A DNA stretch of 45,389 nucleotides from Aquificales bacterium. GTDB taxonomy: Bacteria; Aquificota; Aquificia; Aquificales; QOAS01. The stretch covers positions 1-45,389 of the forward strand of contig JALVTI010000046.1 in NCBI GenBank assembly GCA_027035985.1, written 5' to 3'. Positions 1 through 45,389 of the stretch are shown piece by piece; positions within the stretch are counted from its first letter, which is position 1, and every line of letters starts with the position of its first letter. Below the pieces are notes generated by a model, which was not told the DNA's origin, ran no database searches, and saw nothing but the letters and a program-made list of their open reading frames with translations. Made by a program: the position numbers and the translations under genes.

Positions 1-117
1 AGAATGCTCCCCAAAAACAAACTGGGACACAGAATGATGAAAAGACTAAAGGTTTACGCGGGTCCCAATCACCCCCACCAGGCACAGCAACCCAAACCCT
101 TAGAAATTAACGCATAA
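1..117 (+). CDS. rplM: 50S ribosomal protein L13, 3' end (partial, runs off the window start)
   Basis: Frame 1 reads [38 protein letters not shown], which is the conserved L13 C-terminus. rpsI follows 19 nt later, as in the conserved rplM-rpsI operon. Confidence 0.85.
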
Positions 118-136
118 TTAGAATAGGAGGATAAGG

Positions 137-571
137 ATGCAAAAACTTAAAGATTTCAAAATAACCCCCGATAACTCCTTTTACGCAACCGGCAAACGTA
201 AGGAGTCCATAGCAAAGGTTTGGCTCATCCCCGGATTGGACAAGCAGATTGTCAGAACCCAAAGCGGTAAGGAGTACAACGTAAAAGATTACGTAATGAG
301 GGAAACCCTCTATAACAAGATACTCATTCCATTCAAAATTACCGGCACCGAAGGAAAGTTCGGCATATTTGCCGAGGTAATAGGCGGCGGTATTACCGGT
401 CAAGCCGAAGCCATTATGTACGGCATCGCAAAAGCTCTGCTGGCTTACAACCCCGACCTGCGTCCCAAGCTCAAAAAGGCGGGATTGCTCACCAGGGACG
501 CCAGGGAGAAGGAAAGGAAAAAATACGACCAAATGGGTGCCCGTGCGAAATACCGCTGGTCGAAGCGTTAA
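137..571 (+). CDS. rpsI: 30S ribosomal protein S9
   Basis: The 144-aa ORF carries YATGKRKESIAKVWL, GGGITGQAEAI and LTRDAREKERKKY, and ends in RWSKR, all typical of S9. GGAGG lies 8 nt upstream of the ATG. Confidence 0.95.
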   Translation: MQKLKDFKITPDNSFYATGKRKESIAKVWLIPGLDKQIVRTQSGKEYNVKDYVMRETLYNKILIPFKITGTEGKFGIFAEVIGGGITGQAEAIMYGIAKALLAYNPDLRPKLKKAGLLTRDAREKERKKYDQMGARAKYRWSKR

Positions 572-660
572 TTTCCACCTATTTCTTTCCTTTTTTTCAA
601 TCCCCGTAAAATACCTCTCTCTTATATATTCCCCAAAAAATTTTCTCGGAGGTGATAAAG

Positions 661-1863
661 TTGGCGAATGTCGTAGTTTCCTTAATGGATTTTAAACCCG
701 TTTACGAAAACCCCGTCGAAATTGTGGAACGTAAAGGGACGGGGCACCCCGACACCATTTGCGACAATTTGGCGGAAGAGCTTTCGGTTGCCCTGTGCAA
801 GCTTTATCTGGAGGAGTTCGGTTTTGTCCAGCACCACAACGTAGATAAAGCTTTGTTGGTGGGCGGTGTAGCAGACCCGAAATTCAAAGGCGGGGAGATA
901 ATCACCCCTATCGAAATATACCTGGTTGGTAGGGCTATTAAGGAAAAGGATGGAAAACCTCTGCCCGTTGACGAATTGGCTATAGAGGTCGCCAAGAAAT
1001 GGTTGAGGGAAAATATAAGGAACCTCGACCCGGAAAAACACGTAATAATAACCCCCAAAATCAGACCTGGAAGCAAAGATCTGGTCGAGCTCTTCGAAAG
1101 GTTTGCCAAAAAGGGTGAGGTTCCCCTTGCAAACGATACCTCCTTTGCGGTGGGATACGCCCCCTTCGACGACCTGGAAAAGGTTGTTTACAACACGGAA
1201 AGATACCTAAATTCGGCGGAATTCAAAAAGGAACACCCCTATCTTGGTGAGGACATCAAAGTTATGGGTGTCCGTTTGGGGAACAAAATAAGGATTACTA
1301 TAGCGGCGGCTTTTGTGGATAAATTTGTGGATAACGTCGACGACTATCTGGCTAAGAAAGAAATCGTCAAACAAAAAGCCCTGGAAAACGCCGCCAAGTA
1401 TACCGACAAAGAGGTTGAGATTTTTGTTAATACTGCGGACAACCCCGCCGACGGCTCGGTTTATATCACCGTTACCGGAACATCGGCGGAAGCTGGTGAC
1501 GACGGACAGGTTGGAAGGGGTAACAGACCAAACGGATTGATAACTCCTTATAGACCTATGACTTTGGAAGCCGCCGCGGGTAAAAACCCAGTATCCCACG
1601 TAGGAAAAATTTATTCCGCCGTAGCGAATATCATCGCCAACAGGGTTGTAAACGAAATCGAAGAGATTGAAGAGGCATACTGCTACATGGTTTCCCAAAT
1701 CGGAAAACCGATTACCGAACCGCAGGCTTGCGATGTTAAGGTCAGAACTAAAAGGGACATTAAAGGTATAGAAGAACTTATAAAGAAAATTGCGGAAGAG
1801 GAGATAGCCCAAATTCCCGACATTTGGAAGGGATACGTGGAAAAGAAATTTACCGTCGCCTAA
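661..1863 (+). CDS. S-adenosylmethionine synthetase, archaeal-type (MAT)
   Basis: VEIVERKGTGHPDTICDNLAEELSVALCKLYLEEFG and the roughly 400-aa length match the archaeal MAT class rather than bacterial MetK. The track ORF begins at GTG 652, but that codon sits inside the SD GGAGGTGA. TTG 661 has the same SD spacing as the tkt C-subunit ATG (GGAGGTGATAAA-start), so 661 is preferred. Confidence 0.85.
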   Translation: MANVVVSLMDFKPVYENPVEIVERKGTGHPDTICDNLAEELSVALCKLYLEEFGFVQHHNVDKALLVGGVADPKFKGGEIITPIEIYLVGRAIKEKDGKPLPVDELAIEVAKKWLRENIRNLDPEKHVIITPKIRPGSKDLVELFERFAKKGEVPLANDTSFAVGYAPFDDLEKVVYNTERYLNSAEFKKEHPYLGEDIKVMGVRLGNKIRITIAAAFVDKFVDNVDDYLAKKEIVKQKALENAAKYTDKEVEIFVNTADNPADGSVYITVTGTSAEAGDDGQVGRGNRPNGLITPYRPMTLEAAAGKNPVSHVGKIYSAVANIIANRVVNEIEEIEEAYCYMVSQIGKPITEPQACDVKVRTKRDIKGIEELIKKIAEEEIAQIPDIWKGYVEKKFTVA

Positions 1864-2957
1864 TTTTCCAAAACCTTCTGTAGGACCTTTTCCAGTTCCC
1901 CTTTCAGTTGACCCTTTACTTTCTCCACCGTTTGGTTTAAAGTTTTGGTAACCTCCTTGACCGTTTCATCTGTTGCGTTTTTCAACACCCCAACGGGATT
2001 GGTAGCGGCGCCACCCTTAGAGGTGGGTAAAAGTCCATTTCCCACCGCAGGGAGAGATATACCTCCTATCTCCACCTTTGGGTGGTCTGCGGTTCCGGTC
2101 ACGTGAACTACTACCTTAGCCGGTGTGTAGAGGGCTAGGGTAATGTCCAATTCTTTAGTCAAGCGATTGTATCTAGACCCCTTATAGATTTCGGCGAACA
2201 GAACATTTCCGACGGTGTAAGCTTTGGTGTTCCTTTTAACGAAAACAATCCAGGGTCCATCAACCGCAACGGTTCCCACAACGCGGGTAAGTGTGAGGTT
2301 TTCCCACTGCGACTTTTGGAGTAATACCGCCAGTTGGGGCAGAAAGGGATTATTCCTTATATGCCAATTGAAAATGGTAAAATCAGCTACCGTTTTCGGG
2401 GTGTTTGGATTGGAGAAATCGCCAACACCTTCAACGGTAAAGTCGGCGTCGTTGTTCATCCCTACAAAGGTTCCGTTTACCCAATAGGAAACCTCTTTAA
2501 GGGTGTTTACGTTTACCTTGGCAAATACCTTTTTGAGTTCAAATTCCAAAGGTTTAACCTCACCGGGAGTGTAGGGTATCCCAAAGGCCACCGCCACATT
2601 GGTCGCGTTATCCGCCCTCCTAATAAAGTGGAAATACAAATTGTCGATATCCAAATCTAGGTAAGGTTTAAACTCCCAATAGACCTTCAAAGGAGCGGAC
2701 AAAACTATCCTATCCGCAGAAAGGAGTTTTCCACCACCAAACCCCGGTGGGTTTCCTATTTCCAATCCGTCAACTTCAAGACGGGTTAAAAGCCAATTAA
2801 CCTTTACATCCTTCACCTCTGCGGGGGCGTTAACCCTACTTTGCAATAGGGCATTTAGCAGAGGTTTCGCCGTAAGCTTTAACAGCGCTACGGTGGCTAT
2901 TGTGGGTAACACCACAAACAGCACCAAAAATAGGAAGAGCCTTTTTATCCACTTCAT
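1860..2957 (-). CDS. Membrane-anchored AsmA-like protein (hypothetical)
   Basis: 365 aa with an N-terminal TM anchor (LFLFLVLFVVLPTIATVALL), a beta-rich body and a K/E-rich C-terminal helix. The N-terminal region (VKDVKVNWLLTRLEVDGLEIGNPPGFGGGKLLSADRIVLS) resembles the AsmA family. It is the last gene of the efflux operon. Confidence 0.4.
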   Translation of the reverse strand: MKWIKRLFLFLVLFVVLPTIATVALLKLTAKPLLNALLQSRVNAPAEVKDVKVNWLLTRLEVDGLEIGNPPGFGGGKLLSADRIVLSAPLKVYWEFKPYLDLDIDNLYFHFIRRADNATNVAVAFGIPYTPGEVKPLEFELKKVFAKVNVNTLKEVSYWVNGTFVGMNNDADFTVEGVGDFSNPNTPKTVADFTIFNWHIRNNPFLPQLAVLLQKSQWENLTLTRVVGTVAVDGPWIVFVKRNTKAYTVGNVLFAEIYKGSRYNRLTKELDITLALYTPAKVVVHVTGTADHPKVEIGGISLPAVGNGLLPTSKGGAATNPVGVLKNATDETVKEVTKTLNQTVEKVKGQLKGELEKVLQKVLEN

Positions 2958-3001
2958 AAGGAAGAAATAGATTAGGGATGAAGGAGAAGAAAACCAGAAG
3001 A

Positions 3002-6000
3002 TTAGTCCGCCAAGAGGTCTTTTTTAACCTCTTCAGGGGAGGGCACGACATAACCGGGCTGTTTCTTTAGCCGCTTCAGTTTGGAGTAGTAATACATTAC
3101 GGGTATCAACACCAGCGTTAGGGTGGTCGAACCTATCGTTCCGAATATTAGGGAAACCGCCAGTCCGTTGAATATCGGGTCGAAAATGATAACGAATGCT
3201 CCGACTATCAGCGCAGCTGCAGTTAGCAAAACGGGACGGGTTCTTATAACACCGGACTCAACAACGGCAACGTGCAGAGGAACCCCTTCCCTCAGTCTCT
3301 GTTCCGCAAAGTCGACCAACAGTATTGAGTTACGGATGATAATTCCCGCGAGTGCGATAAATCCTATCATCGAAGTTGCGGTGAAGAAGACGTTGCCCAT
3401 TATCTTGTCCATAAGCCAGTGACCAGGAATGATACCGACCAAGGTTAGGGGAATAGGAGCCATTATAATGCCGGGGATTCTGTAGTCTTTAAACCAAGCC
3501 AATATGAGCACCCATATTAGGAAGACCGCACCCGCAAAGGCTAAACCGAGGTCTTTGAAAACCCTAATAGTGATATGTATTTCTCCACTCCATCTAATGG
3601 CAACGTGCTTGTCTCCTGGAGGAGGGAAATAATACCAATATTCCTCGATTTTTCCATAGGGATTAGGAATTGAAAGCACCTTATTCCTCACATTGAGGAT
3701 GGAGTAAATCGGAGCCTCATACTTTCCTGCAACATCTCCGCACACGTAAACCACCCTTCTCATATTCTCCCTGTAGATTGTATGCTCAACAGGTACCTTT
3801 TCGACCTTGACCAGCTCTTTGAGGGGAACCTCTTTCCCTAGGGGGGTCATTATTTTTGTGTTCAGCAATCTGTCTATACCGCTAACCTTCCCTTCAGGAA
3901 ATTTGACAATCAGGGGAACCTTTTCGAAATCAGTGGTTTTGAGGGTGGTCACATCGTAGCCGTGAAGAGCCATTGCCACGATAGCCCAAATTTGCTTTTT
4001 ATCTAATCCATTTTGCTTAGCCTTCTGTTCATCGATTTCAATTCTATATTTTTTGCGGTCTACATCAGCGTAAATCGCCACATCGGTAATAGAAGGTGAC
4101 TCCTCAAATATCTGTCTAACCTTCCAAGCCACCTCCTGGGCGACCTTATAGTTATGGCTGTAAACTTCAGCCACTATAGGTGACAGTACCGGGGGTCCTG
4201 CAGGAATTTCTACAACTTGTAGATTTTTCACACCAAGTTTCTTAGCAAGGGGATGAAGTTTTTTTCGCAATAGTTTAGCAAATTGGTGCGAAGTTATAGA
4301 ACGATATTCTTTATCTACAAGATCGATGTGTATCTCTGCTTGCCATGGATATTTACGCAAATAGTAGTGTCTAACTAAACCGTTAAAGTCGAAGGGAGCC
4401 GCCGTTCCGACATAAATTTGGTAGTCGGTAACGATATTTTGTTTTTTAATAACTTTATCTGCTAGAATCTTTGCTACATTAACCGTCCTTTCTAAGGATG
4501 TACCTTCAGGCATATCTATAACGACATCTAGCTCAGATTTATTATCGTAAGGGAGAAGTTTAACCACAACCCATTTGGCGACCAGCATCCAGAGGGAAAA
4601 GGCGAGCATTGCCAATACGGTTAGGTAGAAAGCCCACTTTTTGGCGGGAGAGGTTATCAGAGGAACCACTATTTTGGTGTAGAGTTTCCAGAAGAAGGTT
4701 TTTCTAACGTCGTATTCCTCGTGAACGTGGACGTTCTTAAGTAGCAGATAAGACGCCCAAGGGGTTATCGTAAAGGCAATGAGTGCGGAAAGGGCTATTG
4801 CCGTAGAGGCGTTGATGGGTATCGGTCTCATGTAAGGACCCATAAGACCGCCGACGAACGCCATGGGGATAAGTGCCGCTATTATGGTTGCCGTTGCCAA
4901 GATATTGGGGTTTCCAACCTCGTCGGTGGCGAGAATGATAGCCTCTCGGGGGGTAACCTTACCCATAGACATCCAACGGTGGATGTTTTCGATAACGACT
5001 ATCGCGGCATCGACCAAAACACCTATTGAGAAAATTAACGCAAACAGGGTGACCCTGTTTAGGGTAAATCCGTAAAGTTTGCTGAAGAACAGTGTCAGAG
5101 CCAAAATAACGGGGACGGTTATACCTACGACTATAGCCTCTCTCCAGCCGAGCGCAACGGCTATCAGCAACACAACCGAGAAAGTGGCTATAAACAGGTG
5201 CTTTATAAGTTCGTCGAATTTCTCTTCTGCGGTCTTTCCGTAGTTTCTGGTAACGGTTACGTGAACGTCGTCGGGAATGATGGTTCCCTTCATCCTCTCG
5301 ACGGCTTTGAGAACCTCCTCGGCAACATCAACGGCGTTAGTTCCCTTTTTCTTTGCTATGGCAATCGTTACAGCAGGGAGTTCACCCTTGAGGTCTTCCT
5401 TTATACCCTTTTCCTCGTGGGCGGGACCCGTTCCGAAGAGGACGTAATGCTTAACCTCTCCGGGACCGTCGACAACTTTTGCTATATCTTTCAAAAAGAC
5501 CGGCTTACCCCTGTAAACGGCAACCACTATGTTTTCAACATCTCTCTTATTCTTTATAAATTTTCCAGTTTGAACGGTTATAACTTTGTTGTCCTTTATA
5601 AAAAATCCGTTATCCCCACCAAAGTTGGCGGCTTTTAAAACTTGGATAACCTGTAAAGGATTTATGTGATAAGCTTCCAACTTTTGAGGATCTAGATAAA
5701 CCGTTATCTTTCTTTTTTCCCCTCCAACAATAAAAACATCGGAGACTCCGTGAATCTTAGTTAGCTCCTCTTCGAGAGCTGCCGCTATACGGTAGAGTTC
5801 GTAAGAATCATAGTTTTTCCCCCATAGGGTTAGGGTAAGTATAGGAACATCATTTACCGACTTCGATATTATTAGAGGGGGAAGTTTTACACCGTCGGGA
5901 ACTTTATTAATTCCTTCCATAAGCTTAGAGTTGAGCTCAACCAGAGCCTTCACTGGGTCGGTTCCGACATAAAACCTAGCGGTTACTATTCCCCAGCCAT

Positions 6001-6280
6001 CACCCGCGGCGGAATAGAGATATTCAATATCCTTCAGTTGCCAAAGTTGGTGCTCTATGGGTTCGACAACTTTTTTTTCAACAACCGGCGGCGTCGCCCC
6101 CGGATACCGAACGATAACGTCTATCATGGGAACGACGATATCGGGGTCTTCCTGTTTAGGAGTTGTCATAACGGCTATAAAGCCGAGAAAGAACGAGACT
6201 ATAACCAGTATTCCAGTCACTTTGTTATCTATAAAAGCAGCGGCTAATTTTCCCGCCAAACCTTTACCAATGGCTTCCAT
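3002..6280 (-). CDS. RND efflux transporter permease (AcrB/CzcA superfamily)
   Basis: 1092 aa with two TM bundles separated by large soluble loops. RND-typical segments include VTLFALIFSIGVLVDAAIVVIENI and GFIALAGIIIRNSILLVDFAE. It lies downstream of the MFP and OMF genes. Confidence 0.9.
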   Translation of the reverse strand: MEAIGKGLAGKLAAAFIDNKVTGILVIVSFFLGFIAVMTTPKQEDPDIVVPMIDVIVRYPGATPPVVEKKVVEPIEHQLWQLKDIEYLYSAAGDGWGIVTARFYVGTDPVKALVELNSKLMEGINKVPDGVKLPPLIISKSVNDVPILTLTLWGKNYDSYELYRIAAALEEELTKIHGVSDVFIVGGEKRKITVYLDPQKLEAYHINPLQVIQVLKAANFGGDNGFFIKDNKVITVQTGKFIKNKRDVENIVVAVYRGKPVFLKDIAKVVDGPGEVKHYVLFGTGPAHEEKGIKEDLKGELPAVTIAIAKKKGTNAVDVAEEVLKAVERMKGTIIPDDVHVTVTRNYGKTAEEKFDELIKHLFIATFSVVLLIAVALGWREAIVVGITVPVILALTLFFSKLYGFTLNRVTLFALIFSIGVLVDAAIVVIENIHRWMSMGKVTPREAIILATDEVGNPNILATATIIAALIPMAFVGGLMGPYMRPIPINASTAIALSALIAFTITPWASYLLLKNVHVHEEYDVRKTFFWKLYTKIVVPLITSPAKKWAFYLTVLAMLAFSLWMLVAKWVVVKLLPYDNKSELDVVIDMPEGTSLERTVNVAKILADKVIKKQNIVTDYQIYVGTAAPFDFNGLVRHYYLRKYPWQAEIHIDLVDKEYRSITSHQFAKLLRKKLHPLAKKLGVKNLQVVEIPAGPPVLSPIVAEVYSHNYKVAQEVAWKVRQIFEESPSITDVAIYADVDRKKYRIEIDEQKAKQNGLDKKQIWAIVAMALHGYDVTTLKTTDFEKVPLIVKFPEGKVSGIDRLLNTKIMTPLGKEVPLKELVKVEKVPVEHTIYRENMRRVVYVCGDVAGKYEAPIYSILNVRNKVLSIPNPYGKIEEYWYYFPPPGDKHVAIRWSGEIHITIRVFKDLGLAFAGAVFLIWVLILAWFKDYRIPGIIMAPIPLTLVGIIPGHWLMDKIMGNVFFTATSMIGFIALAGIIIRNSILLVDFAEQRLREGVPLHVAVVESGVIRTRPVLLTAAALIVGAFVIIFDPIFNGLAVSLIFGTIGSTTLTLVLIPVMYYYSKLKRLKKQPGYVVPSPEEVKKDLLAD

Positions 6281-6311
6281 CTACCTCCCTCCCCTAATTG
6301 GCTTTTTGGCT

Positions 6312-7394
6312 TTAAACGCTGGAAACGGCACAACCGTCGCAAGCCTTTTGAACACCTTCCACAACGATTTTTTCCCCGGGTTTCAAACCGGCAAGAACTT
6401 CCACCTTATCGCCAAAGGTTAGACCCAGTCGGACAAACCTCAAATGGATTATACCGTTTTTGTCCACCACATAAACAGCCGTAAAGTCTCCCCACTTGAA
6501 TACCGCACTTTTAGGAATAAGAATGACATTATTCTTTTTCGCCTCGGGAACTTCAACATAGACCGATTTTCCGGAAATAACCTTGCAGTTTTCCGGTAAG
6601 GAAACCTTTACAAGGAAACTTCTGCTCATCGGGTCAACCGAAGCAGCTATATGCTTAACCTTCCCCTCTACGGTTTTTCCGTTGACCTCCACCTTTAGGG
6701 TCTGCCCTTTTCTAATTTTTCCGAAAAAGCGTTCAGGGAGGTATACTGCAACTTCGTAAGGGGGTTTATCTACTTCTATAAGGAAACTGCCAGGACCGAC
6801 AAAATCACCTACATCTGCTGGTTTTATTGCAACCACTCCGTCAAAGGGAGCTTTTATTTTGGCATACCTCAAGTTGTTTTCTATTGCCTTTAGAGCCGCT
6901 TCGAGTGCCTTGACGGAATTTTCCAAAGCCTCGTATTGGGCTTTAGCCATATCCAATTGCTGTTGGGTAACCCCACCGACATCCTTTAGGGCTAGCAGTC
7001 TTTCGTAGGTTCTTTTTGCCGCCCAAGCCTGCGCCTTTGTAGCCTCTACTTGGTGGAGAAGGGACTCCTTACGGGCGATTAAATCTTTTGGGTCTATAAC
7101 CATTAAAAGTTGACCCTTTTTAACCCTATCCCCTATGTGAACATAAATTTTTTCGACAAAACCGGCTATACGGGTCGATATCCTAGCCGTATCCTGAGCT
7201 ATAACCGTTCCCGCGAAGCGGGCAACGATATTCAAATTTTGGGGTTTTACGGTTTCCACCTTCAACCCGCTAACCTTTTTGGGAGTTTCGTGAACCTCTG
7301 CGGGTGCTATCTTGGGCTGAAATACCCCACCCAACCACGCAACGGTTAGAGCCATTACCCCGGTAAAACCGCTCCATTTGAGCAGTTCTTTCAT
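6312..7394 (-). CDS. RND efflux periplasmic adaptor (membrane fusion protein, HlyD/AcrA family)
   Basis: 360 aa with an N-terminal anchor, a coiled-coil hairpin (QQQLDMAKAQYEALENSVKALEAALKAIENNLRYAKIKAPFDGVV) and a beta-barrel C-terminus. Its ATG overlaps the upstream stop as TAATG. Confidence 0.85.
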   Translation of the reverse strand: MKELLKWSGFTGVMALTVAWLGGVFQPKIAPAEVHETPKKVSGLKVETVKPQNLNIVARFAGTVIAQDTARISTRIAGFVEKIYVHIGDRVKKGQLLMVIDPKDLIARKESLLHQVEATKAQAWAAKRTYERLLALKDVGGVTQQQLDMAKAQYEALENSVKALEAALKAIENNLRYAKIKAPFDGVVAIKPADVGDFVGPGSFLIEVDKPPYEVAVYLPERFFGKIRKGQTLKVEVNGKTVEGKVKHIAASVDPMSRSFLVKVSLPENCKVISGKSVYVEVPEAKKNNVILIPKSAVFKWGDFTAVYVVDKNGIIHLRFVRLGLTFGDKVEVLAGLKPGEKIVVEGVQKACDGCAVSSV

Positions 7395-8773
7395 TACTTA
7401 ACCACCTCCAAAATTTTTCCTGCCGTGTTGTAGAGGTCTAAATAAGCCTTATTGCAGTTGTAGAGGGCTTTTACCCTATCAAAGCGCGCCATATCCAACT
7501 GGCTTTGAACGTCCAAAAGGTCAACGATACGGGCTAATCCCTGTTTGTATCTGGCTTCGACAATTTTAAGGGATTCCTCCGCCTGTTTAATCTCGGTTTC
7601 CGCCTCTACCAACTGCGCGTAGGCGGTTTCGTAGTCCTTAAAGGCTTTGGAGAGCTGGAACTTGATCCCTTTACGGGCGAAATCTAGGGTGGTTTGCAGT
7701 TCCCTTTCCTTCTCTTTCAGCATGCGGACCTTGTTAAAGGCGTTTAGACCGTCGAACAGCTTCCACTGAAAGCCCACACCGACCATATAGGAGTTTGCGA
7801 TGAAATTACCCACCCTGTTGTTGTCGTAGAGGTCATACTGCGCGAAAGCCACAAAATCGGGTAGGTAGTTGCCCCACGTAGCCTTTTTGTAATACTTAAC
7901 CGCGGAAATACCCTCCTTTAGAGCCAAAAGGTCCTTTCTCGCATTTATAGCCCACGTGTAGAGTTCCGAAAGATGTCCCTCCACCTTTACGGGGGACGGG
8001 CAGAACATCCTCCCCTTCACGGAAATGTCTTCGGGAGACCAATTTTTGTTCAGGAGAAAAGCCAAAGCCTTTTTAGCCACGTATAGGTGGTTTTTAGCCT
8101 CTATATACTTTGCCTTTACGGTTTCGTAATAAACCTTCACCCTTAGGAGGTCGGAATAAAGAGCCATTCCCACTTTGTACATCTTTTGGACAACCTTTAG
8201 GTGGTGTTCCACATCTTTTAAAGCCGTTTCGGTAGCCCTTACCGCCGCCTTTGCGTAGAGGGTTTTCAGGAAGGTATCGGCGACGTTGTAAGCAACCTCT
8301 TCGGTCTTCCTCCCCGCCAAAAGGTCTTGGGCTTTCCACTCGAGATATTTACCCCTTATCATATTACGGACTTTTCCGCCCATCCATATGGGAACCTGTA
8401 GGGAGAATTTGAGGTCGTAAAGCTGGTTGCTTCCCGGATTGTTGAAATAGTCCTGCATAGCCATAAAGGCTTGAGCCAATCCTCCCACCGTCATAGATGA
8501 GGGTTGGGGAAATTGCAACGAGTGGGTGTTCATCCGAAACATAATCGAATAGGGGGGCTGATTGGTTCTCGAAAAGAAATAGCTCGCCGAAATTTGAGGA
8601 AAGAGAAAACCCTTCGCCGCCCTGTACTCGTAATACTTTTCGAGGACTTTATACCTTTCGGCCTTTAGTTGGAGGTTATCCTTTATAGCTATATCCACCG
8701 CCTTTTGGAGGGTCAATTCGACCCCCCAGAGGGTAGAGGTTGCCATTAATCCCGCCAAGAGGAGTTTTTTCAT
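7394..8773 (-). CDS. TolC-family outer membrane efflux protein
   Basis: The signal peptide [17 protein letters not shown] is followed by a duplicated helix/beta pattern typical of outer membrane factors. ATG 8773 has GGGAGG 6 nt upstream. The track ORF extends 12 codons further, to 8809. Confidence 0.8.
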
Positions 8774-8936
8774 TCCGGAGCCTCCCAAAGGTTTTAACAG
8801 ATTTAGCATTTTCCACCTTTCGGACTCGGTCGAAGTCCAAAATCAACCCAATAAGAATATTAGAAATATTGCATATTCTATATGCCCGCCATCAATTTCG
8901 AAGACCGGCGGAGGGTATAATTCTCTTTTCCCGACC

Positions 8937-9314
8937 ATGCGGAGGTTTATGCTTAAATCGAAAATCCACCAGATAACGGTTACCGGTTCCGAACTCTACT
9001 ACGAGGGAAGCCTATCCTTGGACGAAGAACTCATGAAACTTGCCAACCTTCTTCCCTACGAAAAGGTGGACGTTTACAACATCAACAACGGGGAAAGGTT
9101 TTCAACCTACATAATACCCGCCCCTGCGGGAAGCGGTATATGCCGTCTCAACGGCGCGGCGGCGCGCAAGGGTGCTAAGGGAGATAAACTCATCATCGTC
9201 TCCTACGCCCTTGTGGAGGAGGAGGAACTGGAAAATTACAAGCCTTCTATCGTGTATATAGGGGAAAATAACACCGTAAAGGCTGTTAAAAGCTTTGAAA
9301 CCACTAAGGTATAG
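8937..9314 (+). CDS. panD: Aspartate 1-decarboxylase proenzyme
   Basis: [12 protein letters not shown]...YYEGSLSLD contains the Gly-Ser self-cleavage site. NGERFSTY...RLNGAAAR...[10 protein letters not shown] matches PanD throughout. Confidence 0.9.
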
Positions 9315-9316
9315 CC

Positions 9317-9559
9317 ATGTCCCTTATAAACCTATTTTTGGTCTTTTACGGATACCTATCCCTCTCCTTTGGTTGGATTTTTTATGGTGTTGTCTTCCTC
9401 TCCTTTGTGGTAACCCTTTACACCGCCTACCGCAGTAGGGATATCTATACGACCGCGGAAAGGTTTATTAATACGATTACTCTCCTGGGGGTTTTCGATT
9501 TGGCGATTTCCTCTTTGATTGCAAGTTTCCTAACCGTTAAGTGGATTTTAAACCTTTGA
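9317..9559 (+). CDS. Small hydrophobic membrane protein (hypothetical)
   Basis: 80 aa with 2-3 predicted TM helices. The ATG lies 2 nt after the panD stop, suggesting translational coupling. No recognisable family. Confidence 0.4.
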   Translation: MSLINLFLVFYGYLSLSFGWIFYGVVFLSFVVTLYTAYRSRDIYTTAERFINTITLLGVFDLAISSLIASFLTVKWILNL

Positions 9560-9575
9560 AATAAACACCGTTTGA

Positions 9576-9581
9576 TAAAAT
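9576..9581 (+). promoter_or_regulatory. Candidate extended -10 (TGATAAAAT) for the rpsF operon
   Basis: TG-n-TAAAAT at 9573-9581 lies about 65 nt upstream of the rpsF ATG. No convincing -35 element was seen. Confidence 0.3.
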
Positions 9582-9584
9582 GAT

Positions 9585-9619
9585 TGCTTTGCCCTGCTTT
9601 CCCCGAAAAGGGGCAAAGC
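9585..9619 (+). promoter_or_regulatory. rpsF 5' leader structure: tandem 10-nt repeat plus a shared complementary arm
   Basis: TGCTTTGCCC (9585-9594) and TGCTTTCCCC (9595-9604) are followed by GAAAA and then GGGGCAAAGC (9610-9619). Either repeat copy can pair with this single 3' arm. Confidence 0.45.
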
Positions 9620-9644
9620 CGAAAAATACGTCCGGAGGGTAAAG

Positions 9645-10022
9645 ATGGGTAAGAGACACTACGAGAGGGAGAGGTTTTACGAAACCGTTTTTGTCGTAAA
9701 ACCCACCCTAACCGAGGAGGAATTCAAAAAGGTCGTAGAGGGTGTAAAGGAAGAAATCACCCGTAAGGGTGGCGAAATCCTCTACGAAGAGGATTGGGGT
9801 CTTAGGGAGTTCGCTTACCCGATTGAAAAGTTCAACCACGGTAGGTATTACCTCATCCAATTCAGGGCTGTCAACGAGGGTGAACCCCCTTACGAAAATC
9901 TAAACGTTCCCAACGAGCTAGAGTTCTACTACAGGGTTAACGAAAACATCATCAGGTGGCTCACCAGCAAGATTAAAAAAAGTGAAGTTAAATCTCAGAA
10001 AGCGGTTAAAGCCGAGGGGTAA
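9645..10022 (+). CDS. rpsF: 30S ribosomal protein S6
   Basis: YETVFVVKPTLTEEE...WGLREFAYPI...GRYYLIQF is the S6 signature. It is the first gene of the conserved rpsF-ssb-rpsR-rplI cluster. Confidence 0.95.
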   Translation: MGKRHYERERFYETVFVVKPTLTEEEFKKVVEGVKEEITRKGGEILYEEDWGLREFAYPIEKFNHGRYYLIQFRAVNEGEPPYENLNVPNELEFYYRVNENIIRWLTSKIKKSEVKSQKAVKAEG

Positions 10023-10033
10023 TTTAAACAACT

Positions 10034-10561
10034 ATGAATTACAACAAGGTTATTTTGGTTGGCAGACTCGTTAGGGAACCAGAAAACGTTGTTCTACCTT
10101 CTGGCAGTCAGGTTTCCAATTTGGTAATAGCCTACAACCGTAACTATAGAATGCCCGACGGCTCTTGGCGGGAGGAGAGCCACTTTTTCGAAATAAAAGT
10201 TTTCGGAAAACTTACGGAAAGGGTTGTCCCCCAGTTGGGTAAAGGGGATTTGGTACTCGTAGAGGGTAGGCTTCACCAAGACAAGTGGATAGACAAACAG
10301 AGCGGCGAACCGAGAAGTAAGATTCGTATAGTCGCCCTCGATATCAAGCCGCTCAGCAGGTCGGTGAGGGGTGGCGAAATCACTGAAGCCCCCGCGGAAC
10401 CCATGCCCGACTTCTCCCCCGAAAAGCCCCCCGCCAAAGAGGGGGATAACACCGAAAGCTTTGACGACTTAGAAAACCTCCTCTTCGGCGAGGAAGAAAA
10501 GGGGCAAGAGGGGGGGGAAAAGAAAAAGGATGACCTCGACGATTTCGATATTTTGCTATAA
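10034..10561 (+). CDS. ssb: Single-stranded DNA-binding protein
   Basis: MNYNKVILVGRLVREPE is an OB-fold N-terminus. It is followed by a Pro/Glu-rich linker and an acidic tail, DDLDDFDILL. Confidence 0.9.
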   Translation: MNYNKVILVGRLVREPENVVLPSGSQVSNLVIAYNRNYRMPDGSWREESHFFEIKVFGKLTERVVPQLGKGDLVLVEGRLHQDKWIDKQSGEPRSKIRIVALDIKPLSRSVRGGEITEAPAEPMPDFSPEKPPAKEGDNTESFDDLENLLFGEEEKGQEGGEKKKDDLDDFDILL

Positions 10562-10582
10562 AACAGCTCGGGAGGTTGCGAG

Positions 10583-10798
10583 ATGTTAAAAAAAGGAAAG
10601 AAAAAGGTTTGCGAATTCTGCCAAAATAAAAGGGAACCCGATTACAAGGATGTGGAGACTTTGAAAAAGTATCTCTCCCCCAGGGGTAAGATTATTCCCG
10701 CAAGACAAACCGGCGTGTGCGCAAAACACCAGAGAAGGCTGGCTGTAGCAATTAAAAAGGCTAGACAGCTCGCCTTACTACCTTATGTGGTTTATTAA
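10583..10798 (+). CDS. rpsR: 30S ribosomal protein S18
   Basis: KKVCEFC...[49 protein letters not shown] is the S18 signature. Confidence 0.95.
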
Positions 10799-10826
10799 TC
10801 GGAGTTAAACCTTAGGGGGTAGAGGA

Positions 10827-11282
10827 ATGAAGGTAATCCTTATAAAGGACGTTCCCGGATACGGAACTTTTGGGGATATAGTTAACGTAAAAGACGGATT
10901 TGCAAACAACTACCTTATACCCCGCGGTTTGGCTCTTCCCGCCACCGAGGGTAACGTAAAGCACGTTCAAGACATCTTGAAACAAAAGCAGAGAAAACTG
11001 GAGAGGGAAAAGGCTAAAGCCCAAGAGATTGCCGAAAAAATCGACGGTATGGTTATAGAGATAGCCCGTCCCGTCGGCGTTACCGGAAAACTTTACGGGG
11101 CTATTACCGTTTCCGAAATAGCGGAAAAAATTAAGGAACAGGCGGGTGTAGAGGTTGACAAGAGAAAAATAATGCTCAGAGCTCCCATTAAAAACGTGGG
11201 TAGGTATAACATTCCCGTAAAACTCCACCCCGAGGTTAGCGCCACCATAGTCGTGGATGTCAAACCTTCGGAGGTAAAATAA
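10827..11282 (+). CDS. rplI: 50S ribosomal protein L9
   Basis: MKVILIKDVPGYGTFGDIVNVKDGFANNYLIPRGLA is the L9 N-terminal signature. Confidence 0.95.
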   Translation: MKVILIKDVPGYGTFGDIVNVKDGFANNYLIPRGLALPATEGNVKHVQDILKQKQRKLEREKAKAQEIAEKIDGMVIEIARPVGVTGKLYGAITVSEIAEKIKEQAGVEVDKRKIMLRAPIKNVGRYNIPVKLHPEVSATIVVDVKPSEVK

Positions 11283-11291
11283 ACCAACCCC

Positions 11292-12479
11292 GTGAGGGGA
11301 TTGGAAAACTTTCTCTTTTATACACTTTTATTGGCTTTTATAAGCTCCTTTTTTTCCATATCGGTTTACGAGGGGTTTTTAGCCCTTGCGGTAATAAGCG
11401 GTATTGCACTCCTTTTTCTAAAAAGGTTAAATCCGCTAAGGGGTCTCTTTTCAATCCCGCTGGCGGGACACATTACAACTATAACGGTCTCGAGTTTTCT
11501 CTTCCTCCGTGTAAAGGAGCAGTTTAGGAGATTACTCGAACAGGACTTTTTCAGCCTCTCATATTTCGCCACTTTGGGGTTGGAAAGAAATAAAACTATC
11601 CGCTTAGTGGAATTTTTTATCAAAATCTCTCCTTTTTTGGGATTGGTTTTATCAATAAAAGTCCTATACACCTATTACTTTGATCACGATATCAAAGGCT
11701 TCTGGGGTGGGAATTTCGTAATAGGAAATCTGCTCGCCCTACCATTTTTTGCAACGGTATACCTCTTTTTAAAAACAGAAAACCTTTTTTTAAAAATACT
11801 ACTCCCCGCCTTCGGCGGATTTTTTCTCTACACCGCATTTTTACCGGTTGAGAGGTCGGTCATTTTGGGTTTTCTAGCCGGCTTTACGGTTTTTGGGATA
11901 GCCCTTTTCCGTCTTTACTCCCCAAAAAGGTTAATACCGATTTTTGCCATACCTCTAATAGGTGGAATTTTAGTTTTAAGTCAATCTCCCAAGGTGGAAT
12001 ATTGGTTTAACTTAATAAAGTCACCTCATTCTTTGGAGCAAAAAATTAATAATCTCTCCTCCCAAAGATTGGAAATAGCAAAGGGAGCTTTCCGATTAAT
12101 AGAGAAAGCTATAGAAGAGCGTGACTACGTAAAGCTACTTATAGGATGGGGATATGGTCCTCAAAAGCAGTACCACAATTTACCTTCTTATCTTCAGTTT
12201 ATAAACGAATACGAAAGTTTCGTCTTCCTAACGGAGTTTATCAACGGAGGTCTACTAAATGTTATCTTCCTTTTATGGTTTTACGGTGTACTTATCTACC
12301 TTACTTGCAAAGTTCTAAAACGTAGGGATAACCTCTTTATGGAAAAGGTCACTTTATTATCCACCGTATGGGTTAATATGGTTTACCACCTCTTTACCCT
12401 TTTTTGGGTTCCGATAAACGGAATGTTTTACGTTCTTTTAGCTTTAATAGAGATTTTAAATAGAAAATCAAATAAGTAA
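11292..12479 (+). CDS. Polytopic membrane protein, O-antigen ligase/polymerase (Wzy_C)-like
   Basis: 395 aa with about 10 TM helices and one larger loop (PKVEYWFNLIKSPHSLEQKINNLSSQRLEIAKGAFRLIEKA). The topology and loop resemble the WaaL/Wzy family. GTG start. This is a call by eye only. Confidence 0.4.
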   Translation: MRGLENFLFYTLLLAFISSFFSISVYEGFLALAVISGIALLFLKRLNPLRGLFSIPLAGHITTITVSSFLFLRVKEQFRRLLEQDFFSLSYFATLGLERNKTIRLVEFFIKISPFLGLVLSIKVLYTYYFDHDIKGFWGGNFVIGNLLALPFFATVYLFLKTENLFLKILLPAFGGFFLYTAFLPVERSVILGFLAGFTVFGIALFRLYSPKRLIPIFAIPLIGGILVLSQSPKVEYWFNLIKSPHSLEQKINNLSSQRLEIAKGAFRLIEKAIEERDYVKLLIGWGYGPQKQYHNLPSYLQFINEYESFVFLTEFINGGLLNVIFLLWFYGVLIYLTCKVLKRRDNLFMEKVTLLSTVWVNMVYHLFTLFWVPINGMFYVLLALIEILNRKSNK

Positions 12480-13697
12480 TTTTTCTACATCTTCCTTAGC
12501 CTGTTGTTTTATCTTTTCTAAAAGCTCTTCTTTCAAGTTAAGATTGGTTAAACATTTAGCATACTTTTCATCTTTGTTCAATTCAAATGCTAAAACTTTG
12601 GATATATAAAAAATACAGTGCAATATAGGATTATCCTCAATATATCCTTCTAAAATTTCATGAGATAGTTTTAAATCTACAACTATTTTTTCGGGATTTA
12701 CATTAAAAATTAAATCGGAAGTGAAAAATAATCCGCCAAGAAAGGCAACATCCTTATCTATATTTAATCTTTCCGCAAGTTTCTCCGAAATAACGGCAGC
12801 TAAAAGCATTTTTTTATATTCTTCAACCGGAACTTTTAAAGTTTCAGCTAATTCTAAAACCATAAGAACCAGGAGATATTTTTTTAAATTGTTAATTCCT
12901 AAATATGCCAAAGCCTGCCGTATAGATTTTATCTCTATAGGTAAATAAAAATAAGATGAATTAACAAATTTCAGAAGTTTTGTAACCAATCCGGGGTCAC
13001 TTTTTATTAAATCTTTTATTTCTTTAAGGTCGGCATGCCTCTCTATTGCAGCAAGTGTTTTTATAATAGTTGTAGTTAAAGCCGCAATACTCAATTCCGC
13101 ATATACAGGTTCCGGTTTACCGAAATAATAACCTTCAAATAGGTCACAATTATGTTTTTTTGCTTGATAAAATTGCCTTTCATTTTCAATTTTTGTAGCT
13201 ATACACTGTTTATTAATCAAAAAGGGGTCGTTAAATTTATCGAGATTTCTTACTTCAGATACTATATAATCGGCATATTTAATTGCTAAAGGTCTAACAT
13301 TTTGATGCGTAATTAAGTCTACATCAAAAGCAAATTGAAAACCCTCACTCTTTAAATTGGCTAAAGCTGTATTTATAAACTCCCACTGTTTTCTGGTCAA
13401 TTCAGTGTATGGTTTCTGAAGGTTTAAAACTGTTCTTTCTGCTATTAGAGTTTCTAAGTAGGATTTATTTACTACATTTTGTATAGAAAAATTTATCATT
13501 ACTTTTTTATCACCCGCTATCTTTTGATAACCGGTAGAGGAAATTAGGTCTATAACAATAAAAGCAGCTTTATAGGGAGGAATTTCTTCAGGAAATCTAT
13601 CGGGACTTTTTCTACTCCTTAGAAATATTTCATACATAACCACATTTCTATCTTCATCTACTATGGGTTGACGGGCAAGAAAAAAGGGAGACTCCAT
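12468..13697 (-). CDS. EAL-like plus HDOD domain signalling protein (COG3434-type)
   Basis: The N-terminus FLARQPIVDEDRNVVMYEIFLRS is an EAL-domain start, with EIF in place of EAL. The C-terminal half (IKSDPGLVTKLLKFVNSSYFYLPIEIKSIRQALAYLGINNLKKYLLVLMV) is a typical HDOD core. Confidence 0.75.
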   Translation of the reverse strand: MESPFFLARQPIVDEDRNVVMYEIFLRSRKSPDRFPEEIPPYKAAFIVIDLISSTGYQKIAGDKKVMINFSIQNVVNKSYLETLIAERTVLNLQKPYTELTRKQWEFINTALANLKSEGFQFAFDVDLITHQNVRPLAIKYADYIVSEVRNLDKFNDPFLINKQCIATKIENERQFYQAKKHNCDLFEGYYFGKPEPVYAELSIAALTTTIIKTLAAIERHADLKEIKDLIKSDPGLVTKLLKFVNSSYFYLPIEIKSIRQALAYLGINNLKKYLLVLMVLELAETLKVPVEEYKKMLLAAVISEKLAERLNIDKDVAFLGGLFFTSDLIFNVNPEKIVVDLKLSHEILEGYIEDNPILHCIFYISKVLAFELNKDEKYAKCLTNLNLKEELLEKIKQQAKEDVEKLLI

Positions 13698-13730
13698 AGG
13701 TTTTAATCAATTGTATACAAAAAATTTTTA

Positions 13731-14255
13731 TTAATCTTTTTTATGGGTAAAATATAATGCCAAAGCAATCATTAATACACCAATAGCTATATAAAGAGTT
13801 TCCATAGGATTCTTAAACTGGAGATGCAATACCTGCTTAAAAAAGGAAACTATCAATACCATTATGACCAAACGCCCTAGTTTCTCTTTTAAATCCTCAA
13901 GGTTTTTTATAACTAAAACTCTTTCACCTAACGGGTCATTTTCCGCAGGGTCTATTTTGGAAATAAACAACTCGTAAAGACCTAAAGCAAAAACCAACAA
14001 AAAAGTTCCTATAAGGAATAAATCCACCGACGTAATAACAACTGACAATAGTTTAGCGTACAGATAACTATACGATGTCTTTAATAAAAAAACCCCTACA
14101 AGATGTATAATTTCATACAGCCCAACAATAAAGACTATAAAAGCCGATACCAATGAAGCTATAACGGCTATTAAAACCAACCATCTGGTATTCCACAAAA
14201 AAGTTTCGAAAAATAATTCCACTCTCCTAATAAAGGAATTACTGGTTCTTTCCAT
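13731..14255 (-). CDS. YqhA-family inner membrane protein (UPF0114)
   Basis: 174 aa. FETFLWNTRWLVLIAVIASLVSAFIVF, ...SVDLFLIGTFLLVFALGLYELFISKID and the overall 4-TM layout parallel E. coli YqhA. Confidence 0.7.
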   Translation of the reverse strand: MERTSNSFIRRVELFFETFLWNTRWLVLIAVIASLVSAFIVFIVGLYEIIHLVGVFLLKTSYSYLYAKLLSVVITSVDLFLIGTFLLVFALGLYELFISKIDPAENDPLGERVLVIKNLEDLKEKLGRLVIMVLIVSFFKQVLHLQFKNPMETLYIAIGVLMIALALYFTHKKD

Positions 14256-14303
14256 AAGAATGGAAATAGGATAGGGAACTAAGCAAATTTGTCAAGCAAA
14301 ACT

Positions 14304-15515
14304 TTATTGCTTTTTTTGTTGAGAAAGAATTTCCTTGTAAATTTCTTTTATTAGAGTTTTTATAAACTCTATTCTATCTTCACAGGTAAACCTTTCCTTA
14401 ACAGCTTTAAATCCTTTTTCGGCAATTATTTGTCTATCCTCATTGTTTTCTAAATAAAACAATAATTTTTCTTCAATATCCATTCTATCGAGGGGATTAT
14501 AAACAATAATTTCTTCATTCGGTTTAAAAAAGCTTCCTAGAGTATGGCGGTAGTTTATCATTAAAGCCGTTTCGCAAGCCGCTATTTCCAAGGGTGTAAA
14601 ACCAATACCACTAGGTACAAAAGCGGGAAAAGCTGTTAAAGCTAACTTTGCTTTATTAATGTAGGATATTCTTTCCTCAAAAGTGGAAATATCGGCTACA
14701 TGTATACCTTCGGGCAAGTTTCCTTCAACCTTACCAACAATAGTTATATCTGTTCCTTCTAAGAAATTGAGAATGAACCAATTCCTTCGCGAAGAGGTAT
14801 ATAAACCTACTTGTGTCAACCATAAGAAGTAGAGATGTGGGTTTTCCCTACGGAAATTATTAAAACTTTCTTGAAATTGAGGATTCATAAGGGGTAACAA
14901 ATATTCAACCGCATAGATAGGAGCTATCTCGGGATTTCGAAAGCAGAATTCTCCCACTTCTATACCAAAGTCTCTAATAGCATTATCCATATTCTGTGAC
15001 CAGTTTTCTACTATCAACGAAGGGTCTATTACATTTCCAACAAAAATGGTAGATATTTCTTTTCCTCCTTTTGGAGGAATTAAATTTAAATTCACACAGG
15101 GGGTGAAGTAATAGATATTTTGAAATCCTAATGATGCAAGAAATTCCCCATATCGCAAATCGGTTATTAAGAAAACCATATTGGGAGAATTTCTTAACTG
15201 CAACAAATTAGGAGAATGGAGTATAGGATCCTCAGTTAAGATAGTTATATGGACAACGCCTAAAAGGACATGAAGTGGGTATTTTTGGTTCTCTTTTTCC
15301 CCCCATATAATTCCTTTGGTGTTAAAGTCTAATATAAATTGTGGATTATATTCCTCTATTTCCTTAACCGTTTTAGCCACATTTTGAGGGTCTATATGAA
15401 AAATTTTTAGCTCTACTTCGGTATCGGGTAAGAACTCCTGAATACCTTTAATAAGGTGTTTATCACCAAAACCTTCAATACCACTTAACAGAAGAGCAAC
15501 CTTTATTTTTTCCAT
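14304..15515 (-). CDS. CgeB-like / glycosyltransferase-family protein (hypothetical)
   Basis: 403 aa and soluble. The C-terminal part (TPLEIAACETALMINYRHTLGSFFKPNEEIIVYNPLDRMDIEEKLLFYLENNEDRQIIAEKGFKAVKERFTCEDRI) resembles the GT1-like C-terminal domain of CgeB/DUF3880 proteins. Confidence 0.4.
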   Translation of the reverse strand: MEKIKVALLLSGIEGFGDKHLIKGIQEFLPDTEVELKIFHIDPQNVAKTVKEIEEYNPQFILDFNTKGIIWGEKENQKYPLHVLLGVVHITILTEDPILHSPNLLQLRNSPNMVFLITDLRYGEFLASLGFQNIYYFTPCVNLNLIPPKGGKEISTIFVGNVIDPSLIVENWSQNMDNAIRDFGIEVGEFCFRNPEIAPIYAVEYLLPLMNPQFQESFNNFRRENPHLYFLWLTQVGLYTSSRRNWFILNFLEGTDITIVGKVEGNLPEGIHVADISTFEERISYINKAKLALTAFPAFVPSGIGFTPLEIAACETALMINYRHTLGSFFKPNEEIIVYNPLDRMDIEEKLLFYLENNEDRQIIAEKGFKAVKERFTCEDRIEFIKTLIKEIYKEILSQQKKQ

Positions 15516-15565
15516 TAAGAGTTAAAAGTTTAAACCTTAAAGACCTGGATAATTTAAAAGCTTTA

Positions 15566-16441
15566 ATGAACCCTACAAAGTCTATAGAAGAACTTAAGGA
15601 ATTAGCCCGAAAGGTAAGAATAGAGACTATTAAATCCATATATTTAGCCGGTTCGGGACACCCCGGAGGTTCTTTATCCATTACCGACATATTGGTGGCT
15701 CTCTACTTTGGAGGTTATGTTAATGTAGACCCCCAAAATCCCTATAAACCAGATAGGGACAGAGTAATTCTGTCTAAAGGACACGCAGCTCCCTCCTTTT
15801 ACGCAGTATTGGCATTAAAAGGTTTCTTTGACAAGGAACTCCTTTATACTTTGCGAAAGCTAGGTAGTCCTCTTCAAGGACACGTATCCAGAAAACATAC
15901 TCCAGGAGTAGAAGCTTCTACGGGTTCTTTAGGACAAGGTTTATCCATAGCTTTAGGAATGGCTCTTAAAAGAAGACTAGATAATTTAGATTACAAAGTT
16001 TTCTGCCTATTGAGCGATGGAGAATTGCAGGAAGGTATGACCTGGGAAGCTATTATGACAGCTAAACACTTTAATGCCAAAGGATTAATTGCTATTATTG
16101 ACAATAACAATATTCAATTAGATGATTTTGTAACAAAAGTTAATAGCGGTATTTATCCCATAGAGGATAAATTTAAAGCAAGTGGTTGGCACACTATTAC
16201 AATAGATGGACATGATTTTTCTCAAATATTAAAGGCTTTAGACGAAGCGGTGAAAATTTCTGAAGAAAAACCTGTAGCTATACGGGCTATTACTGTAAAG
16301 GGAAAAGGAGTTTCTTATATGGAAAATACTCCAGCATGGCATGGAAAAGCACCTGACCGTGAAAAATTTATAGAAGCCATGAAAGAATTGGGGGTTTCCG
16401 ATAAAGAAATAGAAGAATTTTTAACCAAATATGACCGATAA
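15566..16441 (+). CDS. Transketolase, N-terminal (PP-binding) subunit
   Basis: GSGHPGGSLSITDILVALYF...DRVILSKGHAAPSFYA...GSLGQGLSIALGMA...LLSDGELQEGMTWEA are the ThDP-binding motifs of a split transketolase. Confidence 0.9.
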   Translation: MNPTKSIEELKELARKVRIETIKSIYLAGSGHPGGSLSITDILVALYFGGYVNVDPQNPYKPDRDRVILSKGHAAPSFYAVLALKGFFDKELLYTLRKLGSPLQGHVSRKHTPGVEASTGSLGQGLSIALGMALKRRLDNLDYKVFCLLSDGELQEGMTWEAIMTAKHFNAKGLIAIIDNNNIQLDDFVTKVNSGIYPIEDKFKASGWHTITIDGHDFSQILKALDEAVKISEEKPVAIRAITVKGKGVSYMENTPAWHGKAPDREKFIEAMKELGVSDKEIEEFLTKYDR

Positions 16442-16456
16442 GAGGAGGTGATAAAA

Positions 16457-17422
16457 ATGTTTTTATATACTAAAGATGCTCCAAAGGGAGACTTAAGAAA
16501 AACTTATGGGGAAACCTTAATAGAACTTGGAAGAAAAGACCCTAAACTTTGTGTTGTAGATGGTGACCTCTCCACTTCCACTAAAACAGCTATGTTTGGT
16601 AAAGAGTTCCCGGAAAGGTTTTTTAATGTTGGAATAGATGAACAAAACTTAATAGGAATAGCCAGTGGATTGGCCTACGATAAAGATAGAACAGTATTTG
16701 CCTCTTCTTTTGCAATGTTTTTAACAGGAAGACCTTGGGAGATTATAAGACAACATGTAGGTTACAACGATTTACCCGTCAAATTGGTGGCCACCCATGC
16801 AGGTATAACCGTGGGTCCCGATGGCGCATCCCACCAAATGAACGAGGATATAGCCATAATGCGTGCAATTCCTAATATGAAAGTTATTGTTCCTGCCGAT
16901 AACCATATCCTAAAAAAAATTCTCTACAAAGCTTATGAAACACCCGGTGCTTTCTACATAAGACTGTCCAGAGAAAAATTTCCTGTTGTCTATCCCGAAG
17001 ACGTTGAATTTGAATTAGGAAGAGGCTTTATACTTAAAGAAGGTAAGGATATAACTATTGTTGCCATTGGATTAATGGTTTCTCATGCTTTGGATGCAGC
17101 CTCTATTCTAAAAGAAAACTACGGTATAGATGCGGAAGTTATAGACCCCGTTAGTGTTAAACCTATTGACGGTGAACTTATCGCACAAAGTGCTCAAAAA
17201 ACAGGAAAAGTAGTTACTATAGAAGAACATTCCATTATTGGTGGATTAGGAGATGCCGTTATATCGGCACTCGCCGAAAAATATCCCGTTCTCGTTAAAA
17301 AAATAGGAATTCCCGATACTTATGGGGAGAGCGGAACAGCTATAGAACTTTTGAGAAAATTTGAACTTATGCCTGAACAACTGGCGGGAAATATATATAA
17401 GTGGTTAAATTCATCTAAATGA
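16457..17422 (+). CDS. Transketolase, C-terminal (Pyr plus C-terminal domain) subunit
   Basis: RKTYGETLIELG...FFNVGIDEQNLIGIASGLA...ATHAGITVGPDGASHQMNEDIAIMRAIPNM. ATG 16457 lies 5 nt after GGAGGTGA. The track ORF begins at GTG 16448. Confidence 0.9.
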   Translation: MFLYTKDAPKGDLRKTYGETLIELGRKDPKLCVVDGDLSTSTKTAMFGKEFPERFFNVGIDEQNLIGIASGLAYDKDRTVFASSFAMFLTGRPWEIIRQHVGYNDLPVKLVATHAGITVGPDGASHQMNEDIAIMRAIPNMKVIVPADNHILKKILYKAYETPGAFYIRLSREKFPVVYPEDVEFELGRGFILKEGKDITIVAIGLMVSHALDAASILKENYGIDAEVIDPVSVKPIDGELIAQSAQKTGKVVTIEEHSIIGGLGDAVISALAEKYPVLVKKIGIPDTYGESGTAIELLRKFELMPEQLAGNIYKWLNSSK

Positions 17423-17444
17423 TTTCTTAAATTTTTCATCTTTA

Positions 17445-18314
17445 ATGAAGGAGAGAAATCGCAGCCTTGACCTATATTTTTTAGGCTCAAAACTCATTGC
17501 TATTTCTTTTTTTATAATTGCTTTATACTTTAAACAGGCTTATGGATTAGATAAAGATTATGCATATTCTATAATGTTTTTTTTAATAGCTTATTTGGTA
17601 GCAAATATAATCTTAATTTTAAGGTTACCGGAAGGTAGATATGCGAAAAAGAAAATTTTAAGGATTATTGATTATTTTGTAGTTATTTATTTGGCATTGT
17701 TATCTCTAAATTTATATGGCTTAATACCCATAGGTTTCCTTTTAGGGCTGTATGTGGTTTATTATTTTCGTGAAATCAGCCTACTTTTGTTATTTATTAT
17801 CTTTCTTTTATTAATAAAGGCTATATTATTGCATCAATTTACCCGGGAAGAAATAGTTTTAGGTATCTTATATTTACTTGGTTCTGCTTTTATTTCTTCA
17901 AAGTTAAACCTATTATGGGTTATTCAACTAAAAAACACCTTACTTACCAAGTATAGAAATGAATTAAAAAGAAAGGATGTAATTATTGGAGAGCTTTCCA
18001 AGAAAATTTCTATTTTTGAGGAAATTCTAAAATTTTTAGAGCTTTTATCCCGAAAAAAACATTTGGAAGATTTACCAAATTTCCTAAAAGGTGTTTTAAA
18101 AGCTGAAGTTGTTTATTTACAAAAAGCGGATAAACCTATAAAGGTGAACTTTAACAGGGAAGAATTTATAGTTACTAAAGTCGGTAATATCATTTTTATT
18201 ATCAAACCTAAGGAAAAATATCTATTAAACGATGAAAGATATAAAGAAAAAATAAAAACTTTAATAACTATTCTTAAACCTTATATAGAAAGCTTTTTAG
18301 CAAATAGCAAATAA
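17445..18314 (+). CDS. Hypothetical polytopic membrane protein with a cytoplasmic C-terminal domain
   Basis: 289 aa with 5-6 TM helices (aa 1-165). These are followed by a coiled-coil segment (KYRNELKRKDVIIGELSKKISIFEEILKFLELL) and a roughly 90-aa soluble domain. No motif recognised. Very low GC. Confidence 0.45.
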   Translation: MKERNRSLDLYFLGSKLIAISFFIIALYFKQAYGLDKDYAYSIMFFLIAYLVANIILILRLPEGRYAKKKILRIIDYFVVIYLALLSLNLYGLIPIGFLLGLYVVYYFREISLLLLFIIFLLLIKAILLHQFTREEIVLGILYLLGSAFISSKLNLLWVIQLKNTLLTKYRNELKRKDVIIGELSKKISIFEEILKFLELLSRKKHLEDLPNFLKGVLKAEVVYLQKADKPIKVNFNREEFIVTKVGNIIFIIKPKEKYLLNDERYKEKIKTLITILKPYIESFLANSK

Positions 18315-19036
18315 GCCGTATGGGCTACCATTGTATCTTCGGGACGGAATCGTTCCGGGTTTACTTTATAATACCTTGTAAGAATTTCCAACACTTCTAT
18401 ATCTCCAAAATAAGGTTTTAAACTTTTTAATAGTTCTACAACTTGGTTTGCAGTAGGCAAAAGAAAACCTACAGGTGCAGAAGGTTTCAACACTTTATGA
18501 ATTTTTTCCACAAAAGGGTAAGGTTCCCTAACATCTACAAATGCGGCATCAAATTCAATTTTTGAAACTTCCAGAGGGCCAAACTCTTCGTTAAACATAA
18601 CTACATTGTATAAAAAGCCAAATTTTTCTAAATTTTTTCGGGCAGTCTTAAAAATTCTTTCTTCCTTTTCAAAGGTATAAACCTTTCCGGTAGCTCCTAC
18701 ACATGAAGAAAAAACCATAGTAGTTGCACCACTACCGGTACCAAACTCTAGAATTTTTTTTCCTTCGGAAAGATTTAACTTCTTAGCAATAAAGAAACTA
18801 TCTTTTGGATAAATAATTTGAGTTTCCCTTTTTATTCCATAGAGTATTATTTCTTCCAGTGTAGGTTTAAATATTTGTAAATCTCCTATAATTATCCCAA
18901 AAGGTTTTCCTATTAAATCTTTGTACCGCAATACCCCACCCTTATAGGAAAAGTTCTTATCCTTTTCAACCTTTTTTAAATACCGTTTGTCTTTAAATCT
19001 AATTAAAATGAAATCTCCTTCTTTTATGGTTTCCAT
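18281..19036 (-). CDS. trmI: tRNA (adenine-N1)-methyltransferase, TrmI/Gcd14 family
   Basis: N-terminal beta domain (GDFILIRFKDKRYLKKV...YKDLIGKPFG), then IIYPKDSFFIAKKLNLSEGKKILEFGTGSGATT (the SAM motif I context), then DAAFVDVREPY. Confidence 0.8.
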   Translation of the reverse strand: METIKEGDFILIRFKDKRYLKKVEKDKNFSYKGGVLRYKDLIGKPFGIIIGDLQIFKPTLEEIILYGIKRETQIIYPKDSFFIAKKLNLSEGKKILEFGTGSGATTMVFSSCVGATGKVYTFEKEERIFKTARKNLEKFGFLYNVVMFNEEFGPLEVSKIEFDAAFVDVREPYPFVEKIHKVLKPSAPVGFLLPTANQVVELLKSLKPYFGDIEVLEILTRYYKVNPERFRPEDTMVAHTAYLLFAKKLSI

Positions 19037-19078
19037 TGGGGGAAAGCATTTTAAAAGATTACAAGAAAAAGAGGGAAC

Positions 19079-19999
19079 TTAAAAACATTCCTTTAATTTT
19101 TCTAAATCCTCAACCTTGTCAAGGCTGCAGACCTTTACACCCTCCACCGTTTGGGATATCAACTTGGATAGTACATTTTTGGGACCTATCTCTACAAAGG
19201 TATCCACCCCATTGGAGGTCATAAATTCAATGCTCTCCACCCAACGGACGGGATTAAAGAGTTGCAGGTATAGGTTCTCCCTTATCTCGTCCGCCTCGGT
19301 GTGGGGTTTGGCGTCGTAGTTTTGCACCACGGGGATTTTAGCGTTTTTAAATTCTACCTTTTGGAGTTCCTCCTTGAATTTTTCCGCTGCCTCCCTCATA
19401 AGGGAGCTGTGGGAGGGAACCGATACCTTAAGGGGTATAGCCTTTATCCTCCTGCTCTTGGCGAGCTTAACAAGTCTTTTAACCGCCTCCGCCTCTCCCG
19501 CGACCACCGTCTGAACGGGGGAGTTGAAGTTTACCGGCTCGACTACACCCTCCACCTCTTCGCAGAGTTTTGCAACCTCCTCGGGAGGGATGCCGATAAC
19601 CGCCGCCATACCCCCTTTACCCTCGGGGACTGCGCTCTGCATATACTCCGCCCTCTTCCTAACCAGCCTAACGGCGTCCTCAAAACCGAGCACCTCGGCG
19701 GCTAAAAGCGCACCGTATTCCCCGAGGGAATGCCCCGCAACAAAGAAGGGGTTTACATTGGGGAATTTCTCCTTAAAAACCCTGTAAATGGCGTAGCTAA
19801 CGGTCAGTATGGCGGGCTGGGTGTTTACCGTTCGGTTTAGCTCCTCCCCGCCCTCGAAGATTATTTCGGTGAGGTCAAAGCCCAGCGCCTCGTTAGCCCT
19901 TTCGAAGACCTCCCTGGCGGAGGGGAAGCTTTCGTAAAAGTCTCTACCCATACCGGCGTACTGGGAACCCTGTCCGGGAAAGACCAAAGCGATACCCAT
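19079..19999 (-). CDS. fabD: Malonyl CoA-ACP transacylase
   Basis: ALVFPGQGSQYAGMG...TVNTQPAIL...VAGHSLGEYGALLAA (GHSLGE active site)...VSVPSHSSLM. Confidence 0.95.
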   Translation of the reverse strand: MGIALVFPGQGSQYAGMGRDFYESFPSAREVFERANEALGFDLTEIIFEGGEELNRTVNTQPAILTVSYAIYRVFKEKFPNVNPFFVAGHSLGEYGALLAAEVLGFEDAVRLVRKRAEYMQSAVPEGKGGMAAVIGIPPEEVAKLCEEVEGVVEPVNFNSPVQTVVAGEAEAVKRLVKLAKSRRIKAIPLKVSVPSHSSLMREAAEKFKEELQKVEFKNAKIPVVQNYDAKPHTEADEIRENLYLQLFNPVRWVESIEFMTSNGVDTFVEIGPKNVLSKLISQTVEGVKVCSLDKVEDLEKLKECF

Positions 20000-20009
20000 A
20001 GAGGGTTAA

Positions 20010-20963
20010 TTAAATAACCTTTCTCAACTTTAACCAAAAGAGTAGCCCGCCGGTAACCATAACCATTAGGAGGAGCGATATCCAAAATCCGTAGGGGTTG
20101 TGGAGAAAAGGAATAAAGTCGAAGTTCATCCCGTAAATGCTCGCTATGAGGGTGGGGGGTAAAAAGAGGGTGGCTATAAAGGCGAACACCTGCGAGGTCT
20201 CATTCTGCTTTATCGTTATCAATCCCAGAAGCGATTCCTGAACGCTGTCTATCTTTTCCATATATATGGTGGTGTAGTCGGATAGGGCGTTCAAGTCCTC
20301 GATAATGAGCTTAAGCTCCCTCTTTGTGATGTTGTTTATCTTGGTGCTCCTCACCAGTTTCTGTAAAATCCGCAGTTTCTCGTTTATGGACTCTCTCAAG
20401 GTTAGGTTTAACTCGTCGTAGTAGGCGAGGTCTTTGATAATTTCGGGCGACTGCTCGGCGAAAATCTGTTTGCGGATACTCCTAATCCTCTTTCCGATAA
20501 TCTCCAAGCGGTTCCCTATTCTCTCCACCTCGAGGTTTAGAAGCTCCGCCATCAGCTGGTCGGGATAGGCAAAATCCAACTTGTGGCGGTCGATAAGCCT
20601 CTTAAACATCGAAAAGGTGACGATTTTTTTATACCTTAGGGTGATGAGGAGGTTGTTTTTTAAAAAGAACAACACCGGTTCGGCATATACCTCGTCCCTG
20701 TGTTGGACTAAAAAGGAAAATATCGCGTAGAGGTGGTCTTTTCCCTCCTCAAACCTCGAAGAGATTTCTATATCTTCAAAGACCTCCTTGGGGGGTTCCC
20801 TAAAGCCAAACTCCCTTTGTAGGAACTCCAGCTCCTCCTCCGACGGCTCCCTCACGTCTATCCAAAGCACCTTGGCGGTCGGCAAAACCTCGAGTATCTC
20901 CTCCCGCCTGTTAAACCTTCTTATTCCCCCTCCCGGAGGTATGAGGTAGGCTTTTAACACCAA
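20010..20963 (-). CDS. corA: Magnesium/cobalt transporter CorA
   Basis: 317 aa with a C-terminal YGMNF motif followed by two TM helices, and a cytoplasmic N-domain. The start is TTG 20963 or GTG 20960, with no clear SD. Confidence 0.9.
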   Translation of the reverse strand: MVLKAYLIPPGGGIRRFNRREEILEVLPTAKVLWIDVREPSEEELEFLQREFGFREPPKEVFEDIEISSRFEEGKDHLYAIFSFLVQHRDEVYAEPVLFFLKNNLLITLRYKKIVTFSMFKRLIDRHKLDFAYPDQLMAELLNLEVERIGNRLEIIGKRIRSIRKQIFAEQSPEIIKDLAYYDELNLTLRESINEKLRILQKLVRSTKINNITKRELKLIIEDLNALSDYTTIYMEKIDSVQESLLGLITIKQNETSQVFAFIATLFLPPTLIASIYGMNFDFIPFLHNPYGFWISLLLMVMVTGGLLFWLKLRKVI

Positions 20964-20984
20964 ATGGGTAAGTATACATCAAAG

Positions 20985-21010
20985 AAAAAAGCCCGCCGCT
21001 TCGCGGCGGG
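20985..21010 (-). terminator. Intrinsic terminator directly after the valS fragment
   Basis: On the minus strand the sequence is CCCGCCGC-GAA-GCGGCGGG (an 8-bp all-GC stem, 20992-21010), followed by C-TTTTTT-C-TTT. It starts 18 nt after the valS TAA stop. Confidence 0.8.
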
Positions 21011-21028
21011 GATAGGTTTTTTAAAAGG

Positions 21029-23095
21029 TTAATCCACCCTTTCTATATCCTCTTTGGTTATCTCCGGCCAGCCGAAGGCGCCAAAAGGCCAGAGCGCCGA
21101 GCTAAACCAGGTGTCGAGAACGTCCGCATCCCATTTTAGGTGATAACTTCCGCACTTTTCACACCTTAGGGGGATTAGGTATTTGACCTCCTCCACCAAA
21201 TCGGGGAGTATTTCGAATTTTCCGTTTTCCTCTTTGAGGAGTATGCGGTTATTTTTGCAACCTACCCCGGTGGAGTGGGCTTTTAACCATTCCTCCACGC
21301 TTTGGGGACTTTCGAAAACTTCCGTCCTCTTAATCCCGTTTAAAGCAAGAATGTAGACATACCCGAGGAGATCTTCGTGCTCTTTGTAGGCTTTATACAC
21401 CTCTTCGGGAGTGAATTTCTCGCCTATCCGACCGTTGTAGCGGAGCATATAAATCGCATGCGGGGGAAAGCCTATTATCGTTCCCTCTTCAGGTTGTTTC
21501 AGCAGGGGAACCCTCGGATAGGTCTTGTCTATAAGTTCCTTTAGGAGGTCTCTATTTTTAACGAAGGGTAGCTCCTGGAGGAAGACAAATTTTTCGTAAA
21601 ACTCGGCGTTGGTCATTTCGGGGTGAACGAAGTTGGGTTTTTGGAGGTAATCCCAAACCTCGTCGGGAGAAAAGAGTTGCTCCATCTTTTGGTTTGCGTA
21701 GATGTTGAAGACCAACTTTTGGAGGTAGTCTTCGAAACTCCTCTCGGAGAAGACGTTAATGTGACCGCACTTTTGGCAATACCAGACGGGTATGCGGTGT
21801 CCCCACCAGATTTGGCGGGATATGCACCAGTCGCGGAGGTTGTAGAGCCAATGGAGGTAATGCTTTTTCCAAAACTCGGGTATGAACCTAATGGTGTCGT
21901 TTTCGACCACCTCGGTGGCGGGTTTCCTCAGGCGCTCGTCGGAGGTTTTGACGAACCACTGCTCGGAGACCATCGGCTCTATAACGGTTTTACACCTGTA
22001 GCAGTGTCCCACCGCGTGGACTATATCCTCCTCCTTTTCCAAAAGACCGAGTTCTTTGAGCCTTAAAACGATTTGCTCCCTTGCCACATACCGGTCTAGA
22101 CCTCTAAATTCGCCGGCGTTTTTGTTCATGTGGGCGGTCTCGTCCATAACCTTAACGACGGGTAGGTTATGGGTTCTTCCTATTTCGAAGTCGTTGGGGT
22201 CGTGGGCGGGGGTAATCTTGACCGCACCGGTTCCGAAGTCCATTTTTACCCTTTCGTCGGCGATTACGGGTATTAAGTTTCCAACGGGGTTTCCGTTTAT
22301 ATCACTTCTCTCCCACTCCACGAGGGGGAGTTTCAATTTTTTCCCTATAAGGTGTTTGTATCTCGGGTCGTCGGGGTGGACGGCTACCGCCGTGTCTCCG
22401 AGCATCGTTTCGGGACGGGTGGTCGCGACGGTGATATACTCGCCGGTTTCGTTGCCGCTCTCGTCGACTACCGGATATTTGATATACCAGAGTTTGCCCG
22501 GCTCCTCTTCGTATTCGACTTCCAAATCGGATAATGCAGTTCTGTCTTTAGGACACCAGTTTACTATGTAGCTGTCCCTGTATATCAGTCCGTCCTCGTA
22601 AAGGCGGTGGAAGTTCTCCCTAACGGCGCGGCTAAAGCCCTCGTCCATGGTGAAGCGCTCGCGTTCCCAGTCGACGCTTCCACCCAAAAACTGAAGTTGG
22701 GTTCTTATGGCGTTTCTCGAGACGGGCACCCACTCCCAGATACGCTTTATCATTTCCTCCCGCCCCAGGTCGAAGCGGGTTTTTCCCTCCTTTTTGAGTT
22801 GCTTTTCGACGACGTATTGGGTCGCAATTCCCGCGTGGTCGAAGCCGGGCACCCATACGACCTCTTTGCCCTCCATCCTCATAAAGCGGGCGACTATATC
22901 CTGTATGGTGATATTCCAGGCGTGCCCCATGTGGAGCGAGCCCGTCACGTTGGGGGGCGGGAGAACCATAGAAAACTTTTTCTCCCTTTTGGGTTTCTCT
23001 ATATGGTAAAGCTTCTCTTGGAGCCAATATTCGCGCCACTTCTTTTCTACCTCGTCAGGGTTGTAATGTTTGGGGAGTTCCCTCTTTTCGGACAT
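21029..23095 (-). CDS. valS: Valyl-tRNA synthetase, N-terminal roughly 70% only (HIGH half of the Rossmann fold, CP1 editing domain and Zn knuckles). The C-terminal KMSKS and anticodon-binding module is absent.
   Basis: PPPNVTGSLHMGHAWN (HIGH), TTRPETMLGDTAVAVHPDD (editing domain), WCISRQIWWGHRIPVWYC and DVLDTWFSSALWPFGAFGWPE are present. The ORF then ends in ...KEDIERVD* where full-length ValRS continues with FYPT..LVTG.DI.FFW and KMSKS. Confidence 0.85.
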   Translation of the reverse strand: MSEKRELPKHYNPDEVEKKWREYWLQEKLYHIEKPKREKKFSMVLPPPNVTGSLHMGHAWNITIQDIVARFMRMEGKEVVWVPGFDHAGIATQYVVEKQLKKEGKTRFDLGREEMIKRIWEWVPVSRNAIRTQLQFLGGSVDWERERFTMDEGFSRAVRENFHRLYEDGLIYRDSYIVNWCPKDRTALSDLEVEYEEEPGKLWYIKYPVVDESGNETGEYITVATTRPETMLGDTAVAVHPDDPRYKHLIGKKLKLPLVEWERSDINGNPVGNLIPVIADERVKMDFGTGAVKITPAHDPNDFEIGRTHNLPVVKVMDETAHMNKNAGEFRGLDRYVAREQIVLRLKELGLLEKEEDIVHAVGHCYRCKTVIEPMVSEQWFVKTSDERLRKPATEVVENDTIRFIPEFWKKHYLHWLYNLRDWCISRQIWWGHRIPVWYCQKCGHINVFSERSFEDYLQKLVFNIYANQKMEQLFSPDEVWDYLQKPNFVHPEMTNAEFYEKFVFLQELPFVKNRDLLKELIDKTYPRVPLLKQPEEGTIIGFPPHAIYMLRYNGRIGEKFTPEEVYKAYKEHEDLLGYVYILALNGIKRTEVFESPQSVEEWLKAHSTGVGCKNNRILLKEENGKFEILPDLVEEVKYLIPLRCEKCGSYHLKWDADVLDTWFSSALWPFGAFGWPEITKEDIERVD

Positions 23096-23195
23096 AGAAG
23101 GGAAATTCTAAACCTCCAAAAGTATATCTTCGCTACCTACACCTTTAAATTTTCATACTTCTTTACTTTTTAAGTTTTATGAGGTTTTAAAAACA

Positions 23196-23233
23196 AAAGG
23201 GCTGAACCCCCTTTCACTCTCTGAAAAGTGAAA
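23196..23233 (-). promoter_or_regulatory. Two overlapping hairpins upstream of valS (a second terminator or an attenuator)
   Basis: On the minus strand, TTTCACT-N8-AGTGAAA (23233-23212) overlaps by 3 nt with AAAGGG-GGTTCAG-CCCTTT (23214-23196), which is followed by TGTTTTTAAAA. Confidence 0.35.
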
Positions 23234-23257
23234 AAATCTTCACAACCTTCTTAGGAA

Positions 23258-23284
23258 TAAAAAAACTCCCACTCCCGTGGGAGT
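23258..23284 (-). terminator. Intrinsic terminator after the PIN-domain gene
   Basis: On the minus strand, ACTCCCAC-GGGA-GTGGGAGT (an 8-bp stem) is followed by TTTTTTATT. It lies 83 nt downstream of the PIN gene stop. Confidence 0.7.
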
Positions 23285-23366
23285 ACTTTGAAAAAGTTTT
23301 GTCTTAGCCCTATTGGAGAGGAAGGTTAAGGACGAAATCCAAGTGGAGGAGTTTGTGAAAGAAATT

Positions 23367-23855
23367 TTAAGAAGAAGGGTTTAGCAATTTTATAAAATTT
23401 ACCCTTACAAAGTCGGAATCCGCCGATAGTAGATAGACCAGATTTCTCGACTGCATAGCCCTAACCACCAATGCATCGTTTCCAAAAAGCCCAAACTCCT
23501 CCATAAGTTTGGGAATTTCCAAAACCCATTCAACCTTAACGGGTAGAATTTCAATCCGATAATATTCCAGAAAAGGGAGGATTTTTTCCTCCAAAATTTT
23601 CCCGAGTTCCTTAACAATTTCAGGGTTCCTTCTCAATTTTTGAACCGCTTTATTCCCAAATCCGTATTTAGTTTTTGCAATAATTACCATTTCCTTAAAG
23701 AGGAGCTCATCCACACATCTCGAGGTGGTTATAAGGGAACATCTCCCTTCGGCGGCAAAATGAAATATTTCCTTCGTCAGGTCGTTAGTTTTTCCGTGTA
23801 AAAAGAGAAGAAAGGCTGAAGTATCAACAAAAATCTTTTTCCCCTCAATCTTCAT
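23367..23855 (-). CDS. PIN-domain ribonuclease (VapC-like toxin candidate)
   Basis: 162 aa. The acidic residues are in PIN order: IFVDTSAF (D11), CVDELLFKE, GNDALVV and LLSADSDFVRV. It overlaps the upstream small gene by 11 nt. Confidence 0.7.
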   Translation of the reverse strand: MKIEGKKIFVDTSAFLLFLHGKTNDLTKEIFHFAAEGRCSLITTSRCVDELLFKEMVIIAKTKYGFGNKAVQKLRRNPEIVKELGKILEEKILPFLEYYRIEILPVKVEWVLEIPKLMEEFGLFGNDALVVRAMQSRNLVYLLSADSDFVRVNFIKLLNPSS

Positions 23856-24159
23856 AGGAAAGCCCCTTATCGTCTATGACCTCCCAAAGGATATCGTCGG
23901 GAACTTCACCCAAAACTCCAAAAAAGGGTAGGTTTTCTTTTTCCCTTTGGCAATAGATTTCAAAAGCCAACCGCTGGATTTCCTTGTAGGTGGCATTTGG
24001 CTTTCGAGTAAGCGCCTCTTTTATAGCCCACCGCAAATGTTGGGGAGGTTTTACCTTCCGTTTAGCCGTCCGCTTTCTCTTTAAAAGACCGAGCTCTTCC
24101 TTCACAGCGGCGATGTAGCAGGTCTTAAAGGTCTGCGGAGAGGTTATAGCCTTTCGCAT
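23845..24159 (-). CDS. Hypothetical 104-aa protein, the cognate partner (antitoxin position) of the PIN gene
   Basis: It lies upstream of and overlaps the PIN gene. It has a basic centre (KRKRTAKRKVKPP) and an acidic C-terminus (VPDDILWEVIDDKGLSYED). I see no RHH, AbrB, Phd or HTH signature. ATG 24159 is preferred over the track's TTG 24165. Confidence 0.45.
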   Translation of the reverse strand: MRKAITSPQTFKTCYIAAVKEELGLLKRKRTAKRKVKPPQHLRWAIKEALTRKPNATYKEIQRLAFEIYCQREKENLPFFGVLGEVPDDILWEVIDDKGLSYED

Positions 24160-24175
24160 CTTCAAGAGATTAATT

Positions 24176-24213
24176 ATAGTCTTTATTATCAGACTGTCAA
24201 GCTTTTAGACTAT
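24176..24213. promoter_or_regulatory. Inverted repeat (operator candidate) upstream of the PIN-partner operon
   Basis: ATAGTCT (24176-24182) and AGACTAT (24207-24213) form a perfect 7-bp inverted repeat. A third half-site, AGACT, lies at 24191-24195. The element is 17-54 nt upstream of the partner gene's ATG. Confidence 0.35.
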
Positions 24214-24277
24214 CTTTTCAATTTTCCTTTCCTCCCTCATTCCCTTAAAGGTTAAACATCGCCTAAATTATTCCCCC

Positions 24278-25366
24278 GTGAGGGTTCTCCAAAACAACTT
24301 TATCGAGAGGAGGAAGACGAGAGAAATAGACCTCGGTGGGGTAAAGATAGGGGGAAACAATCCAATAGTGGTTCAGTCGATGACCTCCACCAAAACAAGG
24401 AACGTGGAAAAAACCCTGGAGCAGATAAACCGCCTCTGCGAAGCCGGTTGCGAAATAGTGAGGGTGGCGGTGCCCACCGAGGAGGATATCGAAGCCCTCG
24501 GAGAGATAGTCAAAAGGTCGCCCATACCGGTAATCGCCGATATCCACTTTAAGGCGGAATACGCCCTAAAGGCTATGGAAAAGGGCGCCCACGGGATAAG
24601 GATTAATCCGGGAAATATCGGCTCGGAAGAAAAGGTTAGAGAGATAGTTGAGGAAGCCTGCCGAAGGCGGGTGGTTATCCGAATAGGGGTAAACAGCGGC
24701 TCGCTTGAGAAAGACCTCCTTGAGAAATACGGCTCGCCCACCGCCTGGGCGCTGGCGGAGAGCGCCCTCCGTTGGAGCGAGAAGTTCGAAAGGTGGGGTT
24801 TTTCCAACTTCAAGGTCTCCATTAAGGGGAGTGATGTCCCCACCTGCGTTGAAGCCAACAGACTCTTTGCGGAGAGAACCGATATCCCCCTCCATATAGG
24901 CATAACGGAGGCGGGGTTCGGGGAGAGCGGGGTTATAAAGTCCTCGGTGGGGATAGGCATCTTGCTCTATATGGGTATAGGGGATACCCTAAGGGTCTCG
25001 CTAACCGGCGACCCGGTGGAGGAGATAGAGGTCGCCTACCAAATATTGGGTTCACTCGGACTTCGCAAAAGGGGGGTCGAAATAATATCCTGCCCCACCT
25101 GTGGGAGGATAGAGGTAGATTTACCCAAAGTGGTTTCGGAAGTGAAAGAGCGCCTCAAGGGGATAAAGAAACCTCTAAAGGTCGCCATTATGGGGTGCGT
25201 GGTGAACGGTCCCGGCGAGGCGAGGGAAGCCGACATAGGTCTCGCCTGCGGCAAGGGTCGGGCTTTACTCTTTAAGAGGGGCGAGGTTGTCAAAACCCTC
25301 AAAGAGGAGGAAATGGTTTCCGAACTTTTGAAGGAGATAGAGAACATGGTTTCCGAAAAAGGGTAA
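24278..25366 (+). CDS. ispG: 4-hydroxy-3-methylbut-2-en-1-yl diphosphate synthase (MEP pathway)
   Basis: ERRKTREIDLGGVKIGGNNPIVVQSMTST...RVAVP...IPVIADIHF...RINPGNIG...ISCPTCGR...GCVVNGPGEA. GTG start. Confidence 0.95.
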   Translation: MRVLQNNFIERRKTREIDLGGVKIGGNNPIVVQSMTSTKTRNVEKTLEQINRLCEAGCEIVRVAVPTEEDIEALGEIVKRSPIPVIADIHFKAEYALKAMEKGAHGIRINPGNIGSEEKVREIVEEACRRRVVIRIGVNSGSLEKDLLEKYGSPTAWALAESALRWSEKFERWGFSNFKVSIKGSDVPTCVEANRLFAERTDIPLHIGITEAGFGESGVIKSSVGIGILLYMGIGDTLRVSLTGDPVEEIEVAYQILGSLGLRKRGVEIISCPTCGRIEVDLPKVVSEVKERLKGIKKPLKVAIMGCVVNGPGEAREADIGLACGKGRALLFKRGEVVKTLKEEEMVSELLKEIENMVSEKG

Positions 25367-25455
25367 ACGGTTGACTTATACCTATTGAAGGATAATTCCG
25401 TTTACCATCCCTTTAAAAGAGAAAAGGAAAAAACCGCCGAAGGGAAAAGAGTTCT

Positions 25456-26337
25456 TTAGACCTTTCGGAGAGAAAAAATTTTGTCCTTTAGCGCCTCTAT
25501 GATTTGCTTTGTAGCCTCCGCCCTGTTTAGGGTGTAGAAGTGAAATCCGTCCACCCCGTGGTCGAGGAGTTCCTCGCACTGCCGTATGGCGTAATCAACG
25601 CCTATTTTGAAAACCTCTTCGGGGTTGTCTTGAACTTCAGAGAGCCTCCTTGCGAGGTCTAAAGGAATCGTCGCCCCGCAGAGGTTGGCGAATTTTTTAA
25701 TCTGCTTGAAGTTGGTTATGGGCATTACCCCCACAATTACGGGAATATCGATTCCCTTCTTCTGCAAGAGTTCCTTAAATCGGAAAAAGTCCTCGTTGCG
25801 GAAAAACATTTGGGTTATGGCGAACTCTCCACCGGCTTCCACCTTCTCCTTGAGGTGTTCGATATCCTCTTCAAGACTCTTAGCCTCCTGATGCCCTTCG
25901 GGATAGCAGGCGACCCCTATACAGAATTGGTCGCCGTAATGGCGTTTTATGAGCCTTATGAGGTCGACCGCGTATTTGCAAAAACCCTCTTTGGGGTTGT
26001 CTTTGGGTCTATCCCCCCTTAGGGCGAGGATATTTTCTATTCCTATTTCCCTGTAACGGTCTAAAATTTCCAAAACCTCGTCCTCGTCGTGGGCGACGCA
26101 GGTTAGGTGAGGCATCACCGTGAGGTTGTATTTCTCCTTTATCTCCTTAACGGTGGCAAAAGTCCTCTCCCTGGTGCTACCGCCGGCTCCGTAGGTTACC
26201 GATACGAAATTGGGATTGTATTTTAGAAGCCTCTCCAAGGTATTGAAAAGTTGCTCCTTTCCCCTCTCGTCTTTGGGTGGAAAAAATTCATAGGAGAGGC
26301 TAAACCTACCCTCTTTTAGGTATTCGCAAATTTTCAT
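25456..26337 (-). CDS. metF: 5,10-methylenetetrahydrofolate reductase
   Basis: SYEFFPPK...[16 protein letters not shown]...MPHLTC...LALRGD...YPEGH...FAITQMFF. Confidence 0.9.
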
Positions 26338-26412
26338 AGAGAAATGATTATCGTTCGGACTCCACTATCGGTTAAGGGATAGGGGGAAAAAAGAGAAAAT
26401 CCTTAAAAAGGG

Positions 26413-28131
26413 TTAAGCCTTTTGTAGTTCCTTCTTTAGCTCCTCAAATTTGTCGAGCGCCTCCTCTATAGGAACGTCAAACCTCTCACCCGTTTTGCGG
26501 ATTTGAATTTCGACCAAACCGTCCTTTACCTTCCTACCCACCACTATGCGGACGGGAATACCTATGAGGTCGGCGTCTTTGAACTTAAAGCCGGCGCGTT
26601 CGTCCCTGTCGTCGATTATTACGTCTATACCCCTGTTTAGGGCTTCCTTATAAAGTTTTTCGGCAACCTCCATTTGTTTTTCGTCGGTGACGTTTAGGGG
26701 GAGTATCTCCAGTTCGAAAGGTGCAACATTTATAGGCCAAATAATTCCGTTTTCGTCGTAGGACTGCTCTACAATCGCCGACATGAGGCGGGAAACCCCT
26801 ATCCCGTAGCAACCCATTACTATCGGCTTTTCTTTTCCGTCCCTGTCGACAAAATAAGCCTGCATCGGTTCGGAATACCTGGTTCCGAGGAGGAAGATAT
26901 GACCTATTTCCAACCCTCTCGAGAGCCTTAGGGGTGCCCCGCACTCGGGACAGGGGTCGCCCTCTTGAACCTCGGCGAGGTCGTAAAACTCCCCATATTC
27001 AAAATCCCTCCCGGGGTTGGCATTTATGTAGTGGTAGTGGGGCTCGTTTGCGGCAACAACTAAATTCTTAACCCCGTATAGGGAGTTATCCCAGAGTATC
27101 CTTTCGACTTTCCCCTCAGGGAGGTTTATGGGACCCACAAACCCCCTTTCGGTTCCCAGTATCTCTTTAATCTCCTCGTCGGTTGCCAAACGGAAGTTGT
27201 CCGTTCCGAGGACTCTTTCCAGTTTGTTCTCGTCCACCTCGCGGTCTCCCCTTATGAGAACCAAAACAGGTTTTCCTTCGACAATGTATAGGAGGCTTTT
27301 GAGTATCTTCCTCGGAGGGACGTTTAGGAATTTGGCGAGTTCCTCTATAGTTCTAACGTTGGGGGTGTGAACCTTTTGGAGGGGTTTTTCCTCTTCCCCT
27401 TCGGGGGTCGGTTTTTGGACGGGAACAATCTCGGCGTTGGCGGCATAGCCGCACTTTTCGCAGTGGGCGACCTTAGCCTCTCCGTAGGGAGTCAGCGCGA
27501 CAAACTCCTCCGATTTCTTACCACCAATCTGACCGGTGTCGGCTAAAACCCTTAGATATTTGAGACCTATGCGGCTGAAAATTCTCTCGTAGGTTTCCCC
27601 CATGAGGTTGTATGCTTCCTCCGCACCCTTGTAGTCGGTGTCGAAAGAATAGGCGTCCTTCATGAGGAATTCTCTCGCCCTTATAAGACCGAAACGGGGT
27701 CTCTTTTCGTCCCTAAACTTGGTCTGAATTTGGTAGAGTATCAGCGGTAGGTCTTTGTAGGATTTGACCTCTTTGCGGACCAGGTCGGTAATCTCTTCCT
27801 CGTGGGTGGGACCCAGGCAGAAATCCCTCCCGTGGCGGTCTTGGAGTTTAAAGAGCTCATCCCCGTAGAGTTCCCATCTACCGGTCTCCTCCCAAAGTTC
27901 GCGGGGATTTAAAACCGTTAAAAGGACTTCCTGCGCCCCCGCTTTGTTCATCTCCTCGCGGACAATATTTTCAATCTTTTTCAAAACCTTTAGCCCTAAC
28001 GGGAGAAATTCGTATATACCGGCGGCGACCTGTCTTATAAAGCCACCCCTAACCAAGAGCTGGTGGGAGGGTGCTATCGCCTCGGAAGGCGCTTCCTTTA
28101 AGGTCGGTATAAAGGCTCTAGACCAACGCAT
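26413..28131 (-). CDS. proS: Prolyl-tRNA synthetase (bacterial type with INS domain)
   Basis: The protein starts at MRWSRAFIPTLKEAPSEAIAPSHQLLVRGGFIRQVAAGIY. Other matches are FRDEKRPRFGLIRAREFLMKDAYSF and GCYGIGVSRL. The 92 extra N-terminal codons of the track ORF run into the pgk promoter region and are rejected. Confidence 0.9.
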   Translation of the reverse strand: MRWSRAFIPTLKEAPSEAIAPSHQLLVRGGFIRQVAAGIYEFLPLGLKVLKKIENIVREEMNKAGAQEVLLTVLNPRELWEETGRWELYGDELFKLQDRHGRDFCLGPTHEEEITDLVRKEVKSYKDLPLILYQIQTKFRDEKRPRFGLIRAREFLMKDAYSFDTDYKGAEEAYNLMGETYERIFSRIGLKYLRVLADTGQIGGKKSEEFVALTPYGEAKVAHCEKCGYAANAEIVPVQKPTPEGEEEKPLQKVHTPNVRTIEELAKFLNVPPRKILKSLLYIVEGKPVLVLIRGDREVDENKLERVLGTDNFRLATDEEIKEILGTERGFVGPINLPEGKVERILWDNSLYGVKNLVVAANEPHYHYINANPGRDFEYGEFYDLAEVQEGDPCPECGAPLRLSRGLEIGHIFLLGTRYSEPMQAYFVDRDGKEKPIVMGCYGIGVSRLMSAIVEQSYDENGIIWPINVAPFELEILPLNVTDEKQMEVAEKLYKEALNRGIDVIIDDRDERAGFKFKDADLIGIPVRIVVGRKVKDGLVEIQIRKTGERFDVPIEEALDKFEELKKELQKA

Positions 28132-28224
28132 TAAGTGTTTTATTCTCCCTTTAAAGGGTCTGTTAGCTATTTGCTTTTCCCACAACCGAAATCCCTTGCT
28201 GATAGTTCCTACAATAGGAAACCT

Positions 28225-29415
28225 ATGCTCACCAAGAAGACCTTGAGGGATATAGATGTTAGGAATAAGAAAGCCCTTGTTAGGGTCGATTTCAACGTTC
28301 CCATAGACGAGCAGGGGAATATCGTCGACGACCTCCGTATAAGGGCTGCCCTTCCCACGATAGAATATCTCCTCGACCAGAAGTCGGTTGTGGTTTTGAT
28401 GTCCCACCTCGGCAGACCCAAAGGGCGCGATGAAAGGTATTCCCTAAAACCGGTGGCAAAGCGCCTTTCCAGACTTATAGGACAGGAGGTGATATTTGCG
28501 CCCGACTGCGTCGGGGAAGAGGTTGAGGAGATAGTAAACAACGCCAAACCGGGCGACGTAATACTGCTGGAGAACCTTCGCTTCCACCCCGGGGAGACCA
28601 AGGGGGACATCGAGTTTGCCAAAGGTCTCGCAAAGCTCGGCGACTTTTACATAGGCGACGCCTTCGGAACCTGCCACAGAAATCACGCCTCAACCTACGT
28701 GGTTCCCCAGATACTGAAGCCCGCCGTGATGGGTTTTCTCCTCGAAAAGGAGATTACCTACTTCACCAAGGCGCTCGTTAACCCCCAAAGACCGGTTGTC
28801 GCCATTTTGGGCGGTGCGAAGGTTTCCTCCAAGCTGGCGGTAATAAAAAACCTCCTAAAGAGGGTTGACAAACTCTTTATCGGCGGTGCGATGGCGTTTA
28901 CCTTCCTAAAGGCTTTGGGCTACAACGTCGGCAGCTCCCTGGTGGAGGATGAGCTTATAGACACCGCCCGCGACATTGTCGATATAGCCAAAAAACTAGA
29001 CGTGAAGCTATACCTACCAGTGGACTTCCTCATAGGTAAGGAGGTGAGCGACAATACCCCCACCAAATTGGTCGCTTGGCAGGAAATACCCGACGGGTGG
29101 ATGGGATTGGATATAGGCCCCGCCTCCCTCAAGCTCGCCGAGGAAATACTTTCCGACGCCCAAACCATTATTTGGAACGGTCCCATGGGGGTTTTTGAAC
29201 TGGATAGGTTTAAGGAGGGAACGTTCGGCATAGCCCGCCTTGTAGCCGAAAGCCCCGCCCTAACGATAGCGGGCGGAGGGGATACCGACTACGCCATACA
29301 CAAGGCGGGCGTCTACAACGCCATAAGCTGGGTATCCACCGGCGGTGGGGCATTCCTCGAACTGCTTTCCGGCAATACCCTCCCCTGCATAGAGGTTCTC
29401 GATGACCGCATTTAA
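28225..29415 (+). CDS. pgk: Phosphoglycerate kinase
   Basis: MLTKKTLRDIDVRNKKALVRVDFNVP...SHLGRPKG...NLRFH.GE...GGAKVSSK...GGGDT. The start is reset from 28135 to ATG 28225. Confidence 0.95.
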   Translation: MLTKKTLRDIDVRNKKALVRVDFNVPIDEQGNIVDDLRIRAALPTIEYLLDQKSVVVLMSHLGRPKGRDERYSLKPVAKRLSRLIGQEVIFAPDCVGEEVEEIVNNAKPGDVILLENLRFHPGETKGDIEFAKGLAKLGDFYIGDAFGTCHRNHASTYVVPQILKPAVMGFLLEKEITYFTKALVNPQRPVVAILGGAKVSSKLAVIKNLLKRVDKLFIGGAMAFTFLKALGYNVGSSLVEDELIDTARDIVDIAKKLDVKLYLPVDFLIGKEVSDNTPTKLVAWQEIPDGWMGLDIGPASLKLAEEILSDAQTIIWNGPMGVFELDRFKEGTFGIARLVAESPALTIAGGGDTDYAIHKAGVYNAISWVSTGGGAFLELLSGNTLPCIEVLDDRI

Positions 29416-30140
29416 TATCCTTCAAACAACCTGTATCCCAACTCGGGGGGTAACCCCCTCCTTAAAACCTCTTTTAGGACTCTCTCCTTATCGAAATCGA
29501 CCCTCTTGCGGATTAACAGCTTCTTTTCCCTGTCCCATATCGCGAAGGAAGCGAGCGGCACGCCGTCGCGCGGTTGACCCACGCTCCCCGGATTTATCAG
29601 ATAGCGGGCATTATCTTTCAACTCCACACGTTGGGAGTTGTAATAGACGTTTAACCCTTCGGAGGAATATTCGTAAACGACCGGTATATGGGTATGTCCG
29701 TAAACGGTGAACCTCCTTTCGGCGTTTTGAAGAACTTCCAGTGCCTGCTGGGGGTAGAGGATATACTCCATCGACATAGGGCGGAGAGGTGTGTCGTGAA
29801 CCAGAAGGGTGTCGTTCAAATCCTCCACCACCGGTAGGGAAGAGATGAACCTCTTATTCTCCTCCGATAGGTTTTTCATAGTCCAGACGATAGCCTCGTA
29901 GGCGGAGGAGGAAAAGTATTCGGGATTTACCAACCCCGCTATAACGGCGTCGTGGTTTCCCAAAACGCAACGCTCCACATTTTCCCTAACCCACTCGCAA
30001 ACTTCGTTCGCCCAGGGGTAGTAGCCGACTATATCCCCGGCACACCAAACGGTGTCGTAACCGAGCCTTTTCGCCTCCCCGATAACTGCCTCGAGGGCGG
30101 GCAGATTCCCGTGAATGTCCGAAATTAAAAGCACCCTCAT
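29412..30140 (-). CDS. Metallophosphoesterase (calcineurin-like, YfcE/MJ0936-type)
   Basis: MRVLLISDIHGN...WCAGDIVGY...LGNHD...GHTH are the phosphoesterase motifs I-IV. Confidence 0.8.
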   Translation of the reverse strand: MRVLLISDIHGNLPALEAVIGEAKRLGYDTVWCAGDIVGYYPWANEVCEWVRENVERCVLGNHDAVIAGLVNPEYFSSSAYEAIVWTMKNLSEENKRFISSLPVVEDLNDTLLVHDTPLRPMSMEYILYPQQALEVLQNAERRFTVYGHTHIPVVYEYSSEGLNVYYNSQRVELKDNARYLINPGSVGQPRDGVPLASFAIWDREKKLLIRKRVDFDKERVLKEVLRRGLPPELGYRLFEGY

Positions 30141-30371
30141 AGGGGATAGAAATTGGAAAAATTAATCTCCTTCCGAGGAAATTAAAGTCAGTCTCTTTTC
30201 AATAGGAATTCTCACCGTAGGAACATATATCGTTAAATAATCCGTTCATAAGGTCTTACCTTATCCAAAGCCATTAAGTTGGATTTCTGTATCCTATGAA
30301 AGTTTCTTCAAACTAATTTAATCAAAAAAGGAACTATTAAGAATTATTAAAAAGGTAAAAATCAAAAATAA

Positions 30372-30752
30372 TTACTCTACAAATTCTATAATAGCGAGTT
30401 CGGCACTATCTCCTCTGCGGGGATTGGGCAGTTTAACAATTCTTACATATCCCCCATTTCTTTCCGCAAAACGGGGTCCCAAATCTTCAAAAAGTTTAGC
30501 AACCGCTTCTTTATCGGGCAAAAGACTCAAAGCCTCTCTTCTGTAATGAAGTTTTTTTATTTTGTCATCGGTAGCTTCGGCTTTCCTCGCCAAGGTAATC
30601 AACCTCTCTATAAAGGGGCGCAACGCTTTTGCCTTTTCTACACCGGTTGTTATTCTCTCTTCGAGAATTAAAGCTCTGGCAAGAGACCTAAAAAGTGCTT
30701 TTCTCTGTTCTTTTGTTCTATCAAAATGCTTCTTTTTTACTCTATGCCTCAT
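30372..30752 (-). CDS. rplQ: 50S ribosomal protein L17
   Basis: [36 protein letters not shown]...GGYVRIVKL is the L17 signature. It follows rpoA. Confidence 0.95.
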
Positions 30753-31720
30753 TTTTGACCTCCTTTGTAATTAACATTCATTCCCAGGGAAAGCCCCAAT
30801 TCTGCTAGGGCTTTTTTAATTTCCATTAAGGCTTTTCTTCCTATATTTTTAGTTTCCTTTAATTCCTCCTCGGTAAGTTTAACCAAATCCCCTAGAGTGT
30901 GTACTCCATATTTTTTAAGGGAGTTTAAAGCTCTTGCAGATATATCCAATTCCTCAACAGAAAGGGTTAATTTCTCTTCCAATTCATTTTTTTCTACCTT
31001 GATAGGAGCTTGAGGTATTTCTTCAGAAATATCGGCTAAAGGTTCTAGATATTTAAGAAGTATCTGTCGGGCTTCCTGAACCGCTATATCTGGAGTTTTG
31101 GCACCATTAGTCCAAACTTCTAGAATCAACCTTTCGTAGTCGGTTTTTTTCTGAAATCTCGCCGGTTCAGCTCTGAAGGCAACCTTTTTAACGGGATTAA
31201 AATCGCAATCTATAGCTATCCAACCTATTTCCCCGAATTGTTCCATATCCTCAACCGGGATATAACCCCTTCCCCTCTCCACACGGATTTCCATTTTTAC
31301 CTTTGCATTTTCATCGGTTAGCGTAAAGAGATGTAAGTCGGGATTCAGTATCTTAACAGTGGGAGGGGTTTTGATATCTCCAGCCTTAACCTCTCCCGGC
31401 CCTTCCTTCTCCAAGTATAGAATTTCCACATCGGTGCCCGGTTCCATTTGAACTATTAGGGATTTCAGGTTTAGGATAACGTCGGTTACATCTTCAACCG
31501 CACCGGGTAGGGATGTGAATTCGTGATATAGTCCTTCTATTTTTATACCGGTAACCCCGGCTCCCTCAATGGATGAAAGCAAAACCCTTCTCAAGGCGTT
31601 CCCTATGGTCGTGGCGTATCCCCTGGGTAGGGGACCCATTACCAACTTTCCGTAGGTAGGTTCTAACTCTTCCCAATAGGTTTTGATATTTTCCAAATCC
31701 ACAAGATTGGTATAAGGCAT
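30749..31720 (-). CDS. rpoA: DNA-directed RNA polymerase alpha subunit
   Basis: [35 protein letters not shown] in the N-terminal domain, and [23 protein letters not shown] in the C-terminal domain. ATG 31720 is preferred over TTG 31738. Confidence 0.95.
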
Positions 31721-31744
31721 AAGAAAAAACCCCCCCAAAGGGTA

Positions 31745-32380
31745 TTAAACTTTGGAGTAGAACTCAATAATGTACTGCAGATTAATAGGAATTTCGAGAT
31801 AGTCCTGAACCCTTTCGGGTAGATTTACCACTTTACCCCTAAAGTTCTGTTTATCGAGTTCCAACCAAGCGGGAACACTACGGGGGTCTTTATTTTCCAG
31901 ATTTTCCTGTATGAATTTGATATTTCTGGATTTGGGCTTAACCTCAATAATATCGCCTACATCTACCCTATAGGAGGGTATGGTTACCTTTTTGCCGTTA
32001 ACCAATATATGTCCGTGGGAAACCAACTGACGGGCTTGTCTGCGGGTCTTTGCAAAACCCAGTCTGTAAACTACGTTATCCAGTCTTCTTTCCAATAGTT
32101 GCAAAAAGACTTCTCCGGTGTTTTCCTTTGCCTTGGTAGCCTCGTCGAAATACCTCTTAAATTGACCTTCTCTGATACCGCCGTAGAGGAATTTCAACTT
32201 CTGTTTTTCCATCAAGCGAATACCGTATTCGGAGATTCTTTTTCTTCTACCAAACTTTCTTCCGTGTTGTCCGGGAGGGAAGTTTCTCTTTCCGAGTATT
32301 TTGGGGGCACTTTCCTTTCCGGAAACTACTACACCAAACCTTCTATCTATTTTTACCCAAGGACCTATATACCTACCCAT
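31745..32380 (-). CDS. rpsD: 30S ribosomal protein S4
   Basis: MGRYIGP...[17 protein letters not shown]...[34 protein letters not shown]. Confidence 0.95.
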
Positions 32381-32383
32381 CAG

Positions 32384-32770
32384 TTAAACCCTCCTTTTAG
32401 CAGGCGGTCTGCAACCGTTGTGAGGTATGGGAGTAACGTCCCTTATAGCGGTTACCTTTACCCCACTGGCAAAAACCGCTCTTATGGCGGATTCCCTACC
32501 TGCACCGGGTCCTTTAACCCAGATTTCCACCTCTTGCAGACCGTAATCGTTAATAGCCCTCCTCATAGCCCTTTGGGCTGCAAGCTGTGCAGCATAGGGA
32601 GTGGATTTACGGGTTCCCTTATAACCAACGGTTCCACCCGATTCCCAGGAAAGGGTATTTCCCTGTTCGTCGGTAACGGTTACTATGGTGTTGTTAAAGG
32701 TTGCTTGTATATGAACTATACCTTTTGTAACCGTTCTTTTAACCTTTTTCTTTCCGCCTTTTCTCGCCAT
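32384..32770 (-). CDS. rpsK: 30S ribosomal protein S11
   Basis: [20 protein letters not shown]...GFKG-like [13 protein letters not shown]...[14 protein letters not shown]...[19 protein letters not shown]-like. Confidence 0.95.
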
Positions 32771-32786
32771 ACCTCAAGCCTCCCTT

Positions 32787-33137
32787 TTATTTCCTCTTCC
32801 TTTTCTTTCTAGTTTTGGCATTGGTTTTAGTTTGTTGACCTCTAACAGGGAGATTCCTAACGTGCCTGATACCCCTGTAGCACCCCATATCTATCAGTTT
32901 TCTGATATTGAGAAGAACTTCCCTTCTCAGGTCACCCTCTACTTTGTAGTGTTCGTCTATATACTTCCTAATTAGGTTTAGTTCTTCGGGGGTTAATTCA
33001 CCCACGCGTTTGGTGCAATCTATACCAGTTTGCTTGCAGATTTCTTTAGCCCTATACTTTCCTATACCGTAGATATAGGTTAAAGCTATCTCCAATTTTT
33101 TGTGGTTCGGTAGATCGACACCCGCTATCCTAGCCAT
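32787..33137 (-). CDS. rpsM: 30S ribosomal protein S13
   Basis: [26 protein letters not shown]...[21 protein letters not shown]. Confidence 0.95.
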
Positions 33138-33139
33138 AA

Positions 33140-33256
33140 TTACCTCCCCTGTCTTTGTTTATGTTTGGGATTCTCACATATTACGTAAACCCTACCTTTA
33201 CGCCTTACAATTTTGCATTTTGCACAAATCTTTTTAACGGAAGGTCTGACTTTCAT
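33140..33256 (-). CDS. rpmJ: 50S ribosomal protein L36 (too short to appear in the ORF track)
   Basis: Hand translation of the minus strand gives [49 protein letters not shown] precedes the ATG. The stop lies 2 nt before the rpsM ATG. Confidence 0.9.
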
Positions 33257-33297
33257 TTTCCTCCTCCTAGGTAAGTCGAAAAAGACCAAGTCTAATA

Positions 33298-33306
33298 ATT
33301 ATAACA
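33298..33306 (-). promoter_or_regulatory. Candidate extended -10 promoter (TGTTATAAT) for rpmJ-rpsM-rpsK-rpsD-rpoA-rplQ
   Basis: The minus strand reads TGTTATAAT about 40 nt upstream of the rpmJ ATG, abutting the tsaD stop. No good -35 lies at a 17-bp spacing. Confidence 0.35.
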
Positions 33307-33308
33307 TT

Positions 33309-34343
<1,035 letters not shown>

Positions 34344-36449
34344 TTATTCGTTAATAATTTTAGCGGTTATAAAGACTAATAATTCTTGGTCGTTTTTTTG
34401 AAGATTTACACTTTTAAAAAGCCATCCTAAAAGTGGGATACTTTTTAAATAAGGTACTCCATTTTCACTATTAGTATGGGAACGTTTTACAACTCCTCCT
34501 ATAACTATAGTGCTTCCATCAGGAATTATTAAACTATCGCTGATTCTAAAAGTATTGATAGGAGGTGCCTGCCCTGCCACAAAAACACCAGGCTCATCTT
34601 TTGTAAGTTGAAGATTTAATAAAATTCTCCCATCCGGGAGTAGGATAGGTTGAACTGTTAACTCAATATTAGCTGTTGCAAATTCTACAGTAGTCCCTCC
34701 ATTCTCAGCACTAGCTTGGTAGGGAATTTGTACACCCCTTGTTATTGTAGCTTTTTGATCATTTAAAAGAATTAAAGTTGGATTATCTAATGTTTTAGCC
34801 ATATTTATACTTTCCAGTGCTGACAGTTGTAAAGATATGGGATTAAATTTTTTATATGCTAATTGCACAGCAAGATTAAAGGTGGAATTTGTACCCTGTA
34901 AATAACTTTCCCCTACCATAGAAAGTAAACTTTTACTTCCAGCTCCACCAAAAGTATATCCACCATAATTTTGATATCCTATGGACGTAGGAGTTCCAGC
35001 ATAAACAAAAGCCCAGTTTATTCCTAAACTCTTCGCAAAACTTTTGTTAATACTTACAAATTTAACGGAAACCTTAATCTTTATAGGATTTTGACTTAAA
35101 AATCTTCCAAAAACTTTTTCTATCATAGCTATATTGGTTGGATAATCGGTAATTTCAAAAGCTCGTGCTTTAGATATATACTCAATAGTCCCTTTCCTAG
35201 AAAGATATTCTTTTATTTCCTGCTCTATTTTTTTGGGGCTACCAAATTTGATATAAAAAATTTTAGTCATTAAATTATCAAAATTATTATTTTTATTTAT
35301 ATAAATTCCTAATTTTTTTTCAATTTTATTAATAACTTTGGGAGTAGCAATAACAGTTACAGCATTAAACAAGGGATCTACGGAAAATATTACTTGATTA
35401 CCAAAGTATAGATTTAGTAATCGAATAAAATCCTTTGTACTGATATTTTTTAAATAAAAAACTTTAGTAACCACATTACTTACTTTTTGTAGAACCAAGG
35501 GATAAGCATCCCTGTCAGTATAAATTCGATAAGAATCCTTACTTATTTTTTGTATATATAAATGAAAATTTTTCTTTAATAGATCTAATGCCTCGCTTAA
35601 TGTTAAGCATTTTAAAGCCAAATGAACTTCACTTGCTCCCTTAACTTCTTCTAATTTCTTCGGTTCATAAATGAACTGTACATTAAATAACTTTTCGAAA
35701 ATTTTTAAAACCTCTAATAAGCTAACATTATCTATATAAAGATTACTAATACGACTAATCTGCTTACATTTGGATTTATATTGATAAATTTTTTTTACAC
35801 CGTTTTCACACAAAAAATAAGGTATTAACTTAATCTGATTATTGGATAGGGAAATAATATATCTTTTGCATAGATTATTATTACATATATCTACATAATT
35901 CTGCAAATTAGGATTTTTGCATTCAAAAGTCCTATTTTGCTCTTGTAGAGCATAGCCTAAAATTTCTTTACTTATTATTAATAAGTGTTTTTTTGGTATA
36001 AAACTTACTTTCAAATTTTTATTTTTCTTTTTAATTTCCTGGATTAAAAAGTTAATTAAAGTTTTAAAAGGAAGATTCTTTTTATAAAGAAGAATATAAG
36101 ATGGTTTAAATTGTAAGTTTGTATCAAAAACATATTGAAATCCTCCTATATCTGCTAGGATCTTTAATAAAGATATTGCTGGTAAAGTTCGCTTTAAATC
36201 CACCGTTATAGTATTATGCAAATTGCATTTTCCTTCCTTAGTTTGTACTAAAAGATATTTTTGAGATATTTGATTTATAAAACTAGCCAAATTCACTTTT
36301 TTAATGCTAATATTACTTTTCTCGTTAGAAACTAAAATAGAGTATTCCGCCCCACCACTACATTTAATACTACCTACAAATGTATAATCCCTAACTTGTC
36401 CAAAAGTTAGAAAAGGTAAAATAGTTAATAGCAATCTAAGTATTTTCAT
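34344..36449 (-). CDS. Secretin (PilQ-like outer-membrane channel)
   Basis: 701 aa with a signal peptide MKILRLLLTILPFLTFG. The C-terminal secretin domain reads NPTLILLNDQKATITRGVQIPY...TVQPILLPDGRILLNLQ...IIPDGSTIVIGGVV......GVPYLKSIPLLGWLFKS.....ELLVFITAKII. The long K/N/I-rich N-terminal region has no recognisable match. Confidence 0.85.
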   Translation of the reverse strand: MKILRLLLTILPFLTFGQVRDYTFVGSIKCSGGAEYSILVSNEKSNISIKKVNLASFINQISQKYLLVQTKEGKCNLHNTITVDLKRTLPAISLLKILADIGGFQYVFDTNLQFKPSYILLYKKNLPFKTLINFLIQEIKKKNKNLKVSFIPKKHLLIISKEILGYALQEQNRTFECKNPNLQNYVDICNNNLCKRYIISLSNNQIKLIPYFLCENGVKKIYQYKSKCKQISRISNLYIDNVSLLEVLKIFEKLFNVQFIYEPKKLEEVKGASEVHLALKCLTLSEALDLLKKNFHLYIQKISKDSYRIYTDRDAYPLVLQKVSNVVTKVFYLKNISTKDFIRLLNLYFGNQVIFSVDPLFNAVTVIATPKVINKIEKKLGIYINKNNNFDNLMTKIFYIKFGSPKKIEQEIKEYLSRKGTIEYISKARAFEITDYPTNIAMIEKVFGRFLSQNPIKIKVSVKFVSINKSFAKSLGINWAFVYAGTPTSIGYQNYGGYTFGGAGSKSLLSMVGESYLQGTNSTFNLAVQLAYKKFNPISLQLSALESINMAKTLDNPTLILLNDQKATITRGVQIPYQASAENGGTTVEFATANIELTVQPILLPDGRILLNLQLTKDEPGVFVAGQAPPINTFRISDSLIIPDGSTIVIGGVVKRSHTNSENGVPYLKSIPLLGWLFKSVNLQKNDQELLVFITAKIINE

Positions 36450-36451
36450 AT

Positions 36452-37258
36452 CTATAGTCCCTCCCTTTTAAGTGTAATATCCCAACCAAAGAAGTATTGA
36501 GAATTTATAACACCTTTGAAGAGTAAAGAACTATCTATAGCTGTTGAAGTTGGAATATATACTGCTTTTTTCAAATTAGAAACTATACCTTCTAAGTATA
36601 CAGGCTCTAAATTCAAAAAACCTTCCTTATTTCTCTTTAAAAGAAGTTTTATTAAGCCTTTATCGTAGGAAACCTGTACTGAAGCCGTTATTTTTTCTTG
36701 ATTTTGTATATATTTACGCCATCTTTTATAAAATATATACATAGCTAATTTAAAGTATTTTACAGAATCAGGTTTTATTTGTGTGTCCGCTAAAGTAATT
36801 CCCTCTATATAACTTGGAAGATAAAATTTTTCCTTTACATTAAATTTTTCCAATCTATAAGGATTTATTAAATTTTTATACCAAGCTTTTTTTTCCGCTT
36901 CTATTTGATATATTTTTTTATTAATATTTTCTATTAATTCATGAACTTTAATGGGAGTAAAATATTTTGAAACTTCTCTATAAGCCAATTGTAAATCTTT
37001 AATTTTATTTTTATATTTAATGAATTTTTCCTCTTTTTTCTTTAAACTTTTAAATAAGATGTTTTCTTGGTTCTTTAATATCAAATATTCTGCATAGTAC
37101 TGGTATACCTTGAATCCTAGAAGGGAAAACCAAATTATAAAACTATATAGCCCTATTAACTTAATCCAATCTATTAATGGCTTTCCTAAGATTGGGAAAT
37201 ATAGAATATCTAGTATACGAGGAAATACTGTAGAAATTAATTTAGTAACAATACTCAT
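36452..37258 (-). CDS. PilO-like bitopic protein (hypothetical)
   Basis: One TM helix (LIGLYSFIIWFSLLGF), then a coiled coil and an alpha/beta domain. Its position is immediately upstream of the secretin, with the stop 2 nt before the secretin ATG. ATG 37258 has GGAG 6 nt upstream and is preferred over the track start at 37297. Confidence 0.45.
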   Translation of the reverse strand: MSIVTKLISTVFPRILDILYFPILGKPLIDWIKLIGLYSFIIWFSLLGFKVYQYYAEYLILKNQENILFKSLKKKEEKFIKYKNKIKDLQLAYREVSKYFTPIKVHELIENINKKIYQIEAEKKAWYKNLINPYRLEKFNVKEKFYLPSYIEGITLADTQIKPDSVKYFKLAMYIFYKRWRKYIQNQEKITASVQVSYDKGLIKLLLKRNKEGFLNLEPVYLEGIVSNLKKAVYIPTSTAIDSSLLFKGVINSQYFFGWDITLKREGL

Positions 37259-37268
37259 TTTTCTCCTC

Positions 37269-38168
37269 TCAATAAATTTGTTTAATACATATAGCATCTA
37301 AGGATGCTTCTATTTGAAGAGAATTTCTAAAGAATATTTCCTTTTTATACTCTTTATTAATAATAAGATTATCACAAAACTCTTTCAATTCTTTCAATTT
37401 GCTTTTATATATCTTTGCCGAAGCTACTACAATATTAACAGGAAATATTAATGTAACCGGAGTATGTATCTTAGAAGGATTAAGTCCATATTTCATTAAG
37501 CCATACTCAAGTAATAAATTAGCTTTTATATTTTTATCCTTAATTTCAGAAATATTTCTTTCAAAATTCCTATCAATTTTAAAAGGTTCAATATATAATA
37601 CAAAATTTCTATTTATTTTCTTCTCTTTTAGAAAAGGATTTACCTCTATCCTTTCATATTGTATTTTATGTACTTTTGTAGGTAAATAGTATTTATATCC
37701 CCACGAATTTTTCAAATAATAAATATTTGGATATGCTACAAATCCTATAAACGGTGAACTGGTATTTATAAGTTTACTAAACTTATTAACAGCGTCCCAT
37801 ATTTTGGGAATAACCTGCTCATGATACCAAATATAAAAGATTTTTTCCTTAAGGGTTGGAATATAAAATTTTGTAAACTCCTTGTAGGATAATTCTAGTA
37901 AACGTTCAGTCCTTTTTATTTCTATATCTTTGAAAAGAAGCTCCCGTCTAAGCTTTTGAATTTTTTCTTTTTTAGCCTCTATAAGACTAGAGGCTAAATA
38001 ATTCTCTACAAATAGAGAAATAAACCCAAACCCTGAAAGCAAAGCTAAAATTAATTCTTTACTTTTAAGTTTTTGCTTTAAAGCTATTAAAGTAAACCGA
38101 AAACTCCACCTTTTTTTTGTTGTAAAATTAATATTAATTAATTTTTTCTTACTTTGAAAGTCAAACAT
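37269..38168 (-). CDS. PilN-like bitopic protein (hypothetical)
   Basis: The N-terminal KKLININF resembles the PilN INLLP motif. It is followed by one TM helix (LILALLSGFGFISLFV) and a coiled coil (KKEKIQKLRRELLFKDIEIKRTERLLEL). The start overlaps the upstream stop as ATGTTTGA. Confidence 0.45.
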   Translation of the reverse strand: MFDFQSKKKLININFTTKKRWSFRFTLIALKQKLKSKELILALLSGFGFISLFVENYLASSLIEAKKEKIQKLRRELLFKDIEIKRTERLLELSYKEFTKFYIPTLKEKIFYIWYHEQVIPKIWDAVNKFSKLINTSSPFIGFVAYPNIYYLKNSWGYKYYLPTKVHKIQYERIEVNPFLKEKKINRNFVLYIEPFKIDRNFERNISEIKDKNIKANLLLEYGLMKYGLNPSKIHTPVTLIFPVNIVVASAKIYKSKLKELKEFCDNLIINKEYKKEIFFRNSLQIEASLDAICIKQIY

Positions 38169-39114
38169 TTAACAACCTCTCCCCCAAAGTATAAAGTAAG
38201 CTATATTTCTCAGGAAAAACATCTATTGAAACTATTCCAAATATAGGTAATTTTTCCAAAAAGTACTCCATAAGATGTTCATACTCGGTGACTACACCAG
38301 CGAGGTATATATTACTTAAGTCATTTAAAACTATATAATTACGGATATCCCAAATGATTAAATTCAAAACATCTTCTGCCATTTTATCTGGTGAAAATAC
38401 ATAAGAAAATTCTTCATAAAGAATCCTATCCTTTTGATAAGCAAGTACTAAGATTTTATTTACATCGGTATAAAGAATAGTAAAAGGTATAGGTAAACCT
38501 TTTAGAAGCCCTAAATTTATTAAACAAATAGGTTCATAGCTAATAATATCCAAACGGATACCTATATTTTCAGCCCAATTTTCTAATTTTTGAATTATTT
38601 CACTTTCAACTATAGTAATCAAAACCCTATAAGGCTCTTCTTTTTCAGTTTTTAAAAAATCATAAGCGTAAACAACCTCTTTCCCAGGGAAATTTTCGTT
38701 TATATCCTCTTCTATATATAGTTCTATAGTGTGTATTAATTCCGCTCTACTAACATTTTTAGCTAAGCTATATATTTTCAAAAACCCATAGCGTGTTGGT
38801 ATATAGGTTCCAAATTTAAATTTATTTAAAGGAATTTCTAAGCTTTCCTTAATATTTTCTATTTCTTCCTTTAAATCTTCTAAGACAACATCTATAGACG
38901 TCTCCTCGGGATAAACTTTTTCGAAGGGTTTAACTATAGGTTTATATTTTTTATTAAACGCAATTCCTCTATAGAAAAGGTTATCCACAGCAAAAGGAAA
39001 CACTTGCTTAGTACGCCCCCCTAAAAGGAAAGGTTTGAATCCCTTTGAGGCTGGTATTAATGTATATCTATCTTCCGAGGGATGAACCATCGGTAGTTTG
39101 TCTATTAGTCTCAT
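38161..39114 (-). CDS. PilM-like (actin-fold) protein, N-terminally degenerate
   Basis: 317 aa. The C-terminal two thirds resemble PilM (ENIGIRLDIISYEPICLINLGLL; ILYTDVNKILVLAYQKDRILYEEF; IYLAGVVTEYEHLMEYFLEKLP). No DxGxxxxK phosphate-1 motif is visible at the N-terminus. Confidence 0.5.
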   Translation of the reverse strand: MRLIDKLPMVHPSEDRYTLIPASKGFKPFLLGGRTKQVFPFAVDNLFYRGIAFNKKYKPIVKPFEKVYPEETSIDVVLEDLKEEIENIKESLEIPLNKFKFGTYIPTRYGFLKIYSLAKNVSRAELIHTIELYIEEDINENFPGKEVVYAYDFLKTEKEEPYRVLITIVESEIIQKLENWAENIGIRLDIISYEPICLINLGLLKGLPIPFTILYTDVNKILVLAYQKDRILYEEFSYVFSPDKMAEDVLNLIIWDIRNYIVLNDLSNIYLAGVVTEYEHLMEYFLEKLPIFGIVSIDVFPEKYSLLYTLGERLLNV

Positions 39115-39129
39115 ACCGCCGTATTCAAA

Positions 39130-39636
39130 TTATATTATTCCAATTTTGGAAAGGATTTTTTGCACTGTTTGTTCTACAGACTGTTGACTTTCAACTTTTA
39201 TATCTGCTTGAGCATATACCTTCTTTCGAACTCCAAATAGTTTTTTTAACTCCTCTTTTGGCTTGCTTAAAAGAGGTCTATTTCCATTCTTAGCAGTTCT
39301 TTTTAAAAAGGTCTCAAAGGGGATATCCAACCATACAACTATCCCGTGCCGTTTCATGAATTCCATAGCTTGGGGGTTGGCTCCCAATCCCCCGCCGGTT
39401 GCCATAACGAAGGAGGGAAGGGATAGGGTAACATCTTTTAAAACCTCCAATTCGAGGTTTCGGAAATAAGGCTCACCTTTTAGGGAAAAAATCTGAGGAA
39501 TAGATAAACCTTCCCGGATTTCAATTTCCTCGTCTATATCCACAAAGGGAACCCTCAATTTCTTAGCCAACAGTCTACCTACGGTGGACTTTCCGCTTCC
39601 CATAAACCCGACAAGGAAAATCTTTTTCCTTTCCAT
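39130..39636 (-). CDS. aroK: Shikimate kinase
   Basis: KIFLVGFMGSGKSTVGRLLAKKL (P-loop)...DIDEEIE...ATGGG. Confidence 0.9.
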   Translation of the reverse strand: MERKKIFLVGFMGSGKSTVGRLLAKKLRVPFVDIDEEIEIREGLSIPQIFSLKGEPYFRNLELEVLKDVTLSLPSFVMATGGGLGANPQAMEFMKRHGIVVWLDIPFETFLKRTAKNGNRPLLSKPKEELKKLFGVRKKVYAQADIKVESQQSVEQTVQKILSKIGII

Positions 39637-39663
39637 TACGGGGACTAAATTTATTTAATTGCC

Positions 39664-39939
39664 ATGACCGACAAGAGGGAAGAGCTGAAACTCCAATCTT
39701 TAGAGGAGGAGGTAGAGGAACTAAAGAAACGCTTCGGTCACATTTTCCAGTTGTGTATTCCTCCTAAAGAGGTTTTGGATGAAATTAAGAAAGATTTTAT
39801 AACCGCCCAGGTTAGCATTCTAAAAATTTTTAAAACCCTGCTCGACTACCAGATAGAAACTTTGGAAAAATTGGCATCCGAAGGGGATAAGGAGAATAAA
39901 GAAACCAAAAAGAGGGTAAAAAAAATAAAGGTTGAATAA
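39664..39939 (+). CDS. Hypothetical small helical/coiled-coil protein
   Basis: 91 aa, E/K-rich, with a basic tail KKRVKKIKVE. No family recognised. Divergent from aroK. Confidence 0.4.
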   Translation: MTDKREELKLQSLEEEVEELKKRFGHIFQLCIPPKEVLDEIKKDFITAQVSILKIFKTLLDYQIETLEKLASEGDKENKETKKRVKKIKVE

Positions 39940-39941
39940 CC

Positions 39942-40910
39942 TTAAAGGGAACTTTTCGCACTTTCCGTTGTAAAGCGTTCTATCAGTTCCCGCAAACGGT
40001 TTACGAATTCCTCACAACCCTTTACGGTCATCAAATAGGATTTAATTTCCCTCGATTGGGAAAATCCTTTCAATAACTGCACCAAAAGTGAGCGGATTTC
40101 AAAACAAGCTTTTTCCCTCGAGGGGTAATACTCGAACATCCACTCGAGAAGGAGAAGTATGGTTTCCAGCCGCCATTTAAGGGGTATCTCTATATCCCTC
40201 TTCTCGCGGTATTCGGTAAAAATCCAGGGGTTTGAAAGCGCAGCCCTTCCGACCATAACGGCGTCGCATTCCGTTTCTTCAAACATTCGGTCTATATCCC
40301 GCCAGTTTTTTACATCTCCGCTACCTATAACCGGCACGGGAGAAATTCTTTTTAAATCGGCGATACGTTTCCAGTCAGCTCTCCCGGCGTATCCTTGGGC
40401 TCCCAAGCGTGGGTGGAGGGTAATAGCCGAAACCCCTCCTTCTATAAGGGCTTCCGCAATTTTTTCGAGGTTGTCCTCGTGCAATCCCAAGCGGATTTTT
40501 GCGGTGACGGGTATCCTATAGGGTTTTAGGGCTTCCACCGTCATTTTTACGATTTCTTTTATTACCGGAGGATTTTCAAGGAGTTTGCCCGCCGCTCCCG
40601 TTTTAAGCACTTTGGGAACTGAACATCCGAAATTTATATCTATAGCATCCGGTTTTAATTCTTGAGCAACCTTAACCGCCGCTCGGGATATCTCGTATGG
40701 ATTTCGTCCAAAAAGTTGGATGTGGATGGGCCTCTCCAAAGGGGTAAAGTAGGCGTATTTTTTGGGGATACCCCTGTGAATAATACCGGGGGCGCTTATT
40801 AATTCGGTGTAGGTGCGGTCGGCTCCGAGTTGGCGAGCGAGACGGCGAAATGCCGAATGGGTATAACCCGCCATGGGGGCGAGAATAACTTCTCCCCTTT
40901 TAACTACCAT
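39942..40910 (-). CDS. dus: tRNA-dihydrouridine synthase
   Basis: VILAPMAGYTHSAFRRLARQLGAD...IDINFGCSVPKV...GAAG-like...VTAKIRLG...ITLHPR. Confidence 0.9.
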   Translation of the reverse strand: MVVKRGEVILAPMAGYTHSAFRRLARQLGADRTYTELISAPGIIHRGIPKKYAYFTPLERPIHIQLFGRNPYEISRAAVKVAQELKPDAIDINFGCSVPKVLKTGAAGKLLENPPVIKEIVKMTVEALKPYRIPVTAKIRLGLHEDNLEKIAEALIEGGVSAITLHPRLGAQGYAGRADWKRIADLKRISPVPVIGSGDVKNWRDIDRMFEETECDAVMVGRAALSNPWIFTEYREKRDIEIPLKWRLETILLLLEWMFEYYPSREKACFEIRSLLVQLLKGFSQSREIKSYLMTVKGCEEFVNRLRELIERFTTESAKSSL

Positions 40911-40992
40911 CGGATATTTCCTCTATAAAAGTAGTTCCGTCTGTGGGATTTTCCATAAATTTCGGAACCTCGATAGGGGTAATTTTTCCCTT

Positions 40993-41484
40993 ATGGAAAC
41001 CAAAAGGGTTGTGGATGTAGGCGATGAGGTTCCCAACTTCTGTTTGAAGGGTATCGACGAACATGGTGAGGAAAGGGAATTTTGCTTCAACCAATTTAGG
41101 GATAAAAAGGTAATTCTTTATTTTTACCCCAAAGATAATACTCCCGGTTGCACCACCGAAGCGTGCGATTTTAGGGATAATCTGAACCGGTTTAAGGAAT
41201 TCGGTATAACGGTAATCGGCGTTTCTCCCGATAGCGTAAAATCCCACAAGAGATTTAGGGAAAAATACAGTTTGAATTTCATACTTCTCAGCGACCCCGA
41301 TAAAAAGGTTGCGGAAATGTTTGGTGCCTATGGTGAAAAAAAGAGTTATGGGAGGATAACCAAAGGTATTATTAGAAGCACCTTTTACATCGAAAACGGA
41401 AAGGTTGTTAAAACCTGGCGCAATGTCCGGGCTAAGGGACACGTAGAAAGGGTTTTAAAGGAATTGGGTTTAATTGAAAAATAA
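40993..41484 (+). CDS. bcp: Peroxiredoxin Bcp (thiol peroxidase)
   Basis: VGDEVPNFCLKGIDE...KKVILYFYPKDNTPGCTTEACDFRD...GVSPDSVKSHKRFREKYSLNFILLSDPD. The start is reset to ATG 40993; the track ORF starts 40 codons earlier, inside dus. Confidence 0.9.
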   Translation: METKRVVDVGDEVPNFCLKGIDEHGEEREFCFNQFRDKKVILYFYPKDNTPGCTTEACDFRDNLNRFKEFGITVIGVSPDSVKSHKRFREKYSLNFILLSDPDKKVAEMFGAYGEKKSYGRITKGIIRSTFYIENGKVVKTWRNVRAKGHVERVLKELGLIEK

Positions 41485-41487
41485 AAC

Positions 41488-41504
41488 CCCGCGCTCCGCG
41501 CGGG
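41488..41504 (+). terminator. GC hairpin after bcp (weak terminator candidate)
   Basis: CCCGCG-CTCCG-CGCGGG lies 3 nt after the bcp stop. The T-tract is poor on the plus strand (CTATCCTTTAT) and better on the minus strand (GTTTTATTTTT). Confidence 0.35.
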
Positions 41505-41522
41505 CTATCCTTTATAGGAAGG

Positions 41523-42194
41523 ATGAAAGAAACACCTCTGGGAGTTCGCATATTTGACAAGATAGCGGATAAGTACGAATTCACCGCGAAATTTCTCTCC
41601 TTTGGAATAATGCCCTATTGGCTTTCCCGTTTGGTGGAGGGAATAACGCCCAAAAAAGAGGGGATTGTTTTGGATTTGGCGTGCGGAACCGGAATCCTTT
41701 TCCCCAAGTTGTTGGAAAGGTTCGACCGCGTAGTGGGGTTAGATTACTCCCTTCCCATGCTGAAGGTGGCGAAGAAAAAGAAATTGCTGAAAACCTCCCT
41801 CGTTAGGGGGGATGCCTTAAGACTACCGTTTAAGGGTGATAGTTTCAATACTGTGGTGGTCTCCTTGGGGCTAAGACATTTCCCCGATAGGGAGCAGTCC
41901 CTGAGGGAAATCCATCGGGTGTTAAAGGTTGGAGGAGAACTACATATATTGGAGGTGGGAATACCAGAAAATCCACTTTTAGGAAAGCTGTTTCTCACCT
42001 TCCTTAAAAAGGTGGTTCTACCGCTGGGAAGGCTCCGTGCGAAGGAGGATGTTTACGAACACCTGTTCGGTTCTATTGTCGACTTTCCCCACGGCGGGAA
42101 GATGATTGAGCTCTTAACCTCCGTAGGGTTTTCAAAGGCTTCCTATAACCCCGTGATGGGGGGGATAGTATACATTTACCGCGCGAGGAAATGA
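41523..42194 (+). CDS. ubiE: Demethylmenaquinone/ubiquinone methyltransferase (UbiE/MenG family)
   Basis: FDKIADKYEFTAKFLSFGIMPYW...VLDLACGTG (SAM motif I)...LPFKGDSFNTVVVSLGLRHFPD...VLKVGGELHILE. Confidence 0.75.
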   Translation: MKETPLGVRIFDKIADKYEFTAKFLSFGIMPYWLSRLVEGITPKKEGIVLDLACGTGILFPKLLERFDRVVGLDYSLPMLKVAKKKKLLKTSLVRGDALRLPFKGDSFNTVVVSLGLRHFPDREQSLREIHRVLKVGGELHILEVGIPENPLLGKLFLTFLKKVVLPLGRLRAKEDVYEHLFGSIVDFPHGGKMIELLTSVGFSKASYNPVMGGIVYIYRARK

Positions 42195-42211
42195 ATTTAA
42201 AATAGCCTCCG

Positions 42212-42511
42212 ATGCCGTATAGGAAGGATGAAACGGTTCTTTTGAGAATTTTCACCCGGGAGAGTCGGATGGAGGGTAATCTGGATAAACTCGTCGAACT
42301 CGGTTTCGATGGCTTTACCGTTTTGCGGGGTATAGCGGGTTACGGAACCGACGGAGTGGCGGCGGCGGCGGATATAACAATAGAGACTCTGGATTTACCG
42401 GTGGTTATAGAGATTTTTACCACTTACGGGAAATTCAGGGAAAAAAAAGACCAACTGAGGGCTATAACAAAAGGATTGATAACCCTCGAAAGGGCTACCT
42501 TAGACCCTTAG
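42212..42511 (+). CDS. DUF190 (UPF0166, PII-like fold) protein
   Basis: LLRIFTRES...GFDGFTVLRGIAGYG......LDLPVVIEIFTT......GLITLERATL matches the DUF190 pattern, with a short deletion after the first strand. Confidence 0.6.
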   Translation: MPYRKDETVLLRIFTRESRMEGNLDKLVELGFDGFTVLRGIAGYGTDGVAAAADITIETLDLPVVIEIFTTYGKFREKKDQLRAITKGLITLERATLDP

Positions 42512-43030
42512 GTTAAACCTCTCCGCGAACTGATTAATTCTCCTTACCACCTCTTCGGCGTAGTGTTTTAACTCCCTTAGATGTATCTCTATTTTTCTCC
42601 TAACCTTGTCGATTTCTTTCTCCAATTCCTCGTATTGGTCGGAAACCTCGTATTCCTCCGCCTTTAGGTCGTTATACTTTCTTCTGAGTTCCTCGAGCTG
42701 TTCCATAACTTTGTTCAACCTTTCGAGGAGTCTTTTCCTATCTTCGGCGAGCCTTTCGTATTCGCGGGGGCTGTCAGCCTGCTGCATAGCCAATTTGTTT
42801 TTGCTCAGTTTGTGCCTTAGCTCGTTGTATTCGTGTTCGAGTTCCTTCAGTTGTCGGGAAATCTCGAGTATTTCCCTCTCAATGGTATTTAACTTTTGCT
42901 CCACTTCCTTCTTCTTTTGGGTTAACTCCTCGTATTTTTCCACCAATTGGCGGAGTTCCTTTTCGACATGTTCGAAATGGCGTGCCTCTTTATCGACACT
43001 TTCGACTATTTTTTCAAAAAGGTCTCTCAT
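42500..43030 (-). CDS. Hypothetical coiled-coil protein
   Basis: 176 aa of almost continuous heptad-like E/K/L/R sequence. It has no Cys and no recognisable domain. Confidence 0.45.
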   Translation of the reverse strand: MRDLFEKIVESVDKEARHFEHVEKELRQLVEKYEELTQKKKEVEQKLNTIEREILEISRQLKELEHEYNELRHKLSKNKLAMQQADSPREYERLAEDRKRLLERLNKVMEQLEELRRKYNDLKAEEYEVSDQYEELEKEIDKVRRKIEIHLRELKHYAEEVVRRINQFAERFNLRV

Positions 43031-43195
43031 TTCCTTTCCTCCTTTAGTCCGATTTGCTAAAGAAAATTAATAAGCAATTTGGAATAGGCAATGTTTTTTC
43101 AAAAGATACCGACTTAAAACCCCTAATCTAGAGAAAGCGAGAAATAATCACTTTGTGAAAACTAAAAAGAGGTATTAAAAGAAAGAGAGAAGCAA

Positions 43196-44602
43196 TTAAA
43201 TATCGAAGTAGAGTTCGAATTCCAAGGGGTGGGGGGTAAATCTGAGAGCGTCGATTTCCGCTTTCTTGCTCTCAATCCACATTTCGAGTAGGTCTTCGGT
43301 AAAGACTCCACCTTTGAGCAGGAATTCGTGGTCCTCTTCGAGGGCTTTAATAGCCTCTTCGAGGGAACCGGGAAGGGTGGGTATATCGGCTAGCTCTTCG
43401 GGAGGTAGGGAGTAGATATCCTTGTCGAAGGGTTCGCCGGGGTCGATTCTATTCTCGATACCGTCGATAGCCGCCATGAGTATTGCGGCAAACGCCAGAT
43501 AGGGGTTGGATGTAGCGTCGGGGAACCTAATCTCAATCCTCTTGGCTTTGGGGTTTTGGGAATACATGGGTATCCTGATTGCGGCAGACCTGTTTCTCGC
43601 GGAGTAGGCGAGCCTTACGGGAGCCTCGAAACCGGGAACCAACCTGTGGTAGGAGTTTATGGTGGGGTTGGTGAATGCGGCGATAGTTCTACCGTGCTTA
43701 ATTATACCGCCTATAGCCCAAAGGGCGATTTCGGAGAGTCCGGCGTATCCGTTCCCGGCAAAGAGGTTTTCTCCGTTCTTCCAGATGGAGAAGTGGGTAT
43801 GCATACCGCTACCGTTGTCGTTGGGGAGAACCTTAGCCATGAAGGTAGCGTATTTTCCGTGTCTGGCGGCTACGTTTCTAACAACGTATTTGTATTTGAA
43901 GAGTTTATCCGCTTGGCTTAGAAGGCTGTCATACCTGATGTCGATTTCCGCCTGTCCGGCGGTTGCAACCTCGTGGTGGTGGAGCTCAACGGTGATGCCG
44001 AGCTGTTCGAGAATTTCGACCATTTCGTTGCGGAGTTCCATGGTCTTGTCCAGCGGGGGTGCGGGGAAGTATCCGCGTTTGTGGGGTATCTTGTAACCGG
44101 TTCCGTCAACGCCTCTATTCCACCAGCCCTCTTCGCTGTCGACCCTCCAATAGGCGTAGTTGGATCCTACTTCGAAAGCCACGCTGTCGAAAATGAAGAA
44201 TTCGGCTTCGGGTCCAAAGTAGGCGGTATCGCCGATTCCGCTCTCCTTGAGATACTGCTCGGCTTTTTGGGCTATATACCTGGTATCCCTCTTATACCTC
44301 TCCCCGGTTACGGGGTCGTAGATATCGCATATGAGAACTGCGGTGTCGGGTATAAACGGGTCTACAAAGAAGGTGTTAGGGTCGGGTTTTGCGAGCATAT
44401 CCGATTCGTTAATCGACTGCCATCCCCTTATGGAGGAACCGTCGAAACCCCTACCCTCTTCAAAGGTGTCGAGGGTGAGCTCTTCGGCGGGAATGGTTAG
44501 GTGTTGCCACTGACCGAAGGGGTCGGAAAATCTGAGGTCTACGAATTTAATGCCGAGGTCTTTAATTTGTGCCAAGACCTCTTCGGGTGTATATTTGGGC
44601 AT
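43196..44602 (-). CDS. glnA: Glutamine synthetase type I
   Basis: VDLRFSDPFGQWQH...FDGSSI.GW...FGPEAEFF...HHEVA.AGQAEI...MAKV...GSGMHTH.S...SYHRLVPG.EAP...SARNRSAAIRIP. Confidence 0.95.
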   Translation of the reverse strand: MPKYTPEEVLAQIKDLGIKFVDLRFSDPFGQWQHLTIPAEELTLDTFEEGRGFDGSSIRGWQSINESDMLAKPDPNTFFVDPFIPDTAVLICDIYDPVTGERYKRDTRYIAQKAEQYLKESGIGDTAYFGPEAEFFIFDSVAFEVGSNYAYWRVDSEEGWWNRGVDGTGYKIPHKRGYFPAPPLDKTMELRNEMVEILEQLGITVELHHHEVATAGQAEIDIRYDSLLSQADKLFKYKYVVRNVAARHGKYATFMAKVLPNDNGSGMHTHFSIWKNGENLFAGNGYAGLSEIALWAIGGIIKHGRTIAAFTNPTINSYHRLVPGFEAPVRLAYSARNRSAAIRIPMYSQNPKAKRIEIRFPDATSNPYLAFAAILMAAIDGIENRIDPGEPFDKDIYSLPPEELADIPTLPGSLEEAIKALEEDHEFLLKGGVFTEDLLEMWIESKKAEIDALRFTPHPLEFELYFDI

Positions 44603-44701
44603 GCTTTACCTCCCAAGAAGGTTTGGTTTCTAAACTATATCATACCCCCCTGCGGGAAGGGTTCGAGGAAAGACGGGAAAAGGTTTACAAAAATGTAAAC
44701 A

Positions 44702-45280
44702 TTAAAGGGTTAAATCGTTGTAAACAACTTTAACAGCACCTTCGGAGAGCATTCTCTCCTCCGCCCTCCTTTCCCCTTCAGGGGTTATCCCCTTTGAGGC
44801 GTCGGATAGCCAAAAGACTTGAAATCCCAAATTCAATCCGCCCAGTACGGTGTTTAAAACGCAGTAATCGGTAGCCAAACCGCCGACAAAAATTCTCTTT
44901 ACCCCCCGCTCTCTCAGGAGGTCTTCGAGCAGTGTCCCCTGAAAGCCGCTGTAGGCGTCGAATTCGGGACGGTCACCCTTATTGATAATGAAGACTTCGG
45001 GTGGAAGCTTTAACCCTTCGGCGAATTTTGCACCCTCTGTATTTTGAACGCAGTGGGGAGGCCAAAGCCCGCCCTGTTCCTTAAAGGACATGTGGTTGGG
45101 TGGATGCCAATCGCGGGTTGCGAATATGGGCGCTCCTGCCTTTTGAAAGAGCTCTATATACCTGTTGGCGGGTTCTATAACCTTATCCCCTTCGGGGACG
45201 GGCAGAGCTCCCCCCGGTAGGAAATCCTTTTGGATATCGACCAACACAAGGGCATCCTTTGGGGTGATTTTTACCCTCAT
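44702..45280 (-). CDS. pncA: Nicotinamidase/pyrazinamidase (isochorismatase family)
   Basis: ALVLVDIQKDFLPGGALPV...ATRDWHPPNHMSF...WPPHCVQNTEGA...GLATDYCV is the catalytic D-K-C triad context. Confidence 0.85.
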   Translation of the reverse strand: MRVKITPKDALVLVDIQKDFLPGGALPVPEGDKVIEPANRYIELFQKAGAPIFATRDWHPPNHMSFKEQGGLWPPHCVQNTEGAKFAEGLKLPPEVFIINKGDRPEFDAYSGFQGTLLEDLLRERGVKRIFVGGLATDYCVLNTVLGGLNLGFQVFWLSDASKGITPEGERRAEERMLSEGAVKVVYNDLTL

Positions 45281-45389
45281 AGGTTTGAATTTTGGTTTAC
45301 CCCGCCTAAGGGGTTGTGATTTAATCTCTCCTTCCGATGGAGTTTTTAATTCCCGACCAAACGGAGGACAAGAAATTAATCGCCCAGCT

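Follow-up and report, generated by a model that had tools for sequence, protein, structure and literature searches.

Valyl-tRNA synthetase (ValRS) is essential, loads valine onto tRNA and is normally a single chain. The stretch of DNA analysed here (the window, 45,389 nucleotides from an Aquificales bacterium) contains a valS gene that stops before the second half of the catalytic domain. This raises the question of whether the gene is a remnant or whether the rest of the enzyme is encoded elsewhere. The window gene is very probably the first of two genes that jointly encode ValRS in an uncultured Aquificales lineage, in which an ancestral valS would have been split once and the two chains would associate with each other.

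Comparison with known sequences confirmed the window ORF as the N-terminal part of a putative class Ia valyl-tRNA synthetase with the HIGH signature, the CP1 editing domain and the Zn knuckle. The N-terminal ValRS hallmarks that an earlier note had quoted for this ORF are all present. The motifs seen are SLHMGHAWN, TTRPETMLGDTAVAVHPDD, WCISRQIWWGHRIP, and DTWFSSALWPFGAFGWPE, and the C-terminus reads ITKEDIERVD*. The ValRS equivalog models cover the ORF over their N-terminal half only, besides a short second stretch. TIGR00422 gave 670.1 bits, above its cut-off of 612.1, over model positions 2-430 of 863, and PRK05729 gave 703.6 bits, just below its cut-off of 704, over positions 2-419 of 860, each with the short second stretch in addition. 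The best match in both sequence and fold is 1GAX. A fold search with this N-half returned ValRS, IleRS, and LeuRS matches only, and nothing for its insertion domain.

Of the 20 N-half clusters, 19 retain the complete signature PPPNVTGSLH(M/L)GH, and the remaining one, P0020 (591 aa), is a shorter sequence without the region. The CP1 domain aligns with the isolated Thermus thermophilus ValRS editing-domain structures 1WKA and 1WK9 (residues 199-358). Its motifs TTRPET and GTGAVKITPAHD are invariant among the N-half clusters, and it was modelled by AF2 with a pLDDT >90. The ORF is long for a half because of an insertion of ~190 aa, which is lineage-specific and corresponds to a gap at residue 434 of 1GAX in the alignment. 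The insertion has no match in Pfam and is predicted by AF2 to fold confidently. It is shared with the ValRS of Hydrogenothermaceae and, more broadly, with Aquificota ValRS. Upstream of the gene there is a TAGAAT box 9 nt 5' of the ATG, as a consensus match only. No Shine-Dalgarno sequence was found at normal spacing upstream of this ATG.

The ORF breaks off just upstream of the 'YPTxLLVTGFDIIFFW' strand of full-length ValRS, and alignment to full-length enzymes agrees with the end that had been proposed, before FYP(T/G) at KEDIERVD*. The gene ends 10 residues past GWPE, with tails of 3-20 aa that differ among lineages. This end corresponds to residue ~676 of the 1089-aa Persephonella ValRS and to residue ~475-479 of the 862-aa T. 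thermophilus enzyme. The part that is absent amounts to ~410 aa, so the earlier estimate of 250-300 aa was too low. The proposed all-GC hairpin of 8 bp with a T-tract was also found. It reads CCCGCCGC-GAAG-GCGGCGGG at 20992-21010 (-16.8 kcal/mol) and is followed by CTTTTTTCTTT. A similar hairpin and T-tract lie 3' of the N-half at loci L002, L003, and L005. The next gene downstream (20010-20963, minus strand) is corA, as had been noted (Pfam E=3.8e-58). The downstream frames had been described as free of ValRS-like sequence, and tblastn with the full-length Persephonella, Aquifex, and Thermocrinis ValRS found none beyond the 688-aa ORF in the whole 45-kb window. No synthetase C-half was recognized with NCBIfam among the ten window ORFs of at least 360 aa. 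The identities given to these ORFs included MAT, RND efflux components, ProRS, and PilQ. The features of the gene are collected in Table 1.

Table 1. Features of the valS-N locus, with positions numbered along the window.
Feature	Position	Strand	Description or basis
valS-N (alpha-like subunit)	21029..23095	-	688 aa, ATG start, TAA stop; first Rossmann half with HIGH, CP1 editing domain, Zn knuckle and insertion, DTWFSSALWPF helix
Promoter-like site TTTAAA-17-TATACT	23121..23149	-	consensus match only
HIGH signature S53-L-H-M-G-H58 (ATP-binding motif from the N-half)	22922..22939	-	read from sequence
CP1 editing domain, residues ~199-358	22022..22501	-	with TTRPET and GTGAVKITPAHD; aligns with 1WKA/1WK9
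Insertion of ~190 aa, residues ~452-640	21176..21742	-	separates the Zn knuckle Cys-x2-Cys halves C440/C443 and C645/C648
C-terminal tail ITKEDIERVD, past the last homologous residues (GWPE); fission point	21032..21061	-	alignment to full-length enzymes
Intrinsic-terminator-like hairpin and T-tract	20983..21010	-	8 G-C pairs, loop GAAG, 18 nt past the TAA

The module that is absent from the window gene had been expected elsewhere in the genome, and it is present there. A stand-alone gene of 413-420 aa was found on a different contig from the N-half in the same assembly. It starts with M and 10-20 aa, followed by LYPTDLLVTGFDIIFFW (LYPTDLLVTG). Besides KMSKT, it contains the anticodon-binding domain and, at its C-terminus, the coiled coil. 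The two boundaries are complementary, with GWPE plus 3-20 aa in the N-half and 10-20 aa before LYPTDLLVTG in the C-half. The window gene has no KMSKS motif; KMSKT lies on the separate C-half genes of the same assemblies, at residues ~59-69, and the pattern matched in 22 of the 23 C-halves examined. Similarly, Pfam finds Anticodon_1 (PF08264) and Val_tRNA-synt_C (PF10458) on the stand-alone C-half and neither on the window gene. The C-half genes have their own ATG and promoter-like signals. One protein, P0162, was at first taken for a split C-half. It starts with 'MSTLGWPE' and groups with Acidobacteria, and it was excluded as a fragment of an unrelated gene. A 'duplicated linker' was also considered, in which both halves would retain the ancestral T-E-D-L-K through duplication and complementary loss. 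It fits some N-half tails only (EIT[K/A]EDIE). Many N-half tails are without this linker, and the idea is a weak hint only.

The two-gene arrangement is not confined to one genome. About 20 protein clusters share the ~690-aa form with the same end point, at identities down to 69%. The C-half is on another contig in all seven species-representative genomes with the N-half (JALWDU01, CAZNBH01, JALSNH01, JAADES01, JAADCT01, QOAS01, and DTXZ01) and in an eighth assembly, JALWND01. Two more MAGs were paired through protein accessions (HID78920/HID79937 and HIQ26579/HIQ25999), and the C-half is also present in a sister sample of the window's own project. All of these genomes are MAGs, so the physical linkage of the halves within one assembly rests on binning. 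The contig coverages of the two halves agree where the titles give them (15.6 vs 17.9; 104 vs 98). Each half stands alone mid-contig among unrelated neighbours. The N-half neighbourhoods are highly variable and rich in toxin-antitoxin genes, whereas the C-half locus is collinear over >8 kb. The lineage consists of heat-loving, uncultured Aquificales, and the halves are far apart in the genome.

Strong purifying selection acts on both halves. The dN/dS values were 0.04-0.10 for the N-halves and 0.06-0.15 for the C-halves, and the unsaturated pairs gave 0.065, 0.12, and 0.057. In neighbour-joining trees, the N-halves form one clade and the C-halves form one clade, each sister to Aquificaceae, with Hydrogenothermaceae outside. 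This suggests that the native valS was split only once, long ago. The pairwise identities across genomes are correlated between the N-half and the C-half (Pearson r=0.67). The trees are congruent, in line with co-inheritance of the halves. The fission appears to be a clean shared derived character of an uncultured, roughly family-level Aquificales lineage.

The ancestor was probably a full-length, Aquificota-type valS of ~1000-1170 aa. One fission would have cut it near residue 478 (T. thermophilus ValRS numbering), in the short linker at the surface that joins the DTWFSSALWPF..GWPE helix to the 'YPTDLLVTGFDIIFFW' Rossmann strand. Of the two products, the alpha-like one (688 aa) would bring the first Rossmann half with HIGH, plus the Zn knuckle and the CP1 editing domain. 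The rest of the Rossmann strands and the KMSKT loop would come from the beta-like one (413-420 aa), as would the helix bundle that binds the anticodon and the coiled coil at the C-terminus. Non-covalent pairing of the two chains is the most likely mechanism. Pairing would complete the Rossmann sheet, and the aminoacylation site would be built across the subunit interface, as experiments have established for the alpha-beta LeuRS of Aquifex aeolicus. When each half was modelled alone with AF2, the models were confident except for the Rossmann-fold pieces N 1-150, N 668-688, and C 1-60, although the alignments were shallow (35-40 sequences). These pieces hold the most conserved residues. Low confidence at such positions fits a fold that is completed only in the complex, as far as models of each half alone can indicate. 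The ValRS halves are presumed, from their sequences, to associate physically and to carry out valylation and editing.

The chance that the truncation is an artefact is negligible, whether as a join made during assembly, a frameshift from sequencing or a very recent event that disrupted this one contig. The data are indeed single metagenomic contigs. However, the same end point was found in the ~20 clusters, which come from independent projects and assemblers (contig styles NODE_, k141, k99, k127, and scaffold), and the tails and the downstream genes differ between loci. No downstream frame contains ValRS sequence. Misassembly or a frameshift does not account for a stop shared by independent assemblies whose downstream genes are unrelated, and the gene end can be regarded as clean, as the earlier note had held. 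It is very improbable that the 688-aa gene is a truncated paralogue or a pseudogene, perhaps serving as a free-standing editing factor while a full-length valS elsewhere charges the tRNA. Free-standing editing-domain proteins exist for other synthetases, and since MAGs are incomplete a divergent full-length valS might sit on an unbinned contig. Against this, an exactly complementary C-half is present in 8/8 assemblies checked, both halves have the same phylogenetic position, and HIGH with the whole first Rossmann half is kept at a dN/dS of ~0.06, which would be needless for editing alone. The N-half does not look like a pseudogene by its dN/dS, its intact motifs or its common architecture in ~20 clusters. 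Nor does the protein collection hold a close full-length relative. Among 5.8 billion proteins, no full-length ValRS is >60% identical across the whole N-half, and the best full-length match is 60% identical. No second ValRS locus per assembly was found among the matches listed, which is weak evidence because the locus scans were pattern-based and each covered 80 loci.

It is also extremely unlikely that protein trans-splicing through a split intein, or RNA trans-splicing, joins the two products covalently into a single-chain ValRS once they are expressed. Split inteins and split genes do occur in thermophiles, and the two genes are at separate loci. A split intein would show as an N-intein of ~100 aa ending the first gene, a C-intein of ~35 aa opening the second, and a +1 nucleophile. 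The extra sequence is only 3-20 aa in the N-half and 8-16 aa in the C-half, variable and poorly conserved and too short for intein halves, and the junction has no conserved Cys/Ser/Thr nucleophile. In addition, a terminator-like hairpin lies directly 3' of the N-half, the C-half has its own ATG, and no intron-like sequence was seen in the sequences themselves. It is quite improbable that the halves work jointly as ValRS while one or both have an added independent role or regulation, such as trans-editing by the N-half or tRNA binding by the C-half. The separate promoter-like signals on the halves and the contrast between variable N-half and collinear C-half neighbourhoods would be in line with this, as would the use of purified Aquifex LeuRS beta subunit by itself with tRNA (PMC2377443). 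However, the sequences do not require such a role, and they carry canonical ValRS motifs. The fission would be the second among the class Ia synthetases of Aquificales, independent of the first and at a new position within the Rossmann fold. It seems unlikely to be more than a neutral break, with subunits that are controlled or employed apart from each other, such as an N-half that edits in trans or a C-half that binds tRNA-Val on its own.

The preferred reading, that of one ValRS encoded by two genes, draws on the gene structures, the co-occurrence in the same assembly, the complementary boundaries, the intact catalytic motifs, the purifying selection and the congruent phylogeny, all of which were shown for these halves. 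The split-ValRS interpretation of the earlier note is supported. That note knew of no split ValRS, and a full-text search of ~8.3 million papers and preprints, only partly ValRS-specific, likewise found no natural two-gene or split ValRS. The search found no literature on the uncultured QOAS01 lineage. A conserved natural cut inside the catalytic Rossmann fold would provide a ready test of modular class I active-site assembly. It would add to what the alpha-beta LeuRS of Aquifex and synthetases split in the laboratory have shown, and protein engineers could use it as a split site of natural origin. The N-half is annotated as 'valine--tRNA ligase' and the C-half as 'hypothetical protein' or 'class I tRNA ligase family protein', so an essential gene seems to be truncated in these genomes, which may affect marker-gene or pseudogene statistics.

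Like the single-chain bacterial ValRS (1GAX; Aquifex, Persephonella), the two halves together have the catalytic, editing, Zn-knuckle, anticodon-binding and coiled-coil elements in collinear order. Unlike it, the chain is broken at ~residue 478 (1GAX numbering) and the parts are at unlinked loci. The Schimmel laboratory reportedly split MetRS and IleRS, which are also class I, within or near the catalytic domain, and the pieces are said to reassemble non-covalently and to be active. Those splits are engineered, whereas the two-gene ValRS is natural. In the split pheT of Altiarchaeales and the split AlaRS of Nanoarchaeum, the pieces are non-adjacent and conserved residues are kept (PMC4975002). 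They resemble the ValRS case as lineage-defining fissions of an essential synthetase gene with non-adjacent loci. However, they are archaeal and class II, and the cut is between domains or in variable regions and not in a catalytic Rossmann fold. The alpha-beta LeuRS of Aquifex aeolicus (leuS/leuS') is an active heterodimer from two separate genes, in which the larger subunit has HIGH and the CP1 editing domain and the smaller has KMSKS and the tRNA-binding C-terminal part (PMC2377443; PMC3643597). The parallel that had been drawn to it stands for the two-gene class Ia split, found in the same bacterial order, with HIGH on one gene and a KMSKS-type motif on the other. It does not stand for the cut site, which in ValRS lies farther upstream. 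The LeuRS is cut inside the large, variable leucine-specific domain, directly before KMSKS (PMC3643597). ValRS, which has no leucine-specific domain, is cut before the 'LLVTGFDIIFFW' Rossmann strand and ~60 residues ahead of KMSKT, in a linker of equal length in all full-length ValRS aligned. Since the cut sites differ, the ValRS split appears to be an independent fission, though one that probably works like the LeuRS case.

The window encodes a 688-aa ORF (valS-N, hereafter the N-half) that was assigned by NCBIfam as a valine--tRNA ligase (TIGR00422, 670 bits against a cut-off of 612). Pfam identified tRNA-synt_1 and the class Ia editing-domain family, and the motifs listed in an earlier note on this DNA are all present. 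Coverage of the ValRS model is limited to the first ~430 of its ~860 positions and a short stretch further on. Residues 6-676 of the Persephonella hydrogeniphila ValRS (1089 aa) align with the ORF at 57.6% identity, and the ORF ends at about residue 475-479 of the Thermus thermophilus enzyme (1GAX, 862 aa). These alignments place the missing portion at about 385-415 residues, more than the 250-300 estimated earlier. The N-half is long because it contains a ~190-aa insertion at the Zn knuckle. The insertion also occurs in other Aquificota ValRS of 1000-1170 aa, being common to those of the Hydrogenothermaceae and partly to those of the Aquificaceae. It has no Pfam match, and a helix-rich domain with a confident fold (pLDDT above 90) was predicted by AF2.

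Coordinates of features in the window
Feature	Position	Strand	Description
valS-N ORF	21029-23095	minus	688 aa, ATG start, TAA stop
Hairpin	20992-21010	minus	CCCGCCGC-GAAG-GCGGCGGG then CTTTTTTCTTT; 8 G-C pairs, -16.8 kcal/mol, 18 nt past the N-half stop
~190-aa insertion	21176-21742	minus	residues ~452-640, flanked by the Cys-x2-Cys halves of the Zn knuckle; falls at residue 434 of 1GAX
Two-gene module	23367-24165	minus	106-aa ORF overlapping a 162-aa protein (weak PIN-domain match), between valS-N and gcpE/ispG
ProRS ORF as mechanically called	26413-28407	minus	GTG start, 92 extra N-terminal residues ahead of the model match
Archaeal-type methionine adenosyltransferase	652-1863	plus	ortholog at 5180-6407 of locus L004

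Searches of all 45 kb by tblastn with the full-length Persephonella, Aquifex, and Thermocrinis ValRS found no further ValRS sequence, in agreement with the earlier note, which saw none downstream. The hairpin and T-tract that it described were located past the stop, and the next gene was confirmed by Pfam to be corA, on the minus strand like valS-N. The truncated form is conserved. Among 5.8 billion proteins searched, ~20 clusters (591-697 aa) share the architecture of the N-half, at 69-100% identity to it. Full-length enzymes ranked next, with at most 60% identity over the whole query; Aquifex matches reached 74-76% identity, but across only 57% of it. The truncated proteins all end 3-20 residues past GWPE, and their tails vary. 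HIGH, the editing motifs, and the Zn-knuckle cysteines are preserved in nearly every one. The genes downstream are mutually unrelated across seven species-representative genomes. In a strain at 94.5% nucleotide identity, homology to the window starts exactly at the valS-N ATG and stops 9 nt past the stop. The end of the N-half therefore cannot be put down to misassembly, to a frameshift, or to a recent lesion, and the earlier reading of a clean gene end stands. Joining of the halves by a split intein is ruled out by the short, variable tails.

The missing module, which the earlier note expected to be encoded elsewhere as a stand-alone KMSKS-bearing ORF, was found. Residues 677-1089 of the Persephonella enzyme were used as the query, and the matches were stand-alone proteins of 413-422 aa (C-halves) from Aquificota MAGs, on contigs of up to 57 kb. 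They begin with M-(10-20 residues)-LYPTDLLVTGFDIIFFW and contain Anticodon_1 and Val_tRNA-synt_C domains. KMSKT lies ~60 residues in for 22 of the 23 examined, the exception being the protein P0169, where the pattern was not matched. A locus scan of species-representative genomes placed the C-half on a different contig of the same assembly in all seven assemblies with the N-half (JALWDU01, CAZNBH01, JALSNH01, JAADES01, JAADCT01, QOAS01, and DTXZ01), and JALWND01 is an eighth with both. Coverages of the two contigs agree where contig names state them. Two more MAGs were paired by protein accession numbers (HID78920/HID79937 and HIQ26579/HIQ25999), and a C-half was also seen in the sister sample of the project behind the window, JOHN19-1. 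Each C-half gene begins at its own start and is placed mid-contig.

Estimates of dN/dS (Nei-Gojobori) were 0.04-0.10 for N-halves and 0.06-0.15 for C-halves, with 0.065, 0.12, and 0.057 in unsaturated pairs. In neighbor-joining trees the N-halves form one clade sister to the Aquificaceae (Aquifex, Hydrogenobacter, and Thermocrinis), with the Hydrogenothermaceae outside, and the C-half tree has the same topology. Pairwise identities of N-halves and C-halves across genomes were correlated (Pearson r=0.67, n=10 non-independent pairs). The sequences indicate that each half is a functional gene and that the two arose by a single fission. In the simplest history, the native valS split once, in the ancestor of an uncultured lineage, and the pieces became separated afterwards. 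Every member found is a MAG or a metagenome contig. The two-gene enzyme proposed earlier is supported by the paired C-halves, the purifying dN/dS, and the matching trees; valS-N and the C-half very likely encode a two-subunit ValRS conserved across this uncultured Aquificales lineage.

The cut falls in the short linker that joins the DTWFSSALWPF..GWPE helix to the YPTDLLVTGFDIIFFW strand. It is within the catalytic domain, a Rossmann fold, some 60 residues ahead of KMSKT. This linker is of equal length in all full-length ValRS sequences aligned, and thus the cut is not at a variable insertion site. To the joint enzyme the N-half would bring HIGH, the editing domain, and the Zn knuckle; from the C-half would come the rest of the Rossmann strands along with KMSKT, the coiled coil, and the anticodon-binding bundle. 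Non-covalent association of the two chains would then probably complete the Rossmann sheet, with the active site at the interface. When each half was modeled alone by AF2, the editing domain, insertion, helix bundle, and coiled coil had pLDDT above 90. The less confident parts were only the Rossmann pieces (N-half 1-150 and 668-688, C-half 1-60), which are also the most conserved residues in the alignments. These single-chain models may lend indirect support to Rossmann completion by association.

Upstream of the N-half there is a promoter-like site, and a TAGAAT box lies 9 nt ahead of its ATG; the terminator-like hairpin follows the gene. Similar -10-like boxes occur 7-13 nt before the C-half ATGs. 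These signals, consensus matches only, are compatible with the two genes being transcribed independently. In the species of the window, 355 bp of intergenic DNA lie between the C-half and a divergent gene upstream of it, and fur and enolase are downstream. The arrangement seen at the two halves recurs at many unit-leading genes of the window (e.g., 23095, 14255, 18314-side, 34316, and 26337): a -10-like TAnnAT box is found 7-13 nt from the ATG, and a Shine-Dalgarno is missing. Operon-internal genes have GGAGG 6-9 nt upstream. The former pattern suggests leaderless or very short-leader mRNAs.

The neighbors of valS-N vary. They are gcpE, the two-gene module in the table (probably a PIN toxin-antitoxin pair), corA, and fabD in the window; ribF, nadA, and toxin-antitoxin genes in JALWDU01; and lpxK, nadA, and PIN/MazE in JALWND01. 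Between near-identical strains (94.5% nt), homology covers the valS-N coding sequence only, with unrelated flanks on either side (window 21020-23095 against loci L001/L247 and L248). The C-half locus of the matching genomes remains collinear across more than 8 kb. The methionine adenosyltransferase ortholog lies directly downstream of valS-N in JAADES01 and ~19 kb apart in the window, another sign of extensive gene-order shuffling. A CRISPR-like array with at least 12 copies of a 29-nt repeat, GTTTCAATCCCTTATAGGGACATAAAAAC, and ~36-41-nt spacers was found in locus L243 (294-1060; also L163, ~1057-1290), ~2.7 kb upstream of the C-half gene. QOAS01 (L006/L164) is labeled 'Gammaproteobacteria bacterium MAG 128' yet bears both halves; this is probably a taxonomic misassignment. 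The true ProRS start is probably downstream of the called GTG.

Full-text literature searches turned up no account of a split ValRS. It is a naturally split class Ia synthetase, a kind already known. Other natural fissions, the split pheT of Altiarchaeales and the split AlaRS of Nanoarchaeum (PMC4975002), are archaeal and class II, unlike the class Ia ValRS. The closest functional analog, as the earlier note had proposed, is the α-β LeuRS of Aquifex aeolicus, a heterodimer in which α carries HIGH and editing and β carries KMSKS and tRNA binding (PMC2377443). The earlier note put the two cuts at a comparable place, but LeuRS is interrupted just ahead of KMSKS, inside a large leucine-specific domain (PMC3643597). 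This domain is absent from ValRS, whose cut lies further upstream, and therefore its fission was independent of that in LeuRS and at a different site.
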